Positions 1 to 46,117 of a stretch of DNA of 46,117 nt are shown piece after piece. Position numbers and translations under genes: made by a program. The DNA lies in IMG/VR virus record IMGVR_UViG_3300045988_041336, one strand, 5' to 3'. The notes beneath the pieces are model-generated. The model was not told where the DNA came from and did not search any database. It saw only the letters and a list, made by a program, of their open reading frames with translations. The DNA is from a virus. The stretch's first letter is position 1. Each line of letters begins with the position of its first letter.

Positions 1-7277: not shown

Positions 7278-8384
7278 TTACTTGTTTGTATCTTCTTGCA
7301 ACAGATTCACGGCGTCGATCATGCCGCTCATATCCGGATGGACATATCGCTGCGTCGTCGTTATCTTTGTGTGCCGCATGATCTCCTTAATCGTAAATGG
7401 GTCAATGTTTTTGGAGGCGAGGGCAGTTGCGGTCGTATGACGGCAGGAATACGGTGGGAGTTTCTGCACATCGGCCAACTCTAAGCACTCATAGTATCGT
7501 TTGTAAAAGTTGTCTTTGTTTATGCAGCATACGTTCCCAATGCGTGAGTCGCTTTCAGCGCACAAGGATTGAAGCAGCGGAGCGAGAAAATCTGGGAAAA
7601 CCATCGGCGTTTCCTTGCGCTTTTTCGTTTTTATGCCGCCTTTGACAATCTCGTTTTTATTAAAGTCGATCATGTCCTTTTTGAGCCGGAGCAGCTCGCC
7701 GGGCATCATCCCAGTATAAATCATTACCAGAACAAATCCGACGAAATGATCCTTTTCGTAAGCCGCCCATAGCTTCTTAATATCAGCATCGGAAAACGGC
7801 TCCGGGGACTTTTCTTCGAGGACGGGAAGCTTTATGTATTTCGCAAGATTCACCGTGGTTTGCTTTTCAGCAATTGCAAGATTGTAGCAATGGGACACAA
7901 CGGTTTTCATGTCCTTCCGCGTGTAATAGGTGCTGGCGTTGTGGTCGATCACATCTTGTATCTGCATAATTGTAAGACTATCAATTTCGCAGTCCGCGAT
8001 TTCCGCCAACCGCTGAAATGCCTTGTCCGAAGCGCCCTGCCGGTCGTTGGAAAGAGACAGGTAATCCCCTTTTTGGTATGTCTTGTAGTATTCACGGAGG
8101 GTGCAGCTTCGCTTGGCCTCCTTGGGCGGGTTTGCAGCGTATTGCAGAGCCGCGCGCTTGGATGCAAAGCCGCCTTTCGTTTTCATCTTTTGCTGAAGTT
8201 TCCCGTTTTCGTCGATGTATGTTTTTTCAGTCCAACGGGCCGTCCACGTTTTCCCGCGCTGGTATGCGTTTCCCTGCCCGTTTCCTCGCGTGCGGCTGCG
8301 CTGCACGATTTGCTTTTTCCCGCACCAGCAACAAAAAAGAGACCCATCGGGGATCTCCATTTTGCATTTTACACATCGCTGCAT
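7278..8384 (-). CDS. int: Tyrosine integrase with N-terminal zinc ribbon
   Basis: RBS AAGGAGG. The N-terminus is MQRCVKCKMEIPDGSLFCCWCGKK. The C-terminal catalytic region is ...CRHTTATALAS...IMRHTKITTTQRYVHPD (R..HxxR..Y). Confidence 0.9.
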   Translation of the reverse strand: MQRCVKCKMEIPDGSLFCCWCGKKQIVQRSRTRGNGQGNAYQRGKTWTARWTEKTYIDENGKLQQKMKTKGGFASKRAALQYAANPPKEAKRSCTLREYYKTYQKGDYLSLSNDRQGASDKAFQRLAEIADCEIDSLTIMQIQDVIDHNASTYYTRKDMKTVVSHCYNLAIAEKQTTVNLAKYIKLPVLEEKSPEPFSDADIKKLWAAYEKDHFVGFVLVMIYTGMMPGELLRLKKDMIDFNKNEIVKGGIKTKKRKETPMVFPDFLAPLLQSLCAESDSRIGNVCCINKDNFYKRYYECLELADVQKLPPYSCRHTTATALASKNIDPFTIKEIMRHTKITTTQRYVHPDMSGMIDAVNLLQEDTNK

Positions 8385-8436
8385 GGGTTACCTCCTTAAA
8401 AGTACCGCTCCGGCAGTGCGCCGGGGCGGCTATTTT

Positions 8437-8826
8437 TTATGCACGGAACCAACCGAGGGTGGGGCTCAGGATATCCACCACCATAGCAAAAGCGCAAAGC
8501 GCGACGATGCCGAGCAGGACAAGGGTGGTGATGCGGTGCATTTTCAGGGATTTTCGAAGCTGATCGCGCTGGGTGCGGAGGCTTTTGTTTTCAAGGCGAA
8601 GCAGCTCGGAGACGGATTCCGGAGCGGGCGGCGAGATACCGAAGTACGCGTTCATATCGATGCTGAGGGCATGGCAGATCGGGCCGACGGTGTAGACAGA
8701 GGCGCTTTTTGATTCGCCGCGCAGGTACTGAGAAACCGTATTCAGGGCGAGACCGGCACGGTCGGCGATGATCTGATTTGTGAGATGCGAAGCCTCCTTT
8801 GCTTCGCGGCAGAGCTGCCACAACAT
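8437..8826 (-). CDS. Membrane-anchored XRE-family HTH protein
   Basis: HTH LTNQIIADRAGLALNTVSQYLRG, a coiled segment, and C-terminal TM ITTLVLLGIVALCAFAMVVDIL. Start chosen at MLWQL; the ORF is open up to 8877. Confidence 0.6.
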   Translation of the reverse strand: MLWQLCREAKEASHLTNQIIADRAGLALNTVSQYLRGESKSASVYTVGPICHALSIDMNAYFGISPPAPESVSELLRLENKSLRTQRDQLRKSLKMHRITTLVLLGIVALCAFAMVVDILSPTLGWFRA

Positions 8827-8946
8827 TTTTTCCAAGAAAATCACTCCAAAAAACATGATTGGGGCGGAGAAAACCATGGAAATGGCTGTACATAACCATT
8901 GGTAAAAGCGTATGGTTTAACTACAGGCGGCTCCCAATCGCTTGCA

Positions 8947-8987
8947 GAAACCAAAGCCCGTGCCAGCATCGGCACGCTGGCACGGGC
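8947..8987 (-). terminator. Terminator of the Mrr-like gene
   Basis: 12-bp stem gcccgtgccagc/gctggcacgggc, followed on the minus strand by TTTGGTTTC. Confidence 0.65.
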
Positions 8988-9175
8988 AAAACCATCAACC
9001 ATGATATCAGCTTCTTTCCAAAGACTTTCCCGTTTCAGTATACCACATATGCAAGCCAATAAATGGGACTTATTCTGCAAATGACTGTAGAATTTTAATA
9101 TCCAGATTTTGTGCATTCTGTCGTGTTGACTTGTTGGAACATAAGTTCTAATATATCACCATGCACTTCAACTAT

Positions 9176-10096
9176 TCAAGAAGCACTTTCAATGAGCTGT
9201 AGTAGCACACTTCTACCCCATAGAAGGATATCTGTTGATGCTGCCGCTTCTTTGGCGCTTTGTGTGAAGCCTCGATTTGTTAGCACGATTCCAACGTGGC
9301 ACTTATAAATCTGCTTCCCGGTGAAGACCTCTTGGACGGCTGCGTTTCCAACATCACCGTCGTATCGCTTGCATTGGAAAGCATATTTGACTCCATCGCG
9401 CTCTGCAATGACATCTGCGCCTTGATCTCCGCTTCTTTTCGTAACAACGACATTTTGGTATCCGTTACCGCGCAAAACATCGGCGCAAAAACATTCAAAA
9501 TCAGTTCCGGACATTCTGTCGAAGTCCTGCGGAACGTTTCCGGATGCGGTTTGTTCAGGCACAGTGTTTTCGAATATAGGAACGCCGCAATCGCGCCGCA
9601 ATTCGGACATCATTCTACGCCCAAACGCGATAGTCCCCTCATTGAACACATGCCTATATTGATCGAAATCGTCTCTGAATTTCTCACAGTCGGAACGTGT
9701 TTTCTCAGGCCAATTTACATAAAGCCCACGTGCGTCTCTGACTATCCTGTTTTTATTCTGTTCCATGCAATTCCGAAGGTGCCATTGGAACTCTTCCAAG
9801 TATTTCTGCAAGTCGAAATACGGCAATGCTGACTTGTATGGCACTGCGTTCCTTATCTTTGCGAGATGTCTAGCCGAAGATAACGCCTCATAGTACAGAA
9901 CGATAAATTGGCCGAAGTCAGTTGTTTTGTTCATCTCAGCGATATTGCGGTTTATGCTATCAGCCAATCTCGAAGCCAAAGAAATGCAGTCTTTCTTAAA
10001 AAATGGAACTTTGAAATTTCGGTAGGCTATGTCGCTTTCTTCTTGTCTGTTGCGCGACAAATCAGCCGGTGGCGAGTATCTATACGAATCAGACAT
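9176..10096 (-). CDS. Mrr-type restriction endonuclease domain protein with unknown ~190-aa N-terminal domain
   Basis: RBS AAGGTGA. The C-terminus (FECFCADVLRGNGYQNVVVTKRSGDQGADVIAERDGVKYAFQCKRY...VGIVLTNRGFTQSA) shows the D..(D/E)xK pattern of Mrr_cat. The gene looks AT-richer than its flanks by eye (not computed). Confidence 0.7.
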   Translation of the reverse strand: MSDSYRYSPPADLSRNRQEESDIAYRNFKVPFFKKDCISLASRLADSINRNIAEMNKTTDFGQFIVLYYEALSSARHLAKIRNAVPYKSALPYFDLQKYLEEFQWHLRNCMEQNKNRIVRDARGLYVNWPEKTRSDCEKFRDDFDQYRHVFNEGTIAFGRRMMSELRRDCGVPIFENTVPEQTASGNVPQDFDRMSGTDFECFCADVLRGNGYQNVVVTKRSGDQGADVIAERDGVKYAFQCKRYDGDVGNAAVQEVFTGKQIYKCHVGIVLTNRGFTQSAKEAAASTDILLWGRSVLLQLIESAS

Positions 10097-10216
10097 ATAT
10101 AATCACCTTCGCAGGATCGCTATAATCATTGGTTTCAGAATAGGAGGATGGAATGGACAAGAATATGTGCAAAACGTTTGAGATTATAAATACGGCAAAA
10201 GACAAAGAAGCAGCGA

Positions 10217-10594
10217 TTAAAGTAGCCCTTGCGCTTTTAGTGTCGCTTCAAGAAGGGCCGGAAAAGCTTCCTGCGCCTCCGCTGGGAGTTTCCTGAACAA
10301 TTCAATAAGTTGTAATTCTGCTTCGGAGAGGTCGCCGGTTTCGGTGGCCTCTTTTTTTATGCCCGCAGACGGATCATTGGTTTCACCATTGAGCCATTCA
10401 ACGGGAACGTTGTATTTAGCTGAAACGACGTACAGGTAATTCCTGTACGACTTTGTTTTCCCGGCCTCCCACTCAGAAACAATGTTTGTCGGCGCGCCTA
10501 TGGCTTCACAAAATTCCTTTTTCGCTCCGTGGACATATTTACCATTCTCTTTTTTGGGGATGAGAGAAAGCATCCGTTCCAGCATAATATCCAT
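10217..10594 (-). CDS. CI-like XRE-family repressor
   Basis: HTH KKEFCEAIGAPTNIVSEWEAG. Divergent from the cro-like gene. Start uncertain: ATG at 10594 or TTG at 10618. Confidence 0.75.
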   Translation of the reverse strand: MDIMLERMLSLIPKKENGKYVHGAKKEFCEAIGAPTNIVSEWEAGKTKSYRNYLYVVSAKYNVPVEWLNGETNDPSAGIKKEATETGDLSEAELQLIELFRKLPAEAQEAFPALLEATLKAQGLL

Positions 10595-10832
10595 ACTATC
10601 ACCACGTGAATTGTGCAACTCTACGAAAACTAGAAAATTCTAATTTTATTGTTGCATTACTAGAATTTATGAGTTATTATATAACTGTACCCAAGAGGTA
10701 CAGAAAAGACAGCCGCTCCGAAAACGGCGAGATTATGTGTCCTGAACAAACCCATAATATCACCGCTTTCGGGCGCTGTCAATAATAACTACTCATATTT
10801 ATGAGGTATTAGGGGGGAGTGCCACGAGAAAC
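10595..10832. promoter_or_regulatory. Immunity switch region (divergent promoters/operators)
   Basis: Rightward promoter TTGCAT (10652-57), 17-nt spacer, TATTAT (10675-80). ACTAGAA half-sites at 10629 and 10659; inverted repeat TAGAA-aa-TTCTA (10631-42); GTACC-5-GGTAC at 10687-10701. Confidence 0.6.
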
Positions 10833-11027
10833 TTGAAAGAACTTCGCCTGAACGCCGGGTTGACGCAGGAAGCCGTTGCAAAGCGGTGTAATGTCAGTCA
10901 GGTTGCAGTACACAAGTGGGAGACCGGTAACGCAGGCATCGCAAGAAAGCACCACAAAAAACTTGCGAAACTTTATGGATGCTCGGTTGAAGATTTAGTT
11001 GCCGGGCAATCACTTGGAAAGGAATGA
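10833..11027 (+). CDS. Cro-like XRE-family HTH protein
   Basis: TTG start. LTQEAVAKRCNVSQVAVHKWETG. 64 aa. Confidence 0.75.
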   Translation: MKELRLNAGLTQEAVAKRCNVSQVAVHKWETGNAGIARKHHKKLAKLYGCSVEDLVAGQSLGKE

Positions 11028-11110
11028 AAACATGGATAACACAAAAGGCTTTAAGGCGTTCACACCGGGGCTTGTGTGTAAAGGAAAGCAATACGCCGAG
11101 AACACAGACC

Positions 11111-11332
11111 ATGACGCAGGCTGAAAAGGTACTCCGACACCTGAAAACAGTCGGGAAGATTACGCCGATGGATGCCATTCGGGAATACGGTTGTCTCAGG
11201 CTTGGCGCTAGAATATGCGACCTTCGCCGCGCGGGGTATCCGATCAGAAGCAAAATCGTAACCGGCGAAAATCGTTTTGGCGAACCGACGCATTATGCTG
11301 AATACAGTTTGGAGGCCGACGATGGAGATTGA
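11111..11332 (+). CDS. Winged-helix DNA-binding protein (HTH_39-like)
   Basis: MTQAEKVLRHLKTVGKITPMDAIREYGCLRLGARICDLRRAGYPI is typical of this phage HTH family. Confidence 0.65.
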   Translation: MTQAEKVLRHLKTVGKITPMDAIREYGCLRLGARICDLRRAGYPIRSKIVTGENRFGEPTHYAEYSLEADDGD

Positions 11333-11561
11333 TTATTCCAAAGACCCGCAGCAGGCAAGATGCGCGTATGACATCTTCGGCGTAGAGATTTACCCCGGAG
11401 AGGATTACTGGCAAGGCGACGAGGGAATCATGGCAGACCCCAGTACGGATAACTACAATCCAGACAATCAAATCGTCGCCTTGCTAGTACAACAACTCGG
11501 GACACGGTACATTTTGGAGGCGCTTGGCTACGAACGGCGCGTCTTAGAGCAAGGAGGATAA
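11322..11561 (+). CDS. Hypothetical protein
   Basis: The ATG overlaps the upstream stop. 79 aa, acidic. Confidence 0.5.
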   Translation: MEIDYSKDPQQARCAYDIFGVEIYPGEDYWQGDEGIMADPSTDNYNPDNQIVALLVQQLGTRYILEALGYERRVLEQGG

Positions 11562-11562
11562 T

Positions 11563-12207
11563 ATGCTGAAAGCATTTAACGAAATGGTGAAGATTGATGT
11601 CATGCCTTTCTGCGACAAACGAAAGGCGAAGGACGAAAACGGGAAAACGATCGAGGTCCCGTATCTTTCGTGGGCAAAGTGTAAAATGCTGTTGCACGAA
11701 AACGGCGCAGAGGTAGTTTATTTCACTCCGCGCACAGACCCATCCGGCAGCTACGTATTCAAGCACTACGAAACTTCAGACAAAAACGATAGGAAGACTG
11801 ATTGCTATTTTGTCTCCGTAGACATACACATCGACGAAAAAACATACACAATGGACTTCCCGCTGCTGAATGGATCACTTGTTGTCTACTCTGATACGCT
11901 CAATCAGCTTAGGATTTCAAACGCACACGCGAGAGCTTTTGTGAAGGGCGTTGCGATCTACACCGGCCTTGGTTTTTCCCTTTGGACTGGCGAGAAGGAT
12001 ACGGATGGGAATGTAGACGATCTGAGCACTCACAACATTTTTGCAATCAAGCAACGTGTCGAACAACTCCTGACTCAGAAAATGCAGGATGGCATTTCGA
12101 TAGATGATATTTGCAAGGAAGTCGGTCTTACAAGGAAAAGGCTCGATATAATTCTAGCCGCGTTTGGTGACATCAATCTCTTGGAGGAAAGACTTAAGAA
12201 GTTATGA
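11563..12207 (+). CDS. Single-strand annealing protein (DUF1071/Sak, Rad52-like)
   Basis: RBS AGGAGG. YLSWAKCKMLL...ISNAHARAFVKGVAIYTGLGFSLWTGEKD resembles the Sak/DUF1071 signature. Paired with an exonuclease gene. Confidence 0.6.
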   Translation: MLKAFNEMVKIDVMPFCDKRKAKDENGKTIEVPYLSWAKCKMLLHENGAEVVYFTPRTDPSGSYVFKHYETSDKNDRKTDCYFVSVDIHIDEKTYTMDFPLLNGSLVVYSDTLNQLRISNAHARAFVKGVAIYTGLGFSLWTGEKDTDGNVDDLSTHNIFAIKQRVEQLLTQKMQDGISIDDICKEVGLTRKRLDIILAAFGDINLLEERLKKL

Positions 12208-12782
12208 TTCATGACCACGACAGGAGCGGGTGGTTTGGAGCGTCAGATACTGCGACAATCATGGGCCGATGGGATACAAAGACCTTCAGACAGTTTTGGC
12301 TGCAAAAACTCGGCTTGAATCACGACTATTACACAAATCTGCAAATGGAAACCGGAACGGCATTTGAGCACCGTATTCTCGAATTCATTGGCGTGAACAG
12401 GATGGACAGGCAAATAAAGATTCGTGGTTATCGCCTGCGGGTGAACTTAGATGGTGAAACATCAGATGAAATCTCAGAGGTAAAAACGCACAAGAGCCAT
12501 ACATTCAAAGTTTCTATGGCGTACTGGATGCAAGCGCAGGTAGAGATGTATGCCGCTCGAAAGAATCTAAGAATTGTCGCGTATAACTTAGAACCAGATG
12601 ATTATAAAAACTGGTTTCGCGAAATAGATGCTGACAGGTTGAGCTATCACAAGATCGAATATGACCATGCTTGGGTTGAAAATGAGTATTTGCCAAGGAT
12701 TCGATACCTAGCACATTGTTTACGGAAAGGGGTTTTCCCTATTGATGGAGATTACATTCGAGAACGCCGACTGGTCGATTGA
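12204..12782 (+). CDS. YqaJ-like PD-(D/E)xK recombination exonuclease
   Basis: ATGA overlap with the upstream gene. GWFGASDTATIMG...GTAFEHRILE...NLDGETSDEISEVKTHK. Confidence 0.7.
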   Translation: MIHDHDRSGWFGASDTATIMGRWDTKTFRQFWLQKLGLNHDYYTNLQMETGTAFEHRILEFIGVNRMDRQIKIRGYRLRVNLDGETSDEISEVKTHKSHTFKVSMAYWMQAQVEMYAARKNLRIVAYNLEPDDYKNWFREIDADRLSYHKIEYDHAWVENEYLPRIRYLAHCLRKGVFPIDGDYIRERRLVD

Positions 12783-13305
12783 TTCCGCTGGTACATGGCT
12801 TCGCATCCGCGCGGACGTCCCCGCAAAAGCGCAGATGTTTCTGGCAACGATGATTCCCGGAAAGAAGTACGTCGCGGAGATCAAGGAGTTCCGCAAGAAG
12901 CGTAGTCTTGATTCAAACAACTACTTCTGGCAGCTCTGCGATCAGATCGCGAACAAGCTCGGACGGACGAAAGAAGACATATACATCGACTATATCAAGG
13001 CGGTCGGCGTATTTAAGGACTTCCACCTCACAAGAGAGGACGCGCCAACGTTCCGGACGGCGTGGTCTATGCTCGGGACAGGCTGGCCGACCGAAGAAGT
13101 TGACTATAAGCAGGACGGAGATGGCGTTGTTGTCAGAGCCTATTACGGCTCTTCGACGTATAACAGCAAGCAAATGTGCCGCATTATCGATATGGCGGTG
13201 CAGGATGCGAAAAGCCTCGGAATCGAGACCTTGACGCCGGACGAGCTGGCTCGAATGAACATTGAATGGGGTGAGAGAGTTGCACAAACAGACAAAGGCA
13301 ACTAG
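12745..13305 (+). CDS. NinB/Orf-like recombination mediator
   Basis: KKRSLDSNNYFWQLCDQIANKLG matches the RSLDQN..W motif of lambda NinB. Confidence 0.6.
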   Translation: MEITFENADWSIDSAGTWLRIRADVPAKAQMFLATMIPGKKYVAEIKEFRKKRSLDSNNYFWQLCDQIANKLGRTKEDIYIDYIKAVGVFKDFHLTREDAPTFRTAWSMLGTGWPTEEVDYKQDGDGVVVRAYYGSSTYNSKQMCRIIDMAVQDAKSLGIETLTPDELARMNIEWGERVAQTDKGN

Positions 13306-13588
13306 TATCCCCGCCTCTGTAAAAGAGGCCGTTATGGAGCGTGACGGCGGCTACTGCATCGTTTGCGGTAGACCGGGAAGCCCGTGGTGCCACTACATAC
13401 CGCGCTCACACGGCGGCCTTGGAATCGCCGAGAACATCATAACGCTGTGCGACATATGTCACACCAGATACGACCAATCAGCAGACCGCGCGGCGTTCAA
13501 AGATGTGCTGGCGAATTATCTGAGAAGCAAATATCCCGGATGGGACGAAACAAACCTTGTATACAGGAAAGGAATTTGGAATGCTTAA
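13280..13588 (+). CDS. HNH endonuclease
   Basis: RDGGYCIVCG...HYIPRSHGG...NIITLCDICH. Start uncertain (TTG 13262, GTG 13271 or TTG 13280). Confidence 0.75.
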   Translation: MHKQTKATSIPASVKEAVMERDGGYCIVCGRPGSPWCHYIPRSHGGLGIAENIITLCDICHTRYDQSADRAAFKDVLANYLRSKYPGWDETNLVYRKGIWNA

Positions 13589-13973
13589 CACAATTACAAT
13601 CATGGGAAGGTTAACTACTGACCCGATACTGCGGAGAACGCAGACCGGCGTTGCGGCCGCCTCCTTCACGCTGGCCTGTGAGCGCGACTACGCGCCGCAG
13701 GGCGGGGAGAAAGAGACAGACTTCATCAATGTTGTCTGCTGGCGCAGCACCGCCGAGTTCGTAGACAAATACTTCTCAAAAGGCCGTATGGCCGTAGTGT
13801 CTGGCCGCTTGCAGATTCGCGACTGGACGGATAAAGAAGGGAACAAACGCCGCAGCGCAGAAATCCTTGCGGATCGCGTTTATTTTGGCGACTCCAAGCA
13901 CGACAACGATTCTCATGAAGCCAAGAGCGATTTCACGGAAGTTCAGGGCAACGAAGATGATTTGCCCTTCTGA
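13581..13973 (+). CDS. ssb: Single-stranded DNA-binding protein
   Basis: RBS AGGAAAGGA. OB-fold N-terminus ITIMGRLTTDPILR and acidic tail ending DDLPF. Confidence 0.9.
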   Translation: MLNTITIMGRLTTDPILRRTQTGVAAASFTLACERDYAPQGGEKETDFINVVCWRSTAEFVDKYFSKGRMAVVSGRLQIRDWTDKEGNKRRSAEILADRVYFGDSKHDNDSHEAKSDFTEVQGNEDDLPF

Positions 13974-13988
13974 TTGGAGGTGGTACAT

Positions 13989-14165
13989 ATGCAGTATGAT
14001 GTAATGCTTATCGGGTCTACGGACATATCGGATTTCAACGACGTAGATACACCCGTTTTCATCTTCAAGAATATTTCCCGTGATGAATTTGATACGTTGA
14101 TGAATTTGGCAGACAGAAACGGGGGAATTACAGTCTGCGTTCGCTATCACCACTCCGAGGCATAG
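13989..14165 (+). CDS. Hypothetical protein
   Basis: ATG 8 nt after GGAGG. 58 aa. Confidence 0.5.
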   Translation: MQYDVMLIGSTDISDFNDVDTPVFIFKNISRDEFDTLMNLADRNGGITVCVRYHHSEA

Positions 14166-14170
14166 CGCCT

Positions 14171-14938
14171 ATGGCATTTGACAGTTTCAATGCCTATCAC
14201 AGCTACTTGAAGTCGATTGACCCGCTCAACGACGCGGAAAGAGGGCGGCTTTTCACGGCATGCCTAGAATACAGCATGACGGGCGAAGCCCCCGATTTAC
14301 GTGGGAACGAGCGTTTCGTCTTTCCGGTGATGAAAGAGCGGATAGATAGGGATAAAACGAGATATGCCGCTAAATGTGAGGCGAATAGGAAGAACGTCAA
14401 AAAGAGATGGAGTGATACGAACGCATACGACCGTATACCATCGAATACGAACGTATACGACCGTATACAATCGAATACGTTCGTATGTGAGGGAGAAAAA
14501 GAAGAGGGCGCCCCCCTTGTTCCCCCTTCCCCTTCTCCCCCTGTAACCCCCGTAACCCCATCCCCCTATAATCCCCCTTCCCCAGAAGAAAAAGAGGGCG
14601 CAGCACACGCGCGAGGAGCGGGAGCACGAAAACCGACGCGAAAGCAATTTACCCCGCCGACGCTTGACGAGGTTACCGCCTACGCGGAAAGCCGTGGGCA
14701 TCCTGAGTTTGCCAAGAAGTTCTTCGAGTATTTCACCGTTGGCAACTGGATTGACGCAAAAGGCCAGCCTGTGCAGAACTGGAAGCAGAAGTTCTTGACG
14801 TGGGAAGCGAATGGGAAGGATAAAAACGGCCAGCCAGCGCGAAAAAATTCAACATACGTCGAGCATGGCGGCGAAATGGGGGACTTTGAACGCCGGGCAA
14901 TGCAAAAAATGATGGAAAGAGGAATGCCGGATGGTTAG
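14171..14938 (+). CDS. Putative replication/origin-associated protein (DUF6291-like N-terminus, Pro-rich linker)
   Basis: The N-terminus MAFDSFNAYHSY...LNDAERGRLFTACLEYSMTGEAP...RIDRDKTRY is DUF6291-like. The C-terminus is TLDEVTAYAESRGHPEFAKKFFEYFTVGNWIDAKGQPVQNWKQKF. Iterons lie inside the gene. Confidence 0.55.
   Translation: MAFDSFNAYHSYLKSIDPLNDAERGRLFTACLEYSMTGEAPDLRGNERFVFPVMKERIDRDKTRYAAKCEANRKNVKKRWSDTNAYDRIPSNTNVYDRIQSNTFVCEGEKEEGAPLVPPSPSPPVTPVTPSPYNPPSPEEKEGAAHARGAGARKPTRKQFTPPTLDEVTAYAESRGHPEFAKKFFEYFTVGNWIDAKGQPVQNWKQKFLTWEANGKDKNGQPARKNSTYVEHGGEMGDFERRAMQKMMERGMPDG
14415..14487. repeat. Iteron-like 30-nt direct repeats (candidate origin)
   Basis: ATACGAACG[C/T]ATACGACCGTATAC[C/A]ATCGA at 14415 and 14445, and a partial third copy at 14475 that is inverted in its first 12 nt (ATACGTTCGTAT). 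Internal palindromes ATACGAACGTAT and CGTATACG. Confidence 0.6.
14511..14583. repeat. C-rich tract: 9 runs of C4-6 (G-runs on the minus strand)
   Basis: Strongly strand-asymmetric. Encodes the Pro-rich linker PLVPPSPSPPVTPVTPSPYNPPSP. Starts 24 nt downstream of the iterons. Confidence 0.7.
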
Positions 14939-15176
14939 AATCGGGCAATTTGACGAACGGTGTCCTTGCAAGCAAGATTGCGCTGGTCGGAGCGCGGAAG
15001 GCCGCAAAACCTGTGCAGCATATGCCGAGTATGCGAAGATCAAAACTGCCGAGTACGAAAAGCGCGTCGAGGAAGGCGAGAAACGCCGCCTTGCGAGGGC
15101 ATGGACACAAGCGCAATCCAGATTTGCAGCGAAAGCCAGAGGAGATACACGGCGCGGTAAGCGCCACTTGAAGTAG
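14931..15176 (+). CDS. Hypothetical basic Cys-containing protein
   Basis: The ATG overlaps the upstream stop (ATGGTTAG). Two other frames are also open here, so the frame choice is tentative. Confidence 0.4.
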   Translation: MVRIGQFDERCPCKQDCAGRSAEGRKTCAAYAEYAKIKTAEYEKRVEEGEKRRLARAWTQAQSRFAAKARGDTRRGKRHLK

Positions 15177-15187
15177 GAGGCTAGGAT

Positions 15188-15391
15188 ATGCCGAACATTG
15201 ACGAGCTCCGGGCTATGGACAGCCCGACGATCACACCGGCGGTCGCGTCGAGGTTTCTCGGCTGCGCGCCACACTGGCTGCGAATCATGGCACGGGAAAA
15301 ACCGGAGATGCTGGGATTCCCAGTCTGCTGCACAAGCGAACACAGGGTGAAAATCCCGAGAGAGCCATTTATCCGGTTCCTCGGAGGATGA
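15188..15391 (+). CDS. Excisionase-family/MerR-like HTH protein (possible Xis)
   Basis: RBS AGGAGG. ITPAVASRFLGCAPHWLRIMAREK....VKIPREPFIRFLGG fits the excisionase-type winged-helix pattern. Confidence 0.45.
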   Translation: MPNIDELRAMDSPTITPAVASRFLGCAPHWLRIMAREKPEMLGFPVCCTSEHRVKIPREPFIRFLGG

Positions 15392-15405
15392 AAGGAGAGG
15401 ATAGC

Positions 15406-15672
15406 ATGAGCGACGTGGAGTTTATCACGGGAGTCAATCACCAGAGAGCGCGGGAACGCGAATGGGAAGCACGCAGAGCCGAGAGGGACGGCCTGCGGGA
15501 AAAGAGAGAGCGGGTACGACGGGTGGCGCTCTCCGGCTGCTGGCTGGCAGGGGCGTTTTTGTCCGGCATGGCGCTGGTGCTGCTGGCCTTGGAGCTGGCC
15601 GGTGCGGCACTGGCATTCGGCGGAGCGGCGGCGATCAGCGCTGTACTGGGGAGTGTGCTGTATGAGCTGTGA
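15406..15672 (+). CDS. Small membrane protein
   Basis: ATG after AAAGGAGAGG. Charged N-terminus and two Ala/Gly/Leu-rich TM helices. Confidence 0.5.
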   Translation: MSDVEFITGVNHQRAREREWEARRAERDGLREKRERVRRVALSGCWLAGAFLSGMALVLLALELAGAALAFGGAAAISAVLGSVLYEL

Positions 15673-15910
15673 GGATATTATCAGGGCGCTGCGGTGCATA
15701 TCCACACCGGACGGTGAGTATGAGGACTGCACGGGATGCCCGTACTACAAGCAAGAACGATTGAGCGCGGAGCTGAAAGAAAGGCTGCTGGTAGATACAT
15801 GGCCAAGATGCGACTGTGACAAAGTCTGCATGGATGCAGCCGACAGGATCGAGCGGCTGGAGGCAGAAAACAAGGCGCTTCGAGCGAAGCTGCCGGGAAA
15901 CGAAATTTAA
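15662..15910 (+). CDS. Cys-rich + leucine-zipper protein (paralogue family A)
   Basis: MSCEDIIRALRCIS..C.GC......AADRIERLEAENKALRAKL. Paralogous N-terminal modules are at 18635 and 19677. Confidence 0.6.
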   Translation: MSCEDIIRALRCISTPDGEYEDCTGCPYYKQERLSAELKERLLVDTWPRCDCDKVCMDAADRIERLEAENKALRAKLPGNEI

Positions 15911-15923
15911 GGAGGAAACAATA

Positions 15924-16220
15924 ATGGAAAACAAAAGCGGGCAGCATTACATCATTCGGTGCGATCGGGCGGGCGTATTCTTCGCAAAGATCGCGGAGCG
16001 CAGAGGTGCCGAGGCAGATCTGGTTGATTGCCGAAGGCTGTGGTATTGGGATGGAGCGGCGAGCTTGTCCCAGCTCGCAACGGATGGGGTGAAAGCACCG
16101 GAAAACTGTAAGTTTACGGTAACAATACCGGCAATGACGGTACTCGGGATTATTGAGATCATCCCTTGCACCGACGAGGCGGTGCGGAGCATAAATGGAG
16201 TAAGAGTATGGAAACGATAA
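15924..16220 (+). CDS. Hypothetical protein
   Basis: RBS AAGGAGG. 98 aa. Confidence 0.6.
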   Translation: MENKSGQHYIIRCDRAGVFFAKIAERRGAEADLVDCRRLWYWDGAASLSQLATDGVKAPENCKFTVTIPAMTVLGIIEIIPCTDEAVRSINGVRVWKR

Positions 16221-16912
16221 AAATCAAAGAGTTTCTGGCCGCGCGATCCGGCGACGGCTCCGGCGACGGCTACGGCGACGGCTACGGCTCCGGCTCCGGC
16301 TACGGCTCCGGCGACGGCTACGGCTACGGCTACGGCGACGGCTCCGGCACCGGCTACGGCACCGGCTACGACTCCGGCGACGGCGACGACTCCGGCGACG
16401 GCTACGGCTCCGGCGACGGCTCCGGCTCCGGCTACGGCATTAAAAAGTACGACGGAGAAGATGTACATATGATCGATGGTGTACAGACGATCATCACGTC
16501 GGTACACGGGGACATTGCGAAGGGCTTTATCCTGCAAGGCGATCTGACGCTGACGCCATGCTTCATCGCGAAAGTTGACGGCTGCTTCGCGCACGGGGAG
16601 ACGGTGCGTCAGGCTGTGACGGATGCGCGCGATAAGGCGTTTGAGCGCCTGGCGCAGGAGGAGCGGATCACCGCATTTCTAGATGCGATCAAGCCGAATA
16701 CAGAGTATCCGGTAATGACGCTGTACGACTGGCATCACCGGCTGACTGGGAGCTGCGAAGCCGGGCGAAAGGCATTTGCGAAGGATCACGGAATCGACCT
16801 GAGCACATGTATGACGCGCGAGGCATTCTTTGAGCTGACAAAGGATGCCTATGGAGGGAGTGTGATCCGCGAGGCAATGCGGATCGCTGAGCGCGAGAAA
16901 GATGGCGAGTAA
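16208..16912 (+). CDS. Protein with a 64-aa Gly/Asp/Ser/Tyr low-complexity repeat and a globular C-terminal domain
   Basis: METIKIKEFLAARSGDGSGDGYGDGYGSGSGYGSGDGYGYGYGDGSG...GSGYG, followed by an ordinary ~165-aa domain. Confidence 0.65.
   Translation: METIKIKEFLAARSGDGSGDGYGDGYGSGSGYGSGDGYGYGYGDGSGTGYGTGYDSGDGDDSGDGYGSGDGSGSGYGIKKYDGEDVHMIDGVQTIITSVHGDIAKGFILQGDLTLTPCFIAKVDGCFAHGETVRQAVTDARDKAFERLAQEERITAFLDAIKPNTEYPVMTLYDWHHRLTGSCEAGRKAFAKDHGIDLSTCMTREAFFELTKDAYGGSVIREAMRIAEREKDGE
16247..16438 (+). repeat. In-frame tandem GGC-[TAC/TCC/GAC] microsatellite-like repeat
   Basis: About 190 nt built from ggctacggc/ggctccggc/ggcgacggc units. The antisense reading gives the (AVAG)n artefact ORF 15947..16594. 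Confidence 0.85.
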
Positions 16913-17129
16913 CGGGAAAATTCCGGTGGAGCTGACGCCGGAGCAGATGGAGGACCTGATCGACGCGGCCACGCGGGCCGCTGAGCAAAATCAGGAGGAC
17001 GCAGAGATACTGAGCAGCCAGCCGCGCATAGACCGGGAGACCGTCGGGATGCTGCTGGAGACGCGCAAGCGCCTGCTGACGCTGGCGGCGTGGATGCAGC
17101 ATTTGTGGGAGGAGGCCGAGGACGAATGA
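16902..17129 (+). CDS. Hypothetical acidic protein
   Basis: Overlaps the upstream stop. 75 aa. Confidence 0.5.
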   Translation: MASNGKIPVELTPEQMEDLIDAATRAAEQNQEDAEILSSQPRIDRETVGMLLETRKRLLTLAAWMQHLWEEAEDE

Positions 17130-17368
17130 TGCGGTACGCACCGAAAACAAAGCCGATCCCGCCTCCATGCGGGAGAGACTGCCCGGGACGTGCGCCGGGA
17201 TGCAGCGCGAAGTGCTGCTCATGGATGCTGTATCAGTCCATCCGGGAGCACATCTATCAAAAGCAGCTCGCAGAGAAGCACGCGCAGGAGCTGAATTTCG
17301 TGGCGCAGCGGGAGATCGCGCACGCCGGGAGGAAAGTAAGGAAGGGGCATTTGTATGCGGCAAAATAG
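17126..17368 (+). CDS. Small Cys-rich (zinc-binding-like) protein
   Basis: ATGA overlap with the upstream gene. PPCGRDCPGRAPGCSAKCCSW. Confidence 0.5.
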   Translation: MMRYAPKTKPIPPPCGRDCPGRAPGCSAKCCSWMLYQSIREHIYQKQLAEKHAQELNFVAQREIAHAGRKVRKGHLYAAK

Positions 17369-17612
17369 CACCGATTACTCGGGAGAGCGGGCACCGCGCA
17401 GGCCGCGCGTGATCGCGCAGGCCGGGTATACCGGGAAAAATTATTACGCCGTCGCGTACCGCGATCAGAGCATTACGGTACGCGCGGGAGACGAGCTGGC
17501 CGCGATCTTTACGGCGGCAAAATACTGGGGCTATAAGTGGAGCACGCCGGAATACCACCAGAACGCCAGGGCGATGAAGCTCCACTATAAGCCGGAGTTC
17601 CTGATCGGATAA
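17355..17612 (+). CDS. Hypothetical protein
   Basis: RBS AAGGAAGGGG. 85 aa. Confidence 0.55.
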   Translation: MRQNSTDYSGERAPRRPRVIAQAGYTGKNYYAVAYRDQSITVRAGDELAAIFTAAKYWGYKWSTPEYHQNARAMKLHYKPEFLIG

Positions 17613-17647
17613 AAAATGCCCTCGACCGGTTCCAGCCGGTCGAGGGC
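17611..17647. terminator. 12-bp GC hairpin with the A/T-run on the upstream side only
   Basis: aaaaaat-gccctcgaccgg-ttccag-ccggtcgagggc. The U-run would follow the stem only for minus-strand transcription. Confidence 0.4.
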
Positions 17648-17693
17648 AGAGAAGCCTACACTTCCCCATGACAAGTTACAAGGAGAGTATACC

Positions 17694-17768
17694 ATGAAAA
17701 ATCCATATTTGCAAGAGACAACGGAGATCATCCGCGGGCAGCTTGTTCCGATTGATGGAAGGGGGTAA
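17694..17768 (+). CDS. 24-codon leader ORF, or the true 5' end of the radical-SAM gene
   Basis: Strong RBS AAGGAGAG 7 nt before the ATG. Ends ...AGG GGG TAA in a G5 run; the downstream gene is in the +1 frame. Confidence 0.35.
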   Translation: MKNPYLQETTEIIRGQLVPIDGRG

Positions 17769-17781
17769 AAGCCTTACAGCA

Positions 17782-18645
17782 ATGAATTCGATTGCAAGAG
17801 TGTTTCCACGCAAGACAAAAGCTTCTCCCATCGATCCACTGGCATTCTTCGGCCCGCCGACCATCGAAAACATCGCAGATTGCATCAAGGCAAATGTGAT
17901 ACAGGTCAACATATCCGTGACATTCACTTGGGATATAGAGACGGCGGAGGAACTGTACTATGCGTGGCAGGTGTTGGGCGTGCCTGTCGAGGTGGGCGGT
18001 CCTGCGTTTGATGATCGCATGGGCGATTTTACACCGGGTATGTATCTGCGCGACGGATACATATTCACGTCTCGCGGTTGCACGAAAGAATGCTGGTTTT
18101 GCTCTGTACCACGCTGCGCACACGGAGAAATCAAAGAGCTGCCGATTGTGGATGGATGGAACATCCTTGATGATAACATTTTAGGCACGTCCGAACGGCA
18201 CTTTCTGGCAGTTTGCGAGATGCTTAAGAGGCAAGCACATCCGGCGATATTTACGGGAGGCTTGGAGCCAGCACTTTTGCAGCAGTGGCAGGCGGATTTG
18301 CTGCGCGAAGTGAAACCGGCCCGCATTTACACGGCCTACGATACAAAAGACGATCTGGAACCGCTGATCGAAATGGGACGAAAATTCCGCGCGGCAGGAT
18401 TCAGGCCGTCGAGCCACACAATGTGCTGCTATGTGCTGTGCGGCTATGACGGTGACAGTTTTGAGGATGCCGAAAAGCGTCTCGTACAGACTATGCAGGC
18501 TGGTTTCGTGCCGTATGCAATGCTGTTTCGCGGAGAAGATGGAAAATATGATCCGGATTGGCGGCGCTTCCAGCGCGAGTGGTGCAGGCCGATCATTACG
18601 GGGAAAAAGTTCAACGAATATTGGAGGGAAAAACGTGACGAATGA
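17782..18645 (+). CDS. Radical SAM enzyme (CX3CX2C)
   Basis: YIFTSRGCTKECWFCSVP is the canonical 4Fe-4S/SAM cluster motif. The ORF is open from 17743, and none of the candidate starts (17743 TTG, 17755 or 17782 ATG) has a good RBS. Confidence 0.7.
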   Translation: MNSIARVFPRKTKASPIDPLAFFGPPTIENIADCIKANVIQVNISVTFTWDIETAEELYYAWQVLGVPVEVGGPAFDDRMGDFTPGMYLRDGYIFTSRGCTKECWFCSVPRCAHGEIKELPIVDGWNILDDNILGTSERHFLAVCEMLKRQAHPAIFTGGLEPALLQQWQADLLREVKPARIYTAYDTKDDLEPLIEMGRKFRAAGFRPSSHTMCCYVLCGYDGDSFEDAEKRLVQTMQAGFVPYAMLFRGEDGKYDPDWRRFQREWCRPIITGKKFNEYWREKRDE

Positions 18646-18988
18646 AGAAATCATGCAGTCGCTGCGTATCTGCGCAACGCATATAGAGAAGGGTTGCGGG
18701 CTTTGCCCACAAATGAAGTATGTGCGTTGCACGGAGCGGCTGGCGGATGAAGCTATCACCATGATCGAGCGCCTGAGCGGAGAGGTCGAGGATCTGCGCA
18801 GAAAGCTTGCCATGTCCGACAAGGACGTGACGGCCGCGCACCTGCATTTCAGCCAGTGGCAGGCGGCATTCATCCAGCTGACGCAGACTGTCAGCCGCAT
18901 CGAGGACGAGGACAAGGTCGGAGAGCTCTGCGCGGCAATCAAAGCGCAGCTGGCCGCGTGGGAGAAGGCGATGGAGGGAACGCCATGA
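18635..18988 (+). CDS. Cys-rich + coiled-coil protein (paralogue family A)
   Basis: GTG 6 nt after GGAGGG. TNEEIMQSLRICA...CGLC...ADEAITMIERLSGEVEDLRRKL. Confidence 0.55.
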   Translation: MTNEEIMQSLRICATHIEKGCGLCPQMKYVRCTERLADEAITMIERLSGEVEDLRRKLAMSDKDVTAAHLHFSQWQAAFIQLTQTVSRIEDEDKVGELCAAIKAQLAAWEKAMEGTP

Positions 18989-19665
18989 GCGACCGAACAA
19001 GGGCCCTCCGGTACAAACGCCCAGCACTGGCCTCGATGGGCGCGTACAACATTATGTCGGAGCTCGATGACATTGTAGGGGCTTGCAATGATGTGCGGTA
19101 CTACATTGAGCAGGCAGACAACGACGAGACGCTTCTCAATGCACTCGATGGCGACAAGGATGCGGAATGGGAATTTCGCATGGCTTTCGCAGATTTGTCC
19201 GCAAAAGCCGACGAGCTGCAAATGAGGCTGTATGAGCAGGATTTCGAGGACTTTTACAGAGACTTTGACGATGCAACAGTCGCTCTGATTGGCAACCGCT
19301 ACGAACTGGTAGGCTATGACAGCGAAGAGGAAGATTATTTTTCGCTTACGAGCTACGAAGAAGGGCTTGCGCAGACGGAAGCCGGTAAGCGGCTATGCCG
19401 ACTGACGAAACCGGAGATGATTGAGCGCATCGGCTGGGCATTTGGTATTACGCTGGCCTTCTTCGATTTGCGCCAACAGTACGATTACCTCAAGGCGACG
19501 TTCGATATCCTGCGAGGAGAAAATACGTCACTGCTGGATACCATCAGGCAGATTGAAGAGGCATACGACGAAATGGAAGCAGACGGGTTTTACGACTGGA
19601 AAGACAGCACGAAACGCTTCGACCGGCTGCTCGCCGCGCTTCCGGATCGTGCGTGGCTGGAATAG
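18985..19665 (+). CDS. Hypothetical acidic protein
   Basis: ATGA overlap with the upstream gene. 226 aa. Confidence 0.6.
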   Translation: MSDRTRALRYKRPALASMGAYNIMSELDDIVGACNDVRYYIEQADNDETLLNALDGDKDAEWEFRMAFADLSAKADELQMRLYEQDFEDFYRDFDDATVALIGNRYELVGYDSEEEDYFSLTSYEEGLAQTEAGKRLCRLTKPEMIERIGWAFGITLAFFDLRQQYDYLKATFDILRGENTSLLDTIRQIEEAYDEMEADGFYDWKDSTKRFDRLLAALPDRAWLE

Positions 19666-19676
19666 GAGGATACACT

Positions 19677-20072
19677 ATGACGAATAAAGAAGTCGTGCAG
19701 GCACTGCGGTGCTGCGCGAAGGGGCTTGGACACGACGACGCGTGCGAAAACTGCAAGGTCGGAGAAATCCAAGATCGGCGGGAATACATCGAGTTTGCGG
19801 CTGCTAACGTGATCGAGCGCCTGACCGCCGAGAACGCGGCGCTGCGGGAGAAGGTGCCGCAGTGGATCAGCGTGGAGGAAAGACTGCCAATAGACCGTCT
19901 CAAGATGTATCTCGTTGCTTTTCGGGATACGTTCGGCCCGATTGTAGATATGGCCAGCTACTTCCCGAGCGACGGATGGACGTGCGATAACTGGGTCGTA
20001 CCGCAGAAGTCGATCACCCACTGGATGCCGCTGCCGGGAGCGCCGGAGGAAGGAGGCGAGGCAGATGCTTGA
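19677..20072 (+). CDS. Family-A Cys/zipper module fused to a DUF551-like domain
   Basis: RBS AGGAGG. MTNKEVVQALRCCA..C.NC...AANVIERLTAENAALREKV, and C-terminal ...THWMPLPGAP. Confidence 0.65.
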   Translation: MTNKEVVQALRCCAKGLGHDDACENCKVGEIQDRREYIEFAAANVIERLTAENAALREKVPQWISVEERLPIDRLKMYLVAFRDTFGPIVDMASYFPSDGWTCDNWVVPQKSITHWMPLPGAPEEGGEADA

Positions 20073-20517
20073 TATTTGCCCAGTATCGCTGGCAGAAGCA
20101 AACGCGTTTGTGGCAGAGCATCACCGCCATCATAAGCCGGTCGTTGGACATAAATTTTCCATCGGCTGCACAGACGGAGAGAAAATCGTAGGCGTGGCGA
20201 TTGTCGGGAGACCAGTTGCGCGGTATCTGGATGATGGATGGACGCTTGAGGTAAACCGCTGTTGTACAGACGGAACTCGAAATGCCTGCTCTATTCTGTA
20301 TGCCGCTGCATGGCGCGCCGCCCGGGCGATGGGCTACCACAAACTGATTACTTACATTCTGGATACGGAACCGGGGACAAGCTTAAAGGCAGCTGGATGG
20401 AAGTGCGTCGGACAGGCCGGCGGGCTTCGCTGGACAGGCAAGCGCCGCCCGGAGGTAGACCTTTGCCCCGCACAAATGAAAATCCGGTTTGAGCGGGAGG
20501 AAGGAGAAAAGGCATGA
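20065..20517 (+). CDS. XF1762-family / Mom-like GNAT-fold protein
   Basis: SLAEANAFVAEHHRHHKPVVGHKFSIG...VGVAIVGRPVARYLDDGWTLEVNRCCTDGTRNACSILYAAAWRAARAMGY..LITY...EPGTSLKAAGW matches the family signature as I recall it. Confidence 0.6.
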   Translation: MLDICPVSLAEANAFVAEHHRHHKPVVGHKFSIGCTDGEKIVGVAIVGRPVARYLDDGWTLEVNRCCTDGTRNACSILYAAAWRAARAMGYHKLITYILDTEPGTSLKAAGWKCVGQAGGLRWTGKRRPEVDLCPAQMKIRFEREEGEKA

Positions 20518-20801
20518 AAATCTACATGGCCGGTAAAATCACCGGAGATCCGAATTACAAGATGAAATTTCGCATGGCAGCGAAGCACATACAGGAGATG
20601 TATCCTCGCGCGGTGATCTTGAATCCGGCGGAACTGCCGGAAGGGCTGACACCGAAGGACTACATGCGGCTGTGCTTCGGGATGATCGACGCGGCGGATA
20701 TTCTGTTCGCGCTGCCGGATGCGAAGGAAAGTAAGGGCGCGAAGCTGGAAATTGCGTATTGCAGATATGTTGGGAAAGGGGTTTTGAAATGGAACGATTG
20801 A
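20514..20801 (+). CDS. DUF4406 (nucleoside 2-deoxyribosyltransferase-like) protein
   Basis: MKIYMAGKITGDPNY...NPAE...DYMRLCFGMIDAADILFALPDAKESKGAKLEIAYC. Confidence 0.6.
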   Translation: MKIYMAGKITGDPNYKMKFRMAAKHIQEMYPRAVILNPAELPEGLTPKDYMRLCFGMIDAADILFALPDAKESKGAKLEIAYCRYVGKGVLKWND

Positions 20802-21226
20802 CTTATTTCAAAGACGGATACTGGCGGGTAAATTTCAGCGGAGTGCAGTACCAGGCGGATTTTGTTGATCGACTTGCGGCCTACGAGGACACAGGGTTAA
20901 GCCCTGAAAAGGTTTCTTGGATGAAAGAAGTCGTCGAAGCAGCTTTTGACAATGACACATCCAGAATTGAGCGAGCACACAACCTGCATGTGGCTGACAA
21001 AGAGGGGCGGTGCGTCGTGCTGCCGTGCAAGGTGGGCGATAAATTATACAGAGTGTTTGCCGGAGAAATCTTCGAGCACCGAGTCGGGAGCATGAAATAC
21101 TTCGCAATACAGGGACGGTGGGACATTGAAACGTACCCGTTCTGCCCATGCGTGGAAAGTTCCATAGGGAAAACTGTATTTTTGAGCCGCGAAGAAGCCG
21201 AGAAGGCTTTGCAGGAAATGGAGTAG
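20789..21226 (+). CDS. Hypothetical protein
   Basis: The ATG lies inside the end of the upstream gene. 145 aa. Confidence 0.55.
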   Translation: MERLTYFKDGYWRVNFSGVQYQADFVDRLAAYEDTGLSPEKVSWMKEVVEAAFDNDTSRIERAHNLHVADKEGRCVVLPCKVGDKLYRVFAGEIFEHRVGSMKYFAIQGRWDIETYPFCPCVESSIGKTVFLSREEAEKALQEME

Positions 21227-21229
21227 CAG

Positions 21230-21535
21230 ATGAAGAACAGATTGACGGTCAAACACGGGATGCTGTCCGACCTCAGAGCATACTTGAAGCAAAGTGGCTG
21301 GAAACTCGAAGAACCTGTCGGCGAGTACGAGGTTCTGAGGGCACGAAATCCGAATTATCCGCGACCACTTCTGGTTCACAACCGGGCAGAACGCGGCGTT
21401 GGGTACAGCATCGACGGGCGCGATGCGAAGATTTACAGTGGATGGAAACGGAACCGCCGCAAGCGTGGCTTCGACCCAGACTGGCCTACGCAGGAAGAAC
21501 GGACACGGTATTTTGAAGGAGTGGACGGAGTATGA
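21230..21535 (+). CDS. Hypothetical protein
   Basis: 101 aa, in-operon. Confidence 0.55.
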   Translation: MKNRLTVKHGMLSDLRAYLKQSGWKLEEPVGEYEVLRARNPNYPRPLLVHNRAERGVGYSIDGRDAKIYSGWKRNRRKRGFDPDWPTQEERTRYFEGVDGV

Positions 21536-21885
21536 GTTTCAGTAAGAAAAAACGGGAAGCGGTCTATGCGAAGTATGACGGCCACTGTGCCTATTGTGGA
21601 CGGGCTATCGACATCAAGGATATGCAAGTCGATCATTTCAAGCCGCAACGTGCATGGAACGCCGAAGACGCAGGGACGGACGATATTTCCAACCTTATGC
21701 CGTCATGCCGAATGTGCAACCACTACAAGCGGGCAAATTCTCTGGAAACGTTCCGGCGCTATATCGCGGAAATTCCCAGAAAGCTCCGAGAAAACTACAT
21801 CTACAAAGTAGGGGTCGTTTATGGGAATGTCATTGAGCATGAGAAACCGATCACGTTTTACTTTGAGATGGAGGACAAGGCATGA
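21532..21885 (+). CDS. HNH endonuclease
   Basis: GHCAYCGRAI...QVDHFKP...NLMPSCRMCNHYK. Confidence 0.8.
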   Translation: MSFSKKKREAVYAKYDGHCAYCGRAIDIKDMQVDHFKPQRAWNAEDAGTDDISNLMPSCRMCNHYKRANSLETFRRYIAEIPRKLRENYIYKVGVVYGNVIEHEKPITFYFEMEDKA

Positions 21886-22026
21886 CGGGAACTATGGAGA
21901 TTCGCCCTTGCGGTGGAGACTGGAAGTGCTGCGCTGGGGCTTGAAGTGAGTGCCCAGCCCAGAAAACGTATACACTGGCAACATCGACGGAGAACAAGCC
22001 AACGTGGATAAAGGAGGGCAAGAAGG

Positions 22027-22260
22027 ATGGCTAAGCACATAACCAAAGCGCAGTTGAGACAACTCTATCAGGCTCAGCTCTTCGATAACGACGAATACCT
22101 GAGACTTTTAAAAGAGTTTGCAGGGATAGAATCCCGGCCGACCACGGAGTACAACCACTACGACGAAAATGGCGAGTTTATTGGTAGCAGCGTGGACACC
22201 GATCTTTGTGACCTGCTGGACGAGGCTGGCGTGGAGGTGCGGGACGATGGGGCAACATAA
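22027..22260 (+). CDS. Hypothetical acidic protein
   Basis: RBS AAAGGAGGG. 77 aa. Confidence 0.55.
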   Translation: MAKHITKAQLRQLYQAQLFDNDEYLRLLKEFAGIESRPTTEYNHYDENGEFIGSSVDTDLCDLLDEAGVEVRDDGAT

Positions 22261-22447
22261 GCACAACCCGACCGCTATTGCGGCAGCAAAAGGCGAGCTG
22301 CCGCCGAAGAAGCGAGAGCCGCAGCTGACCAAGAGGCAGGCGGAGCGGCTTTTGAAAGCAGAGATCCTGCGTAGATGCACGCCGCTTTACGTCTTTAGCC
22401 CGGAAATGCAAAGCAGAATCGTAAGGGAGTATATGGCTTATGACTGA
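22247..22447 (+). CDS. Hypothetical basic protein
   Basis: Overlaps the upstream gene end. 66 aa. Confidence 0.45.
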   Translation: MGQHKHNPTAIAAAKGELPPKKREPQLTKRQAERLLKAEILRRCTPLYVFSPEMQSRIVREYMAYD

Positions 22448-22745
22448 TTATATCCGGCGCGAGGATGCGCTATTTGCGTTACGGAAAGCAGAACGCGGTG
22501 GAAGCATGACGGCACTAACACGGTTGGAACGCGCATATGCCGAAATTCGGGAAATGCCCGCCGCAGACGTTGCGGAGGTGGTGCATGGACAGTGGTATAT
22601 GCTTGACGATTGCGCAAACGCTGGGCTGTATTGCTCGGCTTGCAGTAGAAGAGTACACCGTGAGGAATTTGCGTACAAAAAGCTGAAATCGAAGTATTGC
22701 CCACACTGCGGTGCGAGGATGGACGGAGGTTGCGAAAATGCCTGA
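22440..22745 (+). CDS. Hypothetical protein with C-terminal zinc ribbon
   Basis: RBS AGGGAG. ...YCSACSRRV....YCPHCGARM. Confidence 0.55.
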   Translation: MTDYIRREDALFALRKAERGGSMTALTRLERAYAEIREMPAADVAEVVHGQWYMLDDCANAGLYCSACSRRVHREEFAYKKLKSKYCPHCGARMDGGCENA

Positions 22746-23109
22746 AAGAGATATGCAGAGCGCAGATGTTTGGGCTAGAAAGAATAAGATAAAGACCAAC
22801 TTTGCCAAAATCTTTGTTTGTGGATCGGCTGAAAAGCCGTATTACAACATTCTGTATTTTGACCCGGTAGATAAAATTTGGCACGTTGGGTACGGCTCGT
22901 TTTACCTTTCGTATGTGTTCAAGTGGCTATCGGAAGAATTTGAAATTGAAGATGAACCCGCCGCAGACGTTGCGCCGGTGGTGCGTTGCAAGGACTGCGA
23001 CGCCTGGAAAAGAAACGTTGGCATTGCCGATAGCCCGAACGGACACTGTTTCGAGCACGATATTGATACAAACGGGCAGGATTTCTGCAGTTGGGGCACG
23101 ACCGAATGA
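22738..23109 (+). CDS. Hypothetical Cys-containing protein
   Basis: Overlaps the upstream stop. Shares the PAADVA.VV motif with the preceding gene. Confidence 0.5.
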   Translation: MPERDMQSADVWARKNKIKTNFAKIFVCGSAEKPYYNILYFDPVDKIWHVGYGSFYLSYVFKWLSEEFEIEDEPAADVAPVVRCKDCDAWKRNVGIADSPNGHCFEHDIDTNGQDFCSWGTTE

Positions 23110-23193
23110 GCGGGCTGAGATTTGAATCGATGGCGGACATGCCGCCGAGGATGCGGGAGCTTTACGCGCGAGAATTAAATATTGGAGGGACAT

Positions 23194-23610
23194 ATGACGG
23201 ATAAAGTAAAACGTTCGCAGAAACAGGCATATGAGAAATCCATTGCGTTTCTTCGGGCGCTAACCGAGGGGCAATCAAATGAAATCAAAAGTCTGCGCAA
23301 AGAAGTTGAATGGCAAGACATAGTGATTTCTCTTGCACAAAGGAAGCAGGGAGAGGTGGAATCCGAGCGAGACGCGCTGCTTGGCAAATGGATAAGCATT
23401 GATGGAACACTCCCAGCTCCGGGAATGCGCGTACTTGCTACTGACGGCGTATTTGTCGGCGAGGCGTACCTCACAAGCGCGAATACATGGAGAAGATACG
23501 ACGGCATGGCTATGCGGGATTGCATCGGAAGCGTGGTAACGCATTGGATGCCATTGCCACCTGTGCCGCATAATTCATCCGCCAGAAAGGATAAAGGGAA
23601 TGAGTCTTGA
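23194..23610 (+). CDS. Coiled-coil + DUF551-like protein
   Basis: RBS GGAGGG. C-terminus [17 protein letters not shown]...[11 protein letters not shown]. Confidence 0.6.
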
Positions 23611-23947
23611 GAAAATCGCCGAACGCAAAGAAGTGAAGCAGAACGGCGGAAGGCAATCCTTCCGCCCATTCAAGAGTGAGTGGCTTCCACCGAGGGCTAT
23701 GTTGCAGCTCTCCAAAGTCCGGTACGAATCAGCGGTATTACATCACTACACCGAGGATAATTACAAACTGATTCCGGCAAAAGAGCACGTAGGGCGTGCG
23801 CTTACGCATCTTTTTGCGTGGCTCGCTGGTGACGAATCAAACGACCATCTTGCACACGCACTTTGTCGGATTGCATTTGCCGTGGAAATGGAACAGGAGG
23901 CGTTGGAGAATGGGCAGAAAGACCGAAATCCTGAAAATAAAGGGTGA
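23600..23947 (+). CDS. MazZ-like dATP/dGTP diphosphohydrolase-domain (DUF5664-type) protein
   Basis: ...[61 protein letters not shown] matches the family pattern as I recall it. Confidence 0.5.
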
Positions 23948-24536
23948 CTGGGTAGAAGTCGCTTCCGACTGCCGGTCAACGGTCGGAAAGCCGCCGCTTG
24001 ACCATGAGCCGAGCGTGGATTTCAAGAAAAAGATCCTCATTGCGGAGCACAGCCCGATCCGGGATATCTCCGTAAAATGGACATGGCACGGCATCAAGAG
24101 TTGGGTGGCGACGCATTGGAGCCGTCAAAAATTTGAGAAGTACATCAAAAGCCAGCGTTCAGACAGGACGGGGATACCGCGAGACAAACTACCACAGGAC
24201 GCGCCTGTTGACTTCACAGGCGAGGCAAACGTGCAGTCGCTCATTGACACCATGCGCAAGCGCTTGTGCCGCCAGTCCTCGCCAGAGACGCGACAGTATG
24301 CCGAAGACTTTAAGGCGGCGCTGCATGAGATCGAGCCGGAAATTGCGGATGTGCTCACGCCACAATGTGTGTACAGATGCGGTTGCAGCGAGATGAAGCC
24401 TTGCGGAAACGGAAAGTGTTACTTTGACGTTCTGATGGAGAAAACCGGCGGGATCGTCAGCTCAACGCATATCGACGAACGCTATGAAGCGTATAATAAG
24501 CTCTTTTACAGGCAAAGGAGACGGGAAAATGATTGA
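23910..24536 (+). CDS. Divergent ThyX-like (flavin-dependent thymidylate synthase fold) protein
   Basis: [29 protein letters not shown]....KSQRSDR loosely parallels ThyX (EH..F.i.g.SR...Q..RHR....SQRY), but the RHR motif is not conserved. Confidence 0.4.
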
Positions 24537-24873
24537 AATTACAATGCATTGCCCGACTTGTGGGAAGTTGATAACGAGAAAGACAAAAAACACAAGCAAA
24601 CGTGTATTTTGTACGCCGGAATGTTATCACGCATACAGAGACCCGCAGAAGAAAAAGCACGTAAAACTCGGTGCGGCTGCTAAACCAAAAAGGACGGACG
24701 GCGTTAAGGTAATTATAACCAAAGTTCTTCCGATTTACGCTGATTTCAGGCCGATTCCCGGCAAAACCTATATTGCGGAGAAATACGAATGTCACAGAGC
24801 GCCGACCGGATACGTTGTCTCCGTAAACGGGCATAGGGTAAACGTGCGAAAGGACGAATGCAAGGAGGTTTGA
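24529..24873 (+). CDS. Zinc-ribbon protein
   Basis: RBS AAGGAG. MHCPTCGK...FCTPECYHAY. Confidence 0.55.
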   Translation: MIEITMHCPTCGKLITRKTKNTSKRVFCTPECYHAYRDPQKKKHVKLGAAAKPKRTDGVKVIITKVLPIYADFRPIPGKTYIAEKYECHRAPTGYVVSVNGHRVNVRKDECKEV

Positions 24874-24875
24874 CG

Positions 24876-25118
24876 GTGCAGAAAGGAATGGAAGCCATTA
24901 CATGGACGCAGAAGAAGATACTACCGGTATTTGCGAAGTGCAATATGAGCAGCAGAAAGACCGCAGAAGAGATTTTTTTGAGTCCGGGCGACGTTGATTA
25001 CCATTTGCGCATGATCGAGATAAAAACCGGACTGAATCCGCGCGTTTTCGTTGACCTTGTAAAGCTACTGTTCCTCTGCGGCGAAGGGAATATGTTCGGG
25101 CTGGGGGAGTTGCTATGA
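24876..25118 (+). CDS. LuxR/GerE-type HTH protein
   Basis: GTG 8 nt after AAGGAGG. WTQKKILPVFAKCNMSSRKTAEEIFLSPGDVDYHLRMIEIKTGL. Confidence 0.5.
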   Translation: MQKGMEAITWTQKKILPVFAKCNMSSRKTAEEIFLSPGDVDYHLRMIEIKTGLNPRVFVDLVKLLFLCGEGNMFGLGELL

Positions 25119-25318
25119 CGGACAGGCAGGAAGAATTCTATCTGCTCTACATGAGCGGCGTCAGAACCGGCGAAATAGCCCGCAGATACGGCGTAAACAG
25201 GTCTACAGTCACGCGGATAATATCACGGGCAGAAAACCATCTGCGACGCGCAGAAAGGCTTAAACGGCGTGTTGACGCGATGCAGAAAGAGGCTGAAAAT
25301 GAAAATATTAGCCATTGA
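25115..25318 (+). CDS. Sigma-70 region-4/YlxM-like HTH protein (candidate late regulator)
   Basis: DRQEEFYLLYMSGVRTGEIARRYGVNRSTVTRIISRAENHL. Confidence 0.5.
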   Translation: MTDRQEEFYLLYMSGVRTGEIARRYGVNRSTVTRIISRAENHLRRAERLKRRVDAMQKEAENENISH

Positions 25319-25805
25319 CCCCGGCAACGTCAGAAGCGGCTATGTCTTGGCCGAATACGACGAGGCAGAAATCAGGTGTGTGTTTCGTGTCGGGAAGGTA
25401 GAGAACGCAGAAATGATAAAGATCATTTCCGAGATCGCAGAAAGCGCAGAAACAGATTTTGCGATTGAGATGATCGCCGGAATGGGTATGGCGGTCGGCG
25501 CAGAAGTCTTCGATACGTGCGTATGGATAGGCCGATTTTGGGAGCGTGCGCTAACGCGGGGCTTCCGCCGGATGGAGCATATCTACCGGCGGGAAGAAAA
25601 GCTTTGTCTGTGCGGCTCGCCGAGGGCGAAGGATGGAAACATCCGGCAGGCGCTGGCTGACCGCTACGCGCCCGGACAGCCGAACTTCGGGAAAGGCACA
25701 AAGAAACAGCCGGGCTTTTTTTTCGGCTTTTCCGCCGACATGTGGGCGGCTATGGCGGTAGCTACGACGTACTACGACAAATTTATAAAGGGGATTCGGA
25801 TATGA
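25299..25805 (+). CDS. RuvC-like Holliday junction resolvase
   Basis: The N-terminus MKILAIDPGNVRSGY is typical of the RuvC/RNase H fold. Confidence 0.6.
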   Translation: MKILAIDPGNVRSGYVLAEYDEAEIRCVFRVGKVENAEMIKIISEIAESAETDFAIEMIAGMGMAVGAEVFDTCVWIGRFWERALTRGFRRMEHIYRREEKLCLCGSPRAKDGNIRQALADRYAPGQPNFGKGTKKQPGFFFGFSADMWAAMAVATTYYDKFIKGIRI

Positions 25806-25990
25806 TGGGCGAACTCATTGACGCCGTTGGAGCGCTTGCAGAAATGTCGCTGCTGTTTTACAAAGCTACGATAAACGCGGGCGCAACAGAAGAACAGGCG
25901 AACACCCTGATAACTGCGTTCCTGCGGGCGTCATTGCAGAAAAACGGGAAGAACAAAGAAGAAAGAGAAGATAGCGGAGACACGGAATAA
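25802..25990 (+). CDS. Hypothetical protein
   Basis: ATGA overlap with the upstream gene. 62 aa. Last gene of the rightward early operon. Confidence 0.5.
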   Translation: MMGELIDAVGALAEMSLLFYKATINAGATEEQANTLITAFLRASLQKNGKNKEEREDSGDTE

Positions 25991-26006
25991 ACTTTTGCGA
26001 TACCGC

Positions 26007-26049
26007 AGAAAAATAACCCCGCCCACATCGGGCGGGGTTATCTTATCTC
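26007..26049. terminator. Bidirectional terminator between convergent operons
   Basis: agaaaaa-taaccccgccc-acatc-gggcggggtta-tcttatctc. Confidence 0.75.
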
Positions 26050-26774
26050 GCAAAGACTCTTTGCAGAAAAGAGCGTTGCTTTTTGTAAAACGTAGTAACC
26101 GCGGCTATTTCGCGGTCTCCAGTATAAGGCACATCGTAGCGCCACATCCCGGCGGGTGTCTGATAGATGCACTGGCCGTATCTCGGGAGCTGCTCCAAGC
26201 CGGGCATATCTAGTATATTTCGGCTCTGCTGCCGGGTGGCGGTGTGCAGGCCGCAAATGGCGGTAAAGTTTACTTTAATAACGGTGGGAATAACGGTTGC
26301 AAGCGGGCATTGGGTAACCAGAATAACGTGGACCCTCGCGGCTCTGCCTATCTGGCAAAGCCGCTGAACGACCGGCAGCACCCGCTTTTTGTCCGTTAAA
26401 ACGAGGTCGGCGAATTCCTCGATGATAACATACACGTCCGCGCCGTTGTATGTGCGCATCCTGCGGCGCTGCATGTCCTTGTAGCGGGCGTTTACAATGC
26501 CCATCGCATAATCAAGCGCCGCTATGATGTCGCCGTGTTCCGTGGCGTGGCGGAGCGTGTGAGGCATTCCGGCATACTCGTTAAGCTCCGTTTTTTTCGG
26601 ATCGATAAGAATCATTTGCATCTGGTTTGGGTGGTGGCGCAAAATGGCGCACACAAGCCCATTAAGCAGAACGGATTTACCAGAGCCGGACGCGCCAGCA
26701 ATCAGAAGATGCGGCTGCTCCAACATGTCCGCGAACAGGGCGGGAACCTGCCCGCCCATGCTTGTAATTTTCAT
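26043..26774 (-). CDS. FtsK/SpoIIIE-type P-loop ATPase (motor domain only)
   Basis: RBS GGAGGG. Walker A LLIAGASGSGKS, LIDPKK, Walker B VYVIIEEFADL, then RAARVHVILVTQ. Confidence 0.75.
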   Translation of the reverse strand: MKITSMGGQVPALFADMLEQPHLLIAGASGSGKSVLLNGLVCAILRHHPNQMQMILIDPKKTELNEYAGMPHTLRHATEHGDIIAALDYAMGIVNARYKDMQRRRMRTYNGADVYVIIEEFADLVLTDKKRVLPVVQRLCQIGRAARVHVILVTQCPLATVIPTVIKVNFTAICGLHTATRQQSRNILDMPGLEQLPRYGQCIYQTPAGMWRYDVPYTGDREIAAVTTFYKKQRSFLQRVFAR

Positions 26775-27046
26775 GCCGTTTTCCCTCCGTCGAAGAAATA
26801 AGTTCCATTTTCCATGAAACGCCTGTTCCAATAGTCCGCGACTTCACGCGCTCGCTTTTTTGTCGGGAAGATGTTCGCAGAAACAAGCCCGCCGATGTGA
26901 TCGAGAACGCTCGCGAGGTTGTCGGACTCGGCGCAGCGGATAACGTCGGCATAATAGCCGGGGTCGCACTCCGGAGACGGGCGCGGCGTGAATACCCGCT
27001 CGTTGCGGTCTTGCCGTACCTGTACGGCGATGTAGAAATATGCCAT
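26771..27046 (-). CDS. Hypothetical protein (translationally coupled to the ATPase)
   Basis: ATGA overlap with the downstream gene. 91 aa. MAYFYIAVQV... Confidence 0.55.
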   Translation of the reverse strand: MAYFYIAVQVRQDRNERVFTPRPSPECDPGYYADVIRCAESDNLASVLDHIGGLVSANIFPTKKRAREVADYWNRRFMENGTYFFDGGKTA

Positions 27047-27052
27047 TGCTCA

Positions 27053-27790
27053 TCAATCCTCCATTTCTTTATGGCTATTGAAATATTCACGCTGTGCGGC
27101 CATGTATGCGGCTTTTTGCGTGTCGGTAAAGCCGCAGGCGGCGAAAAGCTCGCTTGCGCTGGTGTAGTCTTTTACGCCGTTGCAATTTGCGAAACAGCTG
27201 CAAACATCAAAGTCAGCTTGCCAGTTGATGCCATATTCGTGATTATACATTTCGTGCAGAAACGCGCTTTTCCAGTAGTCGAATGATTCGGCGTTCTTGC
27301 GTTCGGCCTCGTCCAATGTCCGCATCAGTTCCGCGCCATGCTTCACGAAATCGGCATCCCGATAATATGCCATGAACACGGGACTAAAAATCATTCCGGA
27401 GGTATCCGGCGCGGGTCCGATATGAAACATTGAAACATGCGGGCGACGCATTGCGTAAAGGTTGCGCAGAAAGTATTCTTTTACACTCTTGTCATCGTAT
27501 CCGCTGACGGTGGAAAGTTCCGATTCTGTGAAAAGTATTCCGGTTAACTTCCGGCGGTAAATCTCGCGCAGTTCGTCGCGGCTCTTGCCTCTGTGGTGCA
27601 GTTCGTAATCATTCGCGTGGTAGATGTGCTGCCCTTCTGCGCAGACGCAAGCGGAAAACCCGAAAGCGCCGCCGAAGTCAACGAAATAAACCGTGTACCC
27701 TTTGATCGTCTCGACTTCATCGGCCATGTCGGCCAGATTGGCCGCGCTCATGTTTTCGATGTCCTTGATTGTGTAATTGTATGCGTTCAT
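27053..27790 (-). CDS. Hypothetical 245-aa protein
   Basis: RBS CAGGAGG. ...TVYFVDFGGAFGFSACVCAEGQHIYHANDYELHH... No function recognised. Confidence 0.6.
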   Translation of the reverse strand: MNAYNYTIKDIENMSAANLADMADEVETIKGYTVYFVDFGGAFGFSACVCAEGQHIYHANDYELHHRGKSRDELREIYRRKLTGILFTESELSTVSGYDDKSVKEYFLRNLYAMRRPHVSMFHIGPAPDTSGMIFSPVFMAYYRDADFVKHGAELMRTLDEAERKNAESFDYWKSAFLHEMYNHEYGINWQADFDVCSCFANCNGVKDYTSASELFAACGFTDTQKAAYMAAQREYFNSHKEMED

Positions 27791-27860
27791 GTGTAGTTCC
27801 TCCTGATTTAAGATTATGTGGTGCGGCTGATCGGCTCAACCGCCCAGAAGCCCCGAATCA

Positions 27861-28199
27861 TCAAAAATCGATGTCGGCGAGTATATCATCACCAGAGGCG
27901 ATGTCGCGCCAGAATTCGCCCGCGGTATAAACGCCGCAGAATCCGCTATCACAATTGCAATTTGCGTAGAGTTCATCGAAGCCAACTTCGGAGAGCTGCT
28001 CAAGCCATGCCGAAGCGATTTCCTCGCGCTCTGCAACTCCGGCTTCGTACCAGCGCGAATTCTTAAGCGGGTAGTTTTCTTCGTGCCCGTCCTGCCACAT
28101 GTAGCAGGCTCTGCCATCCTCACGCATATGCTCCGGATCGGTTGCGGTGGCAACTGCCATAAAGCCGCCGTTAGTCTCCACGAAATACAGTTTTGCCAT
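27861..28199 (-). CDS. Strongly acidic 112-aa protein
   Basis: RBS GGAGGG. By my count ~23 D/E against ~7 K/R (net charge about -16). Confidence 0.6.
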   Translation of the reverse strand: MAKLYFVETNGGFMAVATATDPEHMREDGRACYMWQDGHEENYPLKNSRWYEAGVAEREEIASAWLEQLSEVGFDELYANCNCDSGFCGVYTAGEFWRDIASGDDILADIDF

Positions 28200-28263
28200 T
28201 TTAATATCCCTCCAAAACAATTTTAGGTTTGCCCCGACGCCAGAAGGCGTTTCGTCTTAATTT

Positions 28264-28458
28264 TCAAAGGCTCGTCATCTGCTTCAAGATCGTCTCGGCG
28301 CGCTGAAAATAGCTCCAAGAAAATTTTTCGCCCTTCGTCGCTTCGATTTCTTTCGCCTTTTTTACGGTTTCACGGTATTCTTTGCTGAGTGCCTCGTATT
28401 TTGCGGTGAGTTCTTCTTTCTTCGCAAGCTTTTCTTTCTTCGTCATAAACAGTTTCAT
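28264..28458 (-). CDS. Lys/Glu-rich helical 64-aa protein
   Basis: RBS AAAGGAAA. First gene downstream of the leftward consensus promoter. Confidence 0.5.
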   Translation of the reverse strand: MKLFMTKKEKLAKKEELTAKYEALSKEYRETVKKAKEIEATKGEKFSWSYFQRAETILKQMTSL

Positions 28459-28509
28459 TTCGTTTCCTTTCTGCCGCTTGGCGGCTCCGTATCTCTTGTT
28501 TACATGCTT

Positions 28510-28538
28510 ATTATATAGGTTGCAACGCATATAGTCAA
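28510..28538 (-). promoter_or_regulatory. Leftward near-consensus sigma-70 promoter
   Basis: On the minus strand: TTGACT (28538..28533), 17-nt spacer, TATAAT (28515..28510). Confidence 0.7.
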
Positions 28539-28599
28539 TTGGCAACATGCACAAAGTTACAACGTATATATTATGCAATTTTATACTTTACAACGTAAT
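28519..28599. repeat. Three operator-like repeats T[TA][GA]CAACG[CT]A[TA]
   Basis: GTTGCAACGCATATA (28519-33), GTTACAACGTATATA (28556-70) and TTTACAACGTAAT (28587-99). Copy 1 lies in the leftward promoter spacer; copy 3 overlaps the rightward -35. Confidence 0.6.
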
Positions 28600-28615
28600 C
28601 CACACATGATATACT
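28587..28615 (+). promoter_or_regulatory. Rightward promoter
   Basis: TTTACA (28587-92), 17-nt spacer ending in TG-a, TATACT (28610-15). Confidence 0.65.
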
Positions 28616-28634
28616 TTCGGCAAGAGGTGATGAA

Positions 28635-28832
28635 ATGGCAGTATCAGAGGCCCAGCGCCGAGCAAATCAAAAATGGGATGCGGAAAACATGGCTTACCAA
28701 ACGGTAAAAGTAAAAAAAGCTTTGCTTGAGGACTTCAAAGCCGCCTGCGCGGCCCGAGGCGACAAGGTAAATACCGTTCTTCGGCAGGCAATGGAAGAAT
28801 ACACGTGCAAGGAGGGAAGCAAAGATGCTTGA
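28635..28832 (+). CDS. Ribbon-helix-helix-like small DNA-binding protein
   Basis: RBS AAGAGGTGA. YQTVKVKKALLEDFKAACAARGDKVNTVLRQAMEEY fits a beta-strand + two-helix RHH pattern. Confidence 0.5.
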   Translation: MAVSEAQRRANQKWDAENMAYQTVKVKKALLEDFKAACAARGDKVNTVLRQAMEEYTCKEGSKDA

Positions 28833-29103
28833 CGATCTGGAATTGCAGCAAGTGAAGGATATCGCCGACGAGGCCCGACGCGGGGCCGTACATGATATCC
28901 AAGTAATTATTGAAAATACAGTTTCAAAACAACTCGAACTTCTGGCAGAGGGCCAGCGGACAATTATCGAAACGCTTACACCAAAGAGCGAAACCGAGGA
29001 ATTGAAAGAGGAAGTAAACTTCCTGAAATCCGTTATCCGTATGCACGCAAAGCAGCTCGCCGAGCAGCAACAGGAAATCGAGCAACTTAAAAAAGCACAG
29101 TAA
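28825..29103 (+). CDS. Coiled-coil protein
   Basis: RBS AAGGAGGG. 92 aa, Glu/Gln/Leu-rich heptads. Confidence 0.55.
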   Translation: MLDDLELQQVKDIADEARRGAVHDIQVIIENTVSKQLELLAEGQRTIIETLTPKSETEELKEEVNFLKSVIRMHAKQLAEQQQEIEQLKKAQ

Positions 29104-29107
29104 TTCA

Positions 29108-29140
29108 AGCACCGACTACCGATTAACGGCGGTCGGTGCT
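29108..29140 (+). terminator. Hairpin after the RHH operon (weak U-run)
   Basis: agcaccgac...gtcggtgct with inner accg/cggc pairs, then attgctat. Confidence 0.45.
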
Positions 29141-29446
29141 ATTGCTATCCTGTGTAGTATCTATCTTCGCAATGCGGGAGCGTCAGCGGCTCGCATGTCT
29201 GAGAGCCCCCGCGCACCGGATGCACCACAGCGGCGCACAATGTACGCGCGTTGCTTACTCCTTTCAACCCGAGTATGCACCACTCTTGTAATATACGCGC
29301 CCCTGCGCAAAACTCCCATATCTGCCACGATTCCGCCGACGATCACGCAACGGAGCTGCGCACGGCGCAAAGTGATGCACGCAAACGGGCACCACTTCCC
29401 CGAGACACGCCCCAAAGCCTTGATTTTCCCGTGCAAAAAATGTTAT

Positions 29447-29520
29447 GCTTTTGCTAGCAGCGCAGCCGCAAGCTAGCTTGCGCACGCGCAGCCGACGCAA
29501 AAGCGCAATTTTGATTTTTA
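29447..29520 (+). promoter_or_regulatory. Long hairpin with a perfect 14-bp palindrome and T-rich tail, just upstream of terS
   Basis: Outer stem gcttttgc (29447-54)/gcaaaagc (29497-504). Inner palindrome GCAAGCTAGCTTGC (29468-81). Followed by gcaattttgattttta. A possible promoter is TTGATT (29420-25)-18-TGtTATGCT. Confidence 0.4.
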
Positions 29521-29532
29521 CGGGGTGAGTTC

Positions 29533-30111
29533 ATGCCAAAGGCAACCGCAGCCAAGGAGCAATCAACAGAGATAGCAAAGCCTAAACGCAAGCGCAACAG
29601 GCCCGATCTTGCCAACTTCGGACAAGAGTACATAGAGCCGGGAGACAATGCCCGATACCTTCGGAATGCTATGGTTGCGTGGGACTTGCCCCCGATCGAT
29701 ATTAGCGATCCGAAGCAGGTTGAACACCGCATTCAAGAGTATTTCGAATTCTGCATCAATCAGGACGCAAAGCCAAGCGTTCCGGGTATGGGGCTATGGC
29801 TAGGCGTGGACGCTACTACTATTCGCAAATGGAGAGCAGGGGACTACAGGAGCACAACGCACCTACCGGTGATAAAAAAAGCTATGTTTGTACTTGAATC
29901 CCTCTGGAATGATTGGATGCAGTCCGGCAAGATCAATCCGGCGTCCGGTATTTTCATTGGCAAGAATATGTTCGGGTACAAAGATACACAAGATGTTGTG
30001 GTCACTCCGAATAATCCGCTAGATAATGGGGTTTCCCCTGCTGAGATCGCGGACAAGTATAGGGACGCACTGCCGGAAGTGTCCCCCGTGCCGGATATGC
30101 CGGACAAGTAA
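29533..30111 (+). CDS. terS: Terminase small subunit
   Basis: Basic N-terminus; HTH-like PSVPGMGLWLGVDATTIRKWR; ...GIFIGKNMFGYKD typical of Terminase_2-type small subunits. Upstream of terL. Confidence 0.75.
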   Translation: MPKATAAKEQSTEIAKPKRKRNRPDLANFGQEYIEPGDNARYLRNAMVAWDLPPIDISDPKQVEHRIQEYFEFCINQDAKPSVPGMGLWLGVDATTIRKWRAGDYRSTTHLPVIKKAMFVLESLWNDWMQSGKINPASGIFIGKNMFGYKDTQDVVVTPNNPLDNGVSPAEIADKYRDALPEVSPVPDMPDK

Positions 30112-30381
30112 CGCCACCAAATATCTATTTTGTTGCGTTGAATATCTGCGGAAAGTTGCGAAAACATACTGAAAACCATTGAAACGTGAACGTTATGCAC
30201 GTATGCAATGCATAAAGCGCATATTATACAGGCCGTGGGGGTGCATACCGGAGGGGGAAGCGGGGGCCCTGGTCTCGACCCGGTGAACGCTTTTACCACG
30301 GAAAATGTAAAAAGGCACTTACTTTCGACCGAATTGAATACACGCCGCACCGATAAGGGGTTCGGTGTAAGCAGCAAAGAA

Positions 30382-30416
30382 GGGCTGACGTTGTAAGCGT
30401 CGGCCCTTTTGCTTTT
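30382..30416 (+). terminator. Strong intrinsic terminator 12 nt upstream of the terL start
   Basis: GGGCTGACG-ttgtaag-CGTCGGCCC (one G-U pair) followed by TTTTGCTTTT. The terL RBS GGAGGAG follows immediately. Confidence 0.7.
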
Positions 30417-30427
30417 GGAGGAGAAGG

Positions 30428-32071
30428 ATGTACGAAGAGACGTTAAGCAGGATCAGGCGATTCATCGAGTCGAGACCGGAGGATAGCGCGGCGTATGGGG
30501 ACTACTTCGACATTGTCAGGGCAATGTGGGAGGCGGATAGGGAGCACGCGTTCAAACATGATTTGTGGTTGAGAAGCGCAACTGCTTTGAAGGTAAAAGA
30601 AACGGAAGATGCGAATGCAGTTCTCAAATTTTTCGAAATAAACAAAAAGACGTATCTCTTGGCCGCGAAAGATGACTTCGATTCTTACTGCGTATATCTG
30701 GAATGGAACAGGGACAAGACGAAACGGTTTTATGTTCCGAGAAGGGCGACGCTCCGGCCACTTGTACAGGACTTGCAGGAACTGAACGATGGGGCGTTAG
30801 ATTTTCTCGGGGTGTCTTTGCCCCCGCGAGTTGGGAAGTCTACGCTCTGCATTTTTTTCATGACGTGGATCATGGGGAAGAGACCGGACGTTGCAAATGT
30901 CATGTCAGGACACTCGGATAAGCTTACGGACGGGTTCTACAGAGAGACAATGAATATTCTGACGGACACAGAAACGTACTCTTGGGCTGACGTGTTCCCG
31001 GATGTTAAGGTCGTGGATAATTCCGCAAAGAACGAGACGATTGATCTGGAGCGGAAGAAGCGCTTCCCAACGTTCACGGCGCGGTCTGTCGGCGGAACAC
31101 TGACCGGCGCAGTCGAAGTCGGAACGGGCGGATGCTTGTATGTGGACGACCTGATAGAGGATCTGGAAGAGTCCTTGAATCCTGTACGGCTGCAAGCAAA
31201 ATACGATGCGTATTTGAATCAGCTCAAAGACAGAAAAAAAGACGGGGCTTTCGAACTGATGGTCGGTACACGGTGGAACGTTGCCGATCCGCTGGGAAGG
31301 ATTCAGGAGCAGTACGAAGGAAACCCACGATATCGATTCCGCGTGATTCCGGCCCTGAACGAAAAGGGAGAATCGAATTTCAACTACCAATACGGGCTGG
31401 GCTTCTCCACGGAGTACTACAAGGACATGAAAGCCAGCATCGACGATGCGACTTGGTGTGCGAAGTATCAGGGTAAGCCTTATGTTCGTGAGGGCCTTTT
31501 GTTCCCTGCGGAGTCTCTTCGGTATTACAACGGCGTTTTGCCGGAAGACGATTTCTATAAAGTCGCCGTGTGCGACGTGGCGTGGGGCGGCGGTGACAGC
31601 CTTGCAATGCCCTTTGCGTATGTAGCGACGGACGGCAGCGTTTATATTCACGACGTTATTTTCAGCAAGGGCGCGAAGGACGTTACGCAGCCTCTTGTAG
31701 CCAACCGGACGAAGGAACACAAGCCACACAAGGAGCGCTTCGAGGCGAACAACGGCGGCGGAGAATATGCTTCGACTGTTGATAGACTGCTTCGAGGAAT
31801 TGGGGTGACAACGAATATCACTTCTCAGAGAGCGCCGAACAATCAAAGCAAGCTCGGGCGGATTATTCAGTACTCCCCGGAAATCAAGAAGTTCTATTTC
31901 ATCGACAAAGAACACAGAACACCGGAATACGACGAGTTTATGCGCGAAGTGTGCACCTTCTCACAGACAGGTAAGAACGTGCACGACGACGCGCCGGATA
32001 GTTTGGCAATGTTAGCCGACGAATTGTATCACGGCTCTGCGCAAATCGAGATCAAACGCCGAACGTTCTAA
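30428..32071 (+). CDS. terL: Terminase large subunit
   Basis: RBS GGAGGAG. 547 aa. P-loop-like GVSLPPRVGKST, Walker B-like CLYVDDLIED, and a nuclease-half acidic motif VAVCDVAWGGGDS. Confidence 0.9.
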   Translation: MYEETLSRIRRFIESRPEDSAAYGDYFDIVRAMWEADREHAFKHDLWLRSATALKVKETEDANAVLKFFEINKKTYLLAAKDDFDSYCVYLEWNRDKTKRFYVPRRATLRPLVQDLQELNDGALDFLGVSLPPRVGKSTLCIFFMTWIMGKRPDVANVMSGHSDKLTDGFYRETMNILTDTETYSWADVFPDVKVVDNSAKNETIDLERKKRFPTFTARSVGGTLTGAVEVGTGGCLYVDDLIEDLEESLNPVRLQAKYDAYLNQLKDRKKDGAFELMVGTRWNVADPLGRIQEQYEGNPRYRFRVIPALNEKGESNFNYQYGLGFSTEYYKDMKASIDDATWCAKYQGKPYVREGLLFPAESLRYYNGVLPEDDFYKVAVCDVAWGGGDSLAMPFAYVATDGSVYIHDVIFSKGAKDVTQPLVANRTKEHKPHKERFEANNGGGEYASTVDRLLRGIGVTTNITSQRAPNNQSKLGRIIQYSPEIKKFYFIDKEHRTPEYDEFMREVCTFSQTGKNVHDDAPDSLAMLADELYHGSAQIEIKRRTF

Positions 32072-32092
32072 ATTGATGCACGTTTGCGTGCG

Positions 32093-32125
32093 CTGTTTTC
32101 GTTGAAAGTGTACGAAAACAGACGT
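32093..32125 (+). terminator. Hairpin downstream of terL
   Basis: ctgttttcg-11 nt-cgaaaacag, then acgtttt. Confidence 0.4.
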
Positions 32126-32250
32126 TTTCACGTGATTCTGTGCTATTATCTATGTAAAGAGTTCTGCTCCGGCCTTGGCACGGCCATGTTTCATTACTTT
32201 CCTCCTTGGCATCCGGCTCGTCCGGGTGTCAAGGCGAGAGCAGAACATAC

Positions 32251-32326
32251 GGGACATTAGCTCAGTTGGTAGAGCAGCGGACTGTTAATCCGCCTGTCGG
32301 AGGTTCAAGCCCTTCATGTCCCGCCA
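32251..32326 (+). tRNA. tRNA-Asn: tRNA-Asn (anticodon GTT), CCA encoded
   Basis: Manual cloverleaf: GGGACAT/ATGTCCC acceptor, GCTC..GAGC D arm, GCGGA-CTGTTAA-TCCGC anticodon arm, GGAGG-TTCAAGC-CCTTC T arm, G-CCA. Confidence 0.9.
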
Positions 32327-32564
32327 TACGGTGGATGAATCCGGGCGGCCCCGGAGCCTGCTTTGAACACAGTGCGCGGAGAGATCCGTTGAGTTCGACA
32401 CTTACGTCCACCGCCAGTTGCCGGGTCGCTCCCGGATGATGTGTGCGCGACTGTCGAGCCATACAGAGAATACCAACGCTTGCTGAAAACTACGCAGATA
32501 GCGGCAAACCTAGGATGCGCCGCAAAAATTCTGCGCGTGATAATCTAAGCAGGAAGGCAGTCAC

Positions 32565-32641
32565 GGGCCGTTATCTCAAATGGCTAGAGCGACCGGCTCA
32601 TAACCGGTAACATCTCGGTTCGAGTCCGAGACGGCCCACCA
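32565..32641 (+). tRNA. tRNA-Met: tRNA with CAT anticodon (Met, or Ile2 if lysidinylated), CCA encoded
   Basis: GGGCCGT/ACGGCCC acceptor, ACCGG-CTCATAA-CCGGT anticodon arm, CTCGG-TTCGAGT-CCGAG T arm, A-CCA. Confidence 0.85.
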
Positions 32642-32658
32642 ACGAAAAGGGGTATCCT

Positions 32659-34149
32659 ATGCAGTTTGGACGCACGAAAATCAAAACCGACGTTGAATAT
32701 GTAGACGAGAGCAATGTTTTGACAGTGCTGGAATCTGCAATGAACGACCATATCTCCAATTACGGGGATATCGAGTACCTGTACAGCTACTTCAAGGGGC
32801 AGCAGCCTGTTTTACAGAGGAAAAAGGAAATTCGTCCTGAAATCTGCAATAAGATCGTTGAGAATATCGCAAATGAGATTGTTTCATTCAAGACGGGATA
32901 TCTGCTCGGAGAGCCGATCCAGTATGTAAGCCGCTCCGACACGGACACAAGCAAAGAGGTCGGCGAGCTGAACGACATTATGGAGCTTTGCAGCAAGGCT
33001 TGCGTGGACAACGACATTGCGGAATGGCTCTACATTTGTGGTGTAGGCTACAGACTTGTGCTTCCGAACGACACTGCGATTCTCGGGAAAGCGGTTCCGG
33101 CCCTCTCTGTCGGCGAGAAGCCAGACCTCGGAGACGATACGCCCTTCACTGTCCACTGCCTAGACCCGCGCGGCGCATTTGTCGTGCATTACTCCGGGAT
33201 CGGGGAAAAGCCTGTTATGGGTGTAAAGTACGTCAAGAAAGACGATTTGACGGTCGTTTTCAGCGTTTGGACAGGTTCGGAGTATTTTGAGATCGAGAGC
33301 GACGGCGTAAACGGTACAGGCCGGATCGTGAAGCATGAGAAAAACACAGTCGGGTACATCCCAGTCGTGGAATATGTCCTGAATAACGCCAGACAGGGTG
33401 CGTTTGAGATCGTACTTCCACTTCTGGACGCGATCAACGACACGCAGAGCGATAGGCTTGACGGCGTAGACCAGTTCATTCAGTCGCTTATGGTGCTTTA
33501 TAATGCCGAGATCGACGAGGACAAGGCGAAAAACCTCCGGGATGCTGGACTTATCATCCTGAAATCCTTCGGAGAGAACAAGGCCGACATCAAAGTCCTT
33601 AACGAGCAGCTAAACCAGACGCAGACGCAGACGCTCATTGACGATCTGTACCAGAAGGTGCTTGAAATCGTCGGTATGCCGAACAGGAACGGCGGAACAA
33701 GCACAAGCGATACCGGAGCCGCGGTCATTGTCCGCGACGGATGGTCTACGGCAGAGGCAAGAGCGAAATCCGACGAGGCGAACTTCAAGCGTTCTGAAAG
33801 AGAGTTCCTGAAAATCGCGCTTTCCATTATCAAGCGTTCCGGCGGGCTTTCGCTCATGCTGAAAGACGTCGATATCAAGTTCACGCGGCACAATTACGAT
33901 AACATTCAGAGCAAGTCACAGGTGCTTGTTTCGATGCTCAATAATTCGCACATCCATCCTGCTCTTGCATTCGAGCATTGCGGCCTGTTCTCAGACCCGC
34001 AGTCGGCGTTCAATATGTCGGAAGCGTACCATCAGGAGCAGATGAAGAAGTGGGAGCCGGTAGAGGTGGGCAGCGATGAAAACGACGATCTACAGCAAAC
34101 TGGACAAGGAGCTTCCGGCAGTCAAGAACAATCTCAGGAGGGAGTTTAA
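32659..34149 (+). CDS. Portal protein (SPP1 gp6-like)
   Basis: 496 aa. First structural gene after terL. Acidic C-terminus. The family call rests on position, size and general resemblance. Confidence 0.8.
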   Translation: MQFGRTKIKTDVEYVDESNVLTVLESAMNDHISNYGDIEYLYSYFKGQQPVLQRKKEIRPEICNKIVENIANEIVSFKTGYLLGEPIQYVSRSDTDTSKEVGELNDIMELCSKACVDNDIAEWLYICGVGYRLVLPNDTAILGKAVPALSVGEKPDLGDDTPFTVHCLDPRGAFVVHYSGIGEKPVMGVKYVKKDDLTVVFSVWTGSEYFEIESDGVNGTGRIVKHEKNTVGYIPVVEYVLNNARQGAFEIVLPLLDAINDTQSDRLDGVDQFIQSLMVLYNAEIDEDKAKNLRDAGLIILKSFGENKADIKVLNEQLNQTQTQTLIDDLYQKVLEIVGMPNRNGGTSTSDTGAAVIVRDGWSTAEARAKSDEANFKRSEREFLKIALSIIKRSGGLSLMLKDVDIKFTRHNYDNIQSKSQVLVSMLNNSHIHPALAFEHCGLFSDPQSAFNMSEAYHQEQMKKWEPVEVGSDENDDLQQTGQGASGSQEQSQEGV

Positions 34150-34726
34150 TCGGCTATCTCTGATGGGATTCGACGAGCTGAACGTTTTGAACACGCGCAA
34201 AACCACGGCTCAGATGTACAAGCGGCTTTCGCAGCGGAACGAGCGGCTATATTTAGACGGAGGCTATTTTGCTTACCTGTTCGCTTTCGGTCAGGCGTCG
34301 CAGCTCGGATTCGCAGGGAAACGGCGAAAAATAGATGCGAAGTGGGTCGAAAGCTACTTGCAGGAATACAACCCGGTGACCCGCTACATCTACGAAAAGG
34401 AAGTTGAGCGGCGCAGGATGCGGCTCAACGAGTGCATTCTTACGGATAGGGAGTTCGACAGCCGCGAGAACTTTCAGACCGACATCCGTCGCTCCGCGAA
34501 CTATTGGTGGACGCAGACGCTTCAATACGGCATCGGCGCGTGTGACGCTGCAATGCTGGCTGCGTTCCGCGACTGCGGCGTAAAGCGTGTGCGCTGGGTG
34601 ACGATGGAGGATGATCGTGTTTGCGACGATTGCGGCAAACGGGACGGCGTTGTTTACGACATAGACAAGGTTCCGCCAAAAGAGCACTACGGATGCAGAT
34701 GCATCCTTGTACCTGTCAGGGGGTAA
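34076..34726 (+). CDS. Head morphogenesis protein (SPP1 gp7 / Mu F-like)
   Basis: The C-terminal VCDDCGKRDGVVYDIDKVPPKEHYGCRCILVP is the family hallmark. The start overlaps the portal gene by 74 nt, so the start is uncertain. Confidence 0.75.
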   Translation: MKTTIYSKLDKELPAVKNNLRREFNRLSLMGFDELNVLNTRKTTAQMYKRLSQRNERLYLDGGYFAYLFAFGQASQLGFAGKRRKIDAKWVESYLQEYNPVTRYIYEKEVERRRMRLNECILTDREFDSRENFQTDIRRSANYWWTQTLQYGIGACDAAMLAAFRDCGVKRVRWVTMEDDRVCDDCGKRDGVVYDIDKVPPKEHYGCRCILVPVRG

Positions 34727-34730
34727 TCCT

Positions 34731-34865
34731 ATGCTGGACGAAAAAGTCATAGCAGCCGTAGAGGCGATTTTGAAAAACGGCGGGATCGCCGAGATCAAGA
34801 ATGAAAAGGCCGGGATCGTCGTTGTGGACGTGTCCAGAAAGGTGAAATACCGGCCTGACAGATAA
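34731..34865 (+). CDS. Small hypothetical protein (44 aa)
   Basis: ATG 9 nt after GGGGG. MLDEKVIAAVEAILKNGGIAEIKNEKAGIVVVDVSRKVKYRPDR. Below the ORF-track size cut-off. Confidence 0.4.
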   Translation: MLDEKVIAAVEAILKNGGIAEIKNEKAGIVVVDVSRKVKYRPDR

Positions 34866-34913
34866 TTAAATATCGGCCCATCGGTAAGATGATGTCCGAT
34901 GGAAGCGGCAAGG

Positions 34914-34955
34914 CATGGCCGACGAGAGGGTTTTCCTTCTTGTCGGCCATTTTTT
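34914..34955 (+). terminator. Intrinsic terminator inside the structural operon
   Basis: ATGGCCGAC-18 nt-GTCGGCCAT followed by TTTTTTG. Confidence 0.65.
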
Positions 34956-35069
34956 GTTTATTCACAGATTTGTTCAGAGAAGAACTGAAAACCCAAACGC
35001 TGGGAGATCAGCGCAAAAAGCCCACTTTACACAGGCAGAGAAGCCTTAAATCCCAAAGGAGAATGAATT

Positions 35070-35633
35070 ATGAAAATCGACACCAGCAAAATCCCTAATT
35101 TCGACGCACTCCCGCAGGAGGCCAGAGAGGCAATTACCGGCATGGAATTTGCCGACCCTGTTGATATGTCGAAGTACGTCGAAAAGGCCGTGTTCGACCG
35201 CAAGGCGTCCGAGGCGGCAGACCTGTCCAAGCAGCTCAAATCGAAAATGACAGAGGACGAGGCGGCGGCAGCAGAGCGGACGGCAAACGAAAAGAAGATC
35301 ATGGAAGAGCTTGAAAAACTCAGAAAAGAGAAGGTCGTTTCCGAGTACAAGGCGAAGTTCCTCGGGCTTGGCTATGCGGAGCAGCTTGCCACAGATACGG
35401 CGGTGGCCCTTGCTGACGGCAAGATGGACGTTGTTTTCGCCAACCAGCAGAAGCACAACGAGGCACTGAAAGCCGCAGCGGATGCGGGGAATCTCGCAAA
35501 GGGCCAGAAGCCGCCCGCAGGGAAGGATGCCGGTGTCACACTGGACAGCCTGCGCAAGATGAGCGTGGCTGAACGCTTCGAGTTCTCTCAGAAGAACCCA
35601 GAGCAGTACGAAAAATTATACGGAGGTAACTAA
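35070..35633 (+). CDS. Scaffolding protein
   Basis: RBS AAAGGAG. Ala/Glu/Lys-rich helical 187 aa, immediately upstream of the capsid gene. Confidence 0.75.
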   Translation: MKIDTSKIPNFDALPQEAREAITGMEFADPVDMSKYVEKAVFDRKASEAADLSKQLKSKMTEDEAAAAERTANEKKIMEELEKLRKEKVVSEYKAKFLGLGYAEQLATDTAVALADGKMDVVFANQQKHNEALKAAADAGNLAKGQKPPAGKDAGVTLDSLRKMSVAERFEFSQKNPEQYEKLYGGN

Positions 35634-35636
35634 TTT

Positions 35637-36569
35637 ATGAACAAACCCTATAGCAATTTCTTCCTCTCGAATGAGATCGAAGATCAGTACAATTCCCACC
35701 TTGACCTCCAGCAGTTCTGCACGGTTGACAACAACCTGACAGGAACTGCCGGTATGACCAGAAAGGTCAATCGTTATTCTGCGACCGCCGGTACGGAAAA
35801 GCTTGCAAAGGGTGTCGGCAACACTCAGACCATCGAGGTCAGCTATGTGCCGGATGAATACAAGATCCTTCTTGCGCAGAATCGCTTCAAGTATCTCGAC
35901 GAGGACGCGATGGAAGACCCCATGATCGTCCCCGTCGGTATGCGCCGCGCCGGTTCCGATATGTTCAACACTGTAAACAAGGACGTTTACGGAGAGTTCG
36001 CAAAGGCAACTATGGTCGTCCTTGCCACCAAACTGAACTTTGATGCATTTGCAGACGCACAGGCAATGCTCAACCTTGAAAACCTTGAGGGCGCGAGCAT
36101 TTTTGCATTCGTCAGCCCGGCCGATGTTGCAGAACTCCGGAAGGAACTCAAGGATACGCTCCAGTACGTGGAGTCGTTTGCAAGAAACGGCTATGTCGGT
36201 ACGGTTGCAGGCGTGAACGTTTACACCAAGAAGGACGCAACGTCCGGCTCTGTCTATGTGGCGACCAAGGAAGCCGTAACTCTCTTCAACAAGAAGGGCG
36301 TCGAGGTCGAGCAGAACATCGCGAACAATCGCTCCGAGGACGCGGCGAACAAGCGCGAGAACTACATCGTCTCCCGCAAGTACTACCTTGCAGCGCTGAC
36401 GGACGAGACCAAGGACGTCAAGGTATTCAAGGGCACCGCAACCGCAGCAACGGAGGAAACCGTGAACGCCAGCAAGACTTACTACGCGAAGTCTGGCGTT
36501 GGCTATGTAAAGGTCACGCCCGCATCCGGCGACAACCCTAAGACCAAGGGCTGGTTTACCATCGCCTGA
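35637..36569 (+). CDS. Major capsid protein
   Basis: RBS GGAGG. 310 aa. Position after the scaffold gene; composition typical of a major capsid protein. Confidence 0.8.
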   Translation: MNKPYSNFFLSNEIEDQYNSHLDLQQFCTVDNNLTGTAGMTRKVNRYSATAGTEKLAKGVGNTQTIEVSYVPDEYKILLAQNRFKYLDEDAMEDPMIVPVGMRRAGSDMFNTVNKDVYGEFAKATMVVLATKLNFDAFADAQAMLNLENLEGASIFAFVSPADVAELRKELKDTLQYVESFARNGYVGTVAGVNVYTKKDATSGSVYVATKEAVTLFNKKGVEVEQNIANNRSEDAANKRENYIVSRKYYLAALTDETKDVKVFKGTATAATEETVNASKTYYAKSGVGYVKVTPASGDNPKTKGWFTIA

Positions 36570-36587
36570 TAACAGGAGGTACGCATC

Positions 36588-36887
36588 GTGACATTTGATG
36601 AAAAAATCAGGAGAGTGGAGCTTCTTCTCGGAGAGAGCGGGAACGAAGAGCTGATCGGTGCGTACCTTTCCATGGCTGAAAGCGAGATACTGTCATGGTC
36701 TGGGGCTGAATCCATTTCTCCCGATTACGATACAGTCGAGATCATGGCGGTCATTGCCGGGTACAACCTGATCGGTACGGAAAACCAGACTTCCCACAGT
36801 GAAAACGGCATTTCCAGAGTGTTCAAGTACTCCGATATGGTTTCTTACATACGGAACAACGTATGCGCAAAGGTGGTGGCGTATTGA
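36588..36887 (+). CDS. Head-tail connector (gp6-like) protein
   Basis: GTG after CAGGAGG. 99 aa. First gene after the capsid gene. Confidence 0.6.
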   Translation: MTFDEKIRRVELLLGESGNEELIGAYLSMAESEILSWSGAESISPDYDTVEIMAVIAGYNLIGTENQTSHSENGISRVFKYSDMVSYIRNNVCAKVVAY

Positions 36888-37261
36888 GATCGCTCCGACG
36901 CAATGAAAAACGGTTTTGGTACGCCAACTATACCGGGAACGAGAAAATCCTTTCCGACGGGAAGCGGACGGGCCAGTACAAGGTAAAGTACGGAAATCCC
37001 ATCGAGGCCAGAGCGAATGTATCTGCCGCGCGTGGTTCCTTGGACGATGAACACTTCGGGATCAATGCCGACTACGACAGGACGATAACGACCTGTGACA
37101 AGAATTTAGATATGGACGAGTCTTCGGTTCTCTGGATCGAGAAAGCTCCGGAGATCGCCGCTGGCGGTTCCACGGCTACCCCGTGGGACTACGTTGTCGT
37201 AAAGGTGGCGAAGTCAATCAACAGCACGACGGTTGCGATTAAGAAGGTGTCCGTGTCGTGA
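36884..37261 (+). CDS. Head closure / head-tail adaptor protein
   Basis: The TTG overlaps the upstream stop (TTGA). 125 aa. Called on synteny. Confidence 0.5.
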   Translation: MRSLRRNEKRFWYANYTGNEKILSDGKRTGQYKVKYGNPIEARANVSAARGSLDDEHFGINADYDRTITTCDKNLDMDESSVLWIEKAPEIAAGGSTATPWDYVVVKVAKSINSTTVAIKKVSVS

Positions 37262-37746
37262 AGAAGATCACGATAGAGCTGAATCCCACGTCTATCAATA
37301 AGGCCATCAAGGATATCCGGAAACTTAATGCTGAGTGGGACAGAAAAATCGATGAAGTGACACGGAGACTAGCCGAAATTGGAGCCACAAAAGCCTCCCT
37401 CGGATTTTCAAGGGCGGTCTACACGGGAGACAATGACGTTTCTATCTCTGTAGAGCCTATAGAGAATGGCTATTCCATCATTGCATCCGGCGAGGCAGTC
37501 TTGTTCATCGAATTCGGCTCCGGCGTCACATACGGATACGGGCATCCTGCCCCGATGGACTACGGGCCCGGAACATATCCGGGCAAAGGCCATTGGGACG
37601 ACCCCAAGGGATGGTGGCTGCCGAAGGACAAGGGCGGCTTGCATACATACGGCAACCCGCCGTCCGCGACGATGTACCAGACGGGGAAAGAACTACAGCA
37701 GGAGATTTTGCGGATAGCGCGGGAGGTGTTCACAGGTGGTTCCTGA
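37258..37746 (+). CDS. Neck/tail-completion protein (HK97 gp10-like)
   Basis: The GTG overlaps the upstream stop. 162 aa. Called on synteny. Confidence 0.5.
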   Translation: MKKITIELNPTSINKAIKDIRKLNAEWDRKIDEVTRRLAEIGATKASLGFSRAVYTGDNDVSISVEPIENGYSIIASGEAVLFIEFGSGVTYGYGHPAPMDYGPGTYPGKGHWDDPKGWWLPKDKGGLHTYGNPPSATMYQTGKELQQEILRIAREVFTGGS

Positions 37747-38143
37747 TATTGAGACAGATGTGTTCGATGCGGTTGCAACGACGCTGGAAGCGAAATACGG
37801 GGACATTTTTGTGACTGGCGAGTATGTACACGCTCCTGAGTTTTTCCCGGCTGTCAGCATTATCGAAGAGGACAACGCAGCGTACCTTCCGGCGCTTGAT
37901 ACGGAAGGTTCACACCACTCTCAGCTCATGTATGAGGTCAACGTATACAGCAACCTTAAAAGTGGGCGCAAAGCACAGGCAAAAGAGATCATGCAGACGA
38001 TTGACGAAAAAATGTCAGCGTTGGGTTTTGCCAGACTGAGCAGGCAGCCCATGACATTGCCGAACGCGGAAACATCCATCTACCGGATGAACGCACGGTA
38101 TCGGACAGTCGTTGACGAAAATAAACGACTTCTAAGGAGGTAG
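37736..38143 (+). CDS. Tail terminator-like protein
   Basis: GTG start. 135 aa. Directly upstream of the major tail gene. Confidence 0.5.
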   Translation: MVPDIETDVFDAVATTLEAKYGDIFVTGEYVHAPEFFPAVSIIEEDNAAYLPALDTEGSHHSQLMYEVNVYSNLKSGRKAQAKEIMQTIDEKMSALGFARLSRQPMTLPNAETSIYRMNARYRTVVDENKRLLRR

Positions 38144-38147
38144 CCAA

Positions 38148-38624
38148 ATGGCAATTGAACTCAGCACGGCAGGCATTCTGCTTGGCTATGCTATCGAAAC
38201 AGTCGCGGGAACGCAGCCGTCGGCTTTCACGCAGATCAAGGGCGCAAAGAGCCTCCCGGACATGAATCCGGAGCCGTCCACGCTGGAAACGACGCCGCTC
38301 GAAGCGACGGAATGGAAAACCTACATCGACGGTCTGAAAGACCCCGGCGGGGCGCTGGCTGTGACCTTCAATATGTCCAACGATCTGCAAACGACTTGGG
38401 ATGATATTGTTGACAAGTACAAGACCGCAGCGGAAGCCGGAAAGAAAACGTGGTGGGAATTCTACGTTCCCGGCCTGACCAAGGCGTTTTTCTTCACGGG
38501 TAACCCGTCTCCGCTTGGCTTTGCTGGCGCGGAGGTGGACAGTGTTCTTGAGAACACGGCATATATCACCCCGAACGGAAACATTGGCTGGAACACGGCA
38601 GTAAAACCGACGGCAAGTGCCTAA
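38148..38624 (+). CDS. Major tail protein
   Basis: RBS AAGGAGG. 158 aa. Precedes the chaperone frameshift pair and the tape measure gene. Confidence 0.75.
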   Translation: MAIELSTAGILLGYAIETVAGTQPSAFTQIKGAKSLPDMNPEPSTLETTPLEATEWKTYIDGLKDPGGALAVTFNMSNDLQTTWDDIVDKYKTAAEAGKKTWWEFYVPGLTKAFFFTGNPSPLGFAGAEVDSVLENTAYITPNGNIGWNTAVKPTASA

Positions 38625-38642
38625 TTTCATGGAGGAATGTGT

Positions 38643-38969
38643 ATGCAGGAGAGAATCGTAATTAACGGGAAGGGGTATCCGACAAAGGAGATCACCTTCA
38701 ACACGGTCTGTCAGTTCGAGGATATGGGCGTGCCCATGTCCGATATCGAAGCGAAGTCCATCATGTTTATCCGCGCTTACGCGGCTATGTGCATGGGCGT
38801 CAAGGCGGATCAGGCAGGAGAAGAGATCGAGAAGCACATTTTGAACGGCGGTACGATGGAGGAGCTTGCAGATGTTCTCCGTCAGGCCGTCGAAGAAAGC
38901 GGTTTTTTTCAGGCTCTGTCCAAGAGAGCGGAAACGGCGGACAGCAAGGGCCAGACGGAAACTGCGTAA
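38643..38969 (+). CDS. Tail assembly chaperone (G-like, zero-frame product)
   Basis: ATG 8 nt after GGAGG. 108 aa, acidic. Contains the slippery run. Confidence 0.75.
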   Translation: MQERIVINGKGYPTKEITFNTVCQFEDMGVPMSDIEAKSIMFIRAYAAMCMGVKADQAGEEIEKHILNGGTMEELADVLRQAVEESGFFQALSKRAETADSKGQTETA

Positions 38970-39367
38970 AAAAGCACTACGCATCCTTTCGTGAGGAATG
39001 CATTGAGACGTATCTTCCGCAATGTCTCATGATCGGAATCAGCGAGGCGGGATTCTGGAATATGAATCCCGCCAAGATGAAGCCTTATATTGAAGCAGAC
39101 AGATTACGTCTTGAGAGCAAGAATTATGAATTGTGGCTCCAAGGCGTTTATTTTTTTGATGCTATTTCTATCGCACTGTCCAACGCCTTTGCCGGGAAAG
39201 GCAAAAAGCCTATCGAGTATCCGAGCAAACCCCGGAAGATCACACCGGACACGCCGGAAGAACGGGCGGCACGGGTAAAGCGTGAGAGAGAAAGGGCAAT
39301 CGCATTCTTCAAGAATATGGAGCGGAATTTCAAAAAGAAAAGTGGTGATATGAGTGGCGACAGTTGA
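38643..39367 (+). CDS. Tail assembly chaperone G-T-like fusion via -1 programmed frameshift
   Basis: The -1 frame is open from 38789 to 39367. Slipping at T TTT TTT gives ...[15 protein letters not shown]...VKKHYASF... ending just inside the tape measure gene. Confidence 0.7.
38903..38909 (+). promoter_or_regulatory. Slippery heptamer T TTT TTT (-1 frameshift site)
   Basis: Zero-frame reading is GGT TTT TTT CAG, which fits the X XXY YYZ pattern. Confidence 0.7.
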
Positions 39368-41768
39368 AACACTGGAAATTGAGATTAAAAAAAGCGCTTC
39401 GGACGCCTCGAGCGGAATAGAGGGACTTGTTTCGGCGCTGACGCAGTTGAAGCAATCTGTTTCAGGTGGCGCGGGATTAAAGGCTGCTGTCAACCAGATA
39501 AAGAGTTTGGGTACGGCGATAAATAATGTCACGGGCGCGAATGACGGCCTTTCAACGACATTACAGACGCTACAGGGCATTGCGGATATCGACTTCTCAA
39601 ACCTCAGAGAGGCGGCAAAGAACGTGAACGCCGTGGCGGGTGCGGCGAATGCGCCGAGGAATGCCGGGACTCCGGCTAACACAACGCCAAGTGCGGCGCA
39701 GGCGCCGAACGGAAACGCCGAGCCACAAGACATTCCGCAGCAGACGCAGGAACTGCAAGAGCGGACAAACGCCGTGAAGGCATCTGGAAAGGCTGCCAGC
39801 AGTGCAGGAGAATCCGTGAAAAAGGCATCCTCGGCTTTCGGCTCCTTGTCCGATGCAATTTCAAAAACAAAAATAGGACAGTTTGTAAATTCGATAGGGC
39901 GCATAGCGATGTATCGCGCGATCCGGGCGGCCATCAAGGGCGTAACGTCTGCGGCAAAGGAGGGCATTCAGAATCTTGCGAAATACAGCGCGGCGATAAA
40001 CAACACAGACGCATCCTCGGCGAATGCCACCATGTCAGAGTATGCATCAACATTGCTACAGGTGAAAAACTCGGTCGGCGCGGCCATCATGCCCGTGCTT
40101 ACTGCGCTCTTGCCTGTTGTCAACACGATAGCTGATGCGTTCATCAATGCGGCAAACGCGGTCAATCAGTTCCTCCAAGCATTGAACGGGAAGAGCACAT
40201 TCACCAAAGCGAAGAAAAACACGGTCGACTATGCGAAGAGCCTGAAAGGCGCGTCCGGAGCGGCAAAGGAGCTGCAAAAGACGCTGCTCGGTTTTGACGA
40301 GATCAACCGCCTGAACGATGAAAATAAGGGTGGAGGCGGCGGAGCCGCTGGCGCGGACTACTCGAATATGTTCGAGGAAGCAGAAGTTGGAGGCAAGATA
40401 AAGAAAACGGCGACTTGGATAAAAGACCATTTCGACGAGATCCTGTCAGTTGCAGAGAGCATTGGCGTTGCGATTGCTGCATGGAAGCTTTCAAGTGCGC
40501 TGCTAAAAGGAATTTCACTGCTTTCCGGCCTTGAGATCCCTAAAAACATCAGCGTTGGTATTTCACTTATATTTGCCGGTGTTGCAGTGGCGGCAGACAA
40601 TATTGCAAACATTCTATCAGGCAAATATGGAGCCACAAGCGTTGAATCGCTGATAAAGGAAATGATTTCCGGCGCTCTGATCGGAGCTGGCGCGGTCGCG
40701 CTTGGCGCTGGGGCATGGGCGTTCCCGGTGGCTATCGCCCTTGTAATGTCCATAACGGATATCATTACGAACTGGGACGAATTGAGCAGCTCCGTTGAGC
40801 ATTTCTGGGATGGCGTAGGAGACCTATTCACTGGCAACATGGACGGGTTTTGGGAAAATATCACAAAGTCGATGGAAGACTATCTTAGCGCAGATACCTG
40901 GGGGAACAAACTGACGAACGTCATCGTTGATCGCATTTGGGGCAAGGGGACGTTCGAGCAGGCAAAGAAGAATCTTGAAAATGGCCTTTCTCTAAGGGAT
41001 GTCACAGACCAGATGCTGACAGACATAGAAACAGCGCTCGGGGGAGTCGGCGCATGGTTTGACGAGAATGTTGCGGCACCAATCAAAGTAGCATGGGAAG
41101 GAGCGGCGTCTTTGCTCGCGTTGAAAGCAACGACGGCCTATACAAATGTTACGGAGAAGTGGAGAAGCCTGAAAACATGGTTTGAGAACAATGTGTCTAC
41201 GCCCATTAAAACAACATGGAATACGGCCTGCACGACGATCACAACCAAAGTTCAGACCGCGAAGGACAAGATCACAGGGATGTTCGGGAACGTTGGAAAG
41301 TGGTTTGAGGACAACATCACGTCTCCAATCTCCACGAAGATCACCGGTGCGTGGGACAAGGTCAAAAACTTTTGGAGCAACACTATAACGCCCAGCATCC
41401 AGAACGCAGCGGCGACCGTAAGCAACTTATTCAGCGGAGGCGTCAGCGGGAATCTTTTTTCAAACATTTTCAAGAAGAATGGGAACAAGGTCAGGGCTTA
41501 CGCTTCCGGCGGCTTTGTTAGCTCCGGCGATCTCTTCATGGCGAGAGAGGCAGGGCCTGAATTCGTCGGCTCTATCGGCGGACGGACGGCTGTAGCGAAT
41601 AATGACCAGATCGTTGAGGCAGTGTCCGACGGCGTGTACCGCGCGATGGCTCCGCTTGTGTCCGGAATTGGTAAGAGCGATACGCGCGTTTATCTCGACG
41701 GCAGAGAGATCACGGCAGGACAGAATCGGAGAAACCGTATGTACGGTGCGGCGCTGTCCGGCGTGTAA
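39354..41768 (+). CDS. Tape measure protein
   Basis: GTG start. 804 aa. Ala/Gly/Ser-rich helical protein with central hydrophobic segments. Follows the chaperone pair. Confidence 0.85.
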
Positions 41769-41777
41769 GGAGGCGCT

Positions 41778-46117: not shown

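What the first reader, a model, noticed from the sequence alone, without database searches (positions are those of the whole stretch)
26043..29140. Reverse-oriented five-gene accessory operon (FtsK-type ATPase, four unknowns including a net -16 acidic protein) with consensus divergent promoters, a triple operator and an RHH gene
Seen: apart from the lysogeny region, every gene is rightward except a compact leftward block. It encodes a 64-aa K/E-rich protein, a 112-aa very acidic protein, a 245-aa unknown, a 91-aa unknown and a 243-aa protein. The last has Walker A GASGSGKS and Walker B VYVIIEEFADL of the FtsK/SpoIIIE type. The last two genes are coupled by an ATGA overlap. The block is driven by TTGACT-17-TATAAT. 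Facing it is TTTACA-17-TGaTATACT, which drives an RHH-like gene and a coiled-coil gene. Three copies of T[TA][GA]CAACG[CT]A overlap both promoters. The block is bounded by terminators at 26007-26049 and 29108-29140. It sits exactly at the early/packaging junction, between the RuvC-like resolvase and terS, where a late activator would normally abut terS. Inference: this is a self-regulated, probably lysogen-expressed cassette (defence, anti-defence or DNA-translocation function). I cannot assign it to any described system. A motor-only FtsK domain with no integrase, relaxase or partition partner is unusual in a phage.
Basis: partly seen in the sequence, partly recalled or inferred. Interest (0 to 1): 0.7.

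Follow-up and report, generated by a model that had tools for sequence, protein, structure and literature searches.

The report
FtsK-anchored swappable gene cassette in phage
The leftward block is real, but it is not a fixed five-gene machine: a short FtsK-type ATPase gene is kept constant while the genes ahead of it are swapped between related gut phages, which makes the slot a likely store of unknown counter-defence genes.

Summary
This covers the five leftward genes, the Walker A/B motifs, the ATGA overlap, the two back-to-back near-consensus sigma-70 promoters, three TWRCAACGYA sites, an omega-like RHH gene and both flanking hairpins.

The five genes are not one system. In 84 further loci (L031-L114, phages carrying a 47-97% identical ~240-aa FtsK-like protein), that gene is typically the last gene of a short reverse-oriented operon beside terS/terL. 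The same layout recurs: divergent strong promoters, a small RHH or HTH regulator, and a terminator. The genes upstream are interchangeable: 59 families in 71 loci. Relatives with 90-97% identical FtsK lack g245, g91 or g112.

Only g243 matches a known family, and it is only the RecA-like beta domain of FtsK.

One relative carries ArdA in the cargo slot and another an LPD25 protein. Elsewhere, g245 homologues sit next to ArdC, LPD25, SNF2/PARP and methylase genes.

Best reading (about 0.5): a host-RNAP-driven, self-repressed accessory hotspot, most likely for counter-defence or establishment genes, anchored by an orphan FtsK motor whose function is unknown. The prophage's recognisable defence genes (ToxIN, an Mrr-like nuclease) lie in the lysogeny module instead. 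This is a new variant of a known kind; expression timing and phenotype are untested.

The parts
26003..26045 (-). Intrinsic terminator of the leftward operon. It is a bidirectional hairpin between the convergent early genes and the FtsK-like gene, with its U-tract on the minus strand.
   Evidence: dG -32.5 kcal/mol, z -5.4, stem ATAACCCCGCCC/GGGCGGGGTTAT followed by UUUUUCU. The strict scan did not list it.
26043..26774 (-). g243: stand-alone FtsK/SpoIIIE beta (RecA-like) domain ATPase. It is the constant last gene of the cassette.
   Evidence: PF01580, phrog_1358, FtsK NF007615; a family profile aligns only to residues 161-420 of the E. coli FtsK motor construct 2ius (E 7e-52), with no alpha or gamma domain. 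Walker A, Walker B, QRLCQIGRAA and TQCP motifs are invariant; present in 21 of 21 loci of this phage lineage.
26771..27046 (-). g91: small protein of unknown function, translationally coupled (ATGA) to g243. Lineage-restricted and optional.
   Evidence: overlap; only 14 clusters among 5.8 billion proteins; always directly upstream of FtsK when present (14 of 14); absent in L035, L036, L038 and L069, where its last ~24-32 nt survive as the g243 ribosome-binding region. AF2 pLDDT 63, no fold match.
27053..27790 (-). g245: acidic (-14) protein with a confidently predicted fold that has no structural match. Mobile cargo gene.
   Evidence: 458 homologues, no Pfam; pLDDT 89, no PDB match (best E 1.4); invariant VDFGG, ANDYELHH and NHEYGINWQxDxD motifs; homologues elsewhere lack FtsK or g91 neighbours and sit next to ArdC, LPD25, SNF2/PARP and methylase genes.
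27861..28199 (-). g112: very acidic (net -16) ORFan-like cargo protein.
   Evidence: charge; no family hit; 12 representatives in 1.84 billion at E<=1e-3; present, absent or repositioned among close relatives.
28264..28458 (-). g64: K/E-rich 64-aa first gene of the leftward operon. Optional cargo.
   Evidence: ATG with AAGGAAAC ribosome-binding site; absent in L038, L039, L145 and L146.
28510..28538 (-). P_left: near-consensus sigma-70 promoter TTGACT-17-TATAAT driving the cassette.
   Evidence: 11 of 12. Conserved in relatives. The same class of promoter occurs in 34 of 52 related loci.
28520..28597 (.). Three operator-like sites TWRCAACGYA at 28520-28529, 28557-28566 and 28588-28597. The first lies inside a 22-bp palindrome in the P_left spacer; the third lies over the -35 of P_right.
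   Evidence: Partly conserved, and varying together with RHH variants.
28587..28615 (+). P_right: TTTACA-17-TGaTATACT promoter for the regulator operon.
   Evidence: 10 of 12 plus extended TG. The -35/operator stretch TTTACAACGT is invariant in 10 relatives.
28635..28832 (+). RHH65: omega-like ribbon-helix-helix protein, the presumed repressor of both promoters.
   Evidence: omega repressor, E 0.012, full RHH core. (weak hit to Arc-like phrog). Replaced by HTH regulators in other lineages.
28825..29103 (+). cc92: coiled-coil protein co-transcribed with the RHH gene. Function unknown.
   Evidence: phrog_33872, 1.1e-10, unknown function. Absent in relatives that carry a 67-aa RHH variant.
29108..29140 (+). 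Stable hairpin ending the regulator operon. It has no U-tract.
   Evidence: dG -29.1, z -6.1. (inverted repeat I3).

Best explanation
This is an accessory-gene hotspot organised as a small, self-regulated pair of divergent operons next to the packaging genes.

How it most likely works:
1. Host RNA polymerase starts at two back-to-back, near-consensus sigma-70 promoters.
2. The leftward transcript carries interchangeable cargo genes (here g64, g112, g245 and g91). It always ends with one constant gene, a ~240-aa protein that is only the RecA-like beta domain of FtsK, followed by an intrinsic terminator.
3. The rightward transcript makes an omega-like RHH protein.
4. By inference, the RHH protein binds the three TWRCAACGYA sites: one in the P_left spacer, one between the promoters, and one over the -35 of P_right. 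This would shut both promoters after an initial burst, as Aca proteins do for anti-defence operons.

Shown: the architecture, the constancy of the FtsK-like gene, the swapping of cargo between near-identical flanks, and the intact ATPase motifs.

Inferred: the cargo genes are independent counter-defence or establishment factors used early in infection, and the FtsK-like protein is an active DNA motor. That motor lacks the alpha, gamma and membrane domains of FtsK, and most family members carry a basic/aromatic C-terminal tail. Its precise role (handling of the incoming genome, removal of DNA-bound host factors, or interference with host FtsK/SpoIIIE) remains open.
For: Architecture:
- The FtsK-like gene is the last gene of a 1-5-gene reverse cassette with a divergent 63-85-aa regulator in about 70 of 90 loci.
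- TerL lies upstream on the opposite strand in 46 of 52 loci. A terS-like gene lies convergently downstream in 54 of 68 loci, at a median of 404 bp.
- Promoters of at least 11/12 point toward the cassette in 34 of 52 loci, against 13 of 247 control gaps. L032 has a 12/12 plus TG promoter and a terminator.

Cargo is swappable:
- There are 59 cargo families in 71 loci.
- The window and L035 share 94% identical flanks. Their homology breaks at 26809 and 28197, where g112, g245 and g91 are replaced by an unrelated 217-aa gene.
- L036 has a precise loss of g245 and g91.
- 21 of 21 loci of this lineage keep the FtsK-like gene while the cargo varies.

Counter-defence flavour:
- ArdA (PF07275, 1.8e-36; phrog_2059) is in the cargo slot of L091.
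- A homologue of an LPD25 protein is in the cargo slot of L090.
- g245 homologues sit directly next to ArdC (L014), LPD25 proteins (L011, L012), SNF2 plus PARP (L017), DUF4942 (L019) and a C5 methylase (L020).
- Many cargo proteins are strongly acidic, with net charges of -12 to -32.
- No cargo protein hits PADLOC.

Early rather than lysogenic expression:
- In L131 the FtsK-like gene and five small upstream genes head the early operon, ahead of HTH, ERF, SSB and RusA genes.
- This prophage's recognisable defence genes lie in the lysogeny module: ToxN plus a 37-nt repeat array, and an Mrr-like nuclease.

Regulator: omega-like RHH. An RHH-type Aca that represses two anti-defence operons has a published precedent (PMC13551039).
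Against: - No expression data exist. The moron-like layout (own promoter, own terminator, opposite orientation) is classically associated with prophage-expressed genes.
- None of the four cargo proteins of this window matches a known anti-defence family. ArdA and LPD25 occur only in relatives.
- FtsK-like ATPase domains also occur in defence proteins: SspH at 9e-24 and mad8 at 9e-19.
- Hotspots can mix defence and counter-defence genes. In the closest architectural analogue, the Listeria TERi locus, the alternating cargo genes are defence genes.
- Genes directly upstream of the FtsK-like gene are position-specific families (C1 in 16 of 16 loci, C3/g91 in 14 of 14). They could therefore be FtsK partners rather than independent cargo.
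- RHH binding to the repeats is inferred only.
Confidence: 0.5

Rival explanations
1. The block is a prophage-expressed defence or superinfection-exclusion locus. The FtsK-like ATPase would be the conserved motor of a defence system, and the variable upstream genes would be alternative sensors or effectors, or independent defence genes. All would be expressed from the lysogen at a level set by the RHH protein.
For: The layout is moron-like: own consensus promoter, own terminator and reverse orientation. The ATPase matches FtsK-like domains of SspH and mad8 in PADLOC. The Listeria TERi locus is a reverse-strand locus with a conserved promoter and alternating defence genes. Gene families directly upstream of the FtsK-like gene are position-specific.
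Against: No partner genes of Ssp or MADS are present, and no cargo protein hits PADLOC. ArdA and LPD25 occupy the same slot, and g245 keeps company with ArdC, LPD25 and PARP genes elsewhere. The FtsK-like gene works with 59 unrelated cargo families, and in L038 and L114 with a single cargo gene. In L131 the gene heads the early lytic operon. This prophage keeps ToxIN and an Mrr-like nuclease in the lysogeny module.
Confidence: 0.2
2. The FtsK-like ATPase is a core phage DNA-handling function: genome entry, concatemer or dimer processing, or help for terS/pac recognition. The upstream genes would be unrelated morons that accumulate in a permissive slot. On this reading the cassette has no single biological theme.
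For: The gene is fixed in the lineage (21 of 21). It is tightly and repeatedly linked to terS and terL, even sitting between them in the L032-type lineage. The catalytic motifs are invariant. The RecA-like domain is closest to true FtsK (E 7e-52).
Against: The gene is transcribed opposite to both the early and the late operons, from a host-type promoter with its own repressor. That is odd for a housekeeping gene. Sister lineages with similar terS and terL lack it (L153-L171), as does Clostridium phage Maintenon. It lacks the alpha and gamma domains used by FtsK for ring assembly and DNA recognition.
Confidence: 0.2
3. The block is a fixed five-gene system in which g64, g112, g245, g91 and g243 act together. 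This is the implicit unit of the first reader.
For: The genes are co-oriented with short intergenic distances, share one promoter and one terminator, and g91 and g243 are coupled by ATGA. The g245-g91-g243 trio is identical in 10 metagenome contigs.
Against: Relatives with 90-97% identical g243 lack g245 and g91 (L035, L036, L038, L069) or g112 (L007, L009, L010). Others combine the genes differently. g245 occurs without FtsK or g91 in 20 genomic loci.
Confidence: 0.03
4. The block is a plasmid-type partition, conjugation or replication module: an omega-like RHH protein plus an ATPase, or a TraB/TcpA-type transfer ATPase.
For: The RHH protein resembles the omega repressor, which is the centromere-binding protein of inc18 plasmids. 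There are weak hits to TraB, VirB4 and coupling proteins.
Against: The ATPase is FtsK-type, not ParA-type. Its scores are far below every NCBIfam cut-off for TraB, TraD or VirB4. There is no relaxase, Rep or T4SS gene, and no membrane anchor. The element is a tailed temperate phage with integrase, terS, terL and portal genes.
Confidence: 0.02

Closest known systems
Aca-controlled anti-defence (acr-aca) operons, including the RHH regulator Aca14 (PMC13551039)
   Same: Both have a very strong host-type promoter, small fast-changing genes of unknown function, a small HTH or RHH repressor with repeats inside the promoter, control of two adjacent operons, and one conserved gene usable as an anchor for guilt-by-association.
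   Different: Here the regulator is transcribed divergently rather than as the last gene. The conserved anchor is an FtsK-type ATPase, not the regulator. No known Acr is present. The RHH protein has not been shown to be related to Aca14. Repression is untested.
Phage accessory-gene or defence hotspots: P2/P4 hotspots (PMC9122126) and the Listeria TERi locus (bioRxiv 10.1101/2025.02.27.640495)
   Same: Both occupy a fixed genomic position flanked by conserved sequence, with alternating unrelated cargo genes. TERi also has reverse-strand orientation and a conserved promoter.
   Different: The cargo of those hotspots is anti-phage defence expressed from the prophage. Here the only recognisable cargo in relatives is counter-defence (ArdA, LPD25), and a constant ATPase gene is co-transcribed.
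Anti-defence islands in the leading region of conjugative plasmids (PMC11541004) and the polyvalent-protein toolkit (PMC5512222)
   Same: The gene content is of the same type: ArdA, ArdC, LPD domains, methylases, PARP-like domains, SNF2 and acidic small proteins. g245 homologues live in such neighbourhoods.
   Different: This is a tailed phage, not a conjugative element. Whether the cassette enters the cell first is unknown. The proteins are separate small genes rather than one polyvalent polypeptide.
FtsK/SpoIIIE DNA translocase motor (PDB 2ius, 2iuu)
   Same: The RecA-like beta domain carries Walker A, Walker B and the conserved GRAA/TQxP motifs. It is the best sequence match in the PDB (E 7e-52).
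   Different: There are no membrane segments, no linker, no alpha domain and no gamma (KOPS-reading winged-helix) domain. The protein is about 240 aa instead of more than 750. Most members have a basic/aromatic C-terminal tail.
Longer FtsK/SpoIIIE-like proteins of Bacillus, Geobacillus and Mycobacterium phages (phrog_1358)
   Same: They share the ATPase family and are also phage-encoded with unknown function.
   Different: Those examined are about 420-437 aa and sit within co-directional gene arrays. In Geobacillus phage PT9.1 the gene is followed by a replication/relaxation protein. Identity is 35% or less.
Omega repressor of inc18 plasmids (RHH; PDB 1irq, 2bnw)
   Same: The ribbon-helix-helix core is similar, and both have multiple short repeats in promoter regions.
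   Different: Similarity is weak (E 0.012). The repeats here are 10 bp and spaced 31-37 bp apart, not contiguous heptads. There is no ParA partner.

Membership tests
FtsK/SpoIIIE family (PF01580) | P-loop RecA-like beta domain with Walker A, Walker B and the conserved GRAAGIH/TQRP-type motifs | tested here: met
   PF01580 at 1.2e-32, above its cut-off. A family profile matches FtsK 2ius at E 7e-52. G27, G30-S34, E120, D123, R138, R144 and T154-P157 are invariant in 22 sequences.
Canonical FtsK/SpoIIIE DNA translocase | N-terminal membrane domain, alpha domain and C-terminal gamma winged-helix domain | tested here: not met
   The 243 aa align only to residues 161-420 of the 2ius motor construct. 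Nothing corresponds to the alpha or gamma domain. The score of 113 bits is far below the 1566-bit cut-off of equivalog NF007615.
Conjugative coupling or transfer ATPases (TraB, TcpA, TraD/VirD4, VirB4) | Score above the family cut-off, a membrane anchor, and a neighbouring relaxase or T4SS | tested here: not met
   All hits are weaker than E 4.9e-05 (22 bits or less), against cut-offs of 300-800 bits. The neighbours are phage early genes and terS/terL.
Known defence systems with FtsK-like ATPases (SspFGH, MADS) in PADLOC | The complete gene set of the system | tested here: not met
   Only the ATPase domain matches the C-terminus of SspH and mad8. The other six proteins give no PADLOC hit.
Aca-regulated anti-defence operon | Strong promoter carrying repeats for a co-encoded small HTH or RHH repressor | tested here: inconclusive
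   The promoters and three repeats are present, and the RHH call is supported at E 0.012. Binding and repression cannot be tested here. The regulator is divergent rather than in the same operon.
Aca-regulated anti-defence operon | At least one gene with demonstrated or recognised anti-defence function in the operon | tested here: not met
   None of g64, g112, g245 or g91 hits any Pfam, PHROG, NCBIfam or PADLOC family. ArdA and LPD25 occupy the slot only in relatives L091 and L090. No anti-defence HMM set (dbAPIS, AntiDefenseFinder) was available.
Phage accessory region or hotspot | Variable gene content between conserved flanks at a fixed genomic position in related phages | tested here: met
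   Flanks are 94% identical with breakpoints at 26809 and 28197. There are 59 cargo families in 71 loci. 21 of 21 lineage members keep the flanks and the FtsK-like gene.
Moron (Hendrix/Juhala sense) | Own promoter and terminator, inserted between genes of a conserved operon, often with deviating base composition | tested here: inconclusive
   Promoter and terminator are present. GC is 0.516 against 0.528 for the window, so it does not deviate. Expression from the prophage was not testable.
Ribbon-helix-helix (omega/Arc/CopG-like) repressors | N-terminal beta-strand followed by two helices, with sequence similarity to known RHH proteins | tested here: inconclusive
   Profile against the PDB: omega repressor at E 0.012-0.022 over positions 19-59. 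Arc-like phrog_582 at E 0.023. No Pfam hit.
Plasmid partition module (ParA/ParB or delta/omega) | ParA/Soj-type Walker ATPase plus a centromere-binding protein and repeats | tested here: not met
   The ATPase is FtsK-type, with no ParA/CbiA hit.

The most novel reading that the evidence does not exclude
The cassette could be the phage counterpart of a plasmid 'leading region'. It sits next to pac/terS and is transcribed away from the late genes. If packaging runs terS to terL and the last-packaged end enters first, as in SPP1 and P22 (an analogy from general knowledge, not tested here), the cassette would lie within a few kb of the entering DNA end in the first headfuls. It would also be read in the direction of entry.

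Its consensus promoters would then fire before any other phage gene. The products would be a changing set of counter-defence proteins plus a soluble or membrane-tethered FtsK beta-domain motor. That motor might pull in or protect the rest of the genome, or strip DNA-bound defence proteins. This would be a role not described for any FtsK-family protein.

The FtsK-like gene would also be a ready-made anchor for mining thousands of new anti-defence genes from gut phages.
Probability: 0.15. Interest if true: 0.85.

Novelty: new variant of a known kind. Interest (0 to 1): 0.55.

Why it matters
Gut Clostridia phages are almost unexplored experimentally. This locus type is very common: about 6000 homologues of the ~240-aa ATPase match at E<=1e-10. 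It offers a simple rule (strong divergent promoters, a small repressor, cargo, then the FtsK-like gene) for finding fast-evolving accessory genes. In the sample examined, 59 cargo families came from 71 loci, and nearly all are without any annotation.

One of them, g245, has a confidently predicted fold with no PDB match, conserved His/Asp/Glu/Cys motifs, and a habit of sitting next to ArdC, LPD25 and PARP genes. This makes it a good candidate for a new counter-defence enzyme.

The conserved motor is itself a puzzle: an FtsK beta domain with intact catalytic residues but without the parts that tether FtsK to the membrane, assemble it, or read DNA polarity.

If the cargo proves to be counter-defence, the FtsK-like gene becomes a marker comparable to aca genes for Acr discovery. 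If instead it is defence, this is a new prophage hotspot family.

Tried and rejected
- **Nucleotide search.** The block against 50,697 GenBank phages gave no match. tblastn of g245 against the same set gave no match.
- **Family scans.** Pfam, PHROGs, PADLOC and NCBIfam scans of all seven proteins gave no usable hit except for g243, plus a function-unknown PHROG (phrog_33872) for cc92 and weak sub-threshold hits for the RHH gene. DUF7659 (E 0.028) for g245 is too weak to use.
- **g245 fold.** Foldseek against the PDB found nothing. Against BFVD it found only g245's own homologue, auto-named 'queuosine biosynthesis protein'; I treat that as an unverified label.
- **g91 fold.** The AF2 model is low-confidence (pLDDT 63) and its Foldseek hits are meaningless.
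- **Shared fold of FtsK-adjacent families.** Profile-profile comparison of the families found directly upstream of the FtsK-like gene showed no relationship (best probability 14%). A hidden common 'adaptor' fold is therefore not supported, although the alignments are shallow. The first all-against-all run timed out.
- **Fixed g245-g91-g243 unit.** This idea came from the first 10 contigs. It was rejected once more distant and sister loci were examined.
- **Annotated phages.** The Bacillus and Geobacillus FtsK-like genes examined are longer and sit in different contexts, so they say nothing about this cassette. Clostridium phage Maintenon, the closest cultured TerL relative (48%), has no FtsK-like gene.
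- **Literature.** Full-text searches found no paper on short FtsK-like genes in such cassettes.
- **Other checks.** Rfam found only two tRNAs in the window and nothing in the block. My first length-greedy gene caller mis-called the RHH/cc92 region and was replaced by a codon-score caller.

Full report
**1. What is in the sequence**

The ORF table and the sequence show five tightly spaced leftward genes:
- g64, 28264-28458
- g112, 27861-28199
- g245, 27053-27790
- g91, 26771-27046
- g243, 26043-26774

Facing them are two rightward genes: RHH65 (28635-28832) and cc92 (28825-29103). terS (29533-30111, PF16677 GP3_package) and terL (30428-32071) follow.

Net charges are -16 for g112 and -14 for g245. 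g91 and g243 overlap by ATGA.

The promoter scan returns TTGACT-17-TATAAT on the minus strand (28538..28510, 11 of 12). It also returns TTTACA-17-TATACT with an extended TG on the plus strand (28587..28615).

TWRCAACGYA occurs three times within 78 bp, at 28520, 28557 and 28588. The whole window has four matches against 0.62 expected. The first copy is the centre of a 22-bp palindrome inside the P_left spacer.

Both flanking hairpins are far more stable than shuffled sequence, with z of -5.4 and -6.1. Only the one after g243 carries a U-tract.

- The middle repeat lies between the promoters rather than on one.
- The right hairpin is not a canonical terminator.
- The 'RuvC-like' label of the upstream 168-aa protein has no profile or PDB support.

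**2. What the proteins are**

Only g243 belongs to a known family: PF01580 at 1.2e-32, phrog_1358 at 4.8e-48, and FtsK NF007615 at 6.6e-33 but far below its cut-off.

A 22-sequence family profile aligns to residues 161-420 of the E. coli FtsK motor construct 2ius (E 7e-52). This is the RecA-like beta domain. Nothing corresponds to the alpha or gamma domain, and the protein is too short for a membrane anchor. Walker A, Walker B and the GRAA and TQCP motifs are invariant, so an active ATPase is likely.

Most family members end in a basic/aromatic tail, for example RSFLQRVFAR or GFFRRLFR, with a net charge of +3 to +5 over the last 14 residues. I read this as a possible membrane- or nucleic-acid-binding tail. 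That is inference only.

The other proteins:
- **g245.** It has 458 homologues without any Pfam domain and strongly conserved VDFGG, ANDYELHH and NHEYGINWQxDxD motifs. Its AlphaFold model is confident (pLDDT 89, pTM 0.79) and has no structural match in the PDB (best E 1.4).
- **g91.** It has only 14 related clusters in 5.8 billion proteins, a poor model, and no fold match.
- **g112.** It has 12 relatives among 1.84 billion representatives.
- **RHH65.** As a four-sequence profile, it matches the omega repressor over the entire strand-helix-helix core at E 0.012.
- **cc92.** It matches only a PHROG of unknown function.

**3. The five genes are not one system**

Identical copies of g245 occur on many human-gut metagenome contigs, always followed by g91 and g243 and always beside terS. 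Already there, the first two gene slots vary.

Widening the net changed the picture. The ~240-aa FtsK-like protein has about 6000 homologues at E<=1e-10, and the best 120 are all 232-294 aa. I collected four metagenome loci, 80 IMG/VR loci through the ATPase and 50 through terS. I called genes with a codon-score model.

Findings:
- In about 70 of 90 loci, the FtsK-like gene is the last gene of a 1-5-gene cassette. The cassette runs opposite to its neighbours and faces a 63-85-aa regulator gene.
- TerL lies upstream on the other strand in 46 of 52 loci with enough sequence.
- A terS-like gene lies convergently downstream in 54 of 68 loci, at a median of 404 bp. In the window's own lineage, terS is on the other side.
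- In the commonest lineage the cassette therefore splits terS from terL.

The upstream genes are a shuffled deck. 196 proteins from 71 loci fall into 59 families, in many combinations.

Relatives with 90-97% identical g243 carry different cargo:
- g64 plus an unrelated 217-aa gene (L035, L069)
- only g112 plus g64 (L036)
- only the 217-aa gene (L038)

Alignment of the window with L035 shows 94% identity on both sides, with sharp breakpoints at 26809 and 28197. Where g91 is missing, its last ~24-32 nt persist as the ribosome-binding region of g243.

All 21 informative loci of this phage lineage keep g243 while the cargo varies. Conversely, g245 homologues in 20 bacterial genome loci have no FtsK-like or g91 neighbour.

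**4. The regulatory layout is the conserved theme**

The intergenic region of the window is conserved in relatives. This holds even for L031, where the RHH is 80% identical and the cargo differs. The TTTACAACGT stretch over the -35 of P_right is invariant, while the other two sites vary together with RHH variants.

In the distant L032 lineage the regulator is an HTH protein and all cargo is unrelated. The same design still appears:
- TTGACA-17-TGnTATAAT (12 of 12) toward the cargo
- an 11/12 promoter with TG toward the regulator
- a terminator just after the FtsK-like gene

Across 52 non-redundant divergent regions, 34 have a promoter of at least 11/12 aimed at the cassette. The comparison figures are 13 of 247 co-directional control gaps and 3 of 260 shuffles.

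Such near-perfect host-type promoters paired with a small repressor are what is described for anti-CRISPR and anti-defence operons. That literature includes an RHH regulator, Aca14, that represses two neighbouring operons (PMC13551039).

**5. What the cargo is likely to be**

Almost all cargo families lack any Pfam or PHROG function. The informative exceptions and associations are:
- L091 carries ArdA in the slot (PF07275, 1.8e-36; anti-restriction phrog_2059).
- L083 and L099 carry GP88-domain proteins.
- The 403-aa cargo protein of L090 is 51% identical to an LPD25-domain protein.
- The genomic neighbours of g245 homologues are typical of the counter-defence toolkit of mobile elements. They include ArdC directly upstream in L014, LPD25 proteins in L011 and L012, an SNF2 helicase and a PARP-like protein in L017, DUF4942 in L019, and a C5 methylase in L020 (compare PMC5512222).
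- Many cargo proteins are extremely acidic, for example net -32 in 129 aa. This fits DNA-mimic-type inhibitors but proves nothing.
- No cargo protein matches PADLOC.
- In another lineage (L131), the FtsK-like gene and five small upstream genes are simply the first genes of the early operon, ahead of HTH, ERF, SSB and RusA genes.
- The window's prophage keeps its recognisable defence genes in the lysogeny module next to a tyrosine integrase: a ToxN toxin with a 3.1-copy 37-nt ToxI-like array, and an Mrr-type nuclease.

Together these observations favour an early-expressed counter-defence or establishment role over a lysogen-expressed defence role. There are no expression data. The closest architectural analogue, the Listeria TERi locus, holds defence genes. 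I put the favoured reading at about 0.5.

**6. The FtsK-like gene**

It is constant, co-transcribed, catalytically intact and closest to genuine FtsK. It lacks the parts that tether FtsK to the membrane, assemble it, and steer it.

It is not needed by all relatives. A sister lineage with about 60% identical terS has a 2.5-kb terS-terL insert with RHH-like, HTH and serine-recombinase genes but no FtsK-like gene. Clostridium phage Maintenon also has none.

The longer FtsK-like proteins examined in annotated Bacillus and Geobacillus phages are in different contexts.

I cannot assign a mechanism. The candidates are:
- handling or import of the incoming genome
- removal of DNA-bound host proteins
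- interference with host FtsK/SpoIIIE
- a motor for a defence function

The proximity to terS/pac and the direction of transcription suggest the 'leading region' idea given as the novel case. That idea rests on analogy with SPP1 and P22 packaging and ejection and is untested.

**7. Comparison with what is known, and verdict**

The locus works like an Aca-type regulated accessory or anti-defence operon sitting in a phage hotspot. It is not a member of any described defence, partition, conjugation or replication system (see the membership table).

The new elements are:
- the FtsK beta-domain gene as a constant anchor
- the recurrent placement against or between the terminase genes
- the large, almost wholly unannotated cargo pool, including the new-fold protein g245

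I rate it a new variant of a known kind, with interest 0.55. Its interpretation is partly supported: the block is self-regulated and unassignable. It is not a five-gene unit, FtsK-only proteins are not rare in phages, and lysogenic expression is not supported.

Noticed in passing
window 4539-5232 (minus strand): There is a complete type III toxin-antitoxin / abortive-infection module. toxN (170 aa, PF13958, 2.9e-44) lies at 4539-5051. Directly upstream of it, at 5120-5232, is a 3.1-copy 37-nt tandem array (a ToxI-like RNA antitoxin).
   Followed up: partly
window 7278-10096 (minus strand): A tyrosine recombinase/integrase (368 aa, XerA/XerC-like in the PDB) is followed by a 306-aa protein with an Mrr_cat restriction-endonuclease domain (3.2e-27). 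This is a likely prophage-borne defence gene in the lysogeny module.
   Followed up: partly
window 32251-32323 and 32565-32638: Two tRNA genes sit between terL and the portal gene. Clostridium phage Maintenon also has tRNAs in its terS-terL gap (L115 6011-6159).
   Followed up: no
L154 6019-8557 (and L153-L171): In a sister lineage (terS about 60% identical), the terS-terL gap of about 2.5 kb holds a reverse-oriented RHH-like 83-aa gene, an 83-aa HTH gene and a 186-aa serine recombinase/invertase, but no FtsK-like gene. L033 also has a resolvase next to the cassette regulator. This raises the possibility of an invertible or recombinase-serviced hotspot.
   Followed up: partly
L131 1-2436: In another lineage (FtsK-like 56% identical), the ATPase and five small upstream genes are co-directional with the early operon and lie at its head, ahead of HTH, ERF, SSB, RusA and two methylases.
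   Followed up: partly
L014 7017-8780; L011 3863-5143; L017 503-6960: g245 homologues lie next to ArdC (ArdcN plus zincin), LPD25-domain proteins, an SNF2 helicase and a PARP-like protein. This marks the g245 family as part of the mobile-element counter-defence neighbourhood. The C-terminal motif AFLxEMxNHEYGINWQ also occurs alone in Collinsella, Olsenella and Bacteroidales loci (L021-L030).
   Followed up: partly
window 25115-25318: A 67-aa protein with a sigma-70 region-4-like HTH (Sigma70_r4_2, 1.7e-05) sits two genes upstream of the cassette. It is a candidate late-gene activator that is separated from terS by the inserted block.
   Followed up: no
window 29141-29532: A gap of about 390 bp between the regulator-operon hairpin and terS has no convincing ORF but several short G+C-rich direct and inverted repeats, for example an 18-nt palindrome at 29457-29492. 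It could be a pac or regulatory region.
   Followed up: no
L083 and L099 cargo slots: GP88-domain proteins (PF17338; 245 and 255 aa, cysteine-rich) occupy the cargo position in two loci. Their function is unknown.
   Followed up: no
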